A stretch of DNA of 63,973 bases, counting the filler, from Reticulomyxa filosa (Eukaryota; Protista; Foraminifera), in assembly GCA_000512085.1 (NCBI GenBank). It is 15 parts of 15 records of this genome, joined end to end, with 100 filler letters (N's around TTAATTAATTAA, not from the genome) between each part and the next. Parts side by side here need not be neighbours in the genome. Positions count along the whole stretch, not along the records: positions 40,235 to 54,405 come from ASPP01006876.1; 14 more parts are not named here. One strand, written 5' to 3'. Position numbers and translations under genes: made by a program. Below are positions 1 through 63,973 of this stretch, in pieces; the stretch's first letter is position 1, and every line of letters begins with the position of its first letter. Under the pieces are notes generated by a model. The model did no database searches, had not been told where the DNA came from, and worked only from the letters and a program-made list of their open reading frames with translations.

Positions 1-68
1 TTTTTTTTTTTTTTTTTTTTTCTTCACGAAAATGATAATGTATGTGTATGTGAATAAAATTCTACAGG

Positions 69-2665
69 TCTCATGCATTGGTCCGAATACTTTCAAACCA
101 ACAAACTGCAGACACGGTGAAACAATTTTTATTAAGGAAATGCTATGAAATTGCCTTGCATTCCTTGGCCGTCTTTCATCCCTTGTCCAATGGGAATACC
201 TACCATGGTCGAGTCATACTCGAAGTCTTGCTATCATTTTGGCACAAATCACTACTTTCCAAACTGGCCAATGAAAAAAACTTGCAACGTTAATTCTATC
301 CCCTCATTTTTGCAATGTCAAGTTTTTTTGTTTTGTTTTTTTTTAAAGAAAAATTGTCTCTTCCACTTTTTGATCATTATCCCCCTCTTTTTTTTTTTTA
401 TCAAAGTATGGAATGCATTCACAATGACAAAACAAAAAATAAATACAGAATTGGTAAAGAACGCCTTATTTCGCAACTTGCATCAAGGAAATATGAATGG
501 CTTCTTTATCGATTTGATATGTTTTAGACCGAATGAAAAAGCTGAGCAATTGAAACCAATCAAAGTTAAGTTGTTGTTTTTTTTTTTTTTTTTTGAAAGA
601 GGGGGAACAAATAAATAAAAAACTCATTTTCTCCGATAGTTCACACCAAGCACATGCATCAAAAAAAAAAAAAAAGGAGAAATTATTGACAGAATTTCGA
701 GAGTGGCATTTTTTGGAATATTTGTTGGATGTTTCATCCTCCCCAAAACATGGGGATGACGTGGCAACGAAATATGCGACGTTTTTCATTGACTTGGTGG
801 CGCGGTCCGCGTCGACCGATGAGACGATAGTACTGTTCCGTGGACACGAGCACTTGATCGTGGACTCGATGATAAAAGCACTGTTGAACGTGGAAGACAC
901 AAGAACGCTGTGGCATCAAGTAATGTGCGGACAGACGTTGATTCAATTTCTGGATATCACATCACGTCCGACCATCATTAATCCTGCTCAAATCGTCGCA
1001 GAAATGATGCGAGTCGCACCACCAGAACCTTCACCAAACGTATTGCATCAATTATTTAATGTAATGGCTATTCTTTTTTTTTGCTTGTTTATTTGTTTAT
1101 TTGTTTTATATATGTAATACACATATATGTGTATGTATGTATACGTATATGTACATAAATTGATTGGTTAAGTGTATTCATTTGTACAGATATTCATTTC
1201 AATGTATTCTTCTCTCACTTGTATTTATATCTTCTATTTTCTCTTCTCTTTGTCCAACGGACGTATTAAAAAAAAAGGAGAAACAAACCTTGTGGTTACG
1301 ATTTACCTTGGGAGGGGTGCATTAGAAATCTTTAAAGCGATTGCATACGTATATCCCACAACTTTGTGAAGCTATCATCCATCCATCAAAACGGTTAATA
1401 TTTGTGTTGTCTGTGAATAACATTGTTTCAACTTTTTTTTATTGCATTAACTTGGCCATTCGTTTGTTTGTTTGTTTTTATTTGTTATGGAATATCCCCC
1501 CTCCAAAAAAAAAAAAAAAAAAAAAAGAATTGGAGCCAGTACCGTTGGCAGGAGGAGTTATTAAAGAGCCTCTTGGACAAGTACGGTTGAATTGCTTGGA
1601 ATTGCTGACAGTGTCCGCAGATTTTGCACAGTTCAAATGTGGAAAAGTGCTGGCGCTTTTGCAGAACGACTTTTGGAAAGCAATATTAGATATGGCTTTT
1701 GTGCATCACGAAAACAACCTGTTTTTATGCCACTTCCGCAGATTGATACACTTGTGCATGATTTTCAGACGAAGGCTTTTAAAGTACTTGTTTGTTGAAT
1801 GCAACATGCTCGATCGTCTTATCGACTTTTACAATAGTAACATGCGACGAAGCAGTTAAGACCAAGTTTCAAACCATACTTTTAATCCAAAAAAAAAAAT
1901 AAATAATAATAACAATAACTTGCAAATTGACAAGTCCCATTGTAATGTTGAGGATTACATATGTCTTGTGTAACGAATCTTAGGCTTGCACGGATATATA
2001 TTGCAAATGACCTGGGATATATTCCATCACGATCAAAGAGATTCAGAGGAGGACGTGCTGCAAGAGAAAAAAGATGAAACAAATGACGAAGGGAACGAAT
2101 CGGAAGCTGAATCAACTTCGTCCGTAATCATCAATGCAGAGACTGATGAAGAGGCAGCCGCTGATGAAGACAATGATCCAAATTCCAATGACGCTGAAAG
2201 TTCGGAAAAGACAAAGGATGGCGGAAATGACGACGACAATAAAAGCGAGAATTTTGCTGAAAATGCTGATGGTGTCGTTTTGACTGCCAACTTTAGCAAA
2301 GATGCAGAGGACCAATGGAGTATTGTTGAATACTTTGAAAAACATCCCAAATGGTCTGCGTTTAAGCAAATTTTGGCCAATGAAATAGAGACACAGGCAG
2401 GTGGTGGTGCACCTCTTCCAACGCTTACGCAAGAGAATTCAGGAAATGTATCGCAACTCACTGCATTGTTGGATAGCTATTCAGACGCTGCTGGTGATTC
2501 AGAACACGCTCGAAACCCTGAAGAAGAGCATTCTTCTGATTCGGACGTATGCTTTGTTTTTTGATTGTCCTATATCTTTATTTTGTTCTAGTGTTATTAA
2601 GAAAAACGCCTTCAAAAAAACTTTGTGAATGGATGTACATCCCAAAATAGGACGGTGAAGATTAG
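69..2665 (+). CDS. SAPS-domain protein (SIT4/PP6 phosphatase regulatory subunit), multi-exon, 5' truncated
   Basis: Exon peptides LGQVRLNCLELL, AILDMAFVHHENNLFL, HGYILQM and HPKWSAF follow the SAPS motif order (LGxxRL, FFxYxWNNFLH, GYMGHL, WxxF). Acidic tail. GT-AG introns; last exon GAC GGT GAA GAT TAG at 2651-2665. Confidence 0.7.
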
Positions 2666-3473
2666 CTTAAAAGGAGTGTATCGCTGCTAACACATGTTTT
2701 TCTTTGGGTACATATGTGAATGTGGGGCTTTATCTTTGTTGGATTGGTTAGTTTGTGTTATGTTAGTTTGTTGGATTTTTTTTTCCTTCCAGCTGTTATG
2801 TGACAGTGAGTGGTTGCACACATTCCTCGGTAACTTTTTGTTTTGTTTATTAAGAAATGTGTTTAGTTCACTTCCAATTGAGAAGGCTGTCCTTACATGG
2901 AAGACCAGAGCGTTATAAATTCTGCTTTGTTAATGAAGTGAAAAATATTTCGTGGTGTATTGTCAGTATATTCTAAAGCATAAAAACTCAAAGGCACAAT
3001 TTAGAAAAATTAAGTACTCACAAAAAGATAGTGTGTTTGATTTAAAAAATACCAAAAATTGAAAAATTACTTTTTATTATATTGTTTCAACATGTAGGGA
3101 CCGTTTGGCCATGAAAATTGCACTTCACGTTTTTTCTTTTGAATATCTCTATCATCTCAAAATAACGAAAAAATTGCTGTTAAGAAATATTTTCTTTGTG
3201 CTCGTCACAAAGTTAATTTTGTTTAAAAAAAAAATGCAAGTTGAAGTATTCCAAATCTCGCACTATACAAAATGTCAAATTTTGTTTGAAGTTCCTCTTT
3301 GTCCATGGATTATGTTACAACAAACTGTGACCCTTTTTTAAAAAAACACGGCAAAATCAACAAAGCAAAACAAAACAAGCAGAACATAAAAAAGGCACAA
3401 AATATACAAAGAGGATGAGAACTATTAAGAATTGTTCTCTCTTATTGTCCATATTTAATTTTGGATTGTTTGA

Positions 3474-5377
3474 TTAAGGACCGGAAGGTTTTTCTTCTAA
3501 TTGAGTTAAATCTCCTAATGGAACTTGTGGTAATTGTGTAACATCAATAAAATCTTTAGTAGGATCAAAAGCAAATTCAGAAACTTCTTCACCATCTTTT
3601 TTAGGAGGTTCATCATCATCTTTATCAATACGTGCACCTAAAACTAAAATATTTTCAATTAATCTTTGTCTTTCTATACCTTGAGTAACCTCTATTGGTG
3701 TATCTGGAATAGCCCATTTTTCAGCAGCAACAAGTAAGCCTAATAAAATGGAAATAAAAGTAAAAAAGACCCATTTAAAAGTTGGATCAGTATTATTAAG
3801 TAATACAGGAACAAGTCTAGTACGCCATGTAATTAAAGCAACATTAGTTCCAACAGCAACAATACTAAAAAATCCTAAAACACCATTCCAAGCACCTAAA
3901 CCATAAGAACCATTAGGATGTGGACGTTGTGATTCTCTTATAATTTTATAACCATCAACTCTCAATTCAATAATATTATTAATTAATGCTAATAATGGAG
4001 TAATAGGTAATGCAATAACAAACATAGTAATATAACCAAATTGAACAACCATTTCACTCATATCATCAATAGTATTTCTATTTTCAGCTAATGACATTTG
4101 TCTTTCAGCTTCAGATTTATCTTTTAAAGCTTCACCACGTTGTTGAGCATTTCTTTCATCTCTTTTTGCTGCTAATTTTCCTTTAAAAAAAGGAATAAAT
4201 ACTTCTAAAAAGTTTTGTATTACAATAGCAGTAACAAATAAAGAAGCTAATTGTAATCGTAAATCAGATAATACTTGTGAATTTATTTGATTTTCAACAT
4301 GTGTTTTAGTACAAAAACTTCCAGATGAATAACAACAAGAATAATCTAATTCAGTAGTACTACATGATGGAATATTAGTATCAGAATCTTTACATTCGCC
4401 ACAAATGGTAGAATAATGTTGAACATAATATGCAGTTCTATAAAAATATATTATATACATATATTTTATTTATATATTATATAAATAAAATATATTACAT
4501 ATTACATATTACATATTACATATCACATACATACCCTTTTACATATGGTCGAATAAATGTCAAATAAAATAATGAAGAAAATGAGTTAAAAAATTTAAAA
4601 ATAAAAGATTTAGAAATTAAAGCATCTTGAAAATCTTGTTCTGTTCTATGATTTTCCCATTTATTACCATAAATAGATACAAATTGATATACATAATCAA
4701 AAAAAGATATCATAGCACCATTTGTAATACCTAATCCAATTTTTAAACCTAAATCTTCTGGATTAGCATCACGAAGTAATAATACATAAATAGCTGAAAC
4801 TACACAACCTGCCATCCATACACCTAATCCTGAAAATACAAAAGATCCTTTAATTAAACGATAAATAAATGAATAATCTTCAATCCATAAACCAGATACA
4901 CGATCATGTTGCCATTCACCTTTAAATTCTGGTCTTGCTACTGCTTTTGTTTCAAATTTTGTCATTCCCCATAATAATCTATATCTACTTTCTTGTCTAA
5001 TCCAAAAATCAACAAATGCAACACACCAAAATATAATAAATAATGCCATTACAAATAATCCTGGTACATCTACTTGTCCATATCCTAATTGAGCAATAAA
5101 AAATATTACTCCAATTATAGTTGGCCATATTAACCATCTTAAATAAAACATCATAAATCCATAATAAAATGCTGTTGGTTCACCAAAATAATTTTTAATT
5201 TCTTCAAGTGGAACTGTCATACAATTACGAATTTCTCGATTTTTAATCCATTTTTCTTCTAATGAATCTAATTGTTTAGAATCATGTAATGGAAAACATG
5301 CAACTAATGGATGTTTAGCACTTGTAATATGTGCTTGAATTTCAATTTCAGCACCACCTTTTATTATTATTAATAAA

Positions 5378-5412
<35 letters not shown>

Positions 5413-6486
5413 TAAATTTTATAAAACATACCTTCTCCTTTATCTTCTATCATTGTTTCATAAATGATACGAAGACGAGTTTTTTCATCAAAAAACGTTT
5501 TTGGACTGTTTGAATCATCAGGAAGACGAGGATATTGACGATAAATTGATTTTTCTGCTCTTGGATTGTATTGACAATACATAGCATGCCAATTTTCCAA
5601 AGGTAATGTACATTTTGCTGGATCATCTTGTTCATCCTTTTTTTTATAATTAAAATTTTTTTTTTTTTTTTTTTATAAAATAAAATTTTTTTTTTACTTA
5701 ACAAGACGAGTACGAAGTGCCAAAGGGAATTCTCTACGACGGCCTTCTCTACAAGCAGCAACAGGTTCAATTTCTAAATCAGTGTCTCTATGATCTGCCC
5801 ATCTTTTAATGTTATCTTCTGTCATTCCGACAAGCATAAAGATAAATTTTTCATCTTCTGATCTGTATGACCGCCGATTTCCCCCCCCCAAATTTGAATG
5901 CACACATACATATAAAGAATTTTTTTGTAAAAAAAAAATAAATTAAAAAAGGGGCTATTTACGGTAAATTTTTTTTTTTAAATTGTATACGTAAAATTCT
6001 TTTCCTTTTTGCGAAACTTAAAAAGTCTTGTTGATAAAAATGCACCTTCCAGCTCTCTTTGTGTTTGCAATATAATTTGCAAAAAATATTTTCGTTCAGT
6101 CATTCCATTTTCCCATTCACTTTCATATCCTGAATTTAAAGGTCGGTTTGCTTTTTCTTTATTTTTTGGTTTTATCATTTTATCTTGTTCTCCTGTTCGA
6201 AATGCTAACACGTAGTCCCAAGTCAATGGATTACCTTTAACCATTTTTGCGTTTCGTAAATCTTTCTATTTTTTTATTATTATTCATCATTATGTTATTT
6301 TTCGTCTAATTTAAAAAAAAAAAAAACAGTTCTTACCTCTATTTTCTCAATTTCTTCTAATGGAACGTTAAATACTTTCGATAACACGTCTGGTGGTATA
6401 CTTACGTTTTGGGCCATTAAGTCTTTCACAAATCGTTCTCCTTTATTGCCACTTGCGTTGTGGTCTCCCCCAAAATCTTCTGCCAT
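3474..6486 (-). CDS. Anoctamin/TMEM16-family channel or scramblase, multi-exon
   Basis: Motifs PLEEIKNYFGE, WENHRTEQDFQDALISKSFIFKFFNSFSSLFY, DDMSEMVVQFGYITMF, PLLALINNIIELRVDGYK, GAWNGVL; many TM segments. Confidence 0.92.
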
Positions 6487-7171
6487 TCCTTCTTCTTTTT
6501 TTCCTTTCTTCTCTTTTTGTGTTGTTTGGAAAAGTTACGCTGTCAACTAACTCACAAAATCGATGATTTAGTGCAGGTTTTCGTTAAAGAAGTTTGTCTT
6601 TTTTTTACGTAGTTTGTAACTTTTTTTTAAAACCCTTCCGGACGTGTTTTTGCACGTTGTTCGAAAATCAACTGAGCCAGGTTATTTTGCCTCATTAGAT
6701 CGGACCAAAAACCAACCGACATGTTTGGTCTATATTGTATAAAGAGATGTCAAACACTGAAGATTTTTTGGATCGGATAAACGTTATCGGTTAAGATATA
6801 CGTGGATACGATTGCTCAAAAATTATGATGTTAACGATCCAAAGAACTCGGTTATAACGTTTGACTATCACAATAGGAGCACCACAAAACCGTACGAAGA
6901 TACTAAGAAGTTTAATTTATGAAGTTACTGTCATAAAAACAATTCAATTTATTGCCTTTTTGTTTTGAGGCGAAGCTGATTTGTTGACTAACTTTGAAAA
7001 TTGGCAGATCAAACTGTCACCAAGCTCAACCAATCCAAATTAACGAAACTCTTCAGAGACCGTCAAAAAATGAAGTGAATTTGAAAATCACCAAACAAAA
7101 CAAAAACGGCAAACAAACAAAAAACGGCAATGTGTCTCATTCAAAAACGAAAAATTTCAATGTTTGCATTT

Positions 7172-10402
<3,231 letters not shown>

Positions 10403-10981
10403 TTTTTTCCCCTCACACCAAAAATTATGTCAGCAAATTACCAACAAAAATATCTAAAACTCAACAGTTCTTTGAACTTTCAAAAATTGAAGAGATTCGT
10501 TTTTTTTTTTGGTGAACCTACCGACACCTTCAAGTTATTTGGACAACACTGAACCTTGTCTACAGCCCCAAATGATGCTTCTGAAAAAAGTTGGCCACTT
10601 TTACAGCTTCTTTAAGAGTTTTTGATACTCTAAATTGGAATATTGATATCTTGCAGTCTTACATTTGTTTTCTCGTCTTTGTGTTTTTCAAGATTTTGTT
10701 GTTCTAAAATAGAAACAACTAAAAAAAACAAGGGTAGCAAAAGTTAAATTGTAGGGCCATTTACCCTTGGAAAAAGTTTGTTGCGCACATAAATAGTGTG
10801 AGTGGAACATTGGTATCGATAACACCTAAAACAACTTGTATAATCCAATGTCATATGTCAAGTGTTTCACAGAGATGATAGTGGGTTGAACGCAACAACA
10901 CTGGGAAAAAACAAAAAAAAAACAGTAGAGCAAGAAGAATTAAGGAGTATATTTGGAGCAATATCTGATCAGTGAATAAAA

Positions 10982-12417
10982 ATGTCTCACTCTCAAACTC
11001 AAACCTCACCGAGCACTCGACATCACACATTAGAGCGTGACCCCAAAAGCGAGCACAATGACAATAGAGACGGGGACAAGAAAGTAGTGTTAAGTTGACG
11101 AAGGAATTTTTATTTTATTTTTTTTTTTTTTTTTTTCATAATTTCCATAAATTTGTATAGTTTAAAAAAAAAAAAAAAAAAAATTGAATAAAGGAATGAA
11201 CAAGGGAATGAAAATAAAATAAGCAATGGGACAACAAAAAAAGAGAAGAAACAAAGCAACGAGAATGCAAATATCAATAACAAGAAAAATCCCAAAATGC
11301 CAGAAAAGGATAAAAAGAGTGGTGCAGGGATGGCAATGACAAACTTGAAGTGGAACAATGTGGTGACTCCTAATGGTTATGAGCTCTCTGAAAAGGAGGT
11401 GGTGCGAGTGATAATGCAATGTCTCCATGACTTGGGATACAATGAATCGGCGGAATGTCTGTCGCAAGAATCGGGACTGTGTTATTCAGTTTTGTGGCAA
11501 TGTTTTTAAAAAGTGCGGTAAGATGTTGGAGGATAAAGACAGATATAAATAAATAAAAAATGGACAATTGCAACAACAACAACAAAAAAAAAAAAGGAAA
11601 TCGATGAACATAACAACAACAACAACAACCCATTGAAACACATGGAAATAGCTGTGGCCAATGGAAAGTGGGACGAGCTGTTGGAATGGTTGGATACTTT
11701 TTCGACGATGGATGCAATGTGTGTGGGCTATGAATACTCCCCTTCTCCTCATGGCCTTCATCATCGTTCTATCGTCCTTTTGTCGCCTGTGTATTTAATC
11801 TATGCACGCATTCTTATTTTGGAACAACAGTTTGTTTATTTACTTATTGGTTTATTTTTGATTGGGTGCATATGTAAACTCCTTATCACATACACACATA
11901 CAAAAATTACATATACATATACATATATATACATATATATATATATGTATATATCTCCTTCTCTCTCTCTCTCTCTTTCTCCAAAAGATGTCTAGAACAC
12001 GTATACAACGACCAATCAATTTTGGCCATGAAGATCCTACAACAAAAACTGTCTCCTTTTGTCAATGAAATGAATGAGAGTTGGAATCGCAATGGCGACA
12101 ATGGCGGTCCCACTTCAAAGGGAACCCGCCTGCCTCGAGATGGACACAAGGAATCCGAGGACGACAAGGAAGACTATCGGAACAGTCATTTCGGAACCAA
12201 TAGTAGTAGTGGTGTCGATGAAGCGTTGCCATTCTATCCGATGTGGAGACTATCGAAACTGACAAAGCTGATATTGTCGGCCAATGGAAAAGAGGCTCGT
12301 CGTCAAATGAAACAATTGAATTGGCTAGGAATTCGACACTCACGCAAGTGTCTACTCCAAGCACTTTGGCCGTTGTTCATCACCAATGCTTGTGGTGTTG
12401 ATGACGATATCATTCCC
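10982..12417 (+). CDS. LisH-CTLH domain protein (WDR26/Gid7-like N-terminus), 3' truncated by contig end
   Basis: LisH EKEVVRVIMQCLHDLGYNESAECLSQESG followed by CTLH-like IAVANGKWDELLEWL and ILILEQQ. Confidence 0.7.
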
Positions 12418-12517
12418 NNNNNNNNNNNNNNNNNNNNNNNNNNNNNNNNNNNNNNNNNNNNTTAATTAATTAANNNNNNNNNNNNNNNNNNNNNNNNNNN
12501 NNNNNNNNNNNNNNNNN
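12418..12517. other. Artificial contig linker (N44-TTAATTAATTAA-N44)
   Basis: Identical 100-bp block recurs at 16089-16188, 17521-17620, 21042-21141, 26122-26221, 28955-29054, 30214-30313, 35537-35636, 38250-38349, 40135-40234, 54406-54505, 55706-55805, 60398-60497 and 62827-62926. The core gives TAA in all six frames. Confidence 0.99.
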
Positions 12518-12863
12518 ATACTAGTGCATCTGCATACACTGATCCAATTACAAGTAACACTATGTTGTCCAGTTATCGACCAATTGAAAAATTAGCCATT
12601 TACATTATTTGCTTTCTATTGTACATAACTATTTGTGGTTTCCACGTTTAACATAATCTGAAAACTCAAATTGTCATTTTTTTTTTTTGCATCACCAAAA
12701 ACTGGTTCTTTGCTAATACTCACTCCAGCAAGATTACACGTCATCAATTATACTATCTTTTCTCAAAAACTACTTTAAACAAAAGCACTCAATAGTTTTT
12801 AATGGATGTAAGAAAAGATATAAAGAGCGAAAATTATCAATAATTTCTTTGAAAATTATTTTT

Positions 12864-14514
12864 TTAAAAAGGTTTCAAAAAATGTCCTAGACCAGGACAA
12901 AAGTCGTAATCAGTGAAAGTGGCACTAACAGAGAAAAGAGGATTATTTTTGTGTGGATTACTGGAAATGCGTCCAAGATGTTGGACTAAGGAAGGAAAAT
13001 ATGTATAAGACAAAAAGTGGAAATGATGATAACCGGGCACAAGATCATTTCCGATTTGTGGAATAACAACATCTACATCGTCTAACACTCTCTCTCTTTC
13101 CAAAGTGATATTCCTTAAAGTTCCATAAGCTTCATTGTTCAGTATATAAGCCAAACTCCAAGGAAAGTCACGTGTGTTTTTAGTCATGCCTCCGGGTTTC
13201 CCAAACACACTAATGGACCATATTTGTTTGGGGATATTTAATACTAAAACTATTGTAATTATACTCCAACACAAATGAAATAACGTCCAGCGTAACACTG
13301 GCCGTTTCGTCCAGTCTCTAATCACTTGTAATTTGTTTCTGCTGTTGATACCATTATTATCATTATTGCTCAAACCAAAAAAGTGGATATTGCTGTTTTT
13401 TATTTGCTTCACAGCAGTTGTTCGAAGACAAGTTTTAGCAGCAGCTTGAGCACCAACGTAAAACAACAGATTGCCTATACATTGTTTTAAGTAATAAAAA
13501 TGAAGATTGGGACTGGCTCTGAAGCCATTGATATTTTTGGATTTGCACAAACACGTTTTTTTAACATAAGAAATGGGGTCCTTGATAGTTTTTTTTGGGA
13601 AAGGGCTACTGGAGAAAAAGAAAGATAGGAATAAAGAGTAATAAGAAAAAAAAAAGAAGTGTTATTATTGTTTGTGGAAAACTGAAAAAACAAATAGCGG
13701 TGAGAATGAGATAGTCAGAATAGTGATGACTCCAACCTTGATACTTTTCGGAGTGAAATAAAGTGACATGGGTCCAATTTACGTGTGGAGATTGATTGTT
13801 TTGTAACTTTTGTAAAAATGGCAAAATGTGAGCGGAAAGATGATAGAACAAGTGTGAACTTACCAAAACGTCATCTTCAAACAATAAAGTATACTTTAAG
13901 TCAATTTTATTTTGTTTGCCAAATTCAATGCAACTATTGAACGCTTCAAAGTAGTGCACTTTTTTGTACGCTCGCCACTTTTGTTTGGGCTGTGGCTGGC
14001 CCTTGGACCCCGTTGCAATACATCGCATATCATGCAAGTCGCACCAATGGTTAATGTCCAGTGCATCTGCTGAGTCTTGTCTGTGACGAGAGTGAACGAT
14101 GATTGGGGGGTTCACATTTCCAAACTTGCTTTTCTTGCTGTTTTCACTACTGTATAGTAATGATGCCAATGTTATCCAGTGATACTTTTCTTTTCGGGTA
14201 TTTGTACTTACTACTATACATAATGGGCCACTCACTTCCTTTTTCATTGTTCCACGGACACTCACTTTGTCTAGGTAGCTACGTGCCTTTTCCATGCACT
14301 GCTTCTCTTCTTGCTCATAGCCCACCACTCCTCTTGTTGGAAATTCAAAAGTACCGTCCAAATATCCATTTGTCACCAACATCTTCCAACTTGTAAACAC
14401 GAAGAATAATACCAGCAACAGATATAGAAAAATTAAGCAGTCATGAAGGACACTGCCAGCGTGCCGACAAAAAGTAGATTTTTTCAACGGCCAGACTCTA
14501 TTGCGTCGATTCAT
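12864..14514 (-). CDS. PGAP4/TMEM246-like GT-A glycosyltransferase (two exons, intron ~13691-13474)
   Basis: N-terminal signal-anchor TM, LCIVVSTNTR, LLFEDD (DxD-like), LFHSEKYQGW followed by two TMs, C-terminal PSLVQHLGRISS. This is the split GT-A topology of PGAP4. Confidence 0.65.
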
Positions 14515-15242
14515 GCTTTTTTTTGGTAAATTTTTTTATTCTATCCCCTTCACGCTCCTTTTTGACGTGTAAGCTTAAGTTTTTCGACAACAAGACGTCC
14601 ACTCACTATTAATCAAGAAGTGCTTCTTCTTGCTCTTCTCACTCAGTTCACAAAACAAAAAATGCAATTTAAGAGCCAAAATATTTTAATTCGTCCTATT
14701 TTTGTTCGTATCTTATGCAGATTAATAATTTTGCAAATATCAAAAAGTACTGAAACATTAATTATCTTTAATTTAAAGTAATTTTTCTAGATTTCAAAGA
14801 GTCAAAAAATATTTGATAGGTTACTTGCACTTTCGTTTTCTTTATTATCAATTACAAAGGTCATCACCGTTAAATCATTATTTTTTGGTGTCTAAAAATA
14901 ATGATTTAAGATTTTAGCTCGTCTTCAAAGAAAACATATTTTCGCTGGAATTGTATTTAGAAATTGGATATTTGTGACATATTTTTCAAATTTACAAGGG
15001 AATAGGGGTGATATCTGTTTAATTTGTCAAATCAAAGATTCGAAAGACAATCATACAGAGATAAAAATTGCTGCACATTTCTTTTCTTAATAAATTTTGG
15101 AAAAACACATAAGTATCCAACAAATTGACCAAGGAAAAAAGAAAAAGAAAATACAAACCATCCATTTTTCATTGCCCTAGAACGCTAGAACGGGGAAAAA
15201 ATAAACAAACAGACAAAACACAACAAAAAAGAATAGAGAAAA

Positions 15243-15975
15243 TCACTCCAGAGCTGACTCTTTCGGGACAAATGTAAATTCGGTAAAAGCCTTGGCATCT
15301 TTGGCGAGAACAGGCGCGTCAGCATGTGTGTCAACAACAGCTTCCTGAGTGAACTCTTTGTCAAACAGTGATGTATCATCATCACCACCTTTTATTGGAG
15401 GTTTATATGGTGGTGTAATCTTCTTGTTATACAATTGATCCCAGTCAATGTCTTCAAAAAATGGATGCTCTTGAATGTCTTTGAAGTCGTTATCGCTGCT
15501 TCCCAGCCGCTTGTTTGTATCTCTCACCAACAACTGTAATTCAAATGCGTCACATGTTGCGACGACAAAGCTAAAGTAAAAACAAACAAAGACAAACCTG
15601 AGAGACGACGTCTTTACACTCTTTGGACAAAGAAGGCGGGAATAATAAAGGTGCTTCTTGGATCTTGCGATACATTTCGTGAATGTTCTCCGAATAAAAG
15701 GGAGGAATGCCAACGCACAGTTCATACAACAAGATACCCAAAGACCACCAATCGACTGGTTTGCTGTGTCCTTCGTTTCTCACAATCTCAGGTGCTATTT
15801 AACATTTCACACAATTGTTTGCAACAACCTTATTTTTAAAAAGGGGGAATGAGGAGGGGGGAAGGGGAGGAAAAAAAAAAGGGGTAAAGAGTAGGATCAT
15901 CAACATTCAAAGTTCTTTCTCATCATAAACCTTAGAACATACCCAAGTATTCCGGAGTTCCACAAAAAGTCTATT
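15243..15975 (-). CDS. AGC-family Ser/Thr kinase (Akt/SGK/S6K-like), C-terminal exons only
   Basis: TFCGTPEYL, APE, VDWWSLGILLYEL, PPFY, KRLG, HPFF and hydrophobic motif FTEFTF. Confidence 0.9.
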
Positions 15976-16191
15976 CACCAAAAAAGCAAGTTTTTTTTAG
16001 ACTCAAGACAATGTGTGCATATATATGATTTTTTTTTTTTTTTCCCCTTCTCCCTTGTATTTTCTTAGTAGTAATATTGCAGTGTAATNNNNNNNNNNNN
16101 NNNNNNNNNNNNNNNNNNNNNNNNNNNNNNNNTTAATTAATTAANNNNNNNNNNNNNNNNNNNNNNNNNNNNNNNNNNNNNNNNNNNNCCC

Positions 16192-16680
16192 GTGAAGAAA
16201 CCGGCCAAAGCGGCGCCCACCGGGCACGCCCACGATCACGAGCACTGTGTCGAGGACGCAATAGCCGCGGCCGAGAAGCTTTGTGCCGCCAAGGACCTGC
16301 GCTTCACGCCGCTGCGTCGCCGGGTGCTGGAACTCGTCTGGTCGAGCCACAAGCCGGTCGGCGCCTATGCGCTGCTCGACAGCCTGCGCAACGAGGATCT
16401 CGGCTCGGCGCCGCCGACGGTCTATCGCGCGCTCGACTTCCTGATCGAGAACGGTCTGATCCACCGCATCGAACGCATGAACGCCTTCGTCGGCTGCAGC
16501 CATCCGGGCGAGGCCCATCGTGGCTTCTTCCTGATCTGCAGCGAGTGCGGCAACGCCGAGGAGATCGAGGGCGATGGCCTGTCCGACGCCATCGCCGCCA
16601 GCGCCACCCGCCGCGGCTTCACCGCGCGCGACATGACCCTGGAAGTGACGGGCGTCTGCGGCGAGTGCCGGGACGCCTGA
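16192..16680 (+). CDS. zur: Zinc uptake regulator, Fur family (bacterial)
   Basis: His-rich N-terminus HAHDHEHC, RFTPLRRRVLEL, APPTVYRALDFL, CxxC motifs CSEC and CGEC. Very high GC3, no introns. Confidence 0.9.
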   Translation: MKKPAKAAPTGHAHDHEHCVEDAIAAAEKLCAAKDLRFTPLRRRVLELVWSSHKPVGAYALLDSLRNEDLGSAPPTVYRALDFLIENGLIHRIERMNAFVGCSHPGEAHRGFFLICSECGNAEEIEGDGLSDAIAASATRRGFTARDMTLEVTGVCGECRDA

Positions 16681-16696
16681 TTGCCCGTTCGCTGCC

Positions 16697-17473
16697 CTAG
16701 GGTGAAGGCAACCGGGAAACGACGTACACCCACGGCAAGGCATAATAGAATTGGCCGGCCTCGGCGCGAGCCTCAAGGCGGGCCAGCCATGCCCCTGCCT
16801 CATCATCTGTAACGCCGGACTCTCGCGCTAAAGAGACCATTCCCTCGAGATGTTGCCGGGCATAGCTATTCCTCGACAGCGTTCGATCCACGAACAGTAC
16901 GGTCTCGGTGACAGCTGTCGAGAGCGGGCTGGCGCCAACGAGGCCGGGAAGTAGCCGTCCCATTTGACCGTCCGAGACTTCTTGCCATTCCTGAGTATGG
17001 TCGGCGTATCCATGAACCAAACGCCTTGTCAGGTCGCGGTCATCGCTTGCCAGCAGCACGCCATCAAAATCATGATGGCCAATGACTGCAACGCCTCCGG
17101 GCTTCAGAATTCGTGCGATATCCGTAAGCAATGCCCCTTTGTCGGGGATGCATTCAATGACGTTCTGACAGACAATCGAATCGAAACGCCCTGCCAGGAA
17201 AGGTAGCTTGTCGTCGATCCTGACGTTGGTCAGTGTGAGGCGACCGTTAGCGATCTCCTCGGGAAATCCTGGCCTGATCGCATCAAGGCTCAGCTGGTCG
17301 CGATCTGCTCCAACAACTTCGCCCGATGGTCCCGATGCCGCTAGGAGATAGGGCAAAGTCAGACCTTTGCCGCAGCCGAGGTCCAGTACTTTTCCATTCG
17401 CAGGAATCTCTGCCAGCGCAGCAACCCGAGCATGAAAGCTGTCGGGTGACCATTCTGGATTCAAGGAACGCAT
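16697..17473 (-). CDS. Class I SAM-dependent methyltransferase (UbiE/Methyltransf_31-like; bacterial)
   Basis: VLDLGCGKG motif I, LPF..GRFDSIVC motif II, RILKPGG motif III. Convergent with zur. Confidence 0.88.
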   Translation of the reverse strand: MRSLNPEWSPDSFHARVAALAEIPANGKVLDLGCGKGLTLPYLLAASGPSGEVVGADRDQLSLDAIRPGFPEEIANGRLTLTNVRIDDKLPFLAGRFDSIVCQNVIECIPDKGALLTDIARILKPGGVAVIGHHDFDGVLLASDDRDLTRRLVHGYADHTQEWQEVSDGQMGRLLPGLVGASPLSTAVTETVLFVDRTLSRNSYARQHLEGMVSLARESGVTDDEAGAWLARLEARAEAGQFYYALPWVYVVSRLPSP

Positions 17474-17654
17474 GAACGTGCTCTGGCATTTCCATTATCG
17501 ATCGGAAGACCGGCAGTACANNNNNNNNNNNNNNNNNNNNNNNNNNNNNNNNNNNNNNNNNNNNTTAATTAATTAANNNNNNNNNNNNNNNNNNNNNNNN
17601 NNNNNNNNNNNNNNNNNNNNTAGTTGTTTTGTTTAGTCTTTTATAAAAAAGATA

Positions 17655-19408
17655 ATGTCAAAATCAGAGGAGACAGTATCTTCTTCTTCTTCAACTTTAG
17701 ATAATGCTAAACTAAAAGACTTTGTAGAAAAGTCGTGGGAAAAGAGCGTATTGAAGACGTTAAAAAAGAAAAAGATATATGTACATATATATACTAAATA
17801 TGTAAGTATGTGTGGTATATCTCTTAAAATATAGATTGGAAGAATATATAAAAATTGAGAATCAATCACCAGATTAGATGAAAAGATATATGAAAATGGA
17901 CAACAAGAGAAAGCAGTAAAATTATTAAGTGATTGGGTGAAAACGAAAGAAAAAGAAATAAAAGGATTAAAGATGGAAGTATTAGAAGAAAAGAATATGA
18001 CACCATTTATATTTATTGAAGTAGAAGCATTTAAGACAGAATCAAAGCAAACAGTATTAATGTATGGTCATTTTGATAAGCAACCAGTTGAGAGTATTGT
18101 ATACGTATATGTATATGTATAATAATTAATTTATAAATGGAATATTTTTTATTTAATAAATTTATAATATAATAATATAGCCAGTAACAGATCAGTGGGA
18201 AAAAGATTTACATCCATATAAACCTGTGATTAGAGATGGAAAAGTTATAAAGGATATATATAAATGTATTATTATATACATATGTATATATACAAATCCC
18301 TATAATCGATACGCAAATAATACATATATATATATATATATATATATAGCTTTATGGTAGAGGTGGTGCTGATGATGGATATAGTATATTTGCTGCAATA
18401 GATAGTATTGCATCATTACAATCACAAGGAGCATCACATCCACGATGTGTTATAACAATAGAAGGAAGTGAAGAATCTGGATCACCCCATTTATATCACT
18501 ATTTAGATAAATTAAAAAATAAAATAGGAGAACCTTCATTAGTAATATGTTTAGATTCTGGTGCTGGTAATTATGAACAATTATGGATAACAACATCACT
18601 TCGTGGTATTTTAATAGGATATATTCGTGCACAACTATTAAAAGAAGGAATACACAGTGGGGCAAGTGGTAAAGTACGTGATTCTTTTCATATTATAAGA
18701 AATGTTTTAGATCGTTTTGATGATAATATTACTGGAAAATGTAAAATTAATGAATTAAATAGTAAAATACCAGATAATCATATACAATATGCAAAAGAAA
18801 TGGCAAAACATATTGGTGAATTAGTATGGACAGAATTACCATTATGTGATAATGTACAATGTCAAATACCACTTGTTAATGATGAAAATGCTTATGAATT
18901 ACTTTTAAATAGTACTTGGCGTCCACAATTAACTATTACTGGTTGTGATGGTATTCCTAATTTAAAAGGTGGTAATGTTTTAAGACAATTTACTACACTT
19001 AAATTATCTATAAGATTACCACCTGATGTTAATCCTGAATATGCTTATTCTATTATTAAACAAGTATTTGAAAAAGATCCACCTTTTAATTCTAAGGTTG
19101 ATTTTATCACTAATAAACATTGGGGACAAGGCTTTGTATGTCCTGATTTTCAATCTTGGCTTTTTAATGCTATTCATTCTTCATCTAAAATCTTTTTTAA
19201 TCAATCTGCTCTTATGTTAGGTGAAGGTGGTAGTATTCCTTTAATGGGCCAATTATTATATAAATTTCCAAAATCTCAATTTGTTGTTACTGGTGTTTTA
19301 GGTCCTAATAGTAATGCTCATGGTCCTAATGAATTTTTACATATTGATTTTTGTAAAAAGCTTATTTGTTGTGTTGCTCATATTTTACATAAAGCTTCTT
19401 TTCATTGA
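17655..19408 (+). CDS. M20/M25/M40 family metallopeptidase (dipeptidase-like), multi-exon, one apparent 1-nt frameshift ~17876
   Basis: Metal and catalytic motifs YGHFDKQP, LYGRGGADDG, EGSEESGS, HSG, GEGGSIP, NAHGPNEFL. Confidence 0.9.
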
Positions 19409-20264
19409 TTTTTCCAATGATTTTTTTTTAATTAAATTCATTTGAATTACATTTACTACGTAAATTGTCAAAAAATAATTTTATTTCTCCAATAATTTTT
19501 TTAAATAAAAGAGAGATTAAAGAAAGTTAATTTTAATCCTTAACTCTTTTTAGAGTTCAGTTCATCTACATAGTAGATCAATCTCCACTTGGATTCCTTA
19601 TTATAAAGTATCATATAAGTAATATTTACATCTTGAATTTGATAAAACAAAAATTTTGATATAGAGAAATTTTTTCCAAATTCTTTAAAAAATCTATATA
19701 TATAGATAATATTAAATCATTTTTCGGATTCAATATTAGTAAAGCAAATCCATAAGAAATTTAAACGATTCATGTTATTCTTCTTGTGCCCAAATTTAAC
19801 TCCATTCAAAGAGAAATTGTTACGAAAGGCATTTGCACAAGAGATAGTATATCAAACAAGAACTTGGAGAAGCAAAAAAAAATAAAATTGAGACAGCAAG
19901 CACGCAAGGAAATGGGTCAAATAAAGGAATTTTGAAGAAGCAAAAGCCAAGGATACTATTTTCAATGAGTGATTAACAGAAACAAAGAACATAAAATCTG
20001 ATTAAGTCTTAAAAAGAAAGGAATTCGGAAGTTTTTTGGAATCTTGTAGACAATTAGTGATTACTATTTGTTATCTTCTTTAATGTTTTTTAAAAAGAAG
20101 TATAAACAAAAATTTCATCTAATACAAAATGAAAATATATTGTCTTTTATTTGAATTTGTAATTTTTTCATTATCAGACATAATTAGATTTCACTAGTCC
20201 AAAATATGACAAAGAAATATTACATCCTTTTAAAAACAACACACAAAATACAAGTGGAAAGATT

Positions 20265-21041
20265 TCAAATTGCTTGTATTCTTTTCAATTTTGCGAGTAC
20301 AGATAATGTTTTTTTGTGAGTGGCTCCGAATTTTACATGAAAGGTGAATATAGCATTTTCGTAATTTTCAATAGCTTTAGCCTTATTTCCCAATTTTTCA
20401 TAAGCAATGCCTAAACTTTTGTATGAGCCACCAATGTCAGCATCTCGATCATATAGAGCTGAATTCTTATGCAAGATTTTCAATGCTTTTTCGTGATAAG
20501 ATATTGACTTTTCAAACTCTTCTTTTTTTTCAAAAATACGCCCAATGCTGTAATAACAACGTCCACAACCAACATCCAAAGCATTTACCATATCAATTTT
20601 CTCAGGACGATTAGAATCTCTCAACTCATTATACTCATTCTCCAACAATAGTATTCTTATATTCAATGCTTTTTCATAATATTGTAAGGCCTTGTCATAT
20701 AGTTTTTGACGTTGATACGAGCATCCAATATAATAATATGTGAATGCCACACGCGAATTTGTATTACTTAATACTTTCAAATAAATTTCCAAACTCTTTT
20801 CAAAACATTCTTGCCCCTTGTCGAATTGTTTTGTACGAAAATGGGCAATAGCTAACATGGTATACAAATGTCCAATCTGTGAATCATTGATATCGGGTGT
20901 AGCAACCATGGATAAGGCACGTTTGCAATAATCAATGGATGTATCGTATTGTCTCAATTTATAATAAATATAACCCAAACAGTGAAGACATTCCCGAATA
21001 TCTTCATTTTTCACATTTGACATATTTGAATAGATGTCCAA
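20265..21041 (-). CDS. Tetratricopeptide-repeat protein, 5' truncated
   Basis: Repeated TPR consensus (LGYIY..YD.SI.Y..RAL; IGCSY..YDKALQYYEKALNI; LGIAYEKLG..KAIENYENA). Confidence 0.85.
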   Translation of the reverse strand: MDIYSNMSNVKNEDIRECLHCLGYIYYKLRQYDTSIDYCKRALSMVATPDINDSQIGHLYTMLAIAHFRTKQFDKGQECFEKSLEIYLKVLSNTNSRVAFTYYYIGCSYQRQKLYDKALQYYEKALNIRILLLENEYNELRDSNRPEKIDMVNALDVGCGRCYYSIGRIFEKKEEFEKSISYHEKALKILHKNSALYDRDADIGGSYKSLGIAYEKLGNKAKAIENYENAIFTFHVKFGATHKKTLSVLAKLKRIQAI

Positions 21042-21148
21042 NNNNNNNNNNNNNNNNNNNNNNNNNNNNNNNNNNNNNNNNNNNNTTAATTAATTAANNN
21101 NNNNNNNNNNNNNNNNNNNNNNNNNNNNNNNNNNNNNNNNNTTTTTTC

Positions 21149-21184
<36 letters not shown>

Positions 21185-21234
21185 AGATTTAAAAAATAAA
21201 AAAAAAAAAGAAACAATAACCAACAACAAAATAG

Positions 21235-22727
21235 TGGGATATATATTATCATCAAAATGGAGTGGCAATTGAAGGCCTTCGTCGCTTGGAAGCTGCCATC
21301 TTTCGGTTGAAGCGACAGTACGAGGAACAATATAATGTGGTGAAATCGATAAAAATAGAGGCAAATGAAGAAGAAGAACAAGAAGAAGGGGGAGATGAAG
21401 GGAATGACATTGACGTGCAATTCAAGTGGCTCCAAAATACGACGCCAAAAGGCGTTGTTCCACCCAAAGGGTTGGACAGGCAAGGCATCACAATGGAAAA
21501 GGGTGCAGATACGAACATACCAAAAGGAGATGAACAACAACAACAACAACAACTACTACTACAACTACAACAACAGTCACAACAACCTTTGGCAATAACG
21601 AAAGCAAATGAAATCGTTTGACAGTCCTAATCCATTGGAAATATGTAAAAACTCAAGCAACAAAGAGGTGTCTTTTCAACTCCAAGTGTCCAGCCAATCT
21701 TCAGCTGTCCCAATAACAGCAACAGTCGAAGCATTGTTGGCGTCCACTTCTTCTTTATCGTCATCTTCATCTTCACGTTCATCATCATCATCTTCTTCTT
21801 CTTCTTCTTCTTTTTCATCGTCCTCCCCAGTGCATAGAGCAATGAACGGCAACAGCAAGCTCGACCAGGACACAAAGACAGTAACGGAAAGTGAGATAAT
21901 GGAAATGGTATCCAACCAACTGAACATGTTTGAAGATTACATTACGCCGCTCGCTTGGAGTGCCATTCGGCGATTGTACTCGTCCAACCCCAAAATGGCG
22001 GAAGGAGTGAAAGACGGGCTGATGAGGAACCCTCTGGCCACCCTGGCAGTCTTGCTTCCGAGGCTGGAAGAAAGGCAAGAAGAGTGGCAACGAGAGCGAC
22101 AAAAAGCGAGGACCGTGTATGTCGAGACTGCACATCGTTGTCACATTAAAGCGAGTGACTTCCAAAGCAGTAACTTTAAGGCTTTGGATCGAAAGCAGAT
22201 CAATTCAAGATGTATGTCCTCTTTTTTTTTTTTTAAAAAAAAAATAACAACAACAAAATCTTGTTTTTGTCTTCTATTTCTCCTTCTTCGTCCATCGAAC
22301 AACATAAAACAAAATACAATACAATACAATATAATACAATAAACATAAAGACCTCTGGAACGAATTGGTATTGGCACAATCGTACCTAAATCCAGAATAT
22401 AGTGCGGAGCTGAAAAAGTATTATCAATCACGACGGACAGATCCTCACCGGTCATGGAAGAGAAGCGCAATCGGTATTTCGACACGTACTCTCCGGTAGA
22501 GTATCAGTCCACCATTACGCCCTCGCGACTGGTCGTTGCTCCCAAATTCAGTCGCATGTACCAAAAGGTAGCTGTCAACTTGGGACTAAAAAAAAAACGT
22601 GGTCTTTGTGACGGCAAAAGTTTGGAGATCGACGACACTACTGCTATGTCGGATAACTTTGACAATCCATCCACTATTGTTGACAGTCATTATAACAATA
22701 ACAATAATAATAACAATAACAATAATA

Positions 22728-22768
<41 letters not shown>

Positions 22769-25700
22769 CGTAACAATAACAATGGAGTCTTAACCAATCA
22801 ATCTTTGGGTAACAACCACAATTTCTCCGCTTCCCACTGTATCGGCAGCAATTATGAAACGATTCGCTGCAATGAAGACACACGCTCGACTGCCCTCAAG
22901 TCACGTAAGCAAATGCAGCGACGGCGAAAGTATGTCAAAATTAACGAAATTGGCAATTGCTATTACAACTTTGCCATGAGGTTTGATATGAAAGACATCG
23001 GCACTAAAGACACCCACGAAAATTGCTGGAATTTATTGACCGACTATATGGAATTGCGCTTCCCACATCAAGAACAACAAGTTAGTGGGATTTTTATTTT
23101 TATTTTTATTTTTAAATTGACGTGGGGATGGGAATGTAGGCTTTTCATGTATTTGCTTTCAAAAACAAAACAAAACAAAAAAAACTAAAAATATGGCGCC
23201 AGGTCTTGTGTGGCCTTTGAAATGGATAGTTTGTAGAATTTTGGATGAATTTTGTGTTTTTATTCTTTCAAGTGTCTTTACATTACAAAGCATCTTGTCC
23301 TGAACAAAAGTATTCCTTTGTCAGTCTTGTTGGGTCGCAAAAAAAAAACAACTCAATGTCGTCGAGTGATCCCCACGCTGCTCTGTCCACTACCTCTGTC
23401 ACTGCCACTATTGCCACAACAACAACAACAGCAACGACGACGACGACCACGACCACGATCACGACCACGACCATGACCACAGCGACGACAAACAATGAAG
23501 ATATGTTGTCATCCGGTGAGTCCTCCAGTGATGACAACATGCAATTGGGCACGTTGGTCAAAACCGCTGTTGATGTCGACAGCACAAGCGGCAACAGCAA
23601 AGCCAAAGGCAAACGTACAAACAAAAATGCAAGGCAAAGTAGTAATACCAATGCCAATAATGGTATCATTAGTGCAAATACGGCTCAACGTTATGACGAC
23701 CTAGATTCAGTGTATACGTCCCAATTTCGTTACGACTATAAAAATTGTCAGCTTCCCGATCACGTCTTGGACGAAACGTGGCAAATTGCGTCGAATCCAC
23801 ATTATCGTGTTGCCAATCAGGGCATCCCACTCCCATTTTCCTTTCACACACGTCCGAGTCAAATTCTGATTGCAAACACCACTATCTACACCATCTTTCG
23901 ATTGTATTATTTCTTGTTCGACCGTTTAAGAACTGCTAAAAAATTGTCTTGGAAAACCCATTCCATCAAAAAATTAAATGCAACCCAAATGGTCACTTTT
24001 TTTTTTAAAAAAAAAAAAAGGAAGGAATATATTTCTGTGGAAGCAAATATTTACACATATGTATATGTACATAATATATACCTAAATGAAACAGTTTGCA
24101 ATCCACCAAAAATTCTTTGAACTGGTGTGGAGCTTATTGAACGAGGAAATTAACGAACACAAGTTTGAAAACAAATTGTTTGAATTGCTTGGCACGCAAG
24201 CGTACGAGTTGACGACATTGAAAATTCTAATTTCAACAATGGTCAAGGAATTTGCCGGAACTGCGTCCTCCAACTTTGCTGAAATCGTTCTTGTTGTCAA
24301 TGTTTGGAAATATTACGCAATGCAATGGAAAGCCATTGACCCCAACGAGTTTGTGTCTATCTTATATATACATATATGTATATATATATATATATGTATG
24401 TATATACGTATATGTAATGTATTGTGTGTAATCATTAATAGTTTGATCAAATGTTCTTTATTTGAAACAGTTCGGTAAGTCGTCTGGAATTGATGCGTCG
24501 ATACTATGCTCATATGCGCGCGTCTTGTTCGGAGAACAAGCTCCCTTTGGTTCAGATGGAGTATTTTCTGGACAGCCAAGAAGTGGCAGTCCAAATCATC
24601 CATCATCCACAGATCGACAGCGACCCCATTGCCGACAACCACGCCACCGCAAATGAAGAGGTCAACAGCAGCGTTTCGCCTCCACCAACACGAGCCACGT
24701 CGCAGTCGTCCAGCGATCCACGCTTCAATCACAATGTGCGGCATTGGATTAAAGCTACCAAAAAAAAAATTTGTAACAAGCGTCAAAAGATTGCAAGTGA
24801 TTTAACTCGTTTAGCGTCTTTATCATCTTCACCATTTTCATCTTTTTTTCCTTCATCATCATCATCATCATCATCTTCTTCTTCTTCTTCTTCTTCTTCT
24901 TCTTCTTCGGCATCGCTTTCCTCTTTGTCAAAAGCGATCGGTGCAAAAGAAGGTCGTTTGAATTATGTGAAAAAGGCCAATCGAATAATGATCCAAAGTG
25001 ACCGTGGCTGTGAACGTAGCCCTTTGCTTTATTTCGATATGAAAAGCAATCAAAAACAGCCAAACTCCGAAACAAATGGAACAGCAATGAGAGATGGGAA
25101 CGTCGGCGCCTTTCCAAACGATTACAATCACAATCATAATACCACCAGTCGCGAGAAAAGCCTCCATTCTTTGCAAAAGGCTAATTCCACTCCCAAAGCG
25201 GCGAATGGCGAAAAATCTCGCTCCAGTTCGAGGGCGGTTTTGCTGACAAAGAAGAAGAGCAAAAAGAAGAAGCCCAAGGACAAGCGATCGAAAAGGAAAG
25301 GAAAAAAGGGAGAGAGCACGAGCGAAGAGGAAGACAGTGAAGACGACAATGATGATGACGACGACGACGACGACGACGATGACAACGACGATGACGATGA
25401 TGGAAATGAAAATGGAGATGAAAATGACAGTGACGACGACGAAGAAGAAGAAAAAGTGAAGAGAGCAGTGAAAATTGAAAAAGAAGGGAAAAAACCTCTT
25501 GCACGTGCAAAACATGCATCGGAAAGCGATGGTGGTGAAAGCGTGAGTGCTGGCATTGGCAAAGACAAATTGAAAACGGGTCATATTTTGTCTGAGGACA
25601 CGAATGACATGGACAATGAAAATGAAGACGACGAGCAAAGTGTACTGGAGGAAACGGGAGACGACGCCAATCATAGGAATACTGTGGACCACAACGACCA

Positions 25701-25983
25701 AGATGAAGATGCTGATGAAGACGAAGACGATCAAGGTGGTGAAGAGTGGAGCAGCGGAATGTTTTATGGACACTGCTGCGAGTACTGTTTGATCCATCTT
25801 CCGTTGCAACCGATACAAAAAGCTACGCTCGAACAATACTTGCAAATGAAGGCGAAAAAACTAAACCGATGGATTGAACAGAGACTGGAAAAAATTGGTT
25901 CGTCGAAAAAGTCCAAAGACAAAGGAAAGCGAAAGGAAAAAGTGAAGGAAAAACATCTCACCAAAGTTATTTTGAACTTGTGA
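21235..25983 (+). CDS. SIN3: SIN3 co-repressor (HDAC-interacting domain plus Sin3_C), multi-exon, 5' truncated
   Basis: AIRRLY..DGLMRNP..LAVLLPRLEERQEEW..KASDFQSSNFKALDRK matches the Sin3 HID. ANTTIYTIFRLYYFLFDRL and FFELVWSLLNEEINEHKFENKL..G..AY match Sin3_C. Confidence 0.85.
22690..22783 (+). repeat. (AAT/AAC)n microsatellite encoding poly-Asn in SIN3
   Basis: Direct reading of the trinucleotide run. Confidence 0.9.
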
Positions 25984-26221
25984 CGTATACATAAATACAA
26001 TACAATGTGTATACTTATATATGTATGTATATGTATTTAAGCATTAACATATGAATTTATATTTTTATAAATAAACTTTAAAAAAAAAAAAAAAAAAAAA
26101 ACGAAAACGAACAAAATAAGANNNNNNNNNNNNNNNNNNNNNNNNNNNNNNNNNNNNNNNNNNNNTTAATTAATTAANNNNNNNNNNNNNNNNNNNNNNN
26201 NNNNNNNNNNNNNNNNNNNNN

Positions 26222-26250
<29 letters not shown>

Positions 26251-26252
<2 letters not shown>

Positions 26253-27742
26253 TGAAAGTGAAAGGACAAAAAGATAATAAATGGATATTGATGAACATTC
26301 AATCCATTGAAGAGTTTGCGTCCCATGCCTTGAATCGAGACCTGTGGAAGTCCTCAGACGTTTTATTCTTCATCCAAGGATCATTTCTCCTTTATCAAGT
26401 ATTTTTTTTTTTTTTTTTGTATCTTGTGTGATGAGTGATGAGTACATAGGTAATGTAATCATTACTCATATGGTAATATCAATTTTTTTTTTTTTGAAAA
26501 AAAAAAATAGCATGAAAGAAGTACAGACAGAGGTCATCAAATGTGTGTGTATTACAAAATCAACAAATTCCCTTACATTAGCATTATCGACCCACATACG
26601 GGAAGGGAAGAACATGTCGTACCAATCCCGACTGCAGACAAATTCCCCAGTCAAGCCAAAATGATTTATTTCAGATTGGCCGAATGGCTTCATGAATCTC
26701 CTAGTCCTCTGGCGAAAAAGCAGCAACTGCTTAAAATGGTTTGTTTTGTTTTGCCAACATAAAATCGACTGACATTACGATATTTGATTTTAAAGTAATC
26801 AATTGAAATGATTAAGACTGAGAAAAACAAAAAATTATTGTAATAACTCCCCCCTCCCTCCTAAAAGATCAATTTTTTGTTTGTTTGTTGTAGAAACAAA
26901 AATCGGAAGCAAACGAAGATTTGAAAGAACAGTCAGCTGATGAAAAAAAAGGAGATGTAAAGGCTGACCAACCATCGACAAATGGAGTTGCAAATGATGC
27001 GACTTCAGATAATGTAGTTTCAGATAATGTAATTTCAGATAACGTAATTTCAGATAATGTAATTTCAGATAATGTAATTTCAGATAATGTAATTTCAGAT
27101 AATATAGTTTCAGATAATGTAACTTCAGATAATGTGAAAGCAGAGGACGTTCCGAGCGACAACAAAAAAGAAGAGAATGACGAAGTTCAAGTAATCTAAA
27201 AAATAAATACATACATACATTTGATAGGGTTTGAAAATAAAATAACAAAAACAAAAATAACAACCTGATTCTAATCTTTGTTCTACTATAGAAAAAGGCC
27301 ACTCCGATTCCTTTAGATCCGGAGCCAGAGGGTATGAACCATTTTTTATATCTCAATTATGGTCAAAACAAAGATTTTAATTGAAATGCAACAATTTGCC
27401 TTGTTTTGTTTTTGATAGCATCAGATCCTGAAGCTACAACGCTTCGTGTACGACTACCCCAGGGAAATATACTACAAAGAAGATTCAGTAAATCTGCATC
27501 CGTAGAGGTTTGTTTGACTTTAATTATGTATATTTAATATCATGCGCTTTGAAAATATTTCCTTGTTTGTTCATATGACATTTGATAAACAGCAAATCTT
27601 TCGCTTCGTTGAGACGACCTCTGGAAAAGATAATGTAATTTTAGTGCAACCAATGCCGAATATCCAATTAAATGACAACAAAAATAAAACTTTGAAAGAA
27701 TTACATTTAGAAAGAGCAACATTGACATGCTCTTTTGATTGA
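26251..27742 (+). CDS. UAS + UBX domain p97 cofactor (UBXN7/Ubx5-like), multi-exon, 5' truncated
   Basis: KWILMNIQSIEEFASHALNRDLW and FPYISIIDPHTGRE (UAS). TTLRVRLPQGNILQRRF and KTLKELHL (UBX). Confidence 0.82.
27002..27136 (+). repeat. Nine-copy 15-bp coding tandem repeat (xSDNV)
   Basis: Unit (a/g)(c/t)ttcagataatgta repeated 9 times in frame in the UBX linker. Confidence 0.95.
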
Positions 27743-29734
27743 ATACATTGCATATCTCTTAATTTTTTTTTTTAAAAGTTACTGATGTTGTTGTAATCTT
27801 TAATAATCAATTTCCTTTTTTGCTTACGCCAATTAAAAAAGCAATCAAACTCTGAATGTTACTTCATAAATTGTTACATAATCTTTTTATAACATTGACA
27901 GAATATCGAAGTAAGTGAGTGATGATGACATCAAGAATAAATTAGCAAACTAAATCTTATTAAAGATACGCTCAATAAAAAAAAAGTTTGTGTCACAAAG
28001 ATTTTTCGTTCTCCCTTATTGATATGATAAACTTTTTTTTAATAAAAAAATTAATAATATACAAAATTTATAACATCCGTATTAAAATTTTTGTAAATAC
28101 TTCTACTACACGTCAAAAAGAACAGAAAAATATTGAACGAAAACTAACTCCAAAAAATGATCAAAAAGGAAATAAAACCAAAAATCTATCGTTTGTACTT
28201 TTATCACTTCAAATTAAGCACTAGTATTAAAACTCTAAGAACTGTTGGTGAAAAGATCAAGTGGAAGATCTTCCTAAAAAAAGAAAAGACTTAGTTGCAG
28301 CACAAACAAGCACACAAATCAGATTATCATCATTTAGATAGCACGTTCCAGACAAATAAAGAAAAGGTGATTGAATTATTGTCCAACCTTTATACATTAA
28401 ATGATAGAAGGCAATTCATTATCGCGTATGAAATTGATTGTGCAAATCATTTTAACCAGTTTTGTTTCAAATCGATACTTAGTATTTTTACTTTGACGTT
28501 TAAATTTGTTTAACAAAGTTGTTTTGTTTACAAAGCTCACAAACATCGACAAAGTGTTGTAATCCTTTGACTGTGACAACGATAAAGCATTTGATAGTTG
28601 ATGGAAATTAAAAATTATACTTAATGGAAACGAACAAAGAATTGTTTGGATATAAGTTTCGTTTTTATCCTTTTTTACGTATAATTTTTTTTAAATTATT
28701 AATAATTTTTGTTTTGAGTTGATTATTCAAAGGGCACTTGGGGACCAATATGAGGTGGTGTAGTATCTAATTTATAAATTAATTAAAATATACTGTGTGA
28801 TAAATAAATGCGGTTAAGTCAAGCTTCACTTTATTTACACATGTATATATTTTTATATTATATTTATATTATACAGTAGAATGCAAAGTAAAGTTGACAC
28901 CTAAAATGATACCTTATATAGATGATTGATTTTCTTCATGAAAAAACAACATTCNNNNNNNNNNNNNNNNNNNNNNNNNNNNNNNNNNNNNNNNNNNNTT
29001 AATTAATTAANNNNNNNNNNNNNNNNNNNNNNNNNNNNNNNNNNNNNNNNNNNNTCTATTGTCATCAGTGTGGTTTCCAATTTCGAAAGGATCATTGGGA
29101 TTCCAGAATCATTACTTCGCCTTATTCGTGGGGAACTTTTATTGACTGATTCCAATTCTTTTCTCCTTTTCCTTTGTCCCTCCAAACCCCTATCCTCTAC
29201 CTTCCCTTTTCCCTTCCCCTTCCTTTCCTTCCTCTCCTTCCTCCTCCCTTTTTCTCTTAAAAAAAAAAAAAAAGACATTCCCGTATTTTCAGCGGAGAGT
29301 TTTTTTTTTTGTTGTTGATTTGTTTGTATATAGCAAATTTTGTATTAAACAAGGAAATACAAAAATGAAAATATTTTTGTTTTTTTTTCTGTCTCTGCTT
29401 TTAAGTTTTTTTTTTTTCTCTCTTATCTTGTCAACTTTTTAAACAAGCTCTCTTTTATTTCTCACAGATTTCGTTTAATATATTTGCTTGTATAATAAAA
29501 ACTTTCGGCTATCTTTTAACAAGTTGAGTGGTATCATGCACAGCTTCTCCTTTTTTTTTCCCCTTTTGCTTATTGCAGCTGATATCATTCGTTTTTGAAA
29601 ATTGGAAAAGTGAGGAAGATTTAATACATAATTTTGCATAATGAATACGGTTTTTTGAAAAGTGTTAAAAAAAGGTAGAATTTTTTTTAAAAAAACGCTT
29701 GATTAATAAACGTTTGAAGCAAAAAAAAAAAACA

Positions 29735-30117
29735 TGATGTTATCACCGCTTGGTCTCAGTTGAGTGGGAAATCAATTTTGTGTGTGTATGTGTTTGAAAA
29801 GAGACGACAATTGACACAAAAAGGCAAGGAATCGAAACTGGTGATTCGATCAAGTTCTGGACTGCAACGACAAGTAATAATTGGAAAAGGGCGCTTTCAT
29901 CAACTTGTGAGAGGTGATCGATTGTATGGGAACGGGACATTGATAAGAAGTAAGCCAAATGGGAATTTTTGGTTTTCTCGACGCCGAGTAAGCGACCAAG
30001 GCAATAAGAAGCCAGGAGAGCCAGCGAACGAAAACCCAACAGTTTTCGGCTATACCGAGAGTGCTCACAAAGAGAATCGACTTTTGAGATACTACCGTTT
30101 TTCTGAACACATCCCAG
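29735..30117 (+). CDS. Hypothetical protein N-terminal exons, Arg/Ser-rich (possible organellar presequence), 3' truncated
   Basis: Open coding-like frame between T-rich intron-like segments. No recognisable domain. Confidence 0.35.
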
Positions 30118-30313
30118 GCATGTTCACTTTTTTTTTTATGAATGAGAGGTAAGGAGGGACAAATAGTAAGTGAGTGAGAGAACACAAAAAAACTAGGAAA
30201 GGGGGAGAGACCCNNNNNNNNNNNNNNNNNNNNNNNNNNNNNNNNNNNNNNNNNNNNTTAATTAATTAANNNNNNNNNNNNNNNNNNNNNNNNNNNNNNN
30301 NNNNNNNNNNNNN

Positions 30314-30344
<31 letters not shown>

Positions 30345-30348
<4 letters not shown>

Positions 30349-31005
30349 GCAATCAAAGACATAACAAATGAAAAAGACGTTGTATTGTCTGATAATACCA
30401 CGTACGACAACGCCGACTATATAATATGTGCAACTGGGTTTGAAATGAATTATCCTGTGTTGGGAAGGGATTTGATGTCAAAAATCTATAAACCCAGTCT
30501 GGTGCCTCATCGCTATTGGCTGTATTTGCTAACGTTTATTCCTGGCACGTTCCTGAAATCATTGGCGTTTGTTGGGTCCCAAGGGATTGCCATTTCCAAT
30601 GGCGTCATGTACGAGCTGCAATCGCGATTGATTGCCAAGTATTGGATGGATCGAATGGAATTGCGACATTGTACTACTCAACAACAGATTGAATGGATCG
30701 AACAAACTTTCCTTCATGGCAACACCGGCAAGAGCAATGATACTGGCTTCCCTTGCACTTACGCATTTTGCAATGAAATCGCTCAGATGCTACAAATTGC
30801 ACCCAATGCCATTGACGACCCTTTCCTTCACGCACACTTGGCCAAATCTCAGGTTGTTGCCCCTGAAATGTATAGGCTGGTGGGGGAAAACGCTAATCCA
30901 AAAGCGGCAGAAGTTCTGAAGTGGAAACTTCGTTTGGATTGTCAAGAAAAAGAAGAACACATCTATTTGCACAAAAAAATCTCTTTGGCAGCCAAACCTC
31001 TTTGA
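30345..31005 (+). CDS. Flavin-containing monooxygenase (FMO), C-terminal exon
   Basis: ADYIICATGF, LAFVG, ELQSRLIAKYW and YRLVG motifs of class B flavin monooxygenases. Confidence 0.8.
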
Positions 31006-31357
31006 ATTTTCCTTGGTATTTTTTTAAAAAAAAGAAAACAACAATAATAAAGGAATTTCAATTTGTGTTAAAAAAAAAAAAAAAAAATTGCTGTCTTTAA
31101 CAATTAGTTTATTTTCTTCTCAATTTAATCGTGTTTGCATTTCTGTTTCTCTTCTTTTCCGCTCCTCGATAAACAGATCAAATGCTCCATTAAAATTCCT
31201 GCTTTGTTATAAATACAATGTTTGTGTCAGCTGCAATCTTACTCCTAGAACAAAAGAAGCTCTTTGTTTGTTTGACCCTCAAAATCGAACCCAAACAAAA
31301 AGACTTTTTCTTGACAAAGTTTTGCAATTGCGCTGGCAGTGGAAAATATTTGAGTAA

Positions 31358-33077
31358 ATGGACGTAATTGATGTTACTGCTTTTGATAAAACGGTATGTT
31401 ATTCCTCCAGCACAACGAAACGTCGGATGGGCAAGTGGACAATCGAAGAAACGATAGGCAAAGGAGGATTTTCCTGGTGTGAATAGGGACAAAAAAAGTG
31501 TGCATTGTTTTTGTTTTTTTTAAAAGAGTTAATTCATTTGGTCTCTATGTTCCTCGAATTGTCTTTTCCCACTGTGATAGGGTGAAAAAGGGCTATGACA
31601 AAGAAGTGGGCAGCCATGTGGCCTTGAAACTGATAGAATTACAAAAAACTAAAACCAGCGAATGGAATGAAAAAGTTCAGTGTGATAGTTTTAGGTTGTG
31701 ATCAATAGTGTTCCAACCTAGACGTGGGTTTTTTTTTTTTTTTTGGTGGCATCAATCTTTTGTCTAAATAAACTAAATGAAGCAACTTCGCCAAGTAAAA
31801 ACAGAAATTGAGGCTTTGAAATGTGTGAACCATAAAAATGTCATCAAATTGATAGCATACAACTCGCACGTGAAGTATACTCACAAAGTTGGTACAGGTT
31901 TTATTTTTGACGTTTTTTTTTTTTTTACATCTCTCCCAAGGGTTGGAATTAAGAAAAAAAAAAAAAAAAAAAAAAGTGTTTTAAGAGAGTAGAACAAGAC
32001 CAGTACATAAAGTATACGTTAAGAAAAATATTTTAAAAAACCTGATGTCCGACAGAACGACAAAGTACGAGACGTAACGCTATTGGTGTTGGAACATATG
32101 CCAGGAGGCCAGCTGCTTGACTTGTTATATCTTTCGTCAAAGGTGAACGAGACAGTAGCAAGGAGTTACTTTAGACAGTTGATTGAAGGCTTGGAAGCAT
32201 GTCATCAAGCAATGATTATTCACCGGGATATAAAGCCACCAAATTTACTGTTAGACAGACAATTTGGCTTGAAGGTTTGTTGGTTATGTATGATTTGCCA
32301 TTATTGTCGATTGATAAGTAATTTAGGACAAAAAAAAAAAAAAAGAAAAGAGCGAGAGAGAGAAAATAAGAATAAAGTGATTTTCATAAATAAATAATAA
32401 TATAAAAAAAAAATTGTTATTTGTCTGTTTTATTGGCCTTGGGTTTACCAAAACAAAGATAACAGATTTTGGATTAGCTAAGATCATTCGATCAGATAAC
32501 GATGTACTAATGAATACGTATAACATTGGAACTAGAGGGTATCAAGCACCGGAAGTGTTGCTACGACTTCCTTACACGATGGCCTGTGATGTCTTTTCAG
32601 CTGGTTTGTGCTGTTTGTTTTACTAACCGGAAGTTGAGTTCTTCTTTTTCTGTTTGTTTTTTTTTTTTTTTTGGCTGGCCATGGGTAGTTTATTTGAGCA
32701 TGTGCCAGTTTTGTACGTCGTAAAAAAAAGGAGCGCACATACAAACTTGCAAAGGCCCTCCGTTTTCACAAGCTCTGGTTACGGATTTGTTATATAAACA
32801 CTTTGTGACTAATGACTATAAACAATTTTGGATGGCTCATAATCCGTGCGGCATGAGCAAGTTGGCCATGGATTTGATTACTCGTATGCTCCTGTTTAAC
32901 CCGGACAAACGTATTAGTTTGTCCAAAATAAAGAAGCATCCGTGGTACAATCAGGACATTATTCAGTTGATGTGGAAGGCAAAAACTGTTTCTAGATCGA
33001 AGGATGTGACAAAAAAAAAAAAAAAAAGGGATGAAAAGAGAGAGAATCAACATTAATTTTTTAAAAAATACATACAC

Positions 33078-33116
<39 letters not shown>

Positions 33117-33864
33117 ATTAAAGACAATCACGCTTGCACTCATTAATTCGATTACGACATATCCAAATGGAATTAGCTCGTTCAAACAATTTTATGCAAT
33201 CGAATATTCCAAAAGATGACATTTTGGAAGACGTTTTTTCTAACAAAGCTGCGATTCATGCATCCTTACAATTGCACCTAGATACCACAAACCAAAGCAT
33301 AACCAGTGAGGCACCCAAATTGTCTGCAACCGATTGTATTGGAATGTTGGATAATTTTACTCAAGTCCCTGGCTTAGTCGTCTTAAATTCGTTTTTGTTT
33401 GCACTTACCAAAATCGCTTCCAAAATTCAACCAATTTTGAACATTTCACAGTTTCGTTGTGTTTCTTGCAACACAGTACACTTTCTTTGTTTCAATTTAC
33501 GTAGAGTAGTACTGACAATTTTTTTTTAAATTTTATCTTATCATTGTTTTGTATTGGTTGGTTGGGGGGGGGGGGGGGGGGTTGAAAAAAAAAAAAAAAG
33601 ATAAAAGTGAAAGCGATGGTAAAGCATGTGAACACTAAAGGTACGGTTAAAATCTTAATCACTGTGCGTCGATGTGACGAATTTGCGTGCAATGTTGTGC
33701 AGTATTATCGCTTACATGGTGGAACCATGCATTTCCGACATATCTTGCGGCACTTGCAAGAAACCTCGGGCAACGTACTTACTGGCTTGCCTGCAAAGCA
33801 TCAGACCATTCTCAATGATGAAAACATGAAACTACTTCAAAATTATTTTCCTGCTTGCCGATGA
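31358..33864 (+). CDS. CAMK-group Ser/Thr protein kinase with C-terminal extension (KA1-like), multi-exon
   Basis: IGKGGFS, VALK, HRDIKPPNLL, DFG, GTRGYQAPE, DVFSAG, KHPWY across exons. Confidence 0.9.
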
Positions 33865-34587
33865 CATATTGCAATTGGATGTTTTTTTTTTTTTTTTGGG
33901 ATACTCAAACTACTCAACAATTTCTTGAAGTAATATTTTTTTTTGTTTGGTCATTTTTCTATTTTTTATTTTTATTTTTATTTTTTTGTTGATGTGGGCA
34001 CTCTTGTAATGCCATTATATACGTCTCTTTTTTAATTATCATTGTTATTGAAGCAAAGGCTTTTTTGTTCGCTTTTTTTGAGAGTGTTGTTTGCTTGTTC
34101 TTTCCATCTCGAATGGGTTGTTATGTTCCAATGGGTTGTAGTAACAACGACGGAAACAGTACCTATTGTTATTATTTTCTTCTTTTGAGTGTTGTCTCTG
34201 GTTACGATTTTGAACAGATGGTGAACTGTGGTGGGTGGTAAGGAATTGTTGTTGTTATTTCTTTTTTTTAAATCGGTGGTTTATAGAAGAAATTTTCATG
34301 TTCGTGTTGAAAAATGCTCGTGTGTGTGGACTCTGATACGTAAACATTTTGGTTTTACAATTGTGACATAGAAGTGTGTCATGTTGATGACTTTTTCTCG
34401 GATTTTTTTTGCAAGACCTCCATTTAAAAAAATTCAAATCAAAGCACACCTAAAGCTGACCTAAAATACTGCACAATAAAATGATAAAGTAAGAAAAAAT
34501 TGCTTAATTTGTCAGTATCTTTAGTTTGGTTCGTTTGTTGAAGAGTGCAAAGGGGACCACAAGTCAACCAAAAAAAAAATAATATAG

Positions 34588-35499
34588 ATGGCATTGCTAT
34601 TTTCTCAAAACAGTTCGGCGTTGGAATGGTTTACTGGTGTGTATTTCATTTTTCAACTTGTAGTGATTGCTCCTTGGAATGTGTATAGTTATTATCGTTT
34701 ACAGCGTTCTCGCGACGTTTACGTGCAGATGAAAACATCATTGTTGCGAAGTGTAATTTTGTATTTGATATTGTTTGATAGTTGGGTGAATACTCCACTG
34801 ATATTGCTTCAATGGGGTACGCAAGGGCTAGGCCATAAAAACTACAACGCAGTATACGTAGTTAGTTTGGTCTACATATTGTGTTATTGGAACTTGGTCA
34901 TAGTATTGGTGAACAGTCATAGTTTTACTTACTTTTACAAATTTGCAATTGGAGATTATCTAAGCAAGCAAGAATTGAATCAAACATTATCACAAGCCAA
35001 TGTTCAGTCCACTGGAAATTGGTACATCAAGCATAAGTCTTTGTATGGACATTTCCTCAAATGGTGTATTCTTTGTGTCATTCTTTCACTATTGCGTGGC
35101 CTCGTCGCATTGTTGAGTATCATTTTTTTTTTTTTTTAAAAAAAAAAAAGTATATATGCAATATATATATATATATATATACATGTATGTATGTATACGT
35201 GCTGTATGCATATACGTGTACATGTTGATAGAGGAATAGCGACGTGGGTAGATGATTTAGTATGGACGTTGGTTTGGTACTTAATATGGGAGGTGCTTTA
35301 TGCGATAAGCGGAGTAAAGTTATTTAGCAACGTGCAAAGAATATTCGATGTGCTTTTTGTGCGTTTTGAATTGCAGATGCTGTTGAGCTGGACATGGATA
35401 TTGTTACTGGTCCAAATTATCAATGCAGTCCTTACGTTTGCAAAGGTCTATTCACATCCTGTAGCTATGGTCGTCGAAATGGTTTTGCATTCGTTTCGT

Positions 35500-35536
<37 letters not shown>
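34588..35536 (+). CDS. Multi-pass membrane protein (GPCR-like topology possible), 3' truncated
   Basis: About 6-7 hydrophobic segments over two exons. No family motif recognised. Confidence 0.55.
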
Positions 35537-35699
35537 NNNNNNNNNNNNNNNNNNNNNNNNNNNNNNNNNNNNNNNNNNNNTTAATTAATTAANNNNNNNN
35601 NNNNNNNNNNNNNNNNNNNNNNNNNNNNNNNNNNNNCAGTGTTCATTGCATAAAGCACAAATAAATGTGATATCGCAAATAACCGAAATGCCGGAAAGA

Positions 35700-36435
35700 A
35701 ATCATTGATGTTTGGCTATTTCACAATATTTGTTACTTGGCCCTCCCGTAAATCGTAATTCCGCTCCTTCTTTGATGCTGTGCTATCCTGTGTAGAGTTA
35801 CATTGACTTATTGAATTCCATTTGAACTGCACCCTACTGTTTTCGTTGAAGGATAATCATCCGCAGAGACTTGCTTGTATGCATAGACAAGTCTTTCCAA
35901 TGATTCGGGTGACACTGTCTTGATATTATTGCCACACTCGTCCAGAAATTCCATTGAGGGGTGCACTATGTAAGTTCGTCAATATTTGCGAACGCGCAAA
36001 ACCGCCACTCGTGCTCATAACGAGCAATTTCATAATTAAACGCAGAAAAAGCCTACAAACTTTTTTTTTAAAGAAAACAAAAACAAATCCAACGCGGTAT
36101 AGCCTCCGGATTCTTGAAATGTCCTTTCTTTGCTTCTTCTTCTCCTTTGTTTGCCAGTGATCTTGGCTTCGTTTCGTATAATTCCTGGCCACTCGCACAT
36201 AGCAACTCTTGCTCACCCACTAGTGTTAATATTTTTTAATAATGTTCTCGTCATTCTATTCATTGTCTTCTATTTCTTCGATCCATCCAATCGCTGCCAT
36301 TTTGCGCAAGATCATCACACGTCTTCGTTTTCATTTATCTTGGCAAGTTTGATTTTGTGGTCATGAGCACCAAGATCCAGTTTGTCCTAGATTAATCTGA
36401 TAGAGCTTGTCCAATTATTCCAACTCTATCACCGA
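35700..36435 (-). pseudogene. Degenerate copy A of a duplicated gene relic
   Basis: Aligns by eye with 37050-37795. Minus-strand peptides SMEFLDECGN and ELRFTG are interrupted by stops and frameshifts. Confidence 0.55.
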
Positions 36436-37049
36436 AGCCAATTCAGAGACAATCTAGTAAAAATAATCAGCGAGGCTCTTGAGGCAACCATAAACTAGCG
36501 CCAATATCCAAAACAATGACTTGTTCTTGTTCGTCGGCGGTCGGAGGTTGTCTTGCTGTTCTGATTCTGATCTTGCTATTTTATTAGCTCTTTCTTTCGG
36601 CGCCGTTAGAATTGGATGACGTACGACCATCACTGTTCCCACTGTTTGAGCCCATAGAGGATCTGCGTCTTGGCTGTGCTTGTTGTTGTTGTTGAACGTT
36701 CGCTGTCACATTTCAAAAATAGAGACAGCATTGTCAACAAAAATTCACTTACGATCACTACCATTGATATGAAGTCAGCAAAATCAGGCAGCGCTTTTCC
36801 CGTTACGCAAGATATCAGGTACATACCACAAACAGCTCACAAAATCCGATTACCGCTACCAACCAGTTTCGCTTTATTGCCGCATCTGTCTATATATACA
36901 CGTATACATTATTGTTTTTTTATTTTAATAAAAAAGATCCCAAGTTGTGAATAGGTATGAACACACGTGTAAATTGTCGGTTTGTGTGATGTGTTCATTG
37001 TATACAGCATAAATGAATATGGGATCGCAAATAAATAAAATTTCATACT

Positions 37050-37795
37050 ATTTTTTTTTGGTATTTCACAAGACTTGCTGTGCTTAGCGCCGGTAAATCG
37101 CAATTCCACTTTCTTTGATTCTGTGTCATCCTATGTAAAGTTAGGTGACAGACTGAATACCATTAAAATTGCTACTACTGTTGTTGAAAAACCATCCGCA
37201 GAGACTCGTATATTCATATATTGATTGCGAACAAGTCCTTCCAGTGATTCAGGTAGGCTGCCACTTTCTTGATGTTGCCACACTCGTCCTGTAGTTCCAT
37301 TGAGGCGATCTATGAGAAGTTATGCCATCTTAGAACACGAAAAATCGCCATTTGTATACGTAAAGAAAATTCCATAATTATACGCAGCAAAGCCTAGAAG
37401 CATTTTTTTTTAAAAAAAACAAACAAAAATCGACGCAGTATCCTGGACTATCGTGACCCACTTTCTCAACGTCTTCATCTTACTTTTTTCAGTATCTTGG
37501 CTTGAGTTTCGCACGGTACTCCAACAAAATGAGCCAATCTCATATAGAGAGTTCTTCGAACGTCGTGATTTGCCTACCGATGTTACCACTTTCTAAGAAC
37601 ATCATTGTCATCTCTTTCGTTCAATATAATCGCTGCTGCCTAATATCGACATCGCTACCACTTTACCAAGATAAAGAAAACGAAGACTTGATATCTCGCG
37701 CAGTCTTGATTTTGTGTTAAATCAGCACCAAGATCAGTGTTGTCCAGATTGATTCGATAGAATCTTTTCCAACTATTCCAACGTTATCACCAATT
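37050..37795 (-). pseudogene. Degenerate copy B of the same relic
   Basis: Shared blocks gccacactcgtcc, ccgcagagact and agcaccaagatc at ~1.35-kb offset. Peptides SMELQDECGN and ELRFTG. Confidence 0.55.
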
Positions 37796-38430
37796 TTTAC
37801 AAATACAAAGTCCATCGCTCTAGTCTCCATTGTGATCAGGAACACACATTGACATTATCGAATGCAAAGATATCATTGACTAGATCATTTCCAATAATAA
37901 TCATTACCCAACGTTTGGTACTATCACCAATAAATTCTATCTTCTTCTTTCTTGAGTGCCATGATTCAAACGTATTTTTGATTGCTCCAACGATCACTAT
38001 GCGATTTACCAATTCAAAACTGATCTGCTCGAGCCCAAACGAATATAATTTTGCATCGTATCCATGAGTCGTCCTTCGATCAATGATAATCACACAAACA
38101 CTCAATCCAACAACAAACCAACTCTTAACGACTTCTTCCTTGCCAGTTTGCCACTTCGATCAGACTTTCTTGATCGTTGCAACAATAAAATTAGCGCCTA
38201 GCGCTTTTGCGGGATATTTTCCCGTCTTTTTTTCTACACTTTCCCCCCCNNNNNNNNNNNNNNNNNNNNNNNNNNNNNNNNNNNNNNNNNNNNTTAATTA
38301 ATTAANNNNNNNNNNNNNNNNNNNNNNNNNNNNNNNNNNNNNNNNNNNNATGAAAGAGTATTGCTATAATTTTAAGCATAGTTTTTTTAAAATTTATTTT
38401 TTTTTTTTAAAAAAAAGGGGTGACGAAAAG

Positions 38431-38658
38431 TTAGAATTGAAGGCTCTCATTACATTCAATTGCATTCATATCTTTCACATCCAAGTCCACAGGAATACCC
38501 GATTTTTTACATTCGTCTATCGCTGCAATCTCTTGAACCAGCTTCGTCAAGTCGCTGTTGAATTTTTGCACCTCCCAACCCAAACTCAACGCGTCGCAAT
38601 ACAACTTCACTCCTGACGAACCCTGACTTTCCACTTCGAAATCTATGCTGAATGCCAT
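38431..38658 (-). CDS. Hypothetical protein, first exon
   Basis: ATG-initiated, coding-like GC, runs into a T/A-rich intron and the contig end. Confidence 0.45.
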   Translation of the reverse strand: MAFSIDFEVESQGSSGVKLYCDALSLGWEVQKFNSDLTKLVQEIAAIDECKKSGIPVDLDVKDMNAIECNESLQF

Positions 38659-39479
38659 CTTTCGCTCTTCTCACTGCAGATCCAAGCTCTCAAACACGCT
38701 TTGCAACAAAATAGTTCCAACAAACCACAAAGGAAAAGATGCGCCAAAGGGGGATAAAAATCAAAAAATGGATTTTTTTTTGGAATTGAACTTCTTTTTT
38801 CAAACGTGTTGTTTGAAACATCGCTTTTACTTTGGTAAAAAAGTGGAAAAGAGAATATAAGTTGATATATAGCAAGCCTGTTTAATGTTTAATTTGGTAT
38901 GTCGTGTACGGACATATTAGTTAAGTCATTTGAGAAAATTATGCTATGTTGTTTTACATTTAGAATCGCTTGGTTTTAAGAGTATGTCTTGTACATTTTT
39001 TTTGGGCTAATCGATGTCGTATTTCTTACAGAGCGTTTTTCTAAACTTAGAAAAACTTAAATATGTAACTAACAATAAAAATATTCATCCTGTAAGATTC
39101 TAAGATGCAAAACCTGCAGAAAGGCATATTTTAAAATGTAATAGATTTTTCTTTCTGCGCACAATGTGCTGAAGTGCATTATCTTTGCGAATAAATTTAC
39201 GATTGCAGAATGTATGTCCATTGAAAAAATATTTTATTACTATGATATTGTGGCATTAAAAAGAAAAAAGCACATGTTGATTTGCTTGCAGCACAACTTC
39301 TATCACTTTTCTGTTTATTTTGTATTGACATAATATGTGCTACATACTTTCGGAATTATGGCAGTTATCAAAATTTTTTCTTTTGACCGGTCAGGTCTTT
39401 ACTTTTTTTTGTGCTGTGTACTACAACTTTTGGAAGTTGTATTAATTTTTTTTGAGATTGAGTTATAAAAACATAGAAC

Positions 39480-39849
39480 ATGGCAGTAAAACTTGCAGAA
39501 TCCATTTCTACAGTATCAGACGAATCCCTCGTGTGGGGTCGACTATTGCCAACATCCAAGCACTATCCGTCGTTCGAACTGTCAAGAGTTGAGGTTAAGT
39601 TTGGTCGCGACAAACAGCAAGTGGACTTTGAACTAAGCGTGCCTCAAATCTCTTGCGTGCATTGCAGTATCCGTCGCGTGACAGATGACAAAAACGTGAC
39701 ATATTGCCAAGTGACTGACCACAGTGCCAATGGAACTTTTGTGAACACGACCAAAATTGGCAAGGGTAATCAATCGAACATGTTTGATGGCGACGAGTTA
39801 ATATTTATCCAGCCGTCCAAAAAAAGCGCAAAGACTGAAAAAAAACGAG
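39480..39849 (+). CDS. FHA-domain protein (CHFR/Chk2-type FHA), first exon, 3' truncated
   Basis: WGRL, FGR, ISCVHC, DHSANGTFVN and DGDEL are the canonical FHA motifs. Confidence 0.85.
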
Positions 39850-40279
39850 GTGCATTTCTGTGTGTGTGTGTGTGAGCAGCTCTTTTGTTTTTTTTCCCCC
39901 AAGAATGGAGAGAAAGAGGGGGAAGGAAACAAAACAAAAAAAAAAAGATGGAGAGGAATAGAGACATTTTTTTAAAAAAAAAGTTTTTGTTTCCATCAGT
40001 TTCGTATTACATTTCAGAATTTTCGGACTTTGAAAAATTTTTATTTATTTTTTAAAAATGTTTGTTTGCATTTTGGACAAGGAGGAAGGCAAGGGGGGGG
40101 GGGGGGGGGGGAAAAAAAAAAAAAAAAAAAAAAANNNNNNNNNNNNNNNNNNNNNNNNNNNNNNNNNNNNNNNNNNNNTTAATTAATTAANNNNNNNNNN
40201 NNNNNNNNNNNNNNNNNNNNNNNNNNNNNNNNNNTATATATATATATTATATGTATATATTATTGTTTTTTCTCATTCT

Positions 40280-43215
40280 GTGAAAAAAAAGGCAACTCGA
40301 TTAAAAGCCTCAATGGAATGCGCGATTCACGTGAAAGAGAAAGAAAGCACGAATGGACAAGACGTGACGGATTTGATGACATGCAGTTTGGAAATGCCAC
40401 ACTACAAGAAGGACTGGTCGGGACAGTTTGAGATTCAATGGTATCGCAACTACTACAATTCGTCACAGCGAATAGCGATCGAGGATGCGTGTGATAGCAC
40501 GTATGTGTTGAGTGCGGACGACATTGGAGCAATGATCCAAGTGGGCGTGACCAGCGTGTTAAACAAAGACGTGAAGGAGTACTCATCGATGATCGGACCC
40601 GTTCATCTCAGTAAGACAATCAGTGACCTCGTGTGTCAACATTTGGAAAAGCTGTCCACGAATCACGATATTGAATTTCAATTGACGCCCAATCCCGTCG
40701 ACGCCACGACCATGGCCCTGTTGAGTGCTCACTTGCAAAAATCCAAGACTTTGGTCATCCATTTCAATCGTCAAAAGGTGAAACTTCGAAACAGCAAAAA
40801 CATTACCATTTTAAAGCAGTCGTACAACTCTGGTCTGCGCATCAAATTGCACGCCTATTCTCACTTCTCCACATCCGCGTCCGACGTCAAGGACACTTTA
40901 TCCGAGACCGGCGCTCCGATATCTATTCGCTTCAAACAGTCGGGAGAGACCTTTCAATTGTTGGCCAAAACCGACGTCGAAAGAGAGCTATTGGCCATTT
41001 TGTTACGAACGTGTTGTCAGCAAGCGCAAGTTTTACTTTTCTCTTTGTAATACAAATAATCATAATTGAATGTATATATGTATATATTTATATATTTAAT
41101 TGTGGTTATTTATGTTATTTTCCTTTTTCCCCCCCTTTTTTTTTTTTCAAAAAAAAAAAAAAAAAAAAAAAAATTGAAAAATCTATAGAATGACAGTCAT
41201 CCGAATATTCGTGTATATCAACACGTGAAAAACTCGAATGAAATGGAAAGTTTCGAACTCGGAGCACAGTCGACAGCAGCTGCGAATACGGAGCAAGCGT
41301 TTATTTCCAAAATGCTTGAGCCATACTACAAGAGCAAACGTCAGTCGGGAACGAACGGGTCAACGACGGTTTCGCGCAAAGCCACGCTCACCGCTGACAG
41401 CACCAGTCACTTGGACTTTTTTTCATTCTCTTCGGATATTCCCACGTCAGCCATGGCCTCTCCAACGACTGCGAGAGATAAAGGCAAAGACAAAGATGTT
41501 TCGACAACTTTGCGTGACGTGGATGATTTATTCCCGTTATTTGAGTCCAATGATCCCGCCACTCAACAAGCATCTTCTGTTTCTACGACCACGGCGACAA
41601 CAAAGCCGTCGCAGGCAATAGCGGGACCCAATTTCAGCGATTTGTTGGGCGCTGTGGGAACCACTTCTGCCATTACTGCGGCCATCACGGACAAACATAA
41701 TGATCTGCTCGACCTTGCTAATTCCAATGACACGGAGGTACAAGGGGGAAGGAGGAGGAGGAACAGAGGCCAATGAAAATGATAAGAGTGGAGCGTGGAA
41801 AAAATTGGAATTGATCGACGCGTCACAGGCCAAAGTGGCAACTGAAGAAGACCTGGCCAAAGTGTCGTTTGAAATGGCCCCTGGACCTGGGTCCAAAACT
41901 CGAAAAAAAACTGGAAAACAAGCTTTTGTTTCCAAAAAAAAAAATATGCTACTAAGGCTGCTAATTCCAATTCACAACTAAATACAAATACAAATGCAAA
42001 TATAAATGCAAATATAAATACAAATATAAATGCAAATGCAAATACGAATAATAGTACAACAGATACAAATGACCCCCACTGTCATCAGTGACCACACTCA
42101 ACGATATTTACTCGAATTTGGATGTCGGAGAGAAAGCTCAGACTCTATCGCGAATAAAAGACGAGGCCACGACAGATTTACTAAACGCGATGCCTGGATC
42201 GCCCGCCTTGTTCTCCTCCGACTCCACGGCGTTTGCATTGGATTGGAACAAAAACACCAAAGACAAAGATAAAGACAAGGATCAGGACAACAAAGACGAT
42301 AACTCGCCTTTTATGCTGTCAGAGAATACGACTGACAACAATGACAATGAATCCAAAATTGAGCCGGTGACGAACTTGCTTGTGAGTGCCAAAATTGCTG
42401 ACAAATTGGACTACACAATTGAAAATGGACAGGTGGCCAAGTTTAACATTACCAGTACTTTGGTCATTGCTGTGAAACCTGTGCCTACCAAAGACATTTG
42501 CTTCGATGTAAAAATTGCCAGTTTGCAAGAGTCGATCGCATTGTCTTTTTCGTCTTTTGCGCATTTGAAGACTCCCAATGTCGATGAAATTGTGCAAATC
42601 AATTACCCTGCCAACAAGGAAGAAGTGCCTGTGCTCACGTGTTCTTGGAAAGTTATTCCTCTGTCCATCTGTCCGGTCATGATTAGGATCCTCAAAGATA
42701 TCCAATCCTCTCGTGCTTTACTGCATTGCAAATTGAAATTAAATCCCAAATATGCTGCTTTCAATATTAGTACACTCACCGTTGAGGCAAAGTGCATCCC
42801 TGATGATGCCTCCCTTCAAACATGCATCGAACGTGTCCCATCCCAAAATGATGATCTATGTCAATTCTTTTGGCCCAACGATGATCAATCACATGCGTTT
42901 ATGTGGAAAATCTACAAATTTGTTGGCACAAGTATTTTCTTTTTTTTTTTTTACTGTGTATGCGTACACAAATGAATGATGCACATGGATGTATTAAACA
43001 TAGGGAAAGAAAACAAACTAGATCAACTTGATTTGAAAGCAAACTTTGAAACTACCAAACCTTTGACTGACTTTGATGTTAGATGTTCATTTGTCATTGA
43101 AGATTTTGCTGTCTCCAAAATGTATTTGACAGAACCGCAGTATAAACAATCTGTCACTTTTCAAGACTTTGTTCATGTTCGAACGGTCCGTTCTGGAGAT
43201 TTTGTTGTTCGATGA
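40280..43215 (+). CDS. Ig-like + PH module (SCAB/AIR9-like), disordered linker, C-terminal mu-homology-like domain
   Basis: IQWYR..TYVLSADDIG..GPV (AIR9/SCAB Ig). FQLLAKTDVERELLAILLR (SCAB-type PH helix). SAKIADKLDYTIENGQV..ITSTL and terminal VRSGDF (muniscin/mu-homology-like). Homopolymer frameshifts ~41745 and ~41940. Confidence 0.55.
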
Positions 43216-44466
43216 TTTATCCAATCAAGCGTTTTCATTCCTTGTGCTCTTTTTTTTTTTTTGCTTTCTCTCTTTTCAATGTTTGAATTTTTGCTTGTTG
43301 CTTTGAACATATTTAAATGCCAGCAACTACCTGCAAAATTCATTGAAAAACAATCCCCCAGGGAAAAACTGTTTGATGGGCAGTTTGTGAATGATATTGT
43401 TGTCCAACTTTAGGGGGGTTTATTTCGTAAATTGATGACCTTCATACACGTTTTGGTAATCTTACATTTAAATGTTCAATCTCAAAACTGTTCCAAAAAA
43501 ATTTGAATGCACAATACAACAACGCAGCAAATTTCAAAAGAATAAGAAACTGCAAAAATCTCATCATTGAAAGCATTTTTTTGCAAAATTAAAGATATTA
43601 TTTCATTCTAATGTAGAAAGGGAGCTCAGCTAACGAAAACGTAGAAGAAAATTGAGGATAAAAAAACAGGATGTTTTATTTTATGAGTTGAGTTATTACA
43701 ACTTTGGAGTCAGTTATGACTCATGTATCACTACACTAATATGATGAAACCGGAAAACTGTATTTTTTCGTATTACTATTCTATGATTTTGTTAATTCTC
43801 CATATGTAACACAATATATCTGATCAATTCAAATGCAAAATTTTGGAAAGACAGATAAAAGATTAATGTGTATTTGAAAACTTCAACACTTTAAATATTT
43901 TTAAAAATTTGATTATGTTGATTTTTCATATAGAAAATCGATTATTATTTTAGAGTGCTATCACAATTGGAAATGTTTCCACTTTACAAATAATAATCCA
44001 AATGTATAATTCAAACATAACACGACAATCGCTTTCACTTACATTCTTTTAATAAAGTGAACGCACAAACTGATTGTTGAGAAATAATCATTCTCAATTT
44101 TAAATAATGCCAAATTGTTTTTTTTTTGAAAAAAGGATTAAAAATTTATCAATGCAGCTTTATACTTTTTGATCACTGCATAAATGTACTGTTTAAATAT
44201 TCTATTGCTTGAACACATCCAAGTAAAACAACAAGAGTGTCCATTTAAACCTTATTGTTTTCATGGACATTAAGCACGAGTGAACAACAGCTTATTTTTA
44301 TCTGTATATTATGTGATTAGGAGTAAATTTCTTAGGATTTTTATAAACAAAATCGAAATTTGTAACTTTAAGGGATTGCATAGATGCAAAACAGGAGTAT
44401 TTAACTTTTGTGTCTTGGATTTGTATCCAAAAAAGAAGGAATTTGAAATCAAGTTGGGAGATTGGA

Positions 44467-46412
44467 TTACTTTTTCCTTTGGTTTAGAAAGGGGTTAGTC
44501 CATTGACGGTTTGCACAATGGTCATAGCCAAAATTAATTTTGATAGATTGAGAAGACGGATACAATGGTTTTTCGTCATCCCAATTTTGTGACCATGCAC
44601 TGCCTAAAGTTGTGGTCAATGAAGTAAAGTTTTTGTTATTGGTAATTTTTTTTGCAGGAAATTCTGGAACCACACATTTGTCCGTTGAGCGAGCGCAAAG
44701 AGTGCTCCTTTGTTTATTGTTGAGTTCAGAAGTAGTGACAATCCCATATGCTCTACATTTTGATGAAGCATTTTTATCATAATTAAGAGAGCAATCAGAT
44801 GTGACATTCATGGATTTCGTGAATGTGCAATGACAAGAGAGACTTTGTCTCAAAGAATACTGATCCGAGTAAGAAAATGCTGTTGCAAGGAACGATTTTT
44901 CCAAAGACTGTGAAGCAGTTGCAGACATGGCTATAAGTGAACCGAATTCACTTTGTGCAAAATATGCAATTTTGGTTCCTTTTCATCGTATTCAACAAAA
45001 TTATCCAATCCAGAAACTTCAATGATATTTTTATGATAATTGCGAAATGATGGCTGATGATGCTTGGCGTGATCCATTTTGGGCAAAGCCTCATACATTT
45101 TTCCAAAGGCGGACATATACTGCGTCAGATCAATGGCATCAGAAGATTGGTTTGTCTTGCGCGTGTCAAATGGATATAAGATCACATTGTGATGGCGTCC
45201 AGAGCACATAATATAATGAGCGTCACGACATTCAAAGATGTTGATTCTTGTGAACAGACCACTTTGAAACAAATCAAAGTCATATCTCCTCCATTTCTGC
45301 AAAGGACGAGACACGGCAAGCATTCGCTCATCATATAAAGAGATACCATGGACCCCTGCAGTGGCTATCCATTGTTTATATTGTCCAATTGCGCTACACG
45401 TGTCAAAGTGCAGTACTTTGTGTGCCAACTTGCCGCCGATTCGGAGATCCAAGCACAGCAATTCCACGTCTGTTCCGATCCTTATCACTTTTGGATGGCT
45501 ATTCCACAAAAGCGTGCCCCAAGGTAGTCTCACTTTATTGCCTGAGAATTTCAAATCGATCTTTTCTCCTCTTGTCTTTGCGTCCCACACGTTCTTCACA
45601 AACAATACCCCATCGTCCGTCAAGAAGGCGATATTCGGCAGAGATTTCGATTCCAGAGCAAATGGCAAGTCACAAAAGCTGCCATGTAATATACGGTGAC
45701 GTTGGAACGACCAATCCGCCAACGCCTTCACTTGCAGTTGTGTCGACGCCCTCAGAGAGGACAAGTGAACCGAGTGTTGCGAATAGCCGCATGCTATACC
45801 GCTTGGGTTATCCCTATTTGACCCTGCCATCAAACCAATCAACGGTTTCTGTTGTTCATTATTGCTTTCAAATACTAATTTATTGTCTGTTATTTTTTCG
45901 TTCTGTTTTTTCCAAACAAAACAAAACAAAAAAAAAGTTGAACTTTCTTTTTTCAATACATAATTGCCGTGTGAAACTTAACCCATGTACTAATGCGATA
46001 TTTATTCAACCTTTCCCCAGAGGAGTGCATAAACACTTTGTGTTTTCCTACTTGCAGGACTTTGACTGTTGATCCAGACATTGCATGGTAAAAATGTTCA
46101 TCCCATTGATAGGTAGGTTTTGGTGCGTTTTTGGGAGGTCTTCCTCTTTTCCCTTGTATTTGCCGGAATAAATAGTTTTTCTCTAAATATATCCGCGGGT
46201 TCAAGTTTTCATTTTTAAAGATGAGGTTGCATTGGATTTGTTGTTCTGATTGCAGCATGAGTGCCGGTTCAATTTTTAAATATGAAATAGGGGCAGACAA
46301 TTTTATCAACTTCGAATGCTCATTGTTACTCAATTTGGCTTTGATGCCGTCAGAATAAGGGATAGAATATAATTTTCGAGTATGTAAAACCTTATTATGC
46401 TTATTTTGACAT
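44467..46412 (-). CDS. Beta-propeller protein resembling TAF1C/Rrn6 (Pol I core factor subunit)
   Basis: LHGSF..NIAFLTDDGVLFV..PWGTLLWNSHPKVIRIG..LLCLDLR..LYDERM..PLQKW follows the TAF1C/Rrn6 motif order. Boundaries need 1-nt corrections. Confidence 0.5.
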
Positions 46413-46481
46413 TAGAAGCTCTTCCGTTTATTTAAAAAAAAACTTGTATACACCAAAAATGGACACCATCCTATTATTTTT

Positions 46482-48378
46482 TTAGTGAACATCGAGGAGT
46501 TGAAAAAACGCATTGATAATGACAACGCATAGTGCTAATACATACAAAACAATTGACCTCCACTCGGTAACAGCTCTTTTCTTTATTTTGTAGTGCCGTT
46601 GTTTGAAATCTTCATCGATGAGCCATGAAACCTGGATAATCTTTAACGTGAGGAATCGTCCAATGATAAACCCGACAAACTCCAAAACGGCCATAACGGC
46701 ATATTGGGCAATGATGGTGGACATTTCCTTACTGCTTGTCGATCCCAAAGTCGGATAAACAGTTCGCAGATAATAATGAATAAACACATAAAAATAACAA
46801 ATACAATAATGGAAAAGATGTCTGCAATATTCGATTGAGCGTAGTTTATGTAATTGTCAATGACCTCCCCCATTTCCTTCAACTTTGAATCGGAGACCTC
46901 AGTCATTCGTTTAGAGTCTGATGGCGACGCAGGCTTTGAGTTATTGTCATCACGCATGCTGTCATTATTGATGTCCCCATTGTCATCACCAACGCTGTTG
47001 TTGTAGCCAGGATTGTTGGACGCGGTGGCGGAGGTCAAGCGAGTCGCACTCAACAAATGCCAACAATTGTTCTTGAAACAGGCAATGATGGCCTTCTTTA
47101 GGGCAAAGTAATGGGGAGTGGATTGAAAGAGATTGCTCCCAATTTCAAAGATTATTTGTGATAGTGAAAATACAAACAACGTCGGCCAGCTTTGTTCTGA
47201 CAAAAATAAGCCACGGTAGAGAATGATATGAAACGTATAATTCCAATACCTTTTTCAAAAACAAATAAACAAACAAACAAATAAAAAGTCAGAACTTGAA
47301 TTACGTATACATTCTACAAGTTGCTTGTTTGTAAGAATGGGACTTTAACCAGTAATATCGTTTCCAGTCCAAATAATGGACGGGATACAATAGCGAGGAG
47401 ACGAATTTGAAAAAAAAGGACCAAAGTATTTTAGCAATACTGAAGAAGAAGGCTAGAAATGACTGCACAACCGGACGATTGGCACTCTGCTTGTACACTT
47501 GCGAGAATATCGACAAATACACGTACAGCACAATAAATGTCATATATCCTATCACGAGACGCGGCCAATATCGAAGCAGTCGTTTGAACGAATGGCCGGA
47601 ATCACTTGGTGTGTGATACATTATAAACACAAACCAAGGGAATAGTATGATATTGGACAATATCAACGTGAATGGATATATCAAATTCAATATTGCCAAT
47701 GGTAATGGCAACGACAACACCGCCAAGTAAATTATCAGATTGAACACCAACGAACCTATCATTACTTTTTTTGGGACTATTGTCCCCCCCCCGCATGTAC
47801 ACACGTGCATGCATGTACACTCGTCAACATGCAAGTGGCACAATCATCGATCAAATAAATAAATAATAAATATATATATATATAATATGTATATATAATA
47901 TGTATATATAATATGTATATATAATATGTAATATGTAAACTGAACTCGGCTGAAGATCTTTTGTGTTGGAAATCACACTGTCCAATTGATAATGGGTATA
48001 CAACACCGAAATAGAGCAGTTAAAGAAGGCATAGACTCCATTGATCACAAACTTGAGATAATAGTTCTGGAACGAGTTATTGGGCGAATTATTCAGAGGC
48101 AAACCAAGCAATAACCACAGGAACGATATCAATGGAGGAATCCCAAATCGTAAGTACATCACCATAAACATCGGCATATGTTGTCCTTTTTCATTGGTAT
48201 CGTCTTCATCAAGGATAGGATATAGTGCATTAGCCTGCTTTGCCAAACCTTCGTATATGCCTCCAATTGTTGCTCCACGACGGCGACGTACCTCACCGCC
48301 ACTTGGCGAGTCCATTGTCCATTCAGGTACCGGCTCTTCGCTGAGTTTGGCATTTTTCGCCATATCCAGGGAGGCCAT
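46482..48378 (-). CDS. Multi-pass membrane protein of unknown family, multi-exon
   Basis: About 9-10 hydrophobic segments over ORFs 47851-48378, 47301-47843, 46643-47203 and 46482-46787, with one apparent frameshift in a T-run ~46790. Confidence 0.65.
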
Positions 48379-48657
48379 TTTAGTTTTGTAGGAATGTCTT
48401 AATACTATGCACGATCCCGAGTCTACAACGTTTGCAATGTCGAATTTTGAATCCCACCAGCTCCCGAGGACAGGAAAAGTAAATTACGCAAATACACAAG
48501 GGATTGAAAAACAGCATATATAAAAGGCGAAAATTTTTTTCATTAACGATTTACGAAATAACGACTATATTTTTTCTCTTTTCGAAACGGAGTAAGGAAT
48601 TATAAGGTAACGAAAGGAAAAAAACCAAAGTGGTTGGACTTCTAACATCCTTTGAAA

Positions 48658-51600
48658 ATGTCGATATTTCCACCTCAACTATTAAAAGTGAAAAGTAATA
48701 ATTCAACAAGCCTTGGAGAACATAACGAGATAAGAAATGTAAGCGCCATAAATCAGCCACGTTTTCGGCCGGAGACGGCTGGTTGTTTGCTCCTATAATA
48801 ACCACAGAATTCGCAGCACCTCTTTCTCCATCGCCATTTCTGATTGCAGTAAATGCAGCCCCTGCACATTTTATGGTGGAAGCCCCGTTACAAAGCTGTT
48901 GGATTGAGCAGAATTCCATGAATACGCCTGATATAAGGGATAGCCGTGAGTATTTGACCAAATTTGTGGAGAAGCACAAGACCAAACGGTCGAAGAAATA
49001 TTCCAAGCAGAACATGTGACGTATACGTATTTGCAAAACAACACATAAAGACACATATATACGTCTTCTGATGGAAACTATAACATTATAATTTTTTTCT
49101 TCCATAGGAGCACTGAACCAGTGATTGACAAAACTGTCAATATCAACCCTCCAAATAAAAATAACTTTAACACGGACAAATTACAAGTGAATGATTTCAA
49201 GACAGATCGAGAACAGGAGAGCGTTGATTCTTTGTTTGACGTAACGGACAGTGACAGAGAAGAGCCGAAAATGGGCAAGCATATTCGAACAGAACATAGA
49301 AGTAACCGTCAGTATACACGTACGCTTACAAATGAGAGCAAAAGCAAAAGTAAAAGCAAAAGCAAAAGTAGAAACAATAACGCGGAAGAAGCAAATGAAC
49401 AATTGGAAAATGAACCTAATGTAATCCATGCAGCAAGCATCCGCTATCGATCTAGCACGTCTCTAAGAAGTCACTGTCTGTCCGTCGACAATGTTGTCAA
49501 CAACAGTCTTAAACCGGGAGAAAAGATTAATTTGGTTTTTGCACCTGTGACAAGTAAAAGTTTTTTATATATTTTTAAAAAGTCGCTTTTTTTTTTTTTG
49601 TGATTAAAAAAAAAAATATCCAAAAAATATTAGATGACATTGGAAGCGACGGAGAAGAGCAAGCAAAATTAAAAGGCAATTTGAAAAAAATGGACAACAA
49701 GACAGAACGTCAGACATTCGACGATGATGTGATGTCAAGCGTGATCAATTCAATCGATAGTGACGACTTAGAGAAGCTAAGATACTTCGGTTCCTCTCGA
49801 TCATTGAACCGTATATTAAGGGGTCATCGCAAAGTCGTCGAGACAACAAAGACAAAAGCGGGACCTAATGACGATATTGGAAGCATTGGCAGCAGATCCA
49901 GCAACAGCAGTGACAGAAAAAACAACGTAAAAATGAGATATCCCAACAAATGTTCGTCCATGAAGCATGATTTGGTATATCTGACGTCCTCCCCGTTGGT
50001 GATCCAGTCAATGGATAAGCTCGTTCCATTGATGCAATTGAACGTCAAAGAGGAACGAGATCGACTGTTCGAAACGCTACGTAGTTGCAGTGTACAATTG
50101 AGTGCGAAGCATGCGATTGCAACGTCTACATCCATGTTCAGTTCACTTACTAGTGGATGTCGTATTATGCACTACAGTGGACATGGATTGCCACAGGCTT
50201 TGATCTTCGAGGATTCCAAACACGTCGGAGTCGCTCATCCTTTCAGCTGCGACAACATTGCTCTTGCTTGTAGAGAGGCCAAGTGCGAGCCGGACCTCGT
50301 TTTTGCGAGTGCATGTCACAGCGAAGTTATAGGCATGTCTTTTTCACGACCAACAGCATATGTACACATAACATCAAATCAAAAAATGAAAATATGTACG
50401 CGTAAAAAAAAAAAAAAGGTAATGCATTTGTGGCGGCTGGTATCAAACACGTGATTGCAGTAAAAACCGAATTTGAGTTGAATGACGATGCCGCCAGTGA
50501 ATTTACAAACCATTTTTATCATAGCCTATTAAATTGCTACACAATCGCGGATGCATTTAAACATGCAAAAAACGCGGTGGTTGGCATGGCAGGCATCGGT
50601 AAGCAAGATGAAAAAAAGTTTGTGCTGTTGCCCGCGGACCCGACGGGACGTATCCACAACGTAAAGCTTTTCCACCCTGGCGAATTAATGAAAGGAGAGC
50701 TGCGAGATGATAGTGTGCCATTGCCTCCGACCAACTTACCCTCTCCGGTGCCTCATTTCATTGGTCGTAGTGCGGACATGGTCAAGGTGTTTCGATACTT
50801 GGTCGACAGCGGGACCAAAATGGTCGGATTGACGGGAATGGCTGGCATCGGCAAGTCTGCATTGGCGATTATGACTGCCACGTATTTATGCCATCGCTCA
50901 ATCTTTAAAGGGGGCGTGTTCTATATCGACGTCGCAAAGCTAATGTCCACTCATCCCACTTTGGAGTCAATGTTGGTCCATACCATGCAATCTCATGAAC
51001 GCTATCAGCATATCCCTCAGCACACTTTCTTGGGTGGTATGCACAAGTTCGATCGTTTGCTTTTGGTGTTTGACCATATCGACAAATTCGACTGCGAATT
51101 CATTATTGACGACTTCTCCAAAAGGAGCGAACGAGAAGAGACAACAGTATACAAAAGAAGGGAAGATGATAACGATGACGGCGATGACAACAATTGTAAT
51201 TATTATTGCGGTGACGAGGACAATGGTGATGAATATACCGATAATAATAACAGCAACGACATCAACGACAACAAGGACAAACAAAAATACACAAAAGATA
51301 ATAGGATTGAAGAAATCCGTAGTAAACTTTTAAAACGGAAACTTCAAAAAAACAAGGATGCGATAATCCGCTTTTTTAATACGCTATTCGATTCTGCGCG
51401 TAATGAAATCAAGGTGTTGGTTACATCAACGACCAAACGAGATGAATTGACTCAGATTCGTGGAGGAATGTTTCGTTACTATGATTGTCACGGACTGTCT
51501 TCCGAAGATTCTGCCAAATTGTTTCAAAAATTGGCCAATCAATTTCGATGGAAAGATGTCCACCAGCACCAAGAGTTTATGTCCCTGCTAGCAAATAATC

Positions 51601-52503
51601 CTGCTAAAATTCAACAAATTGCTCAATTGAAACATGTTCACGAGTGTGATGATTTGAACAAAATTATTCAACTGTACAAACAAAGAAAACACGACGAATA
51701 TGAATGCCTCCAAAAAAAACTTGGAGGCACTCCAAAGAATACTCCTCGGGCCGAGTCTGTTGCAATCAAAGTAGAGCCTCCGCCGCCATCATACTCAGAA
51801 CTTCCCTTGGATGATCTAATGCTCAGAGATAAAAGTGTTAAAAAGGTATCTTTCAAGGCTGTATATGATTATTTTCGAAACAAGTTTCAACGAGTATCGC
51901 TCGTCCGTCCATTGAAACAAGACGACATTCTCCAAATGTGTCAATCTATGATGGACCAAAATCAACACCTTGCAATAGATACCTTTGAATACTTGTATCA
52001 ATGGTTTACTGGAGTTTGCCAACTTGTCAGCGCATTGAAAGAACTCTGGACTGATGCCAACCCTTTCCGAATTTACGGATTTATCACTCGTGCCGATGCA
52101 GAAAAAAAACTACAAGTCTTTTTTTTTTTACACTGCATATTTAAAAGAAAAAAAAGAGCCATATCCCCCAATGCAATTAATATATAAGGTAACATATTTA
52201 CAATATTTTATGGAACAATAGTTTACAAAACCAGGCACGTTTTTGGTGCGATTTAGTACCACCAAAACTTCTTCGATTGCCATTTCGTACAGGGAATGGA
52301 ACCGTGAAGATACAACAGTTGCAACTGCGTCAGTGCAACACATCAGCGGATTGTTAGTTTTGGATGCAATGTTCTTGTTCAAAGGGTACCACTACCCCTT
52401 CACTTTGTCCCAGTTTATTACTCGGTATTCGAAACTTACTTATTTGTACTGTGACACACAAATCATTCCCAAAACACATGTGTTTTGGGAAAACGGAATG
52501 TAG
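48658..52503 (+). CDS. CHAT (caspase-like) protease + NB-ARC/STAND NTPase + STAT-type linker/SH2 fusion protein, multi-exon (start codon uncertain)
   Basis: HYSGHG (His 50182-84) and SACHS (Cys 50314-16). FIGR, Walker A GMAGIGKS (50835-58), Walker B LLLVFD, VLVTS, GLSSEDSAKLF. RPL..QWF..LW..IYGFITRADAEKKL..PGTFLVRFS..IAISY..LTYLY..IPK..F. Introns 50333-50418 and 52116-52221 join the ORFs in frame. Confidence 0.85.
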
Positions 52504-53039
52504 AAATATTCCATGGTATCATTATATACATAAATTATCTTTTTTTTCTTTCTTCAACTTTTTTGTTTTGTCCTGTTTTCTATTATTAGTTGTTATTGCC
52601 TTGCCTTTTTTGGATGTTTTGGGTGCATCGCAGAGGGAGAAGAAATACTAACAGAAAGTGTTATAGCAATAAAAAGAACAAATAGAAATCAAGAGACCAA
52701 ATTATACTCATTTGTAAAGTGTTTGTGTTTTGTGTTCTTTTGAATTATATGCGGTTTTCTGTGTCTTCTCCCTCTCTTTTGGTAGCTTTTTTTTTTTTCT
52801 TAAATTAGTATAGCAGCGAAACGCAGTTTATGGTGCATATGTTACAAGGGGGGAAGAATTTATTGTTTTGTAAATGAAATGTACGTTTTCCATCACATTA
52901 CAAATTTGATACTATTACTCTTTCATATCATTGCCCTTTCTCAAGAATGAATATTTTGTTTTTTAAACAAACATATACATATAACAACAAGAGAAAAATA
53001 TACTTCAAAATATCAAAAAAACAAATTAATAATAAATGT

Positions 53040-53420
53040 TATAAGTCGAGACAACCAACGATTGTAAAAATAATTTATGCTTTTCCATGTGAACAGTCAG
53101 AGGTGATTACAGTATAGATTATAAAACGAATAATACAAGCCATTGTTTTCGGAGTGTTGAAGCATAAGAATATTGAAATTCAATATACTTCTTTCTTACA
53201 TTATTATCATAATAATAGTCAAAATGCAATTTATTCTTCATCAAGTGACAATAACATTCGTTTTTAGGATTTCAAACATAATAAGAAATTACAAATATTT
53301 AATCAACATACTGAAGGTGTTTGTGGCATTGAATTTCATCATTTAATAGTGGTAGATATTTTTTGTTCTGGATTATATGATAAAATCATTATATATAGGA
53401 CATTGAATAATCAAGTAATT
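53040..53420 (+). pseudogene. Degraded WD40-repeat gene fragment
   Basis: Broken frames read SSSSDNNIRF*DFKHNKKLQIFNQHTEGVCGIEF..FNSGRY..CSGLYDKII, with an in-frame stop replacing the W of a WD. Confidence 0.8.
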
Positions 53421-54049
53421 GAATGTATTCAAAAATATTGGAAATGTGATCTTGGTCTACTTCGAAATTTATCAAAGTATTCACATTTAGCTACATTAAA
53501 TCCAATACAAATGTTTTTCTCTTGAATTGCTTGTTTGGCATTATTTGGTAATCTTTCCATTTCTCAAAATTAAACTCAATTTCTTCAAGAGTTTCTTTGA
53601 TTTATTGTTCTGATTCTCGAATAGATACATTCTTGAACAGAACAATTTTGTTGATATCTGGATTCGTTGTTGCTTCATTTCTTCTCTTTTTCTGATCTTC
53701 TACATATCCAAAATTGTAGATAGCGCATTTTGGAGTTCTTGTTTCTTTGATTCATCTACATTCTCTTTTAAAAAAAAAATTAATATTTACCACACATTCA
53801 TCATTAATATTAACTTTTCTTAAAAAGTTGTACTTTGAAAGAGATTGCAGTTGGAAGTGTCAAGATACTTCGACATATCTTAAGTTATGAAGAAAGGATT
53901 TCAAACGTCGTCTAGGCCAAGAAAATTTCGGGCCAAGAAAGAAAGAAAATTCTAACTAGAAAATTTTTAACTGATATAAAATTTTTTTTATAGTATGACT
54001 TTAAATATTTTTGTTACCCTTTGGCAACGTTTTTTGTTGCCGTTCATTT

Positions 54050-54374
54050 TTGGGGGCTTCGTCGTCGGTTCAGCATATAGTGTGACTGAGATGTGGAAGT
54101 GCTTTTAAACTTACCGCGTATCTTGTTCTCAGTTGCTTTAAGTGTACCGTGGTGCAAACTACTGTAACTGAGATAGTAACTCTTTTACTGGCAACGGGAG
54201 ATTTGTTTGAGAGGGTATCGATCCTTGTTTAGCATTATCGAGGCAAATATCTGTCTTTTGTGTTTGGCAGAACTCCGAGGATCAGGTAACTTCTACTGAA
54301 ACTCGAAACCCACTCGCTGATAACAAGGCTTGTGAAGGCGACCCGACGGCCGAGGCAAGGCGTTTTTACCCCAA
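54050..54374 (+). ncRNA. Candidate structured RNA or mobile-element terminus (eight hairpins closed by a long-range helix)
   Basis: GC-richer and ORF-free. Complementary stems with many G-U pairs on the + strand (listed in findings). No known family recognised. Confidence 0.4.
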
Positions 54375-55652
54375 TCGGCTATACTGCAAGCCATGCTGGG
54401 CAAAANNNNNNNNNNNNNNNNNNNNNNNNNNNNNNNNNNNNNNNNNNNNTTAATTAATTAANNNNNNNNNNNNNNNNNNNNNNNNNNNNNNNNNNNNNNN
54501 NNNNNCACGAATATTATTTTTTCTATTGGACAGAATTCTTCTTTTTGTCTTTGCAAAAAGTTAACAAATTTCTAAAACTCTACAAAGAGAATATGAGTAT
54601 AGTTAATGAAAGAAAATGAATTTTTTAGTATTTTTGCTTTTTTACTAGCAAACGAGGTTTTGTTTCTCCATAAAAAAAACTTTTTTGGGATCAACAAGAA
54701 TTTTTTGGTTTTAATTTCTAGTTTACTCAACATTATAGGAAATGTGCAGTAATCCACCAACTATGTTTTTTTTTGCACATTCTGCAAAAAGGATTTTTTT
54801 GTATATCTTATTTATTTATTTTTGATACGTATTTGAGTATTGAATTATTTGGAAAGTTAGTATTGTTCTGAATAAAACAATCAATAGATTATTACTTAAT
54901 ACATCAAGATGCCTTTTATTACATGTTGATCTGATTATTTTTTTTTTGGATTAAAAAATTACAAATCAGAAAATTCCATTTCTTTCTTCCAAGCTTTTTA
55001 GAAGGACGAATTAATGTTCAAATAAATTCCACTCCAATTTAAAAAATTGTTTGCAAGTGGATAGCTATTTTTTTACTCTAATTTTATCCTTTTCTAACAA
55101 AAGTCTACTCCAAAAAAAAAACTAGATAAAAGATTGGATTAAAATTGACTCTTCCGAGTTCAAATAATTTGTAGTTTCTATTTTAAAAATAATGAATAAC
55201 TTAATCTTAGTGTAATTTAAAAAAGCAGTATAAGTTTATTAAACTATTTCACATTAATTGATGAAAATACATTATTTATGCAGTTTTAATGTTTCAAAGT
55301 CGAATATTTAAATTTTTACTCTTCACGATTTAAAAACAGAAACAAACACACACAAAGTTTATAAAAGTTGTGTTAAATTACACTTTTCCTTTTTTATTTT
55401 CAAACTTCTCCAAAAACTACAAAACACTATTTTCAAAGTTTTTGTAAAATCTTTTTAAAAAGAAACGTGTGATACACTTGTATACTAAGTTTTGTACAAA
55501 TTTTTAAAAATTTCTTGTCTTTATAAAAAAAAAATTACGTGTATTATCAAAATCCTATTTCACGTTGCCAAAACATTTTTGAAAACTCCTTTCATCATCC
55601 TTGAGAAAAAAAAGTTCAATATCTCGTCAAAAACAATCTTAAGCAAAAACAA

Positions 55653-55705
55653 AATGATAAAACTTAGCAATGAGAACCAAACTTCAACACAAATAGTGTT
55701 GGTAA
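55653..55705 (+). CDS. Possible first exon of a gene truncated by the contig end
   Basis: ATG..LSNENQTSTQIVL then GTAA donor-like site. Very little sequence available. Confidence 0.25.
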
Positions 55706-55843
55706 NNNNNNNNNNNNNNNNNNNNNNNNNNNNNNNNNNNNNNNNNNNNTTAATTAATTAANNNNNNNNNNNNNNNNNNNNNNNNNNNNNNNNNNNNNNN
55801 NNNNNCTTCTGTTCCTCTCTCTCTCTCCTTGTCATCCCACAGA

Positions 55844-58800
55844 ATGTGGAACTGGAATCTCTGCTGATGAATCTATTAGGCTACTCGGCATTCGATTTGA
55901 TAACTGGCTTAATTCAAAAGCGAAAAGAAATTTGCAAACATTTGCACCGCAATGTCCGCCCAGTGGAACTCAATCGTGGACAACCCAACCGTGAACAACC
56001 CGAGACTGCCCCATTTCAAACGTTTCAATCGGACAACCCATATGGGGCGTCCTTCAGCGTCACCACAGCCTCGTCCCTCAATCAGTCCAGACGGAAAAAA
56101 AAGGGCGCCAAGAAAAAGCAAAAGTCCACCACCACCACCATAGCTCCGCATGAGTCTAGCTTTCGTGCACTCGAAAACAAGCTCTTGGGAGCGGGGTTCA
56201 AGCGTTCCAACCAAGGCGTGGTCGAGCATGCGCTGCCGGCTAATGCGCAAAGAAAAACACACAACTGTTACGGCAAAGTTCTTGTCATTCCCATTATTTT
56301 TTTACACATACACACAGCATCAAGCAAGGCCAAACACAAACACATTTGAATATATCCACAACACAATACCATTGCAACAGTGGAATCAGGAGGATTTTGG
56401 GAGGAAATTTTTGTCCCTGCCGAGGTTAGATCGCAAGAGTTGAAAGAAGGTCTAGCGTCAGTCAACGATATCTTTCCAGATTGGGCAAAGATCCCTTTCT
56501 TGCCTTTTGGCGTTGAGAAATTAAATGCAATGCAATCGCAGTGCTTCAAACTGGCCTTTGAAAGTAATGCCAATTTGGTAAGGATATTTCCAACAAACAT
56601 TGATCTGTTTTTGTTTTTTTTTAAAAAAAGATCAATGTTTGAGTAAAGAAATAAATAAGTCAACACATTAATCCAAACGACAAACACACATAGCTAATTT
56701 GCGCACCCACCGGCGCTGGTAAAACCAACGTGGCATTAATGGCCATTTTACGAGAAATTGGAGCTAACATGAAGGGTGGGATATTAGCAGTTATGTATTT
56801 CGATTTATTTTTGTTTCATTTTTTTTTTTTTTTTTAAAAAAAAAAAATGATAATAATAATAATAATAATAATAATAATTAGAAAGCAGACAAGTTTAAGA
56901 TAATCTACGTCGCGCCGATGAAAGCATTGGCACAAGAAATAGTGAGGACTTTCAACAAACGCTTGGGGGGCCTTGGAATAGTCTGTCGAGAGTTGACAGG
57001 TGATATGCAGTTAACAAAAACGGAAATCAGTGAGACGCATTTGATCGTGACAACCCCAGAAAAATGGGATGTGATCACGCGCAAGTCGGACGAATTGGTG
57101 AGTGTGGTGAAGTTGCTGATATTGGATGAAGTGCATCTGCTGCACGATGATCGCGGTAGTGTGTTGGAGGCATTGGTGGCACGCACAATTCGCTTAGTCG
57201 AAGTGAATCAATCGATGATTCGAATTGTGGGATTGTCCGCAACACTGCCCAATTATCAAGACGTGGCAACCTTTTTGCGAGCAGAGACCGGCGTCCTCTA
57301 TTTTGATCGACGATACCGACCTGTGCCATTGTCAATGGGATTCATTGGCGCATTTGACAGCAATGCCATCCGCCAAAGGAATATCATTGATTTGGTGTGT
57401 TTCGAAAAGGCAAAAAACTCGGTCAAAGAAGGCCATCAATGCATGGTCTTTGTCCATTCACGCAAAGAGACTATCAAGACATGTGAGATGCTCGATTTAC
57501 AATTTCAAAAAGTTAATTTAAAAAAAGTGTAGGATAAATAATCACATATGTGTATATAATATACATATATATATATATATGTATATGTATATGTACATAT
57601 AATGAAAGGATAAAAGCAGTGAGATATTGCTCCCCGATATCGAAAAGTTTCATAGCGAATGGGAGAAGATAACAAAACGAGCTCACTACGAAATAAACAA
57701 TGATTTGCGCAATCTTTTGAGGAAAGGCTTTGGAGCACATCATGCAGGTATGCCAAGACATGAACGTACGCTCGTGGAGAGGCTGTTCGAAATTGGGTTC
57801 ATTCGCATCCTGTGCTGCACAGCGACATTGGCCTGGGGAGTGAACCTGCCCGCTCATACGGTGATCATCAAAGGCACACAGATTTATGACACGAAAAAAG
57901 GAGGGTTTGTGGATGTTGGTATCTTAGATGTGATGCAAATCTTTGGTCGCGCGGGACGTCCTCAGTATGACACGTCCGGAGAAGCTTTCATTATCACAGA
58001 CCACGATAAAGTCCGGCAGTACCAAACCCTGTTGACTCATCAACTGCCAATTGAATCCAACTTCATCAACGAACTGCCAAACCATTTGAACGCCGAAATT
58101 GTGTTGGGAAGTGTCACCAATTTGAACGAAGCCATCATGTGGCTTACTTACACTTATCTGTACGTTCGAATGTTGAAGAACCCCTTGGCTTATGGTGTCA
58201 GTTTTGAAGAGCTTAGCGAAGACCCGCACTTGTACTTGCACCGCAAAAAACTTTTGGAAGACGCTGCCTTGACATTGGCAAAGCATAAGATGGCACGTTT
58301 CGAGTATGTTCGATTATGTTTGAAATATTCGATTTTAAATTTTTTTAAAAATATATTATATATACATATATATATATATACATATATGTATATATTTATG
58401 TATATGTATGTATGTACATGTATATATAATTGTACGTATAGTGCGGCAGAAAACTTTTTCCCGACAGACATTGGGAGAATAGCCTCGCATTATTATATCG
58501 ACTTTGAGACAGTTGGAACATGGAACGAGACGCTGAAGCCTCGAATGAGCATTGAAGAGATATTAAAGGCGGTGTGCAGCGCAACCGAGTTCAAGCAGCT
58601 GAAGGTGAGAGAAGACGAAGAAAGCGAGTTAGCGAAACTGTACAACACATCCCATTGCTGTCCATATAAAGTATTGGAAGACCATCGCGAACCAGTGGGC
58701 AAGTCGATTATCTTGTTGCAAGTTCACATTGGCAGACAAGCGCATCTTGTCCGACATCAAACACTTCGCAACGATTTACTGTACATTGACCAGAACGCGC

Positions 58801-60320
58801 CAAGAGTGGCAAGGGCACTATTTGAAATTGCCTTGCGAATGGGCTGGGGCGCATTGGCTTTCGACGCACTGCAGATGTGTCAAGTGATAGAGCACAAGGT
58901 GTGGCATCATTTGACACCGTTGCGACAGTTTGTGCAAATGAAGCCGGTGTTGGCAAGCAAAATTGAGTCGACCCGTCTGAAAATAGAGGATTTTGATGAG
59001 TACAATGCCAATGACTTGGGCCAGTTAATTCGAGAGAGCAAAGCGGGACAAGTAGTCAAGCGACTGGCTTCGACGATCCCTCGTGTCGATATCGAGGCCG
59101 TCGCAAAGCCAATCACGCGAACGTTGCTTGCAGTTGACATCAATGTCACTCCCTTGTTTCGATGGATACGAAATCAGCACGGCACCACACAGTCGTTCTG
59201 GCTTTGGGTAGACGATGCTTTTAATGACACGATTTATCATTACGAACTCTATAGCATGAGTCAAAAAGACTATCAAGAGTCGGACAAGGAGCCACTCAAG
59301 GTCGCCATTGTCTTGCCCGTGCCAGAGCAGTCGAGGACCACCATGAAGCCATCGCAGTATCAAATCCACATGGTCAGTGACTTTTGGCTGGGCTCTCATG
59401 CCTTGTACAGTATGTCATTCCAACATTTGATTTTGCCAGACATGTATCCTCCAGAGACAGAGCTGCTGGATTTGAATCCTTTGCCGAGCAAGGCCTTGCA
59501 AAACGAGCAATTCGAAAAGCTGTTTGGCTTTAAATATTTCAACCCAATTCAAACGCAAGTATTTTTTGTGGCGTATCGCACGGACAACAATATTTTGCTA
59601 GGAGCCCCTACGGGGTCGGGCAAGACTGTCATTGCCGAATTGTGTTTGATGCGACAGCTGCAAACGCTGCCTGAGAAGAAGACCATTTATATTGCCCCTT
59701 TGAAAGCCTTGGCACGAGAACGATATAAAGCATGGAAAGACAAGTTTGGCGACCAAATGAATCTAAAAGTGATTATGTTGACTGGTGATATGACTCCAGA
59801 TCGCAAAGCCATTGACGAGGCCAACATCATCATTACAACTCCAGAAAAGTGGGACGGTGTGTCGAGATATTGGAGGGAACGCTCGTATGTCCGCAAAGTG
59901 GGCCTGATTGTACTGGACGAAATACATTTGCTGGGCTTGGACCGTGGACCTATTTTGGAAGTTATTGTTTCGCGATTAAAGTTTGTGCAGCAAAGATCCA
60001 ATTCCAAAGTTCGACTCTTGGGACTGTCCACCGCTTTGGCCAACGCCGAAGATTTGGGTGATTGGTTGGAAGTAGGTCGTCTTGGACTGTTCAATTTCCC
60101 TGCCTCGCAAAGACCTGTGCCTTGCACGGTGCATATCAACGGCTATCCTGGCAAGCACTATTGTCCTCGCATGCAAACCATGAATAAACCTACGTATCAC
60201 GCCATCAAGTCTTATTCGCCGCAAAAGCCCGTGTTGGTCTTTGTTTCATCGCGTCGACAAACGCGATTGACTGCAATTGATCTCATTTCTTTTGTGTGTC
60301 GAGATCAAAAGTCAAGCCAA
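55844..60320 (+). CDS. ASCC3: Activating signal cointegrator 1 complex subunit 3 (Slh1/Rqt2) dual Ski2-like helicase, multi-exon, truncated both ends
   Basis: Cassette 1 [37 protein letters not shown]. Sec63 region. Cassette 2 [12 protein letters not shown], and [15 protein letters not shown], which is characteristic of ASCC3 rather than Brr2. Confidence 0.92.
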
Positions 60321-60548
60321 GTTACGAAATTTCTAAATTTCTTATTTGTTTATTTTGCTTTATACAACAACCACTTTGTATTGTTTGATAAATGGGGNNN
60401 NNNNNNNNNNNNNNNNNNNNNNNNNNNNNNNNNNNNNNNNNTTAATTAATTAANNNNNNNNNNNNNNNNNNNNNNNNNNNNNNNNNNNNNNNNNNNNAAT
60501 AAATAATAAATAATAAATAATAAATAATAAATAATAAATAATAATCAG

Positions 60549-61696
60549 CTGCTCATTTCAATTTGGCAATATTGTTAGTAGATGAGTTTAATGACTTTCC
60601 AAAGGCAGAACAGCACTTTCAACATGCGATATTATTGGAACCTTGGTATTTGTTATATCGTATGGCCTATGCAGAGTTCCTTTGGCATGATTGCCACCGC
60701 TATCAGGACTGCTTAAATCAGTACCAATTGATCCTCTCGCATGAGAAGCCATCGACGATCAATATCAACACGAACGTCGGTAGTAACAACAACTTGGGCA
60801 TGGCGGATTCCTCGAAATGCTTCTTTGATTCGCGCAACGTCGTCGACGTTCGGTTCAATTATGCATTGCTACTGAGAGACCATTTTCATCGTCTTCAAGA
60901 CGCAGTCCAACAGTTGCAGTTGCTGCTGCAATTGAATCCGAATGACTCGGACGTCCAATCCGAATTGGAAACTACAAAGGCTTTATTGCAAGCCTCTTCC
61001 ACTGCAAATGAGTTGACGACACCTTCCAATTCGACTGATGTCGACGGTAAAACCAAACATCCAAAATCCACTCGCAATTCCTCTTTTCGCTTGTTAAGTA
61101 CAAATGTGAGAAAATCGCCGTGCACATGTGAACGGGTGTCAAACAAAAAAATCAAACACAACATTTTATATGTTACAGATCCAATCACGAAATCCCATTT
61201 GTCATTGTGTCGGATGAACATAACAATTCATCCAAACAGTCCCAATCTCAAATCGAACAAGCCAAACATCTCAACTCCAAATTACGACAAGATCTCGATC
61301 AGCAAAAAAACAATTAAATGCATTGCACATCTTTATCTTACAACAAAACCAAGTGCTTTCCCGAGTTTTGTAATTCTCATTTTCGTTTTATTTTTTGCTA
61401 TTTTTAATATATACATATACATATATGTGTATATGTATATATGTATATTTGTAATAGTTAACAGAAGAACATTCAAAATCTATTGAAAAGCTTTGTCAGT
61501 CTGGAAACAAACTCATTATTAAAAAAGCTGACGATGTTGTTCAATTGTTACACTTATTTAAATCTATTCATGATGATTTACCTACCATGTTAATATATCA
61601 TATCTTTATACCTCTTTCTAAATATCCAAGATTTGCATATATGTGCTTGTTTATATATTATTCACTATGCTTTGATTTGCCAAATTTTTCCAAATA
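60549..61696 (+). CDS. TPR-containing protein, C-terminal exons (3' end approximate)
   Basis: HFNLAILL..KAEQHFQHAILLEP and VRFNYALLL..LQLNPND TPR motifs, followed by a coiled-coil-like exon. Confidence 0.65.
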
Positions 61697-62037
61697 GGGA
61701 AGACCCTTTGCCTGTTGAACCTCTTTCTGTCGAAAATTTGCTTGAATTACCATCGGATCAACTCTCTTAAACACTATATAACACATGCTCGTTTTTTGTT
61801 TGAAATTTTTCTCTTTAAAGAAAGAGTTGAATTTGTTTGTGATCTTTCAAATTATTGTATAAATATCACTCTAAAAAAAAACCATTTTCTCTTCACAATT
61901 TTCTGTGCACAAGGAAAGTCAATCAATTATTACGACACAATATTCTTTTTATCCACAAATGTATCGAAAAAGATTAAATAATTCCAAAGTATTTGTTGTA
62001 AAAAAAAACACTTAGCACATCAATCAACAATATTAAA

Positions 62038-62352
62038 TGACAGAACAAAGCAGCCAAAAGCAAATACCGACATCACAATCCTTTGAAACGTCAAACCATG
62101 CCCACCTCGCTTACGTCTACTCAGCGTGTGACGCACAACCACGAAACTCTAATTTGTAGTGGCTATAATAACAACGAATGTTACTCGTACGATACGCTCA
62201 CCGACGAGTACAAACGTATCTGTTTTTATCCAAAGAGTGCAGTCCTAAGTGGACATTGCGTGGTGAAACATACGAACAAGAGCAGTCCTTGCTTTGTGTC
62301 CAACACGACAAAGGATTCAGCCGTAATTCATACAAACAAAAAAGAAACATAA
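62038..62352 (+). pseudogene. Truncated, frameshifted Kelch-like family fragment
   Basis: HNHETLICSGYNNNECYSYDTLTDEYKRICFYPKSAVLSGHCVVK is the first blade of an expanded foraminiferan Kelch-like family (recalled). The upstream ATG is out of frame and the ORF ends early. Confidence 0.65.
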
Positions 62353-63469
62353 CATGACCTTGTTTTCTCAAAACATAGGACCGTCAATTGAATGTGATAA
62401 AGATAACAATGCATTTATATTTGACAATGCACGTGTTCATACAACGATGAGGCCATTCTGTGCGTATGCTTATGTGCGTATTCACGATGTAATTTCCTTG
62501 TTTGATGGGGATAGCGGTCTCTACACGTGATACAGTATGTTGCAAAGAAAACTGAACGCATAAAACGATATCTTATGATGATAATTGATTTTCTCCATAA
62601 AAAATCAACATTTAAACCTAATTTTTTTTTAAAAATATCTACAAATCTTATAATTTTTAAATATGATATTAATTTTTTAATAACTTTTTTTTTGTTGGAT
62701 GAAATCACAATTCTTTCAAATGATTTTTGAAAATTCTGCGAGAATACATATCATTTGCACTTTTATTAAAATTAAGAAATTTTTAAATCTTTTTGTTTTC
62801 ATTTTAGGAATCTTCAAGTCACGTAGNNNNNNNNNNNNNNNNNNNNNNNNNNNNNNNNNNNNNNNNNNNNTTAATTAATTAANNNNNNNNNNNNNNNNNN
62901 NNNNNNNNNNNNNNNNNNNNNNNNNNTTTGTTACTTCTTTTCAACTCCTCACTTTTGGAGGCAAAATATCCACTCAACATTGCTTTAACAGCGTCTTTTT
63001 GTTAGATATAATATATAGGTCTATTATACAAAATCTTTGATAACAAGTTTTCCAATGAAAACTCGAGAGTTATATGGTTGCAAAGAGTTTTTCTTAGGAG
63101 GTCAGGGTGTTCAAACACGGCCAGAGGCTCAGATGATGATATTATCCCTTTATTAACAAAATGAAATACATTAACTTGGAGTTTCGGTTTTGTTGGATGA
63201 AAACCCAATTTTATATTATTTAATTTTTTAACTTTAAAAAAGGATTTAAAATCCTCTTTTTGAAGTGAATAATTTCTGCATTTTGGCAATTGATCCGCCG
63301 CCTCCTCTAATGATGCAAAATTATGGTCCTATAATGGCAGGTAAGAAATGACGACAAATAAAAAGTCGTAGGGGGCACACTTTCACCTTAAAATATTTGT
63401 GCACGTGCACAAACATGTCTTGACTAACAGAAGAGGAAGCTTATCGATATTTCCACTCTTCAAAAGAGA

Positions 63470-63973
63470 ATGATGGAAAAAGTGACGGTTTTGAAGTACG
63501 TTGCAACTTTTTTTTTGTCAGTTTCAAAAAAATAACTTTTTTTTTTTGAAATAACAATTGAAAATCGAAAAAGAAAAACAGAATAGCGATTGAAGATGGC
63601 CGTATTGAGATAAGGATGACAAAGAACGGTTCCGAGTGTTACGGCGAAGTAGTCGATTGGAGTGCAGATGGTCTTGCCTGTACATTGCCAGTCTACTTTG
63701 ATCGGAACGAAGAAGGACACAATATGCATGTTTGCATCGACGAGACGAGCCGTCGCTATCAATGCATCTACGTAGGTGCAAGCGGATGTTATGGTGGCAT
63801 GCAAAGCGAGAACGCGAACGCAAGCAAAGACGACGCAGCAGCACGTGAGGAAAGTCGAGAGTATGCCAAAGAAATGAAGACGCTGTTGCGACTATTTGGT
63901 GATGCCGTCAGCAAAAATGAATTGCAGCAAAAAATGGAACAACATCATGGAAACATCGAATCCATCATTAAAG
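63470..63973 (+). CDS. Hypothetical protein, spliced, running off the window end (absent from the ORF track)
   Basis: ATG 63470 and GT-AG intron 63496-63581 give MMEKVTVLKIAIEDGRIE...YAKEMKTLLRLFGDAVSKNELQQKMEQHHGNIESIIK with no stop. Confidence 0.65.

What the first reader, a model, noticed from the sequence alone, without database searches (positions are those of the whole stretch)
48658..52503. CHAT protease-STAND NTPase-STAT/SH2 fusion: candidate phosphotyrosine-gated NLR-like protease
Seen: three ORFs that look separate in the ORF track splice into one frame. The product has an intact caspase-like dyad (HYSGHG, SACHS), an NB-ARC-like module (FIGR, GMAGIGKS, LLLVFD, VLVTS, GLSxEDSxxLF, NNP in place of GxP), and a C-terminal STAT-type linker plus SH2 with the pTyr-binding Arg in GTFLVRFS and the STAT-like tail LTYLY..IPK..F. 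Known: STAND proteins are effector-NTPase-sensor switches (Apaf-1/CED-4, NLRs, bacterial and fungal CHAT-STAND proteins), and their sensors are normally TPR, WD40, LRR or ankyrin repeats. The linker-SH2 resembles Dictyostelium STATs. Inference: here an SH2 takes the sensor position, with no DNA-binding domain and no tail tyrosine after the SH2. Tyrosine phosphorylation could therefore trigger oligomerisation and protease activation, giving an immune or cell-death-like switch in a protist. I do not recall this architecture being described, but cannot exclude it.
Basis: partly seen in the sequence, partly recalled or inferred. Interest (0 to 1): 0.92.

Follow-up and report, generated by a model that had tools for sequence, protein, structure and literature searches.

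The report
Foraminiferal caspase-like protease with SH2 sensor
This Reticulomyxa filosa gene, mis-modelled in the public annotation, encodes one protein that joins a caspase-like protease, an Apaf-1-like ATP switch and a STAT-type phosphotyrosine-reading SH2 module, and it belongs to a sizeable protist family that no paper I could search describes.

Summary
Three ORFs join through two short introns (50333-50418, GC..AG; 52116-52221, GT..AG) into one frame.

- **Locus.** The piece is a 14,171-nt Reticulomyxa filosa contig. The gene is RFI_09060, annotated only as a "CHAT domain-containing protein". The public model skips the catalytic-Cys stretch and reads into intron 2, so it hides both the protease dyad and the SH2.
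- **Splicing evidence.** No RNA runs were listed. The paralogue RFI_03936 has both introns at the same codon positions. All three exons show nonsynonymous change far below saturated synonymous change. A family profile built without this gene matches exon B up to its last residue (profile 44-143) and exon C from profile position 146.
- **Domains.** There is a CHAT His/Cys dyad, an NB-ARC/STAND module (Pfam above threshold; Apaf-1 and CED-4 are the top fold matches) and a STAT-type linker plus SH2 (family profile hits Dictyostelium STATa at 2e-28 and STAT5B at 6e-25).
- **Family.** At least 45 proteins carry all three parts. They come from Reticulomyxa, Nonionella, Bolivina, the chlorarachniophyte Norrisiella and uncultured eukaryotes.
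- **Function.** A phosphotyrosine-gated protease is plausible. The catalytic, P-loop and pTyr-pocket residues are conserved family-wide. It remains untested.
- **Novelty.** New variant of a known kind. Searched papers did not describe it.

The parts
49600..50332 (+). Exon A. The frame is open from 49600. About the first 120 codons are low-complexity. The conserved N-terminal part of the CHAT (caspase-like) domain runs from about 49966 (DLVYLTSSPL), with catalytic His at 50182-50184 and catalytic Cys at 50314-50316.
   Evidence: Searches give the translation. One search shows 53% identity to RFI_03936 over 151 aa. One search gives weak Peptidase_C14 and CHAT hits on the split domain. One search shows His in 31/33 and Cys in 32/36 family members.
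50333..50418 (+). Intron 1: 86 nt, GC..AG, phase 1 inside a Gly codon, 29% GC.
   Evidence: The paralogue L001 has an intron (GT..AG, 119 nt) at the same codon position. The spliced product SACHSEVI-G-NAFVAAGIKHV matches the family consensus VFVSACHSExxGxAFVxAGVPHV.
50419..52115 (+). Exon B. It holds the C-terminal end of CHAT (to about 50600) and the NB-ARC/STAND NTPase (about 50748-51719), with Walker A Lys at 50853-50855, Walker B Asp at 51072-51074 and an acidic low-complexity insert at about 51153-51260. A disordered spacer follows, then the STAT-type linker domain (about 51807-52055) and the first part of the SH2 (about 52041-52115, alphaA Arg at 52089-52091).
   Evidence: NB-ARC 28.4 bits (cutoff 23.5), NACHT 23.0, CHAT C-terminal end 19.9. 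AlphaFold2 model, pLDDT 84. Apaf-1 Z 14.9, CED-4 Z 14.5, plant NLRs about Z 14; the linker and SH2 start match an independent family profile.
52116..52221 (+). Intron 2: 106 nt, GT..AG, phase 0, 25% GC. It splits the SH2 between helix alphaA and strand betaB.
   Evidence: L001 has an intron after the same ...AEKKLQ codon. Profile positions 143 and 146 abut across it.
52222..52503 (+). Exon C. It holds the rest of the SH2 (GTFLVRFS, betaB5 Arg at 52249-52251) and the STAT-like C-terminal stretch LTYLYCDTQIIPKTHVF. The stop TAG is at 52501-52503. There is no tail after the SH2.
   Evidence: Pfam SH2 24.1 bits (cutoff 21); 59% identity to the unannotated last exon of L001, with the stop at the same position; 59.3 bits to the leave-out family profile.
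48918..49558 (+). Possible 5' exons taken from the public model RFI_09060 (48918-49016 and 49109-49558). They are low-complexity, unconserved and unverified.
   Evidence: maps P0009 onto the window. One search shows no similarity to the paralogue's N-terminus. One search finds no domain.

Best explanation
Positions 49600-52503 (+) hold one three-exon gene of Reticulomyxa filosa, locus RFI_09060, which is wrongly modelled in GenBank. Its product has three modules. The first is a CHAT caspase-like cysteine protease with an intact His/Cys dyad. The second is an Apaf-1/CED-4-type NB-ARC STAND NTPase with an intact P-loop and Walker B. The third is a C-terminal STAT-type linker domain plus SH2 with an intact phosphotyrosine pocket. 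It has no STAT DNA-binding or coiled-coil domains and no tail. It belongs to a diversified family with the same three parts, found in Foraminifera, a chlorarachniophyte and uncultured eukaryotes. That much is shown. The most likely mechanism is inferred by analogy with STAND proteins and SH2 domains. The linker-SH2 sits in the sensor position that TPR repeats occupy in the nearest relatives. Docking of a tyrosine-phosphorylated ligand would release or recruit the NTPase module. Nucleotide-dependent oligomerisation would then bring the CHAT domains together and activate proteolysis. That would be a phosphotyrosine-controlled, apoptosome-like protease switch.
For: Gene structure:
- Splice sites and frames join as described.
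- The paralogue locus L001 has identical intron positions and a conserved unannotated last exon.
- pN is 0.22-0.29 against saturated pS in every exon.
- The exons abut on a family profile built without this gene.

Identity: exon B is 100% identical to residues 403-967 of ETO28075.1 (RFI_09060), which lies on a 14,171-nt contig.

Domains in the window:
- NB-ARC scores 28.4 bits and SH2 24.1 bits, both above their Pfam cutoffs. The CHAT domain is split by the intron and scores 11.7 and 19.9 bits on the two pieces.
- The model of exon B has pLDDT 84. Its best fold matches are Apaf-1 (Z 14.9), CED-4 and plant NLRs.

Domains in uninterrupted homologues:
- CHAT, a STAND NTPase and SH2 all score above cutoff in single polypeptides from Nonionella stella and Norrisiella sphaerica, and in environmental sequences. 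One member, P0103, is a single uninterrupted 944-aa gene call on a 145-kb contig, with precomputed CHAT, ATPase and SH2 hits.
- 45 of 163 retrieved proteins carry the C-terminal module.

STAT type:
- The family profile hits Dictyostelium STATa (1UUR) at 2e-28 and STAT5B at 6e-25 across linker plus SH2. Ordinary SH2 proteins score about 58-62 bits, on the SH2 part only.
- The full-length model of member P0011 (pLDDT 86) matches SAVED-CHAT, STATa/STAT6/STAT5a and AAA+/CED-4 folds.

Functional residues across the family: His 31/33, Cys 32/36, Walker A Lys 37/37, Walker B Asp 37/39, SH2 betaB5 Arg 37/38, alphaA Arg/Lys 37/39.

Sensor position: among 39 close relatives without SH2, 17 carry TPR repeats.
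Against: - No transcript evidence exists for this locus.
- Intron 1 needs a non-canonical GC donor.
- The 5' end is unresolved.
- Binding of phosphotyrosine, oligomerisation and protease activity were not tested.
- I could not establish whether R. filosa has tyrosine kinases; the searchable literature said nothing on this.
- I could not identify a winged-helix domain or MHD-type His in the STAND module, and the GxP motif reads NNP. Nucleotide-state coupling may therefore differ from Apaf-1.
- Fold scores for Apaf-1 and CED-4 (Z 14-15) are within about 1 of ORC/Cdc6 (Z 13.9).
- Some paralogues have lost the catalytic Cys or His, so not all members act as proteases.
- Structural evidence for the CHAT and complete SH2 folds comes from a homologue (P0011), not from this gene. 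The spliced protein was not joined for any search or fold.
Confidence: 0.6

Rival explanations
1. The protein is the same, but the linker-SH2 is not the activating sensor. It acts as a docking, localisation or dimerisation module, as the SH2 does in STAT dimers. Alternatively it binds a non-phosphorylated ligand. The NTPase switch would then be triggered by another cue.
For: STAT SH2 domains serve both receptor docking and reciprocal dimerisation (established knowledge). Several family members have Tyr-containing low-complexity tails after the SH2, which could support SH2-tail pairing (P0010, P0011, P0012, P0107). Relatives attach other reader domains at the N-terminus rather than in the sensor position: FHA, PAS, UBA and LRR-kinase.
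Against: This gene and its closest paralogue end right after the SH2, so self-pairing through a tail is impossible for them. The module occupies the C-terminal position held by TPR sensors in the nearest relatives. The pTyr-pocket Arg is nearly invariant.
Confidence: 0.25
2. The locus is a decaying or silent paralogue. The architecture is real in the family, but this copy is not expressed or not correctly spliced.
For: Intron 1 has a GC rather than GT donor. No RNA run could be listed. There are long homopolymer runs and a frame change at 49590-49615 upstream. The family is multi-copy, and some copies have lost catalytic residues.
Against: All three exons are open. They keep every catalytic and binding motif and show strong purifying selection against the paralogue (pN 0.22-0.29 against pS 0.72-0.81). 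GC-AG introns are a known functional minority class (established knowledge).
Confidence: 0.08
3. The three ORFs are separate genes or a mis-assembly, and the apparent fusion is an artefact of reading across them.
For: Only the ORF track itself, which shows three separate ORFs in two frames.
Against: Transcript-derived and uninterrupted homologues have the same order of all parts in one polypeptide. Intron positions are conserved in L001. The CHAT and SH2 domains are each split by an intron, so neither ORF alone encodes a complete domain.
Confidence: 0.02

Closest known systems
CHAT-STAND-TPR proteins of bacteria and eukaryotes, for example the TPR-bearing hits P0003, P0004 and P0170; the brown-alga CHAT-STAND protein P0002 (Nemacystus decipiens), with no TPR hit, is a further relative
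   Same: An N-terminal CHAT protease with the same HxxGHG / SACHS dyad is followed by the same FxGR-P-loop STAND NTPase. They are clearly homologous over CHAT plus the nucleotide-binding domain: 33-37% identity for the first four, 2082 library hits at E<=1e-3.
   Different: Their C-terminal sensor is a TPR array (17 of 39 close relatives) or LRR. Here it is a STAT-type linker plus SH2, with no repeats.
STAT transcription factors (Dictyostelium STATa, PDB 1UUR; human STAT5, STAT6, STAT1, STAT3)
   Same: The linker (EF-hand-like) domain plus SH2 is shared as one unit. This includes the FxxW...W...GF(I/V)sR...GTFLxRFS core and the LxxLYPxxxK..F ending. The profile E-values are 2e-28 and 6e-25, and Foldseek aligns 226-243 columns.
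   Different: There is no N-terminal, coiled-coil or DNA-binding domain, and no phosphorylatable tail in this gene. The module is fused to a protease and an NTPase, so this is not a transcription factor and not a member of the STAT family.
Apaf-1/CED-4 apoptosome with caspase-9/CED-3
   Same: The NB-ARC fold is shared (Apaf-1 Z 14.9, CED-4 Z 14.5). So is the logic of an NTPase oligomer activating a caspase-fold protease by proximity.
   Different: Here the protease is fused in cis, not recruited through CARD. The sensor is an SH2, not WD40. A winged-helix/MHD element was not identified, and GxP reads NNP.
SAVED-CHAT and TPR-CHAT (Craspase) prokaryotic defence proteases
   Same: The CHAT protease fold is shared (8TL0, E 4e-8, about 200 columns, rmsd 3.3). 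Activation by ligand-driven assembly is also shared.
   Different: Those are switched by cyclic oligonucleotides or a CRISPR complex and have no STAND NTPase or SH2.
R. filosa paralogues RFI_03936 (P0001) and RFI_01709 (P0040), and foraminiferal homologues from Nonionella stella and Bolivina argentea
   Same: Same family and the same three-part layout. RFI_03936 is 53-59% identical, depending on the exon, and has the same two introns.
   Different: RFI_03936 is also mis-annotated: its last exon is missing. RFI_01709 is a fragment. Several foraminiferal copies have Tyr-rich tails or have lost the catalytic Cys.

Membership tests
CHAT / caspase-like clan CD peptidase (Pfam PF12770) | Score above the Pfam gathering cutoff (24 bits) | tested here: inconclusive
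   The domain is split by intron 1 and the pieces were searched apart. They score 11.7 bits (exon A) and 19.9 bits (exon B), each below cutoff. The 53-57% identical paralogue P0001 scores 29.0, and full-length family members score 33-53.
CHAT / caspase-like clan CD peptidase (Pfam PF12770) | Catalytic His then Cys, in HxxGHG and SAC(H)S contexts | tested here: met
   HYSGHG (His 50182-50184) and SACHS (Cys 50314-50316) are read directly. His is conserved in 31/33 and Cys in 32/36 family members.
CHAT / caspase-like clan CD peptidase (Pfam PF12770) | Caspase/CHAT fold | tested here: inconclusive
   Shown only for homologue P0011, whose model has pLDDT 86 and matches the SAVED-CHAT filament 8TL0 at E 4e-8, 199 columns, rmsd 3.3. 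The window's own CHAT domain was not folded because that would need joined exons.
STAND NTPase, NB-ARC/AP-ATPase type (Pfam PF00931) | Score above the Pfam gathering cutoff (23.5 bits) | tested here: met
   Exon B scores 28.4 bits, E 1.2e-6. NACHT scores 23.0, below its cutoff of 26.7.
STAND NTPase, NB-ARC/AP-ATPase type (Pfam PF00931) | Walker A GxxGxGK(S/T) and Walker B hhhhD | tested here: met
   GMAGIGKS and LLLVFD are present. Lys is conserved in 37/37 and Asp in 37/39 family members.
STAND NTPase, NB-ARC/AP-ATPase type (Pfam PF00931) | Nucleotide-binding domain plus helical domain fold like Apaf-1/CED-4/NLR | tested here: met
   The window exon B model has pLDDT 84. Matches are Apaf-1 1Z6T (Z 14.9, rmsd 3.2, 225 aligned), CED-4 (Z 14.5) and plant resistosomes (about Z 14). 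ORC/Cdc6 is close behind at Z 13.9.
STAND NTPase, NB-ARC/AP-ATPase type (Pfam PF00931) | GxP motif, and a winged-helix domain with the MHD-type His | tested here: inconclusive
   GxP reads NNP in this clade, where the family consensus is LxGxP. After the helical domain the model shows one long helix and then a disordered spacer (residues 440-460 of exon B). No winged helix was recognised, but this was not searched as a separate domain.
SH2 domain (Pfam PF00017) | Score above the gathering cutoff (21 bits) | tested here: met
   Exon C alone, about two thirds of the domain, scores 24.1 bits, E 3.9e-5. Full-length homologues score 21.6-40.6.
SH2 domain (Pfam PF00017) | Phosphotyrosine pocket: betaB5 Arg in the FLVRxS motif and alphaA Arg/Lys | tested here: met
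   GTFLVRFS (Arg 52249-52251) and GFITRAD (Arg 52089-52091) are present. They are conserved in 37/38 and 37/39 family members. Actual pTyr binding cannot be tested with these tools.
STAT transcription factor family | Linker domain plus SH2 homologous to STATs | tested here: met
   The family profile, which includes the window pieces, hits 1UUR at 2e-28 and STAT5B at 6e-25, covering linker plus SH2. Non-STAT SH2 proteins score 62 bits or less. Foldseek of P0011 matches 1UUR, STAT6 and STAT5a.
STAT transcription factor family | Coiled-coil and DNA-binding (STAT_bind) domains N-terminal to the linker | tested here: not met
   The region N-terminal to the linker is the NB-ARC module and CHAT. No STAT_alpha, STAT_bind or Dict-STAT-coil hit appears in the window or in any homologue.
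STAT transcription factor family | Phosphorylatable Tyr in a tail after the SH2 | tested here: not met
   The reading frame stops 8 codons after ...IPKTHVF (TAG 52501-52503), as in the paralogue.

The most novel reading that the evidence does not exclude
Rhizarian protists, and probably other uncultured eukaryotes, run a phosphotyrosine-gated, apoptosome-like protease. This would be a STAND switch whose sensor is a phospho-reader, not a repeat array. It would tie tyrosine-phosphorylation signalling directly to caspase-fold proteolysis (cell death, immunity or self/non-self control in giant syncytial cells) outside animals and amoebozoans. It also shows the STAT linker-SH2 unit working as a mobile module independent of transcription factors, which bears on where STATs and SH2 signalling came from.
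Probability: 0.35. Interest if true: 0.85.

Novelty: new variant of a known kind. Interest (0 to 1): 0.7.

Why it matters
STAND NTPases (Apaf-1, NLRs, bacterial Avs) are the common chassis of cell-death and immune switches. Their sensors are almost always repeat arrays that bind a ligand directly. A conserved family in which the sensor position holds a STAT-type SH2 would mean that a post-translational mark, written by a kinase, can arm a caspase-like protease in one polypeptide. That is a compact, testable link between phosphotyrosine signalling and regulated proteolysis in a eukaryotic supergroup where neither has been studied.

It also gives a second, non-transcriptional home for the STAT linker-SH2 unit, which is useful for reconstructing the origin of STATs.

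On the practical side, the public models of RFI_09060 and RFI_03936 are wrong in ways that hide the catalytic Cys and the SH2. Domain-architecture surveys built on them would have missed this family.

Tried and rejected
- **RNA evidence.** The look-up of sequencing runs listed no run for 48500-52800, so read laying was not used and the junctions have no read support.
- **Single-exon searches against solved structures.** Exon C alone gave only weak Fyn SH2 hits (E about 0.5). The linker piece alone gave nothing meaningful. STAT homology appeared only with the family profile.
- **Word-based search.** A search with the linker/SH2-start region of P0001 returned only itself. A profile search with A3 returned few proteins and little taxonomy.
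- **ESM Atlas.** It found no large cluster combining CHAT and SH2. The nearest clusters were bacterial CHAT-AAA proteins and an oomycete FHA cluster.
- **Literature.** Nine searches found no paper describing CHAT-STAND-SH2 or SH2 signalling in foraminifera. The R. filosa genome paper and the two SH2-evolution reviews were not held. Prior mention there cannot be excluded.
- **Joined protein.** All searches and folds used single exons by reference or uninterrupted homologues. There is therefore no whole-protein Pfam scan or fold of this gene itself.
- **Neighbouring ORFs.** Pfam on ORFs from 40280 to 49105, both strands, gave nothing above threshold.
- **FHA regex.** A regular-expression search for FHA motifs found nothing. 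Pfam then located FHA at the N-terminus of two relatives.
- **Tree.** The careful tree search did not finish. Only the quick tree is reported.
- **Complex prediction.** Not used. No specific partner is claimed, and a homo-oligomer would exceed the size limit.
Full report
**1. What is in the sequence**

The + strand between 49600 and 52503 carries three ORFs in two frames. Reading the DNA gives this structure:
- Exon A ends at 50332.
- Intron 1 spans 50333-50418. It is 86 nt, GC..AG, and falls after the first base of a Gly codon.
- Exon B spans 50419-52115.
- Intron 2 spans 52116-52221. It is 106 nt, GT..AG, phase 0.
- Exon C spans 52222-52503 and ends in TAG.

Both introns have 25-29% GC, against about 44% in the exons. 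Both carry stop codons in the incoming frame.

**2. Which gene it is**

A full-library phmmer search with exon B returned a 990-aa protein that is 100% identical over all 565 residues. The exact-sequence look-up identifies it as ETO28075.1 / RFI_09060 / X6NP69 of the foraminifer Reticulomyxa filosa. It is annotated as "hypothetical / CHAT domain-containing protein" and lies on a 14,171-nt contig, which is the size of this piece.

Mapping that model onto the window shows three faults:
- It removes 49975-50007, which encodes VYLTSSPLVIQ.
- It removes 50272-50420, which includes REAKCEPDLVFASACHSEVIG, the catalytic-Cys stretch.
- It reads into intron 2 to a stop at 52187, so the last exon is missing.

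The public protein therefore lacks both the catalytic Cys and two thirds of the SH2. That explains why this architecture is invisible in databases.

**3. Evidence that the three exons are one gene**

No sequencing run could be listed, so the evidence is comparative.

(a) The paralogue RFI_03936 (P0001) is 53-57% identical (53% by BLASTP, 57% by phmmer). On its contig L001 it has an intron at the same phase-1 Gly codon, with a canonical GTAAGT donor. It has a second intron after the same ...AEKKLQ codon. Downstream lies an unannotated exon, L001:3260-3520, that is 59% identical to exon C and stops at the same position.

(b) Between the two loci, nonsynonymous change is 0.22-0.29 per site. Synonymous change is 0.72-0.81 per site, which is saturated. 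This holds in all three exons, including exon C.

(c) A profile built from 20 other family members, excluding the window, L001 and P0001, matches exon B up to its very last residue (profile 44-143, 62 bits). It matches exon C from profile position 146 (59 bits). The exons therefore abut with no gap or overlap.

(d) Uninterrupted homologues carry the same parts in the same order. These include transcriptome-derived proteins and a single uninterrupted 944-aa gene call on a 145-kb contig.

The only irregularity is the GC donor of intro 1. No other in-frame splice keeps colinearity with the family consensus VFVSACHSExxGxAFVxAGVPHV.

The 5' end is unresolved. Conservation begins near 49966.

**4. 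The domains**

Exons were searched apart by reference.

*CHAT.* The domain is cut by intron 1. The pieces score 11.7 and 19.9 bits, below the cutoff of 24. The dyad HYSGHG / SACHS is intact. The paralogue scores 29.0 bits and full-length relatives 33-53 bits. The AlphaFold2 model of family member P0011 (pLDDT 86, pTM 0.72) has the SAVED-CHAT filament protease 8TL0 as its top Foldseek hit.

*STAND.* NB-ARC scores 28.4 bits, above the cutoff of 23.5. The AlphaFold2 model of the window's own exon B (pLDDT 84) aligns best with Apaf-1 (Z 14.9, rmsd 3.2, 225 residues), CED-4 (Z 14.5) and plant resistosomes (about Z 14). ORC/Cdc6 follows within one Z unit. GxP is replaced by NNP. After the helical domain the model shows a long helix and then a disordered spacer. 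I could not identify a winged-helix/MHD element.

*Linker plus SH2.* Exon C alone passes the Pfam SH2 cutoff (24.1 against 21). A profile of the C-terminal modules of the family finds STATs first among all PDB sequences:
- Dictyostelium STATa (1UUR) at 2e-28, over its linker/EF-hand domain plus SH2.
- STAT5B at 6e-25 and STAT6 at 8e-23, over linker, SH2 and the LxxLYPxxPK..F ending.
- Ordinary SH2 proteins (RasGAP, SHP2) reach only 58-62 bits, on the SH2 part alone.

Foldseek of the P0011 model likewise returns 1UUR, STAT6 and STAT5a over 225-243 columns. No STAT coiled-coil or DNA-binding domain is present. In this gene the frame stops 8 codons after ...IPKTHVF, so there is no tail tyrosine.

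**5. The family**

Exon B has 2082 library hits at E<=1e-3, mostly CHAT-STAND proteins. Among the best 150 representatives (50%-identity clusters) plus a few cluster members, 45 of 163 proteins carry the STAT-type linker-SH2 after CHAT-STAND.

Named sources are:
- R. filosa: RFI_09060, RFI_03936 and the fragment RFI_01709.
- The rotaliid foraminifera Nonionella stella and Bolivina argentea.
- The chlorarachniophyte Norrisiella sphaerica.

The rest come from metatranscriptomes and metagenomes of unknown eukaryotes. Pfam puts CHAT, a STAND NTPase family and SH2 above threshold in the full-length proteins scanned.

In a quick tree of the CHAT-end plus nucleotide-binding region, the window sits in a supported clade (SH-aLRT 96) of 17 rows, 14 of which carry SH2. 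The other three are short fragments. The SH2 label is strongly clustered, needing 19 changes against 35.6 in shuffles. A 68-row clade has no SH2 at all. One origin or a few origins cannot be told apart.

Close relatives without SH2 carry TPR arrays in 17 of 39 cases, or LRR. Some add FHA, PAS, UBA or LRR-kinase modules at the N-terminus.

Across the SH2-bearing family the functional residues are kept:

| Residue | Conserved in |
|---|---|
| Catalytic His | 31/33 |
| Catalytic Cys | 32/36 |
| Walker A Lys | 37/37 |
| Walker B Asp | 37/39 |
| SH2 betaB5 Arg | 37/38 |
| SH2 alphaA Arg/Lys | 37/39 |

Four members have lost the Cys, and two of these the catalytic His as well (P0010, P0013, P0014, P0073). 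They are probably pseudo-proteases.

**6. How it most likely works**

Shown: one polypeptide with an intact protease dyad, an intact P-loop NTPase of the Apaf-1 type and an intact pTyr pocket, with the linker-SH2 in the position where relatives carry TPR sensors.

Inferred from the established behaviour of STAND proteins and SH2 domains: the SH2 binds a tyrosine-phosphorylated ligand. This releases or recruits the NTPase module. Nucleotide-dependent oligomerisation brings the CHAT domains together and activates them.

I give this specific mechanism about 0.4-0.5. I give the architecture about 0.95. The main rival is that the SH2 only docks or dimerises the protein and another cue fires the switch. 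This gene has no tail, so STAT-like reciprocal SH2-tail pairing is excluded for it, though not for paralogues with Tyr-rich tails. Whether foraminifera have tyrosine kinases could not be established here.

**7. Comparison with what is known, and novelty**

The protein is a member of the CHAT-STAND superfamily and shares a module with STATs. It fails the membership test for STAT transcription factors, because it has no DNA-binding or coiled-coil domains and no tail.

Nine full-text searches found no description of a CHAT-STAND-SH2 protein or of SH2 signalling in foraminifera. The nearest text, an Aravind-group survey, mentions SH2 only as a C-terminal partner of metazoan TRADD-N proteins. The R. 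filosa genome paper and the SH2-evolution reviews were not readable, so an earlier passing mention cannot be excluded. The ESM Atlas has no large cluster with this combination.

I rate it a new variant of a known kind: a STAND switch with an unprecedented, phospho-reader sensor. It is conserved across at least two rhizarian lineages.

**8. Verdict**

- Interest is 0.7.

Noticed in passing
window 49975-50007, 50272-50420, 52116-52187: The public model of RFI_09060 (ETO28075.1) treats two conserved coding stretches as introns, including the catalytic-Cys motif. It also reads 24 codons into intron 2 and misses the last exon. It therefore lacks the Cys and most of the SH2.
   Followed up: yes
L001 (ASPP01003622.1) 1294-1412, 3146-3259, 3260-3520: The paralogue RFI_03936 is mis-modelled too. 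Its protein contains intron-1-derived residues (…[16 protein letters not shown]…) and ends inside intron 2. A conserved last exon at 3260-3520 is unannotated.
   Followed up: yes
window 50333-50334: Intron 1 uses a GC donor (AG|GCATGT), where the paralogue has GTAAGT at the same position. It could be a genuine GC-AG intron, a polymorphism or a sequencing error.
   Followed up: partly
window 49540-49615: A T13 run and an A11 run sit at the change of frame between ORF 49121-49603 and ORF 49600-50454. The public model bridges them with an intron of about 24 nt. A homopolymer length error or a real tiny intron could both explain it. The N-terminal roughly 300 residues are low-complexity either way.
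   Followed up: partly
family members P0010, P0013, P0014, P0073: Four family members have lost the catalytic Cys (ALGPRYANH, AIGAHSE, ATPYAEL, SARHSE), and two also the His, while keeping the P-loop. P0010, P0014 and P0073 also keep the SH2, while P0013 (417 aa) ends before the SH2 region. They look like pseudo-protease paralogues that might regulate active ones.
   Followed up: partly
relatives P0058, P0157, P0087, P0084, P0126, P0131: Eukaryotic CHAT-STAND relatives without SH2 carry other signalling modules at the N-terminus: FHA (a phosphothreonine reader), PAS, LRR plus protein kinase, LRR and UBA. The chassis is highly modular, and phospho-reader fusions recur.
   Followed up: partly
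P0014 (Bolivina argentea) residues 1-440: This family member has an N-terminal extension of about 440 residues with no Pfam hit, ahead of the CHAT domain.
   Followed up: no
P0010, P0011, P0012, P0107 C-termini: Several foraminiferal members have long Tyr-, Asn-, Gln- and His-rich low-complexity tails after the SH2. These are possible phosphorylation or self-docking sites. Such tails are absent from the window gene and RFI_03936.
   Followed up: no
window 46643-48378 (- strand) and 48551-49105 (- strand): A run of minus-strand ORFs encodes hydrophobic, probably multi-pass membrane segments with no Pfam hit. Its coding status is unknown.
   Followed up: partly
window 40280-41050 (+): This ORF has sub-threshold hits to AIR9 A9 and SCAB Ig-like domains (22-24 bits). 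It is probably part of another multi-exon gene, together with ORFs at 41225-41776 and 42088-42975.
   Followed up: no
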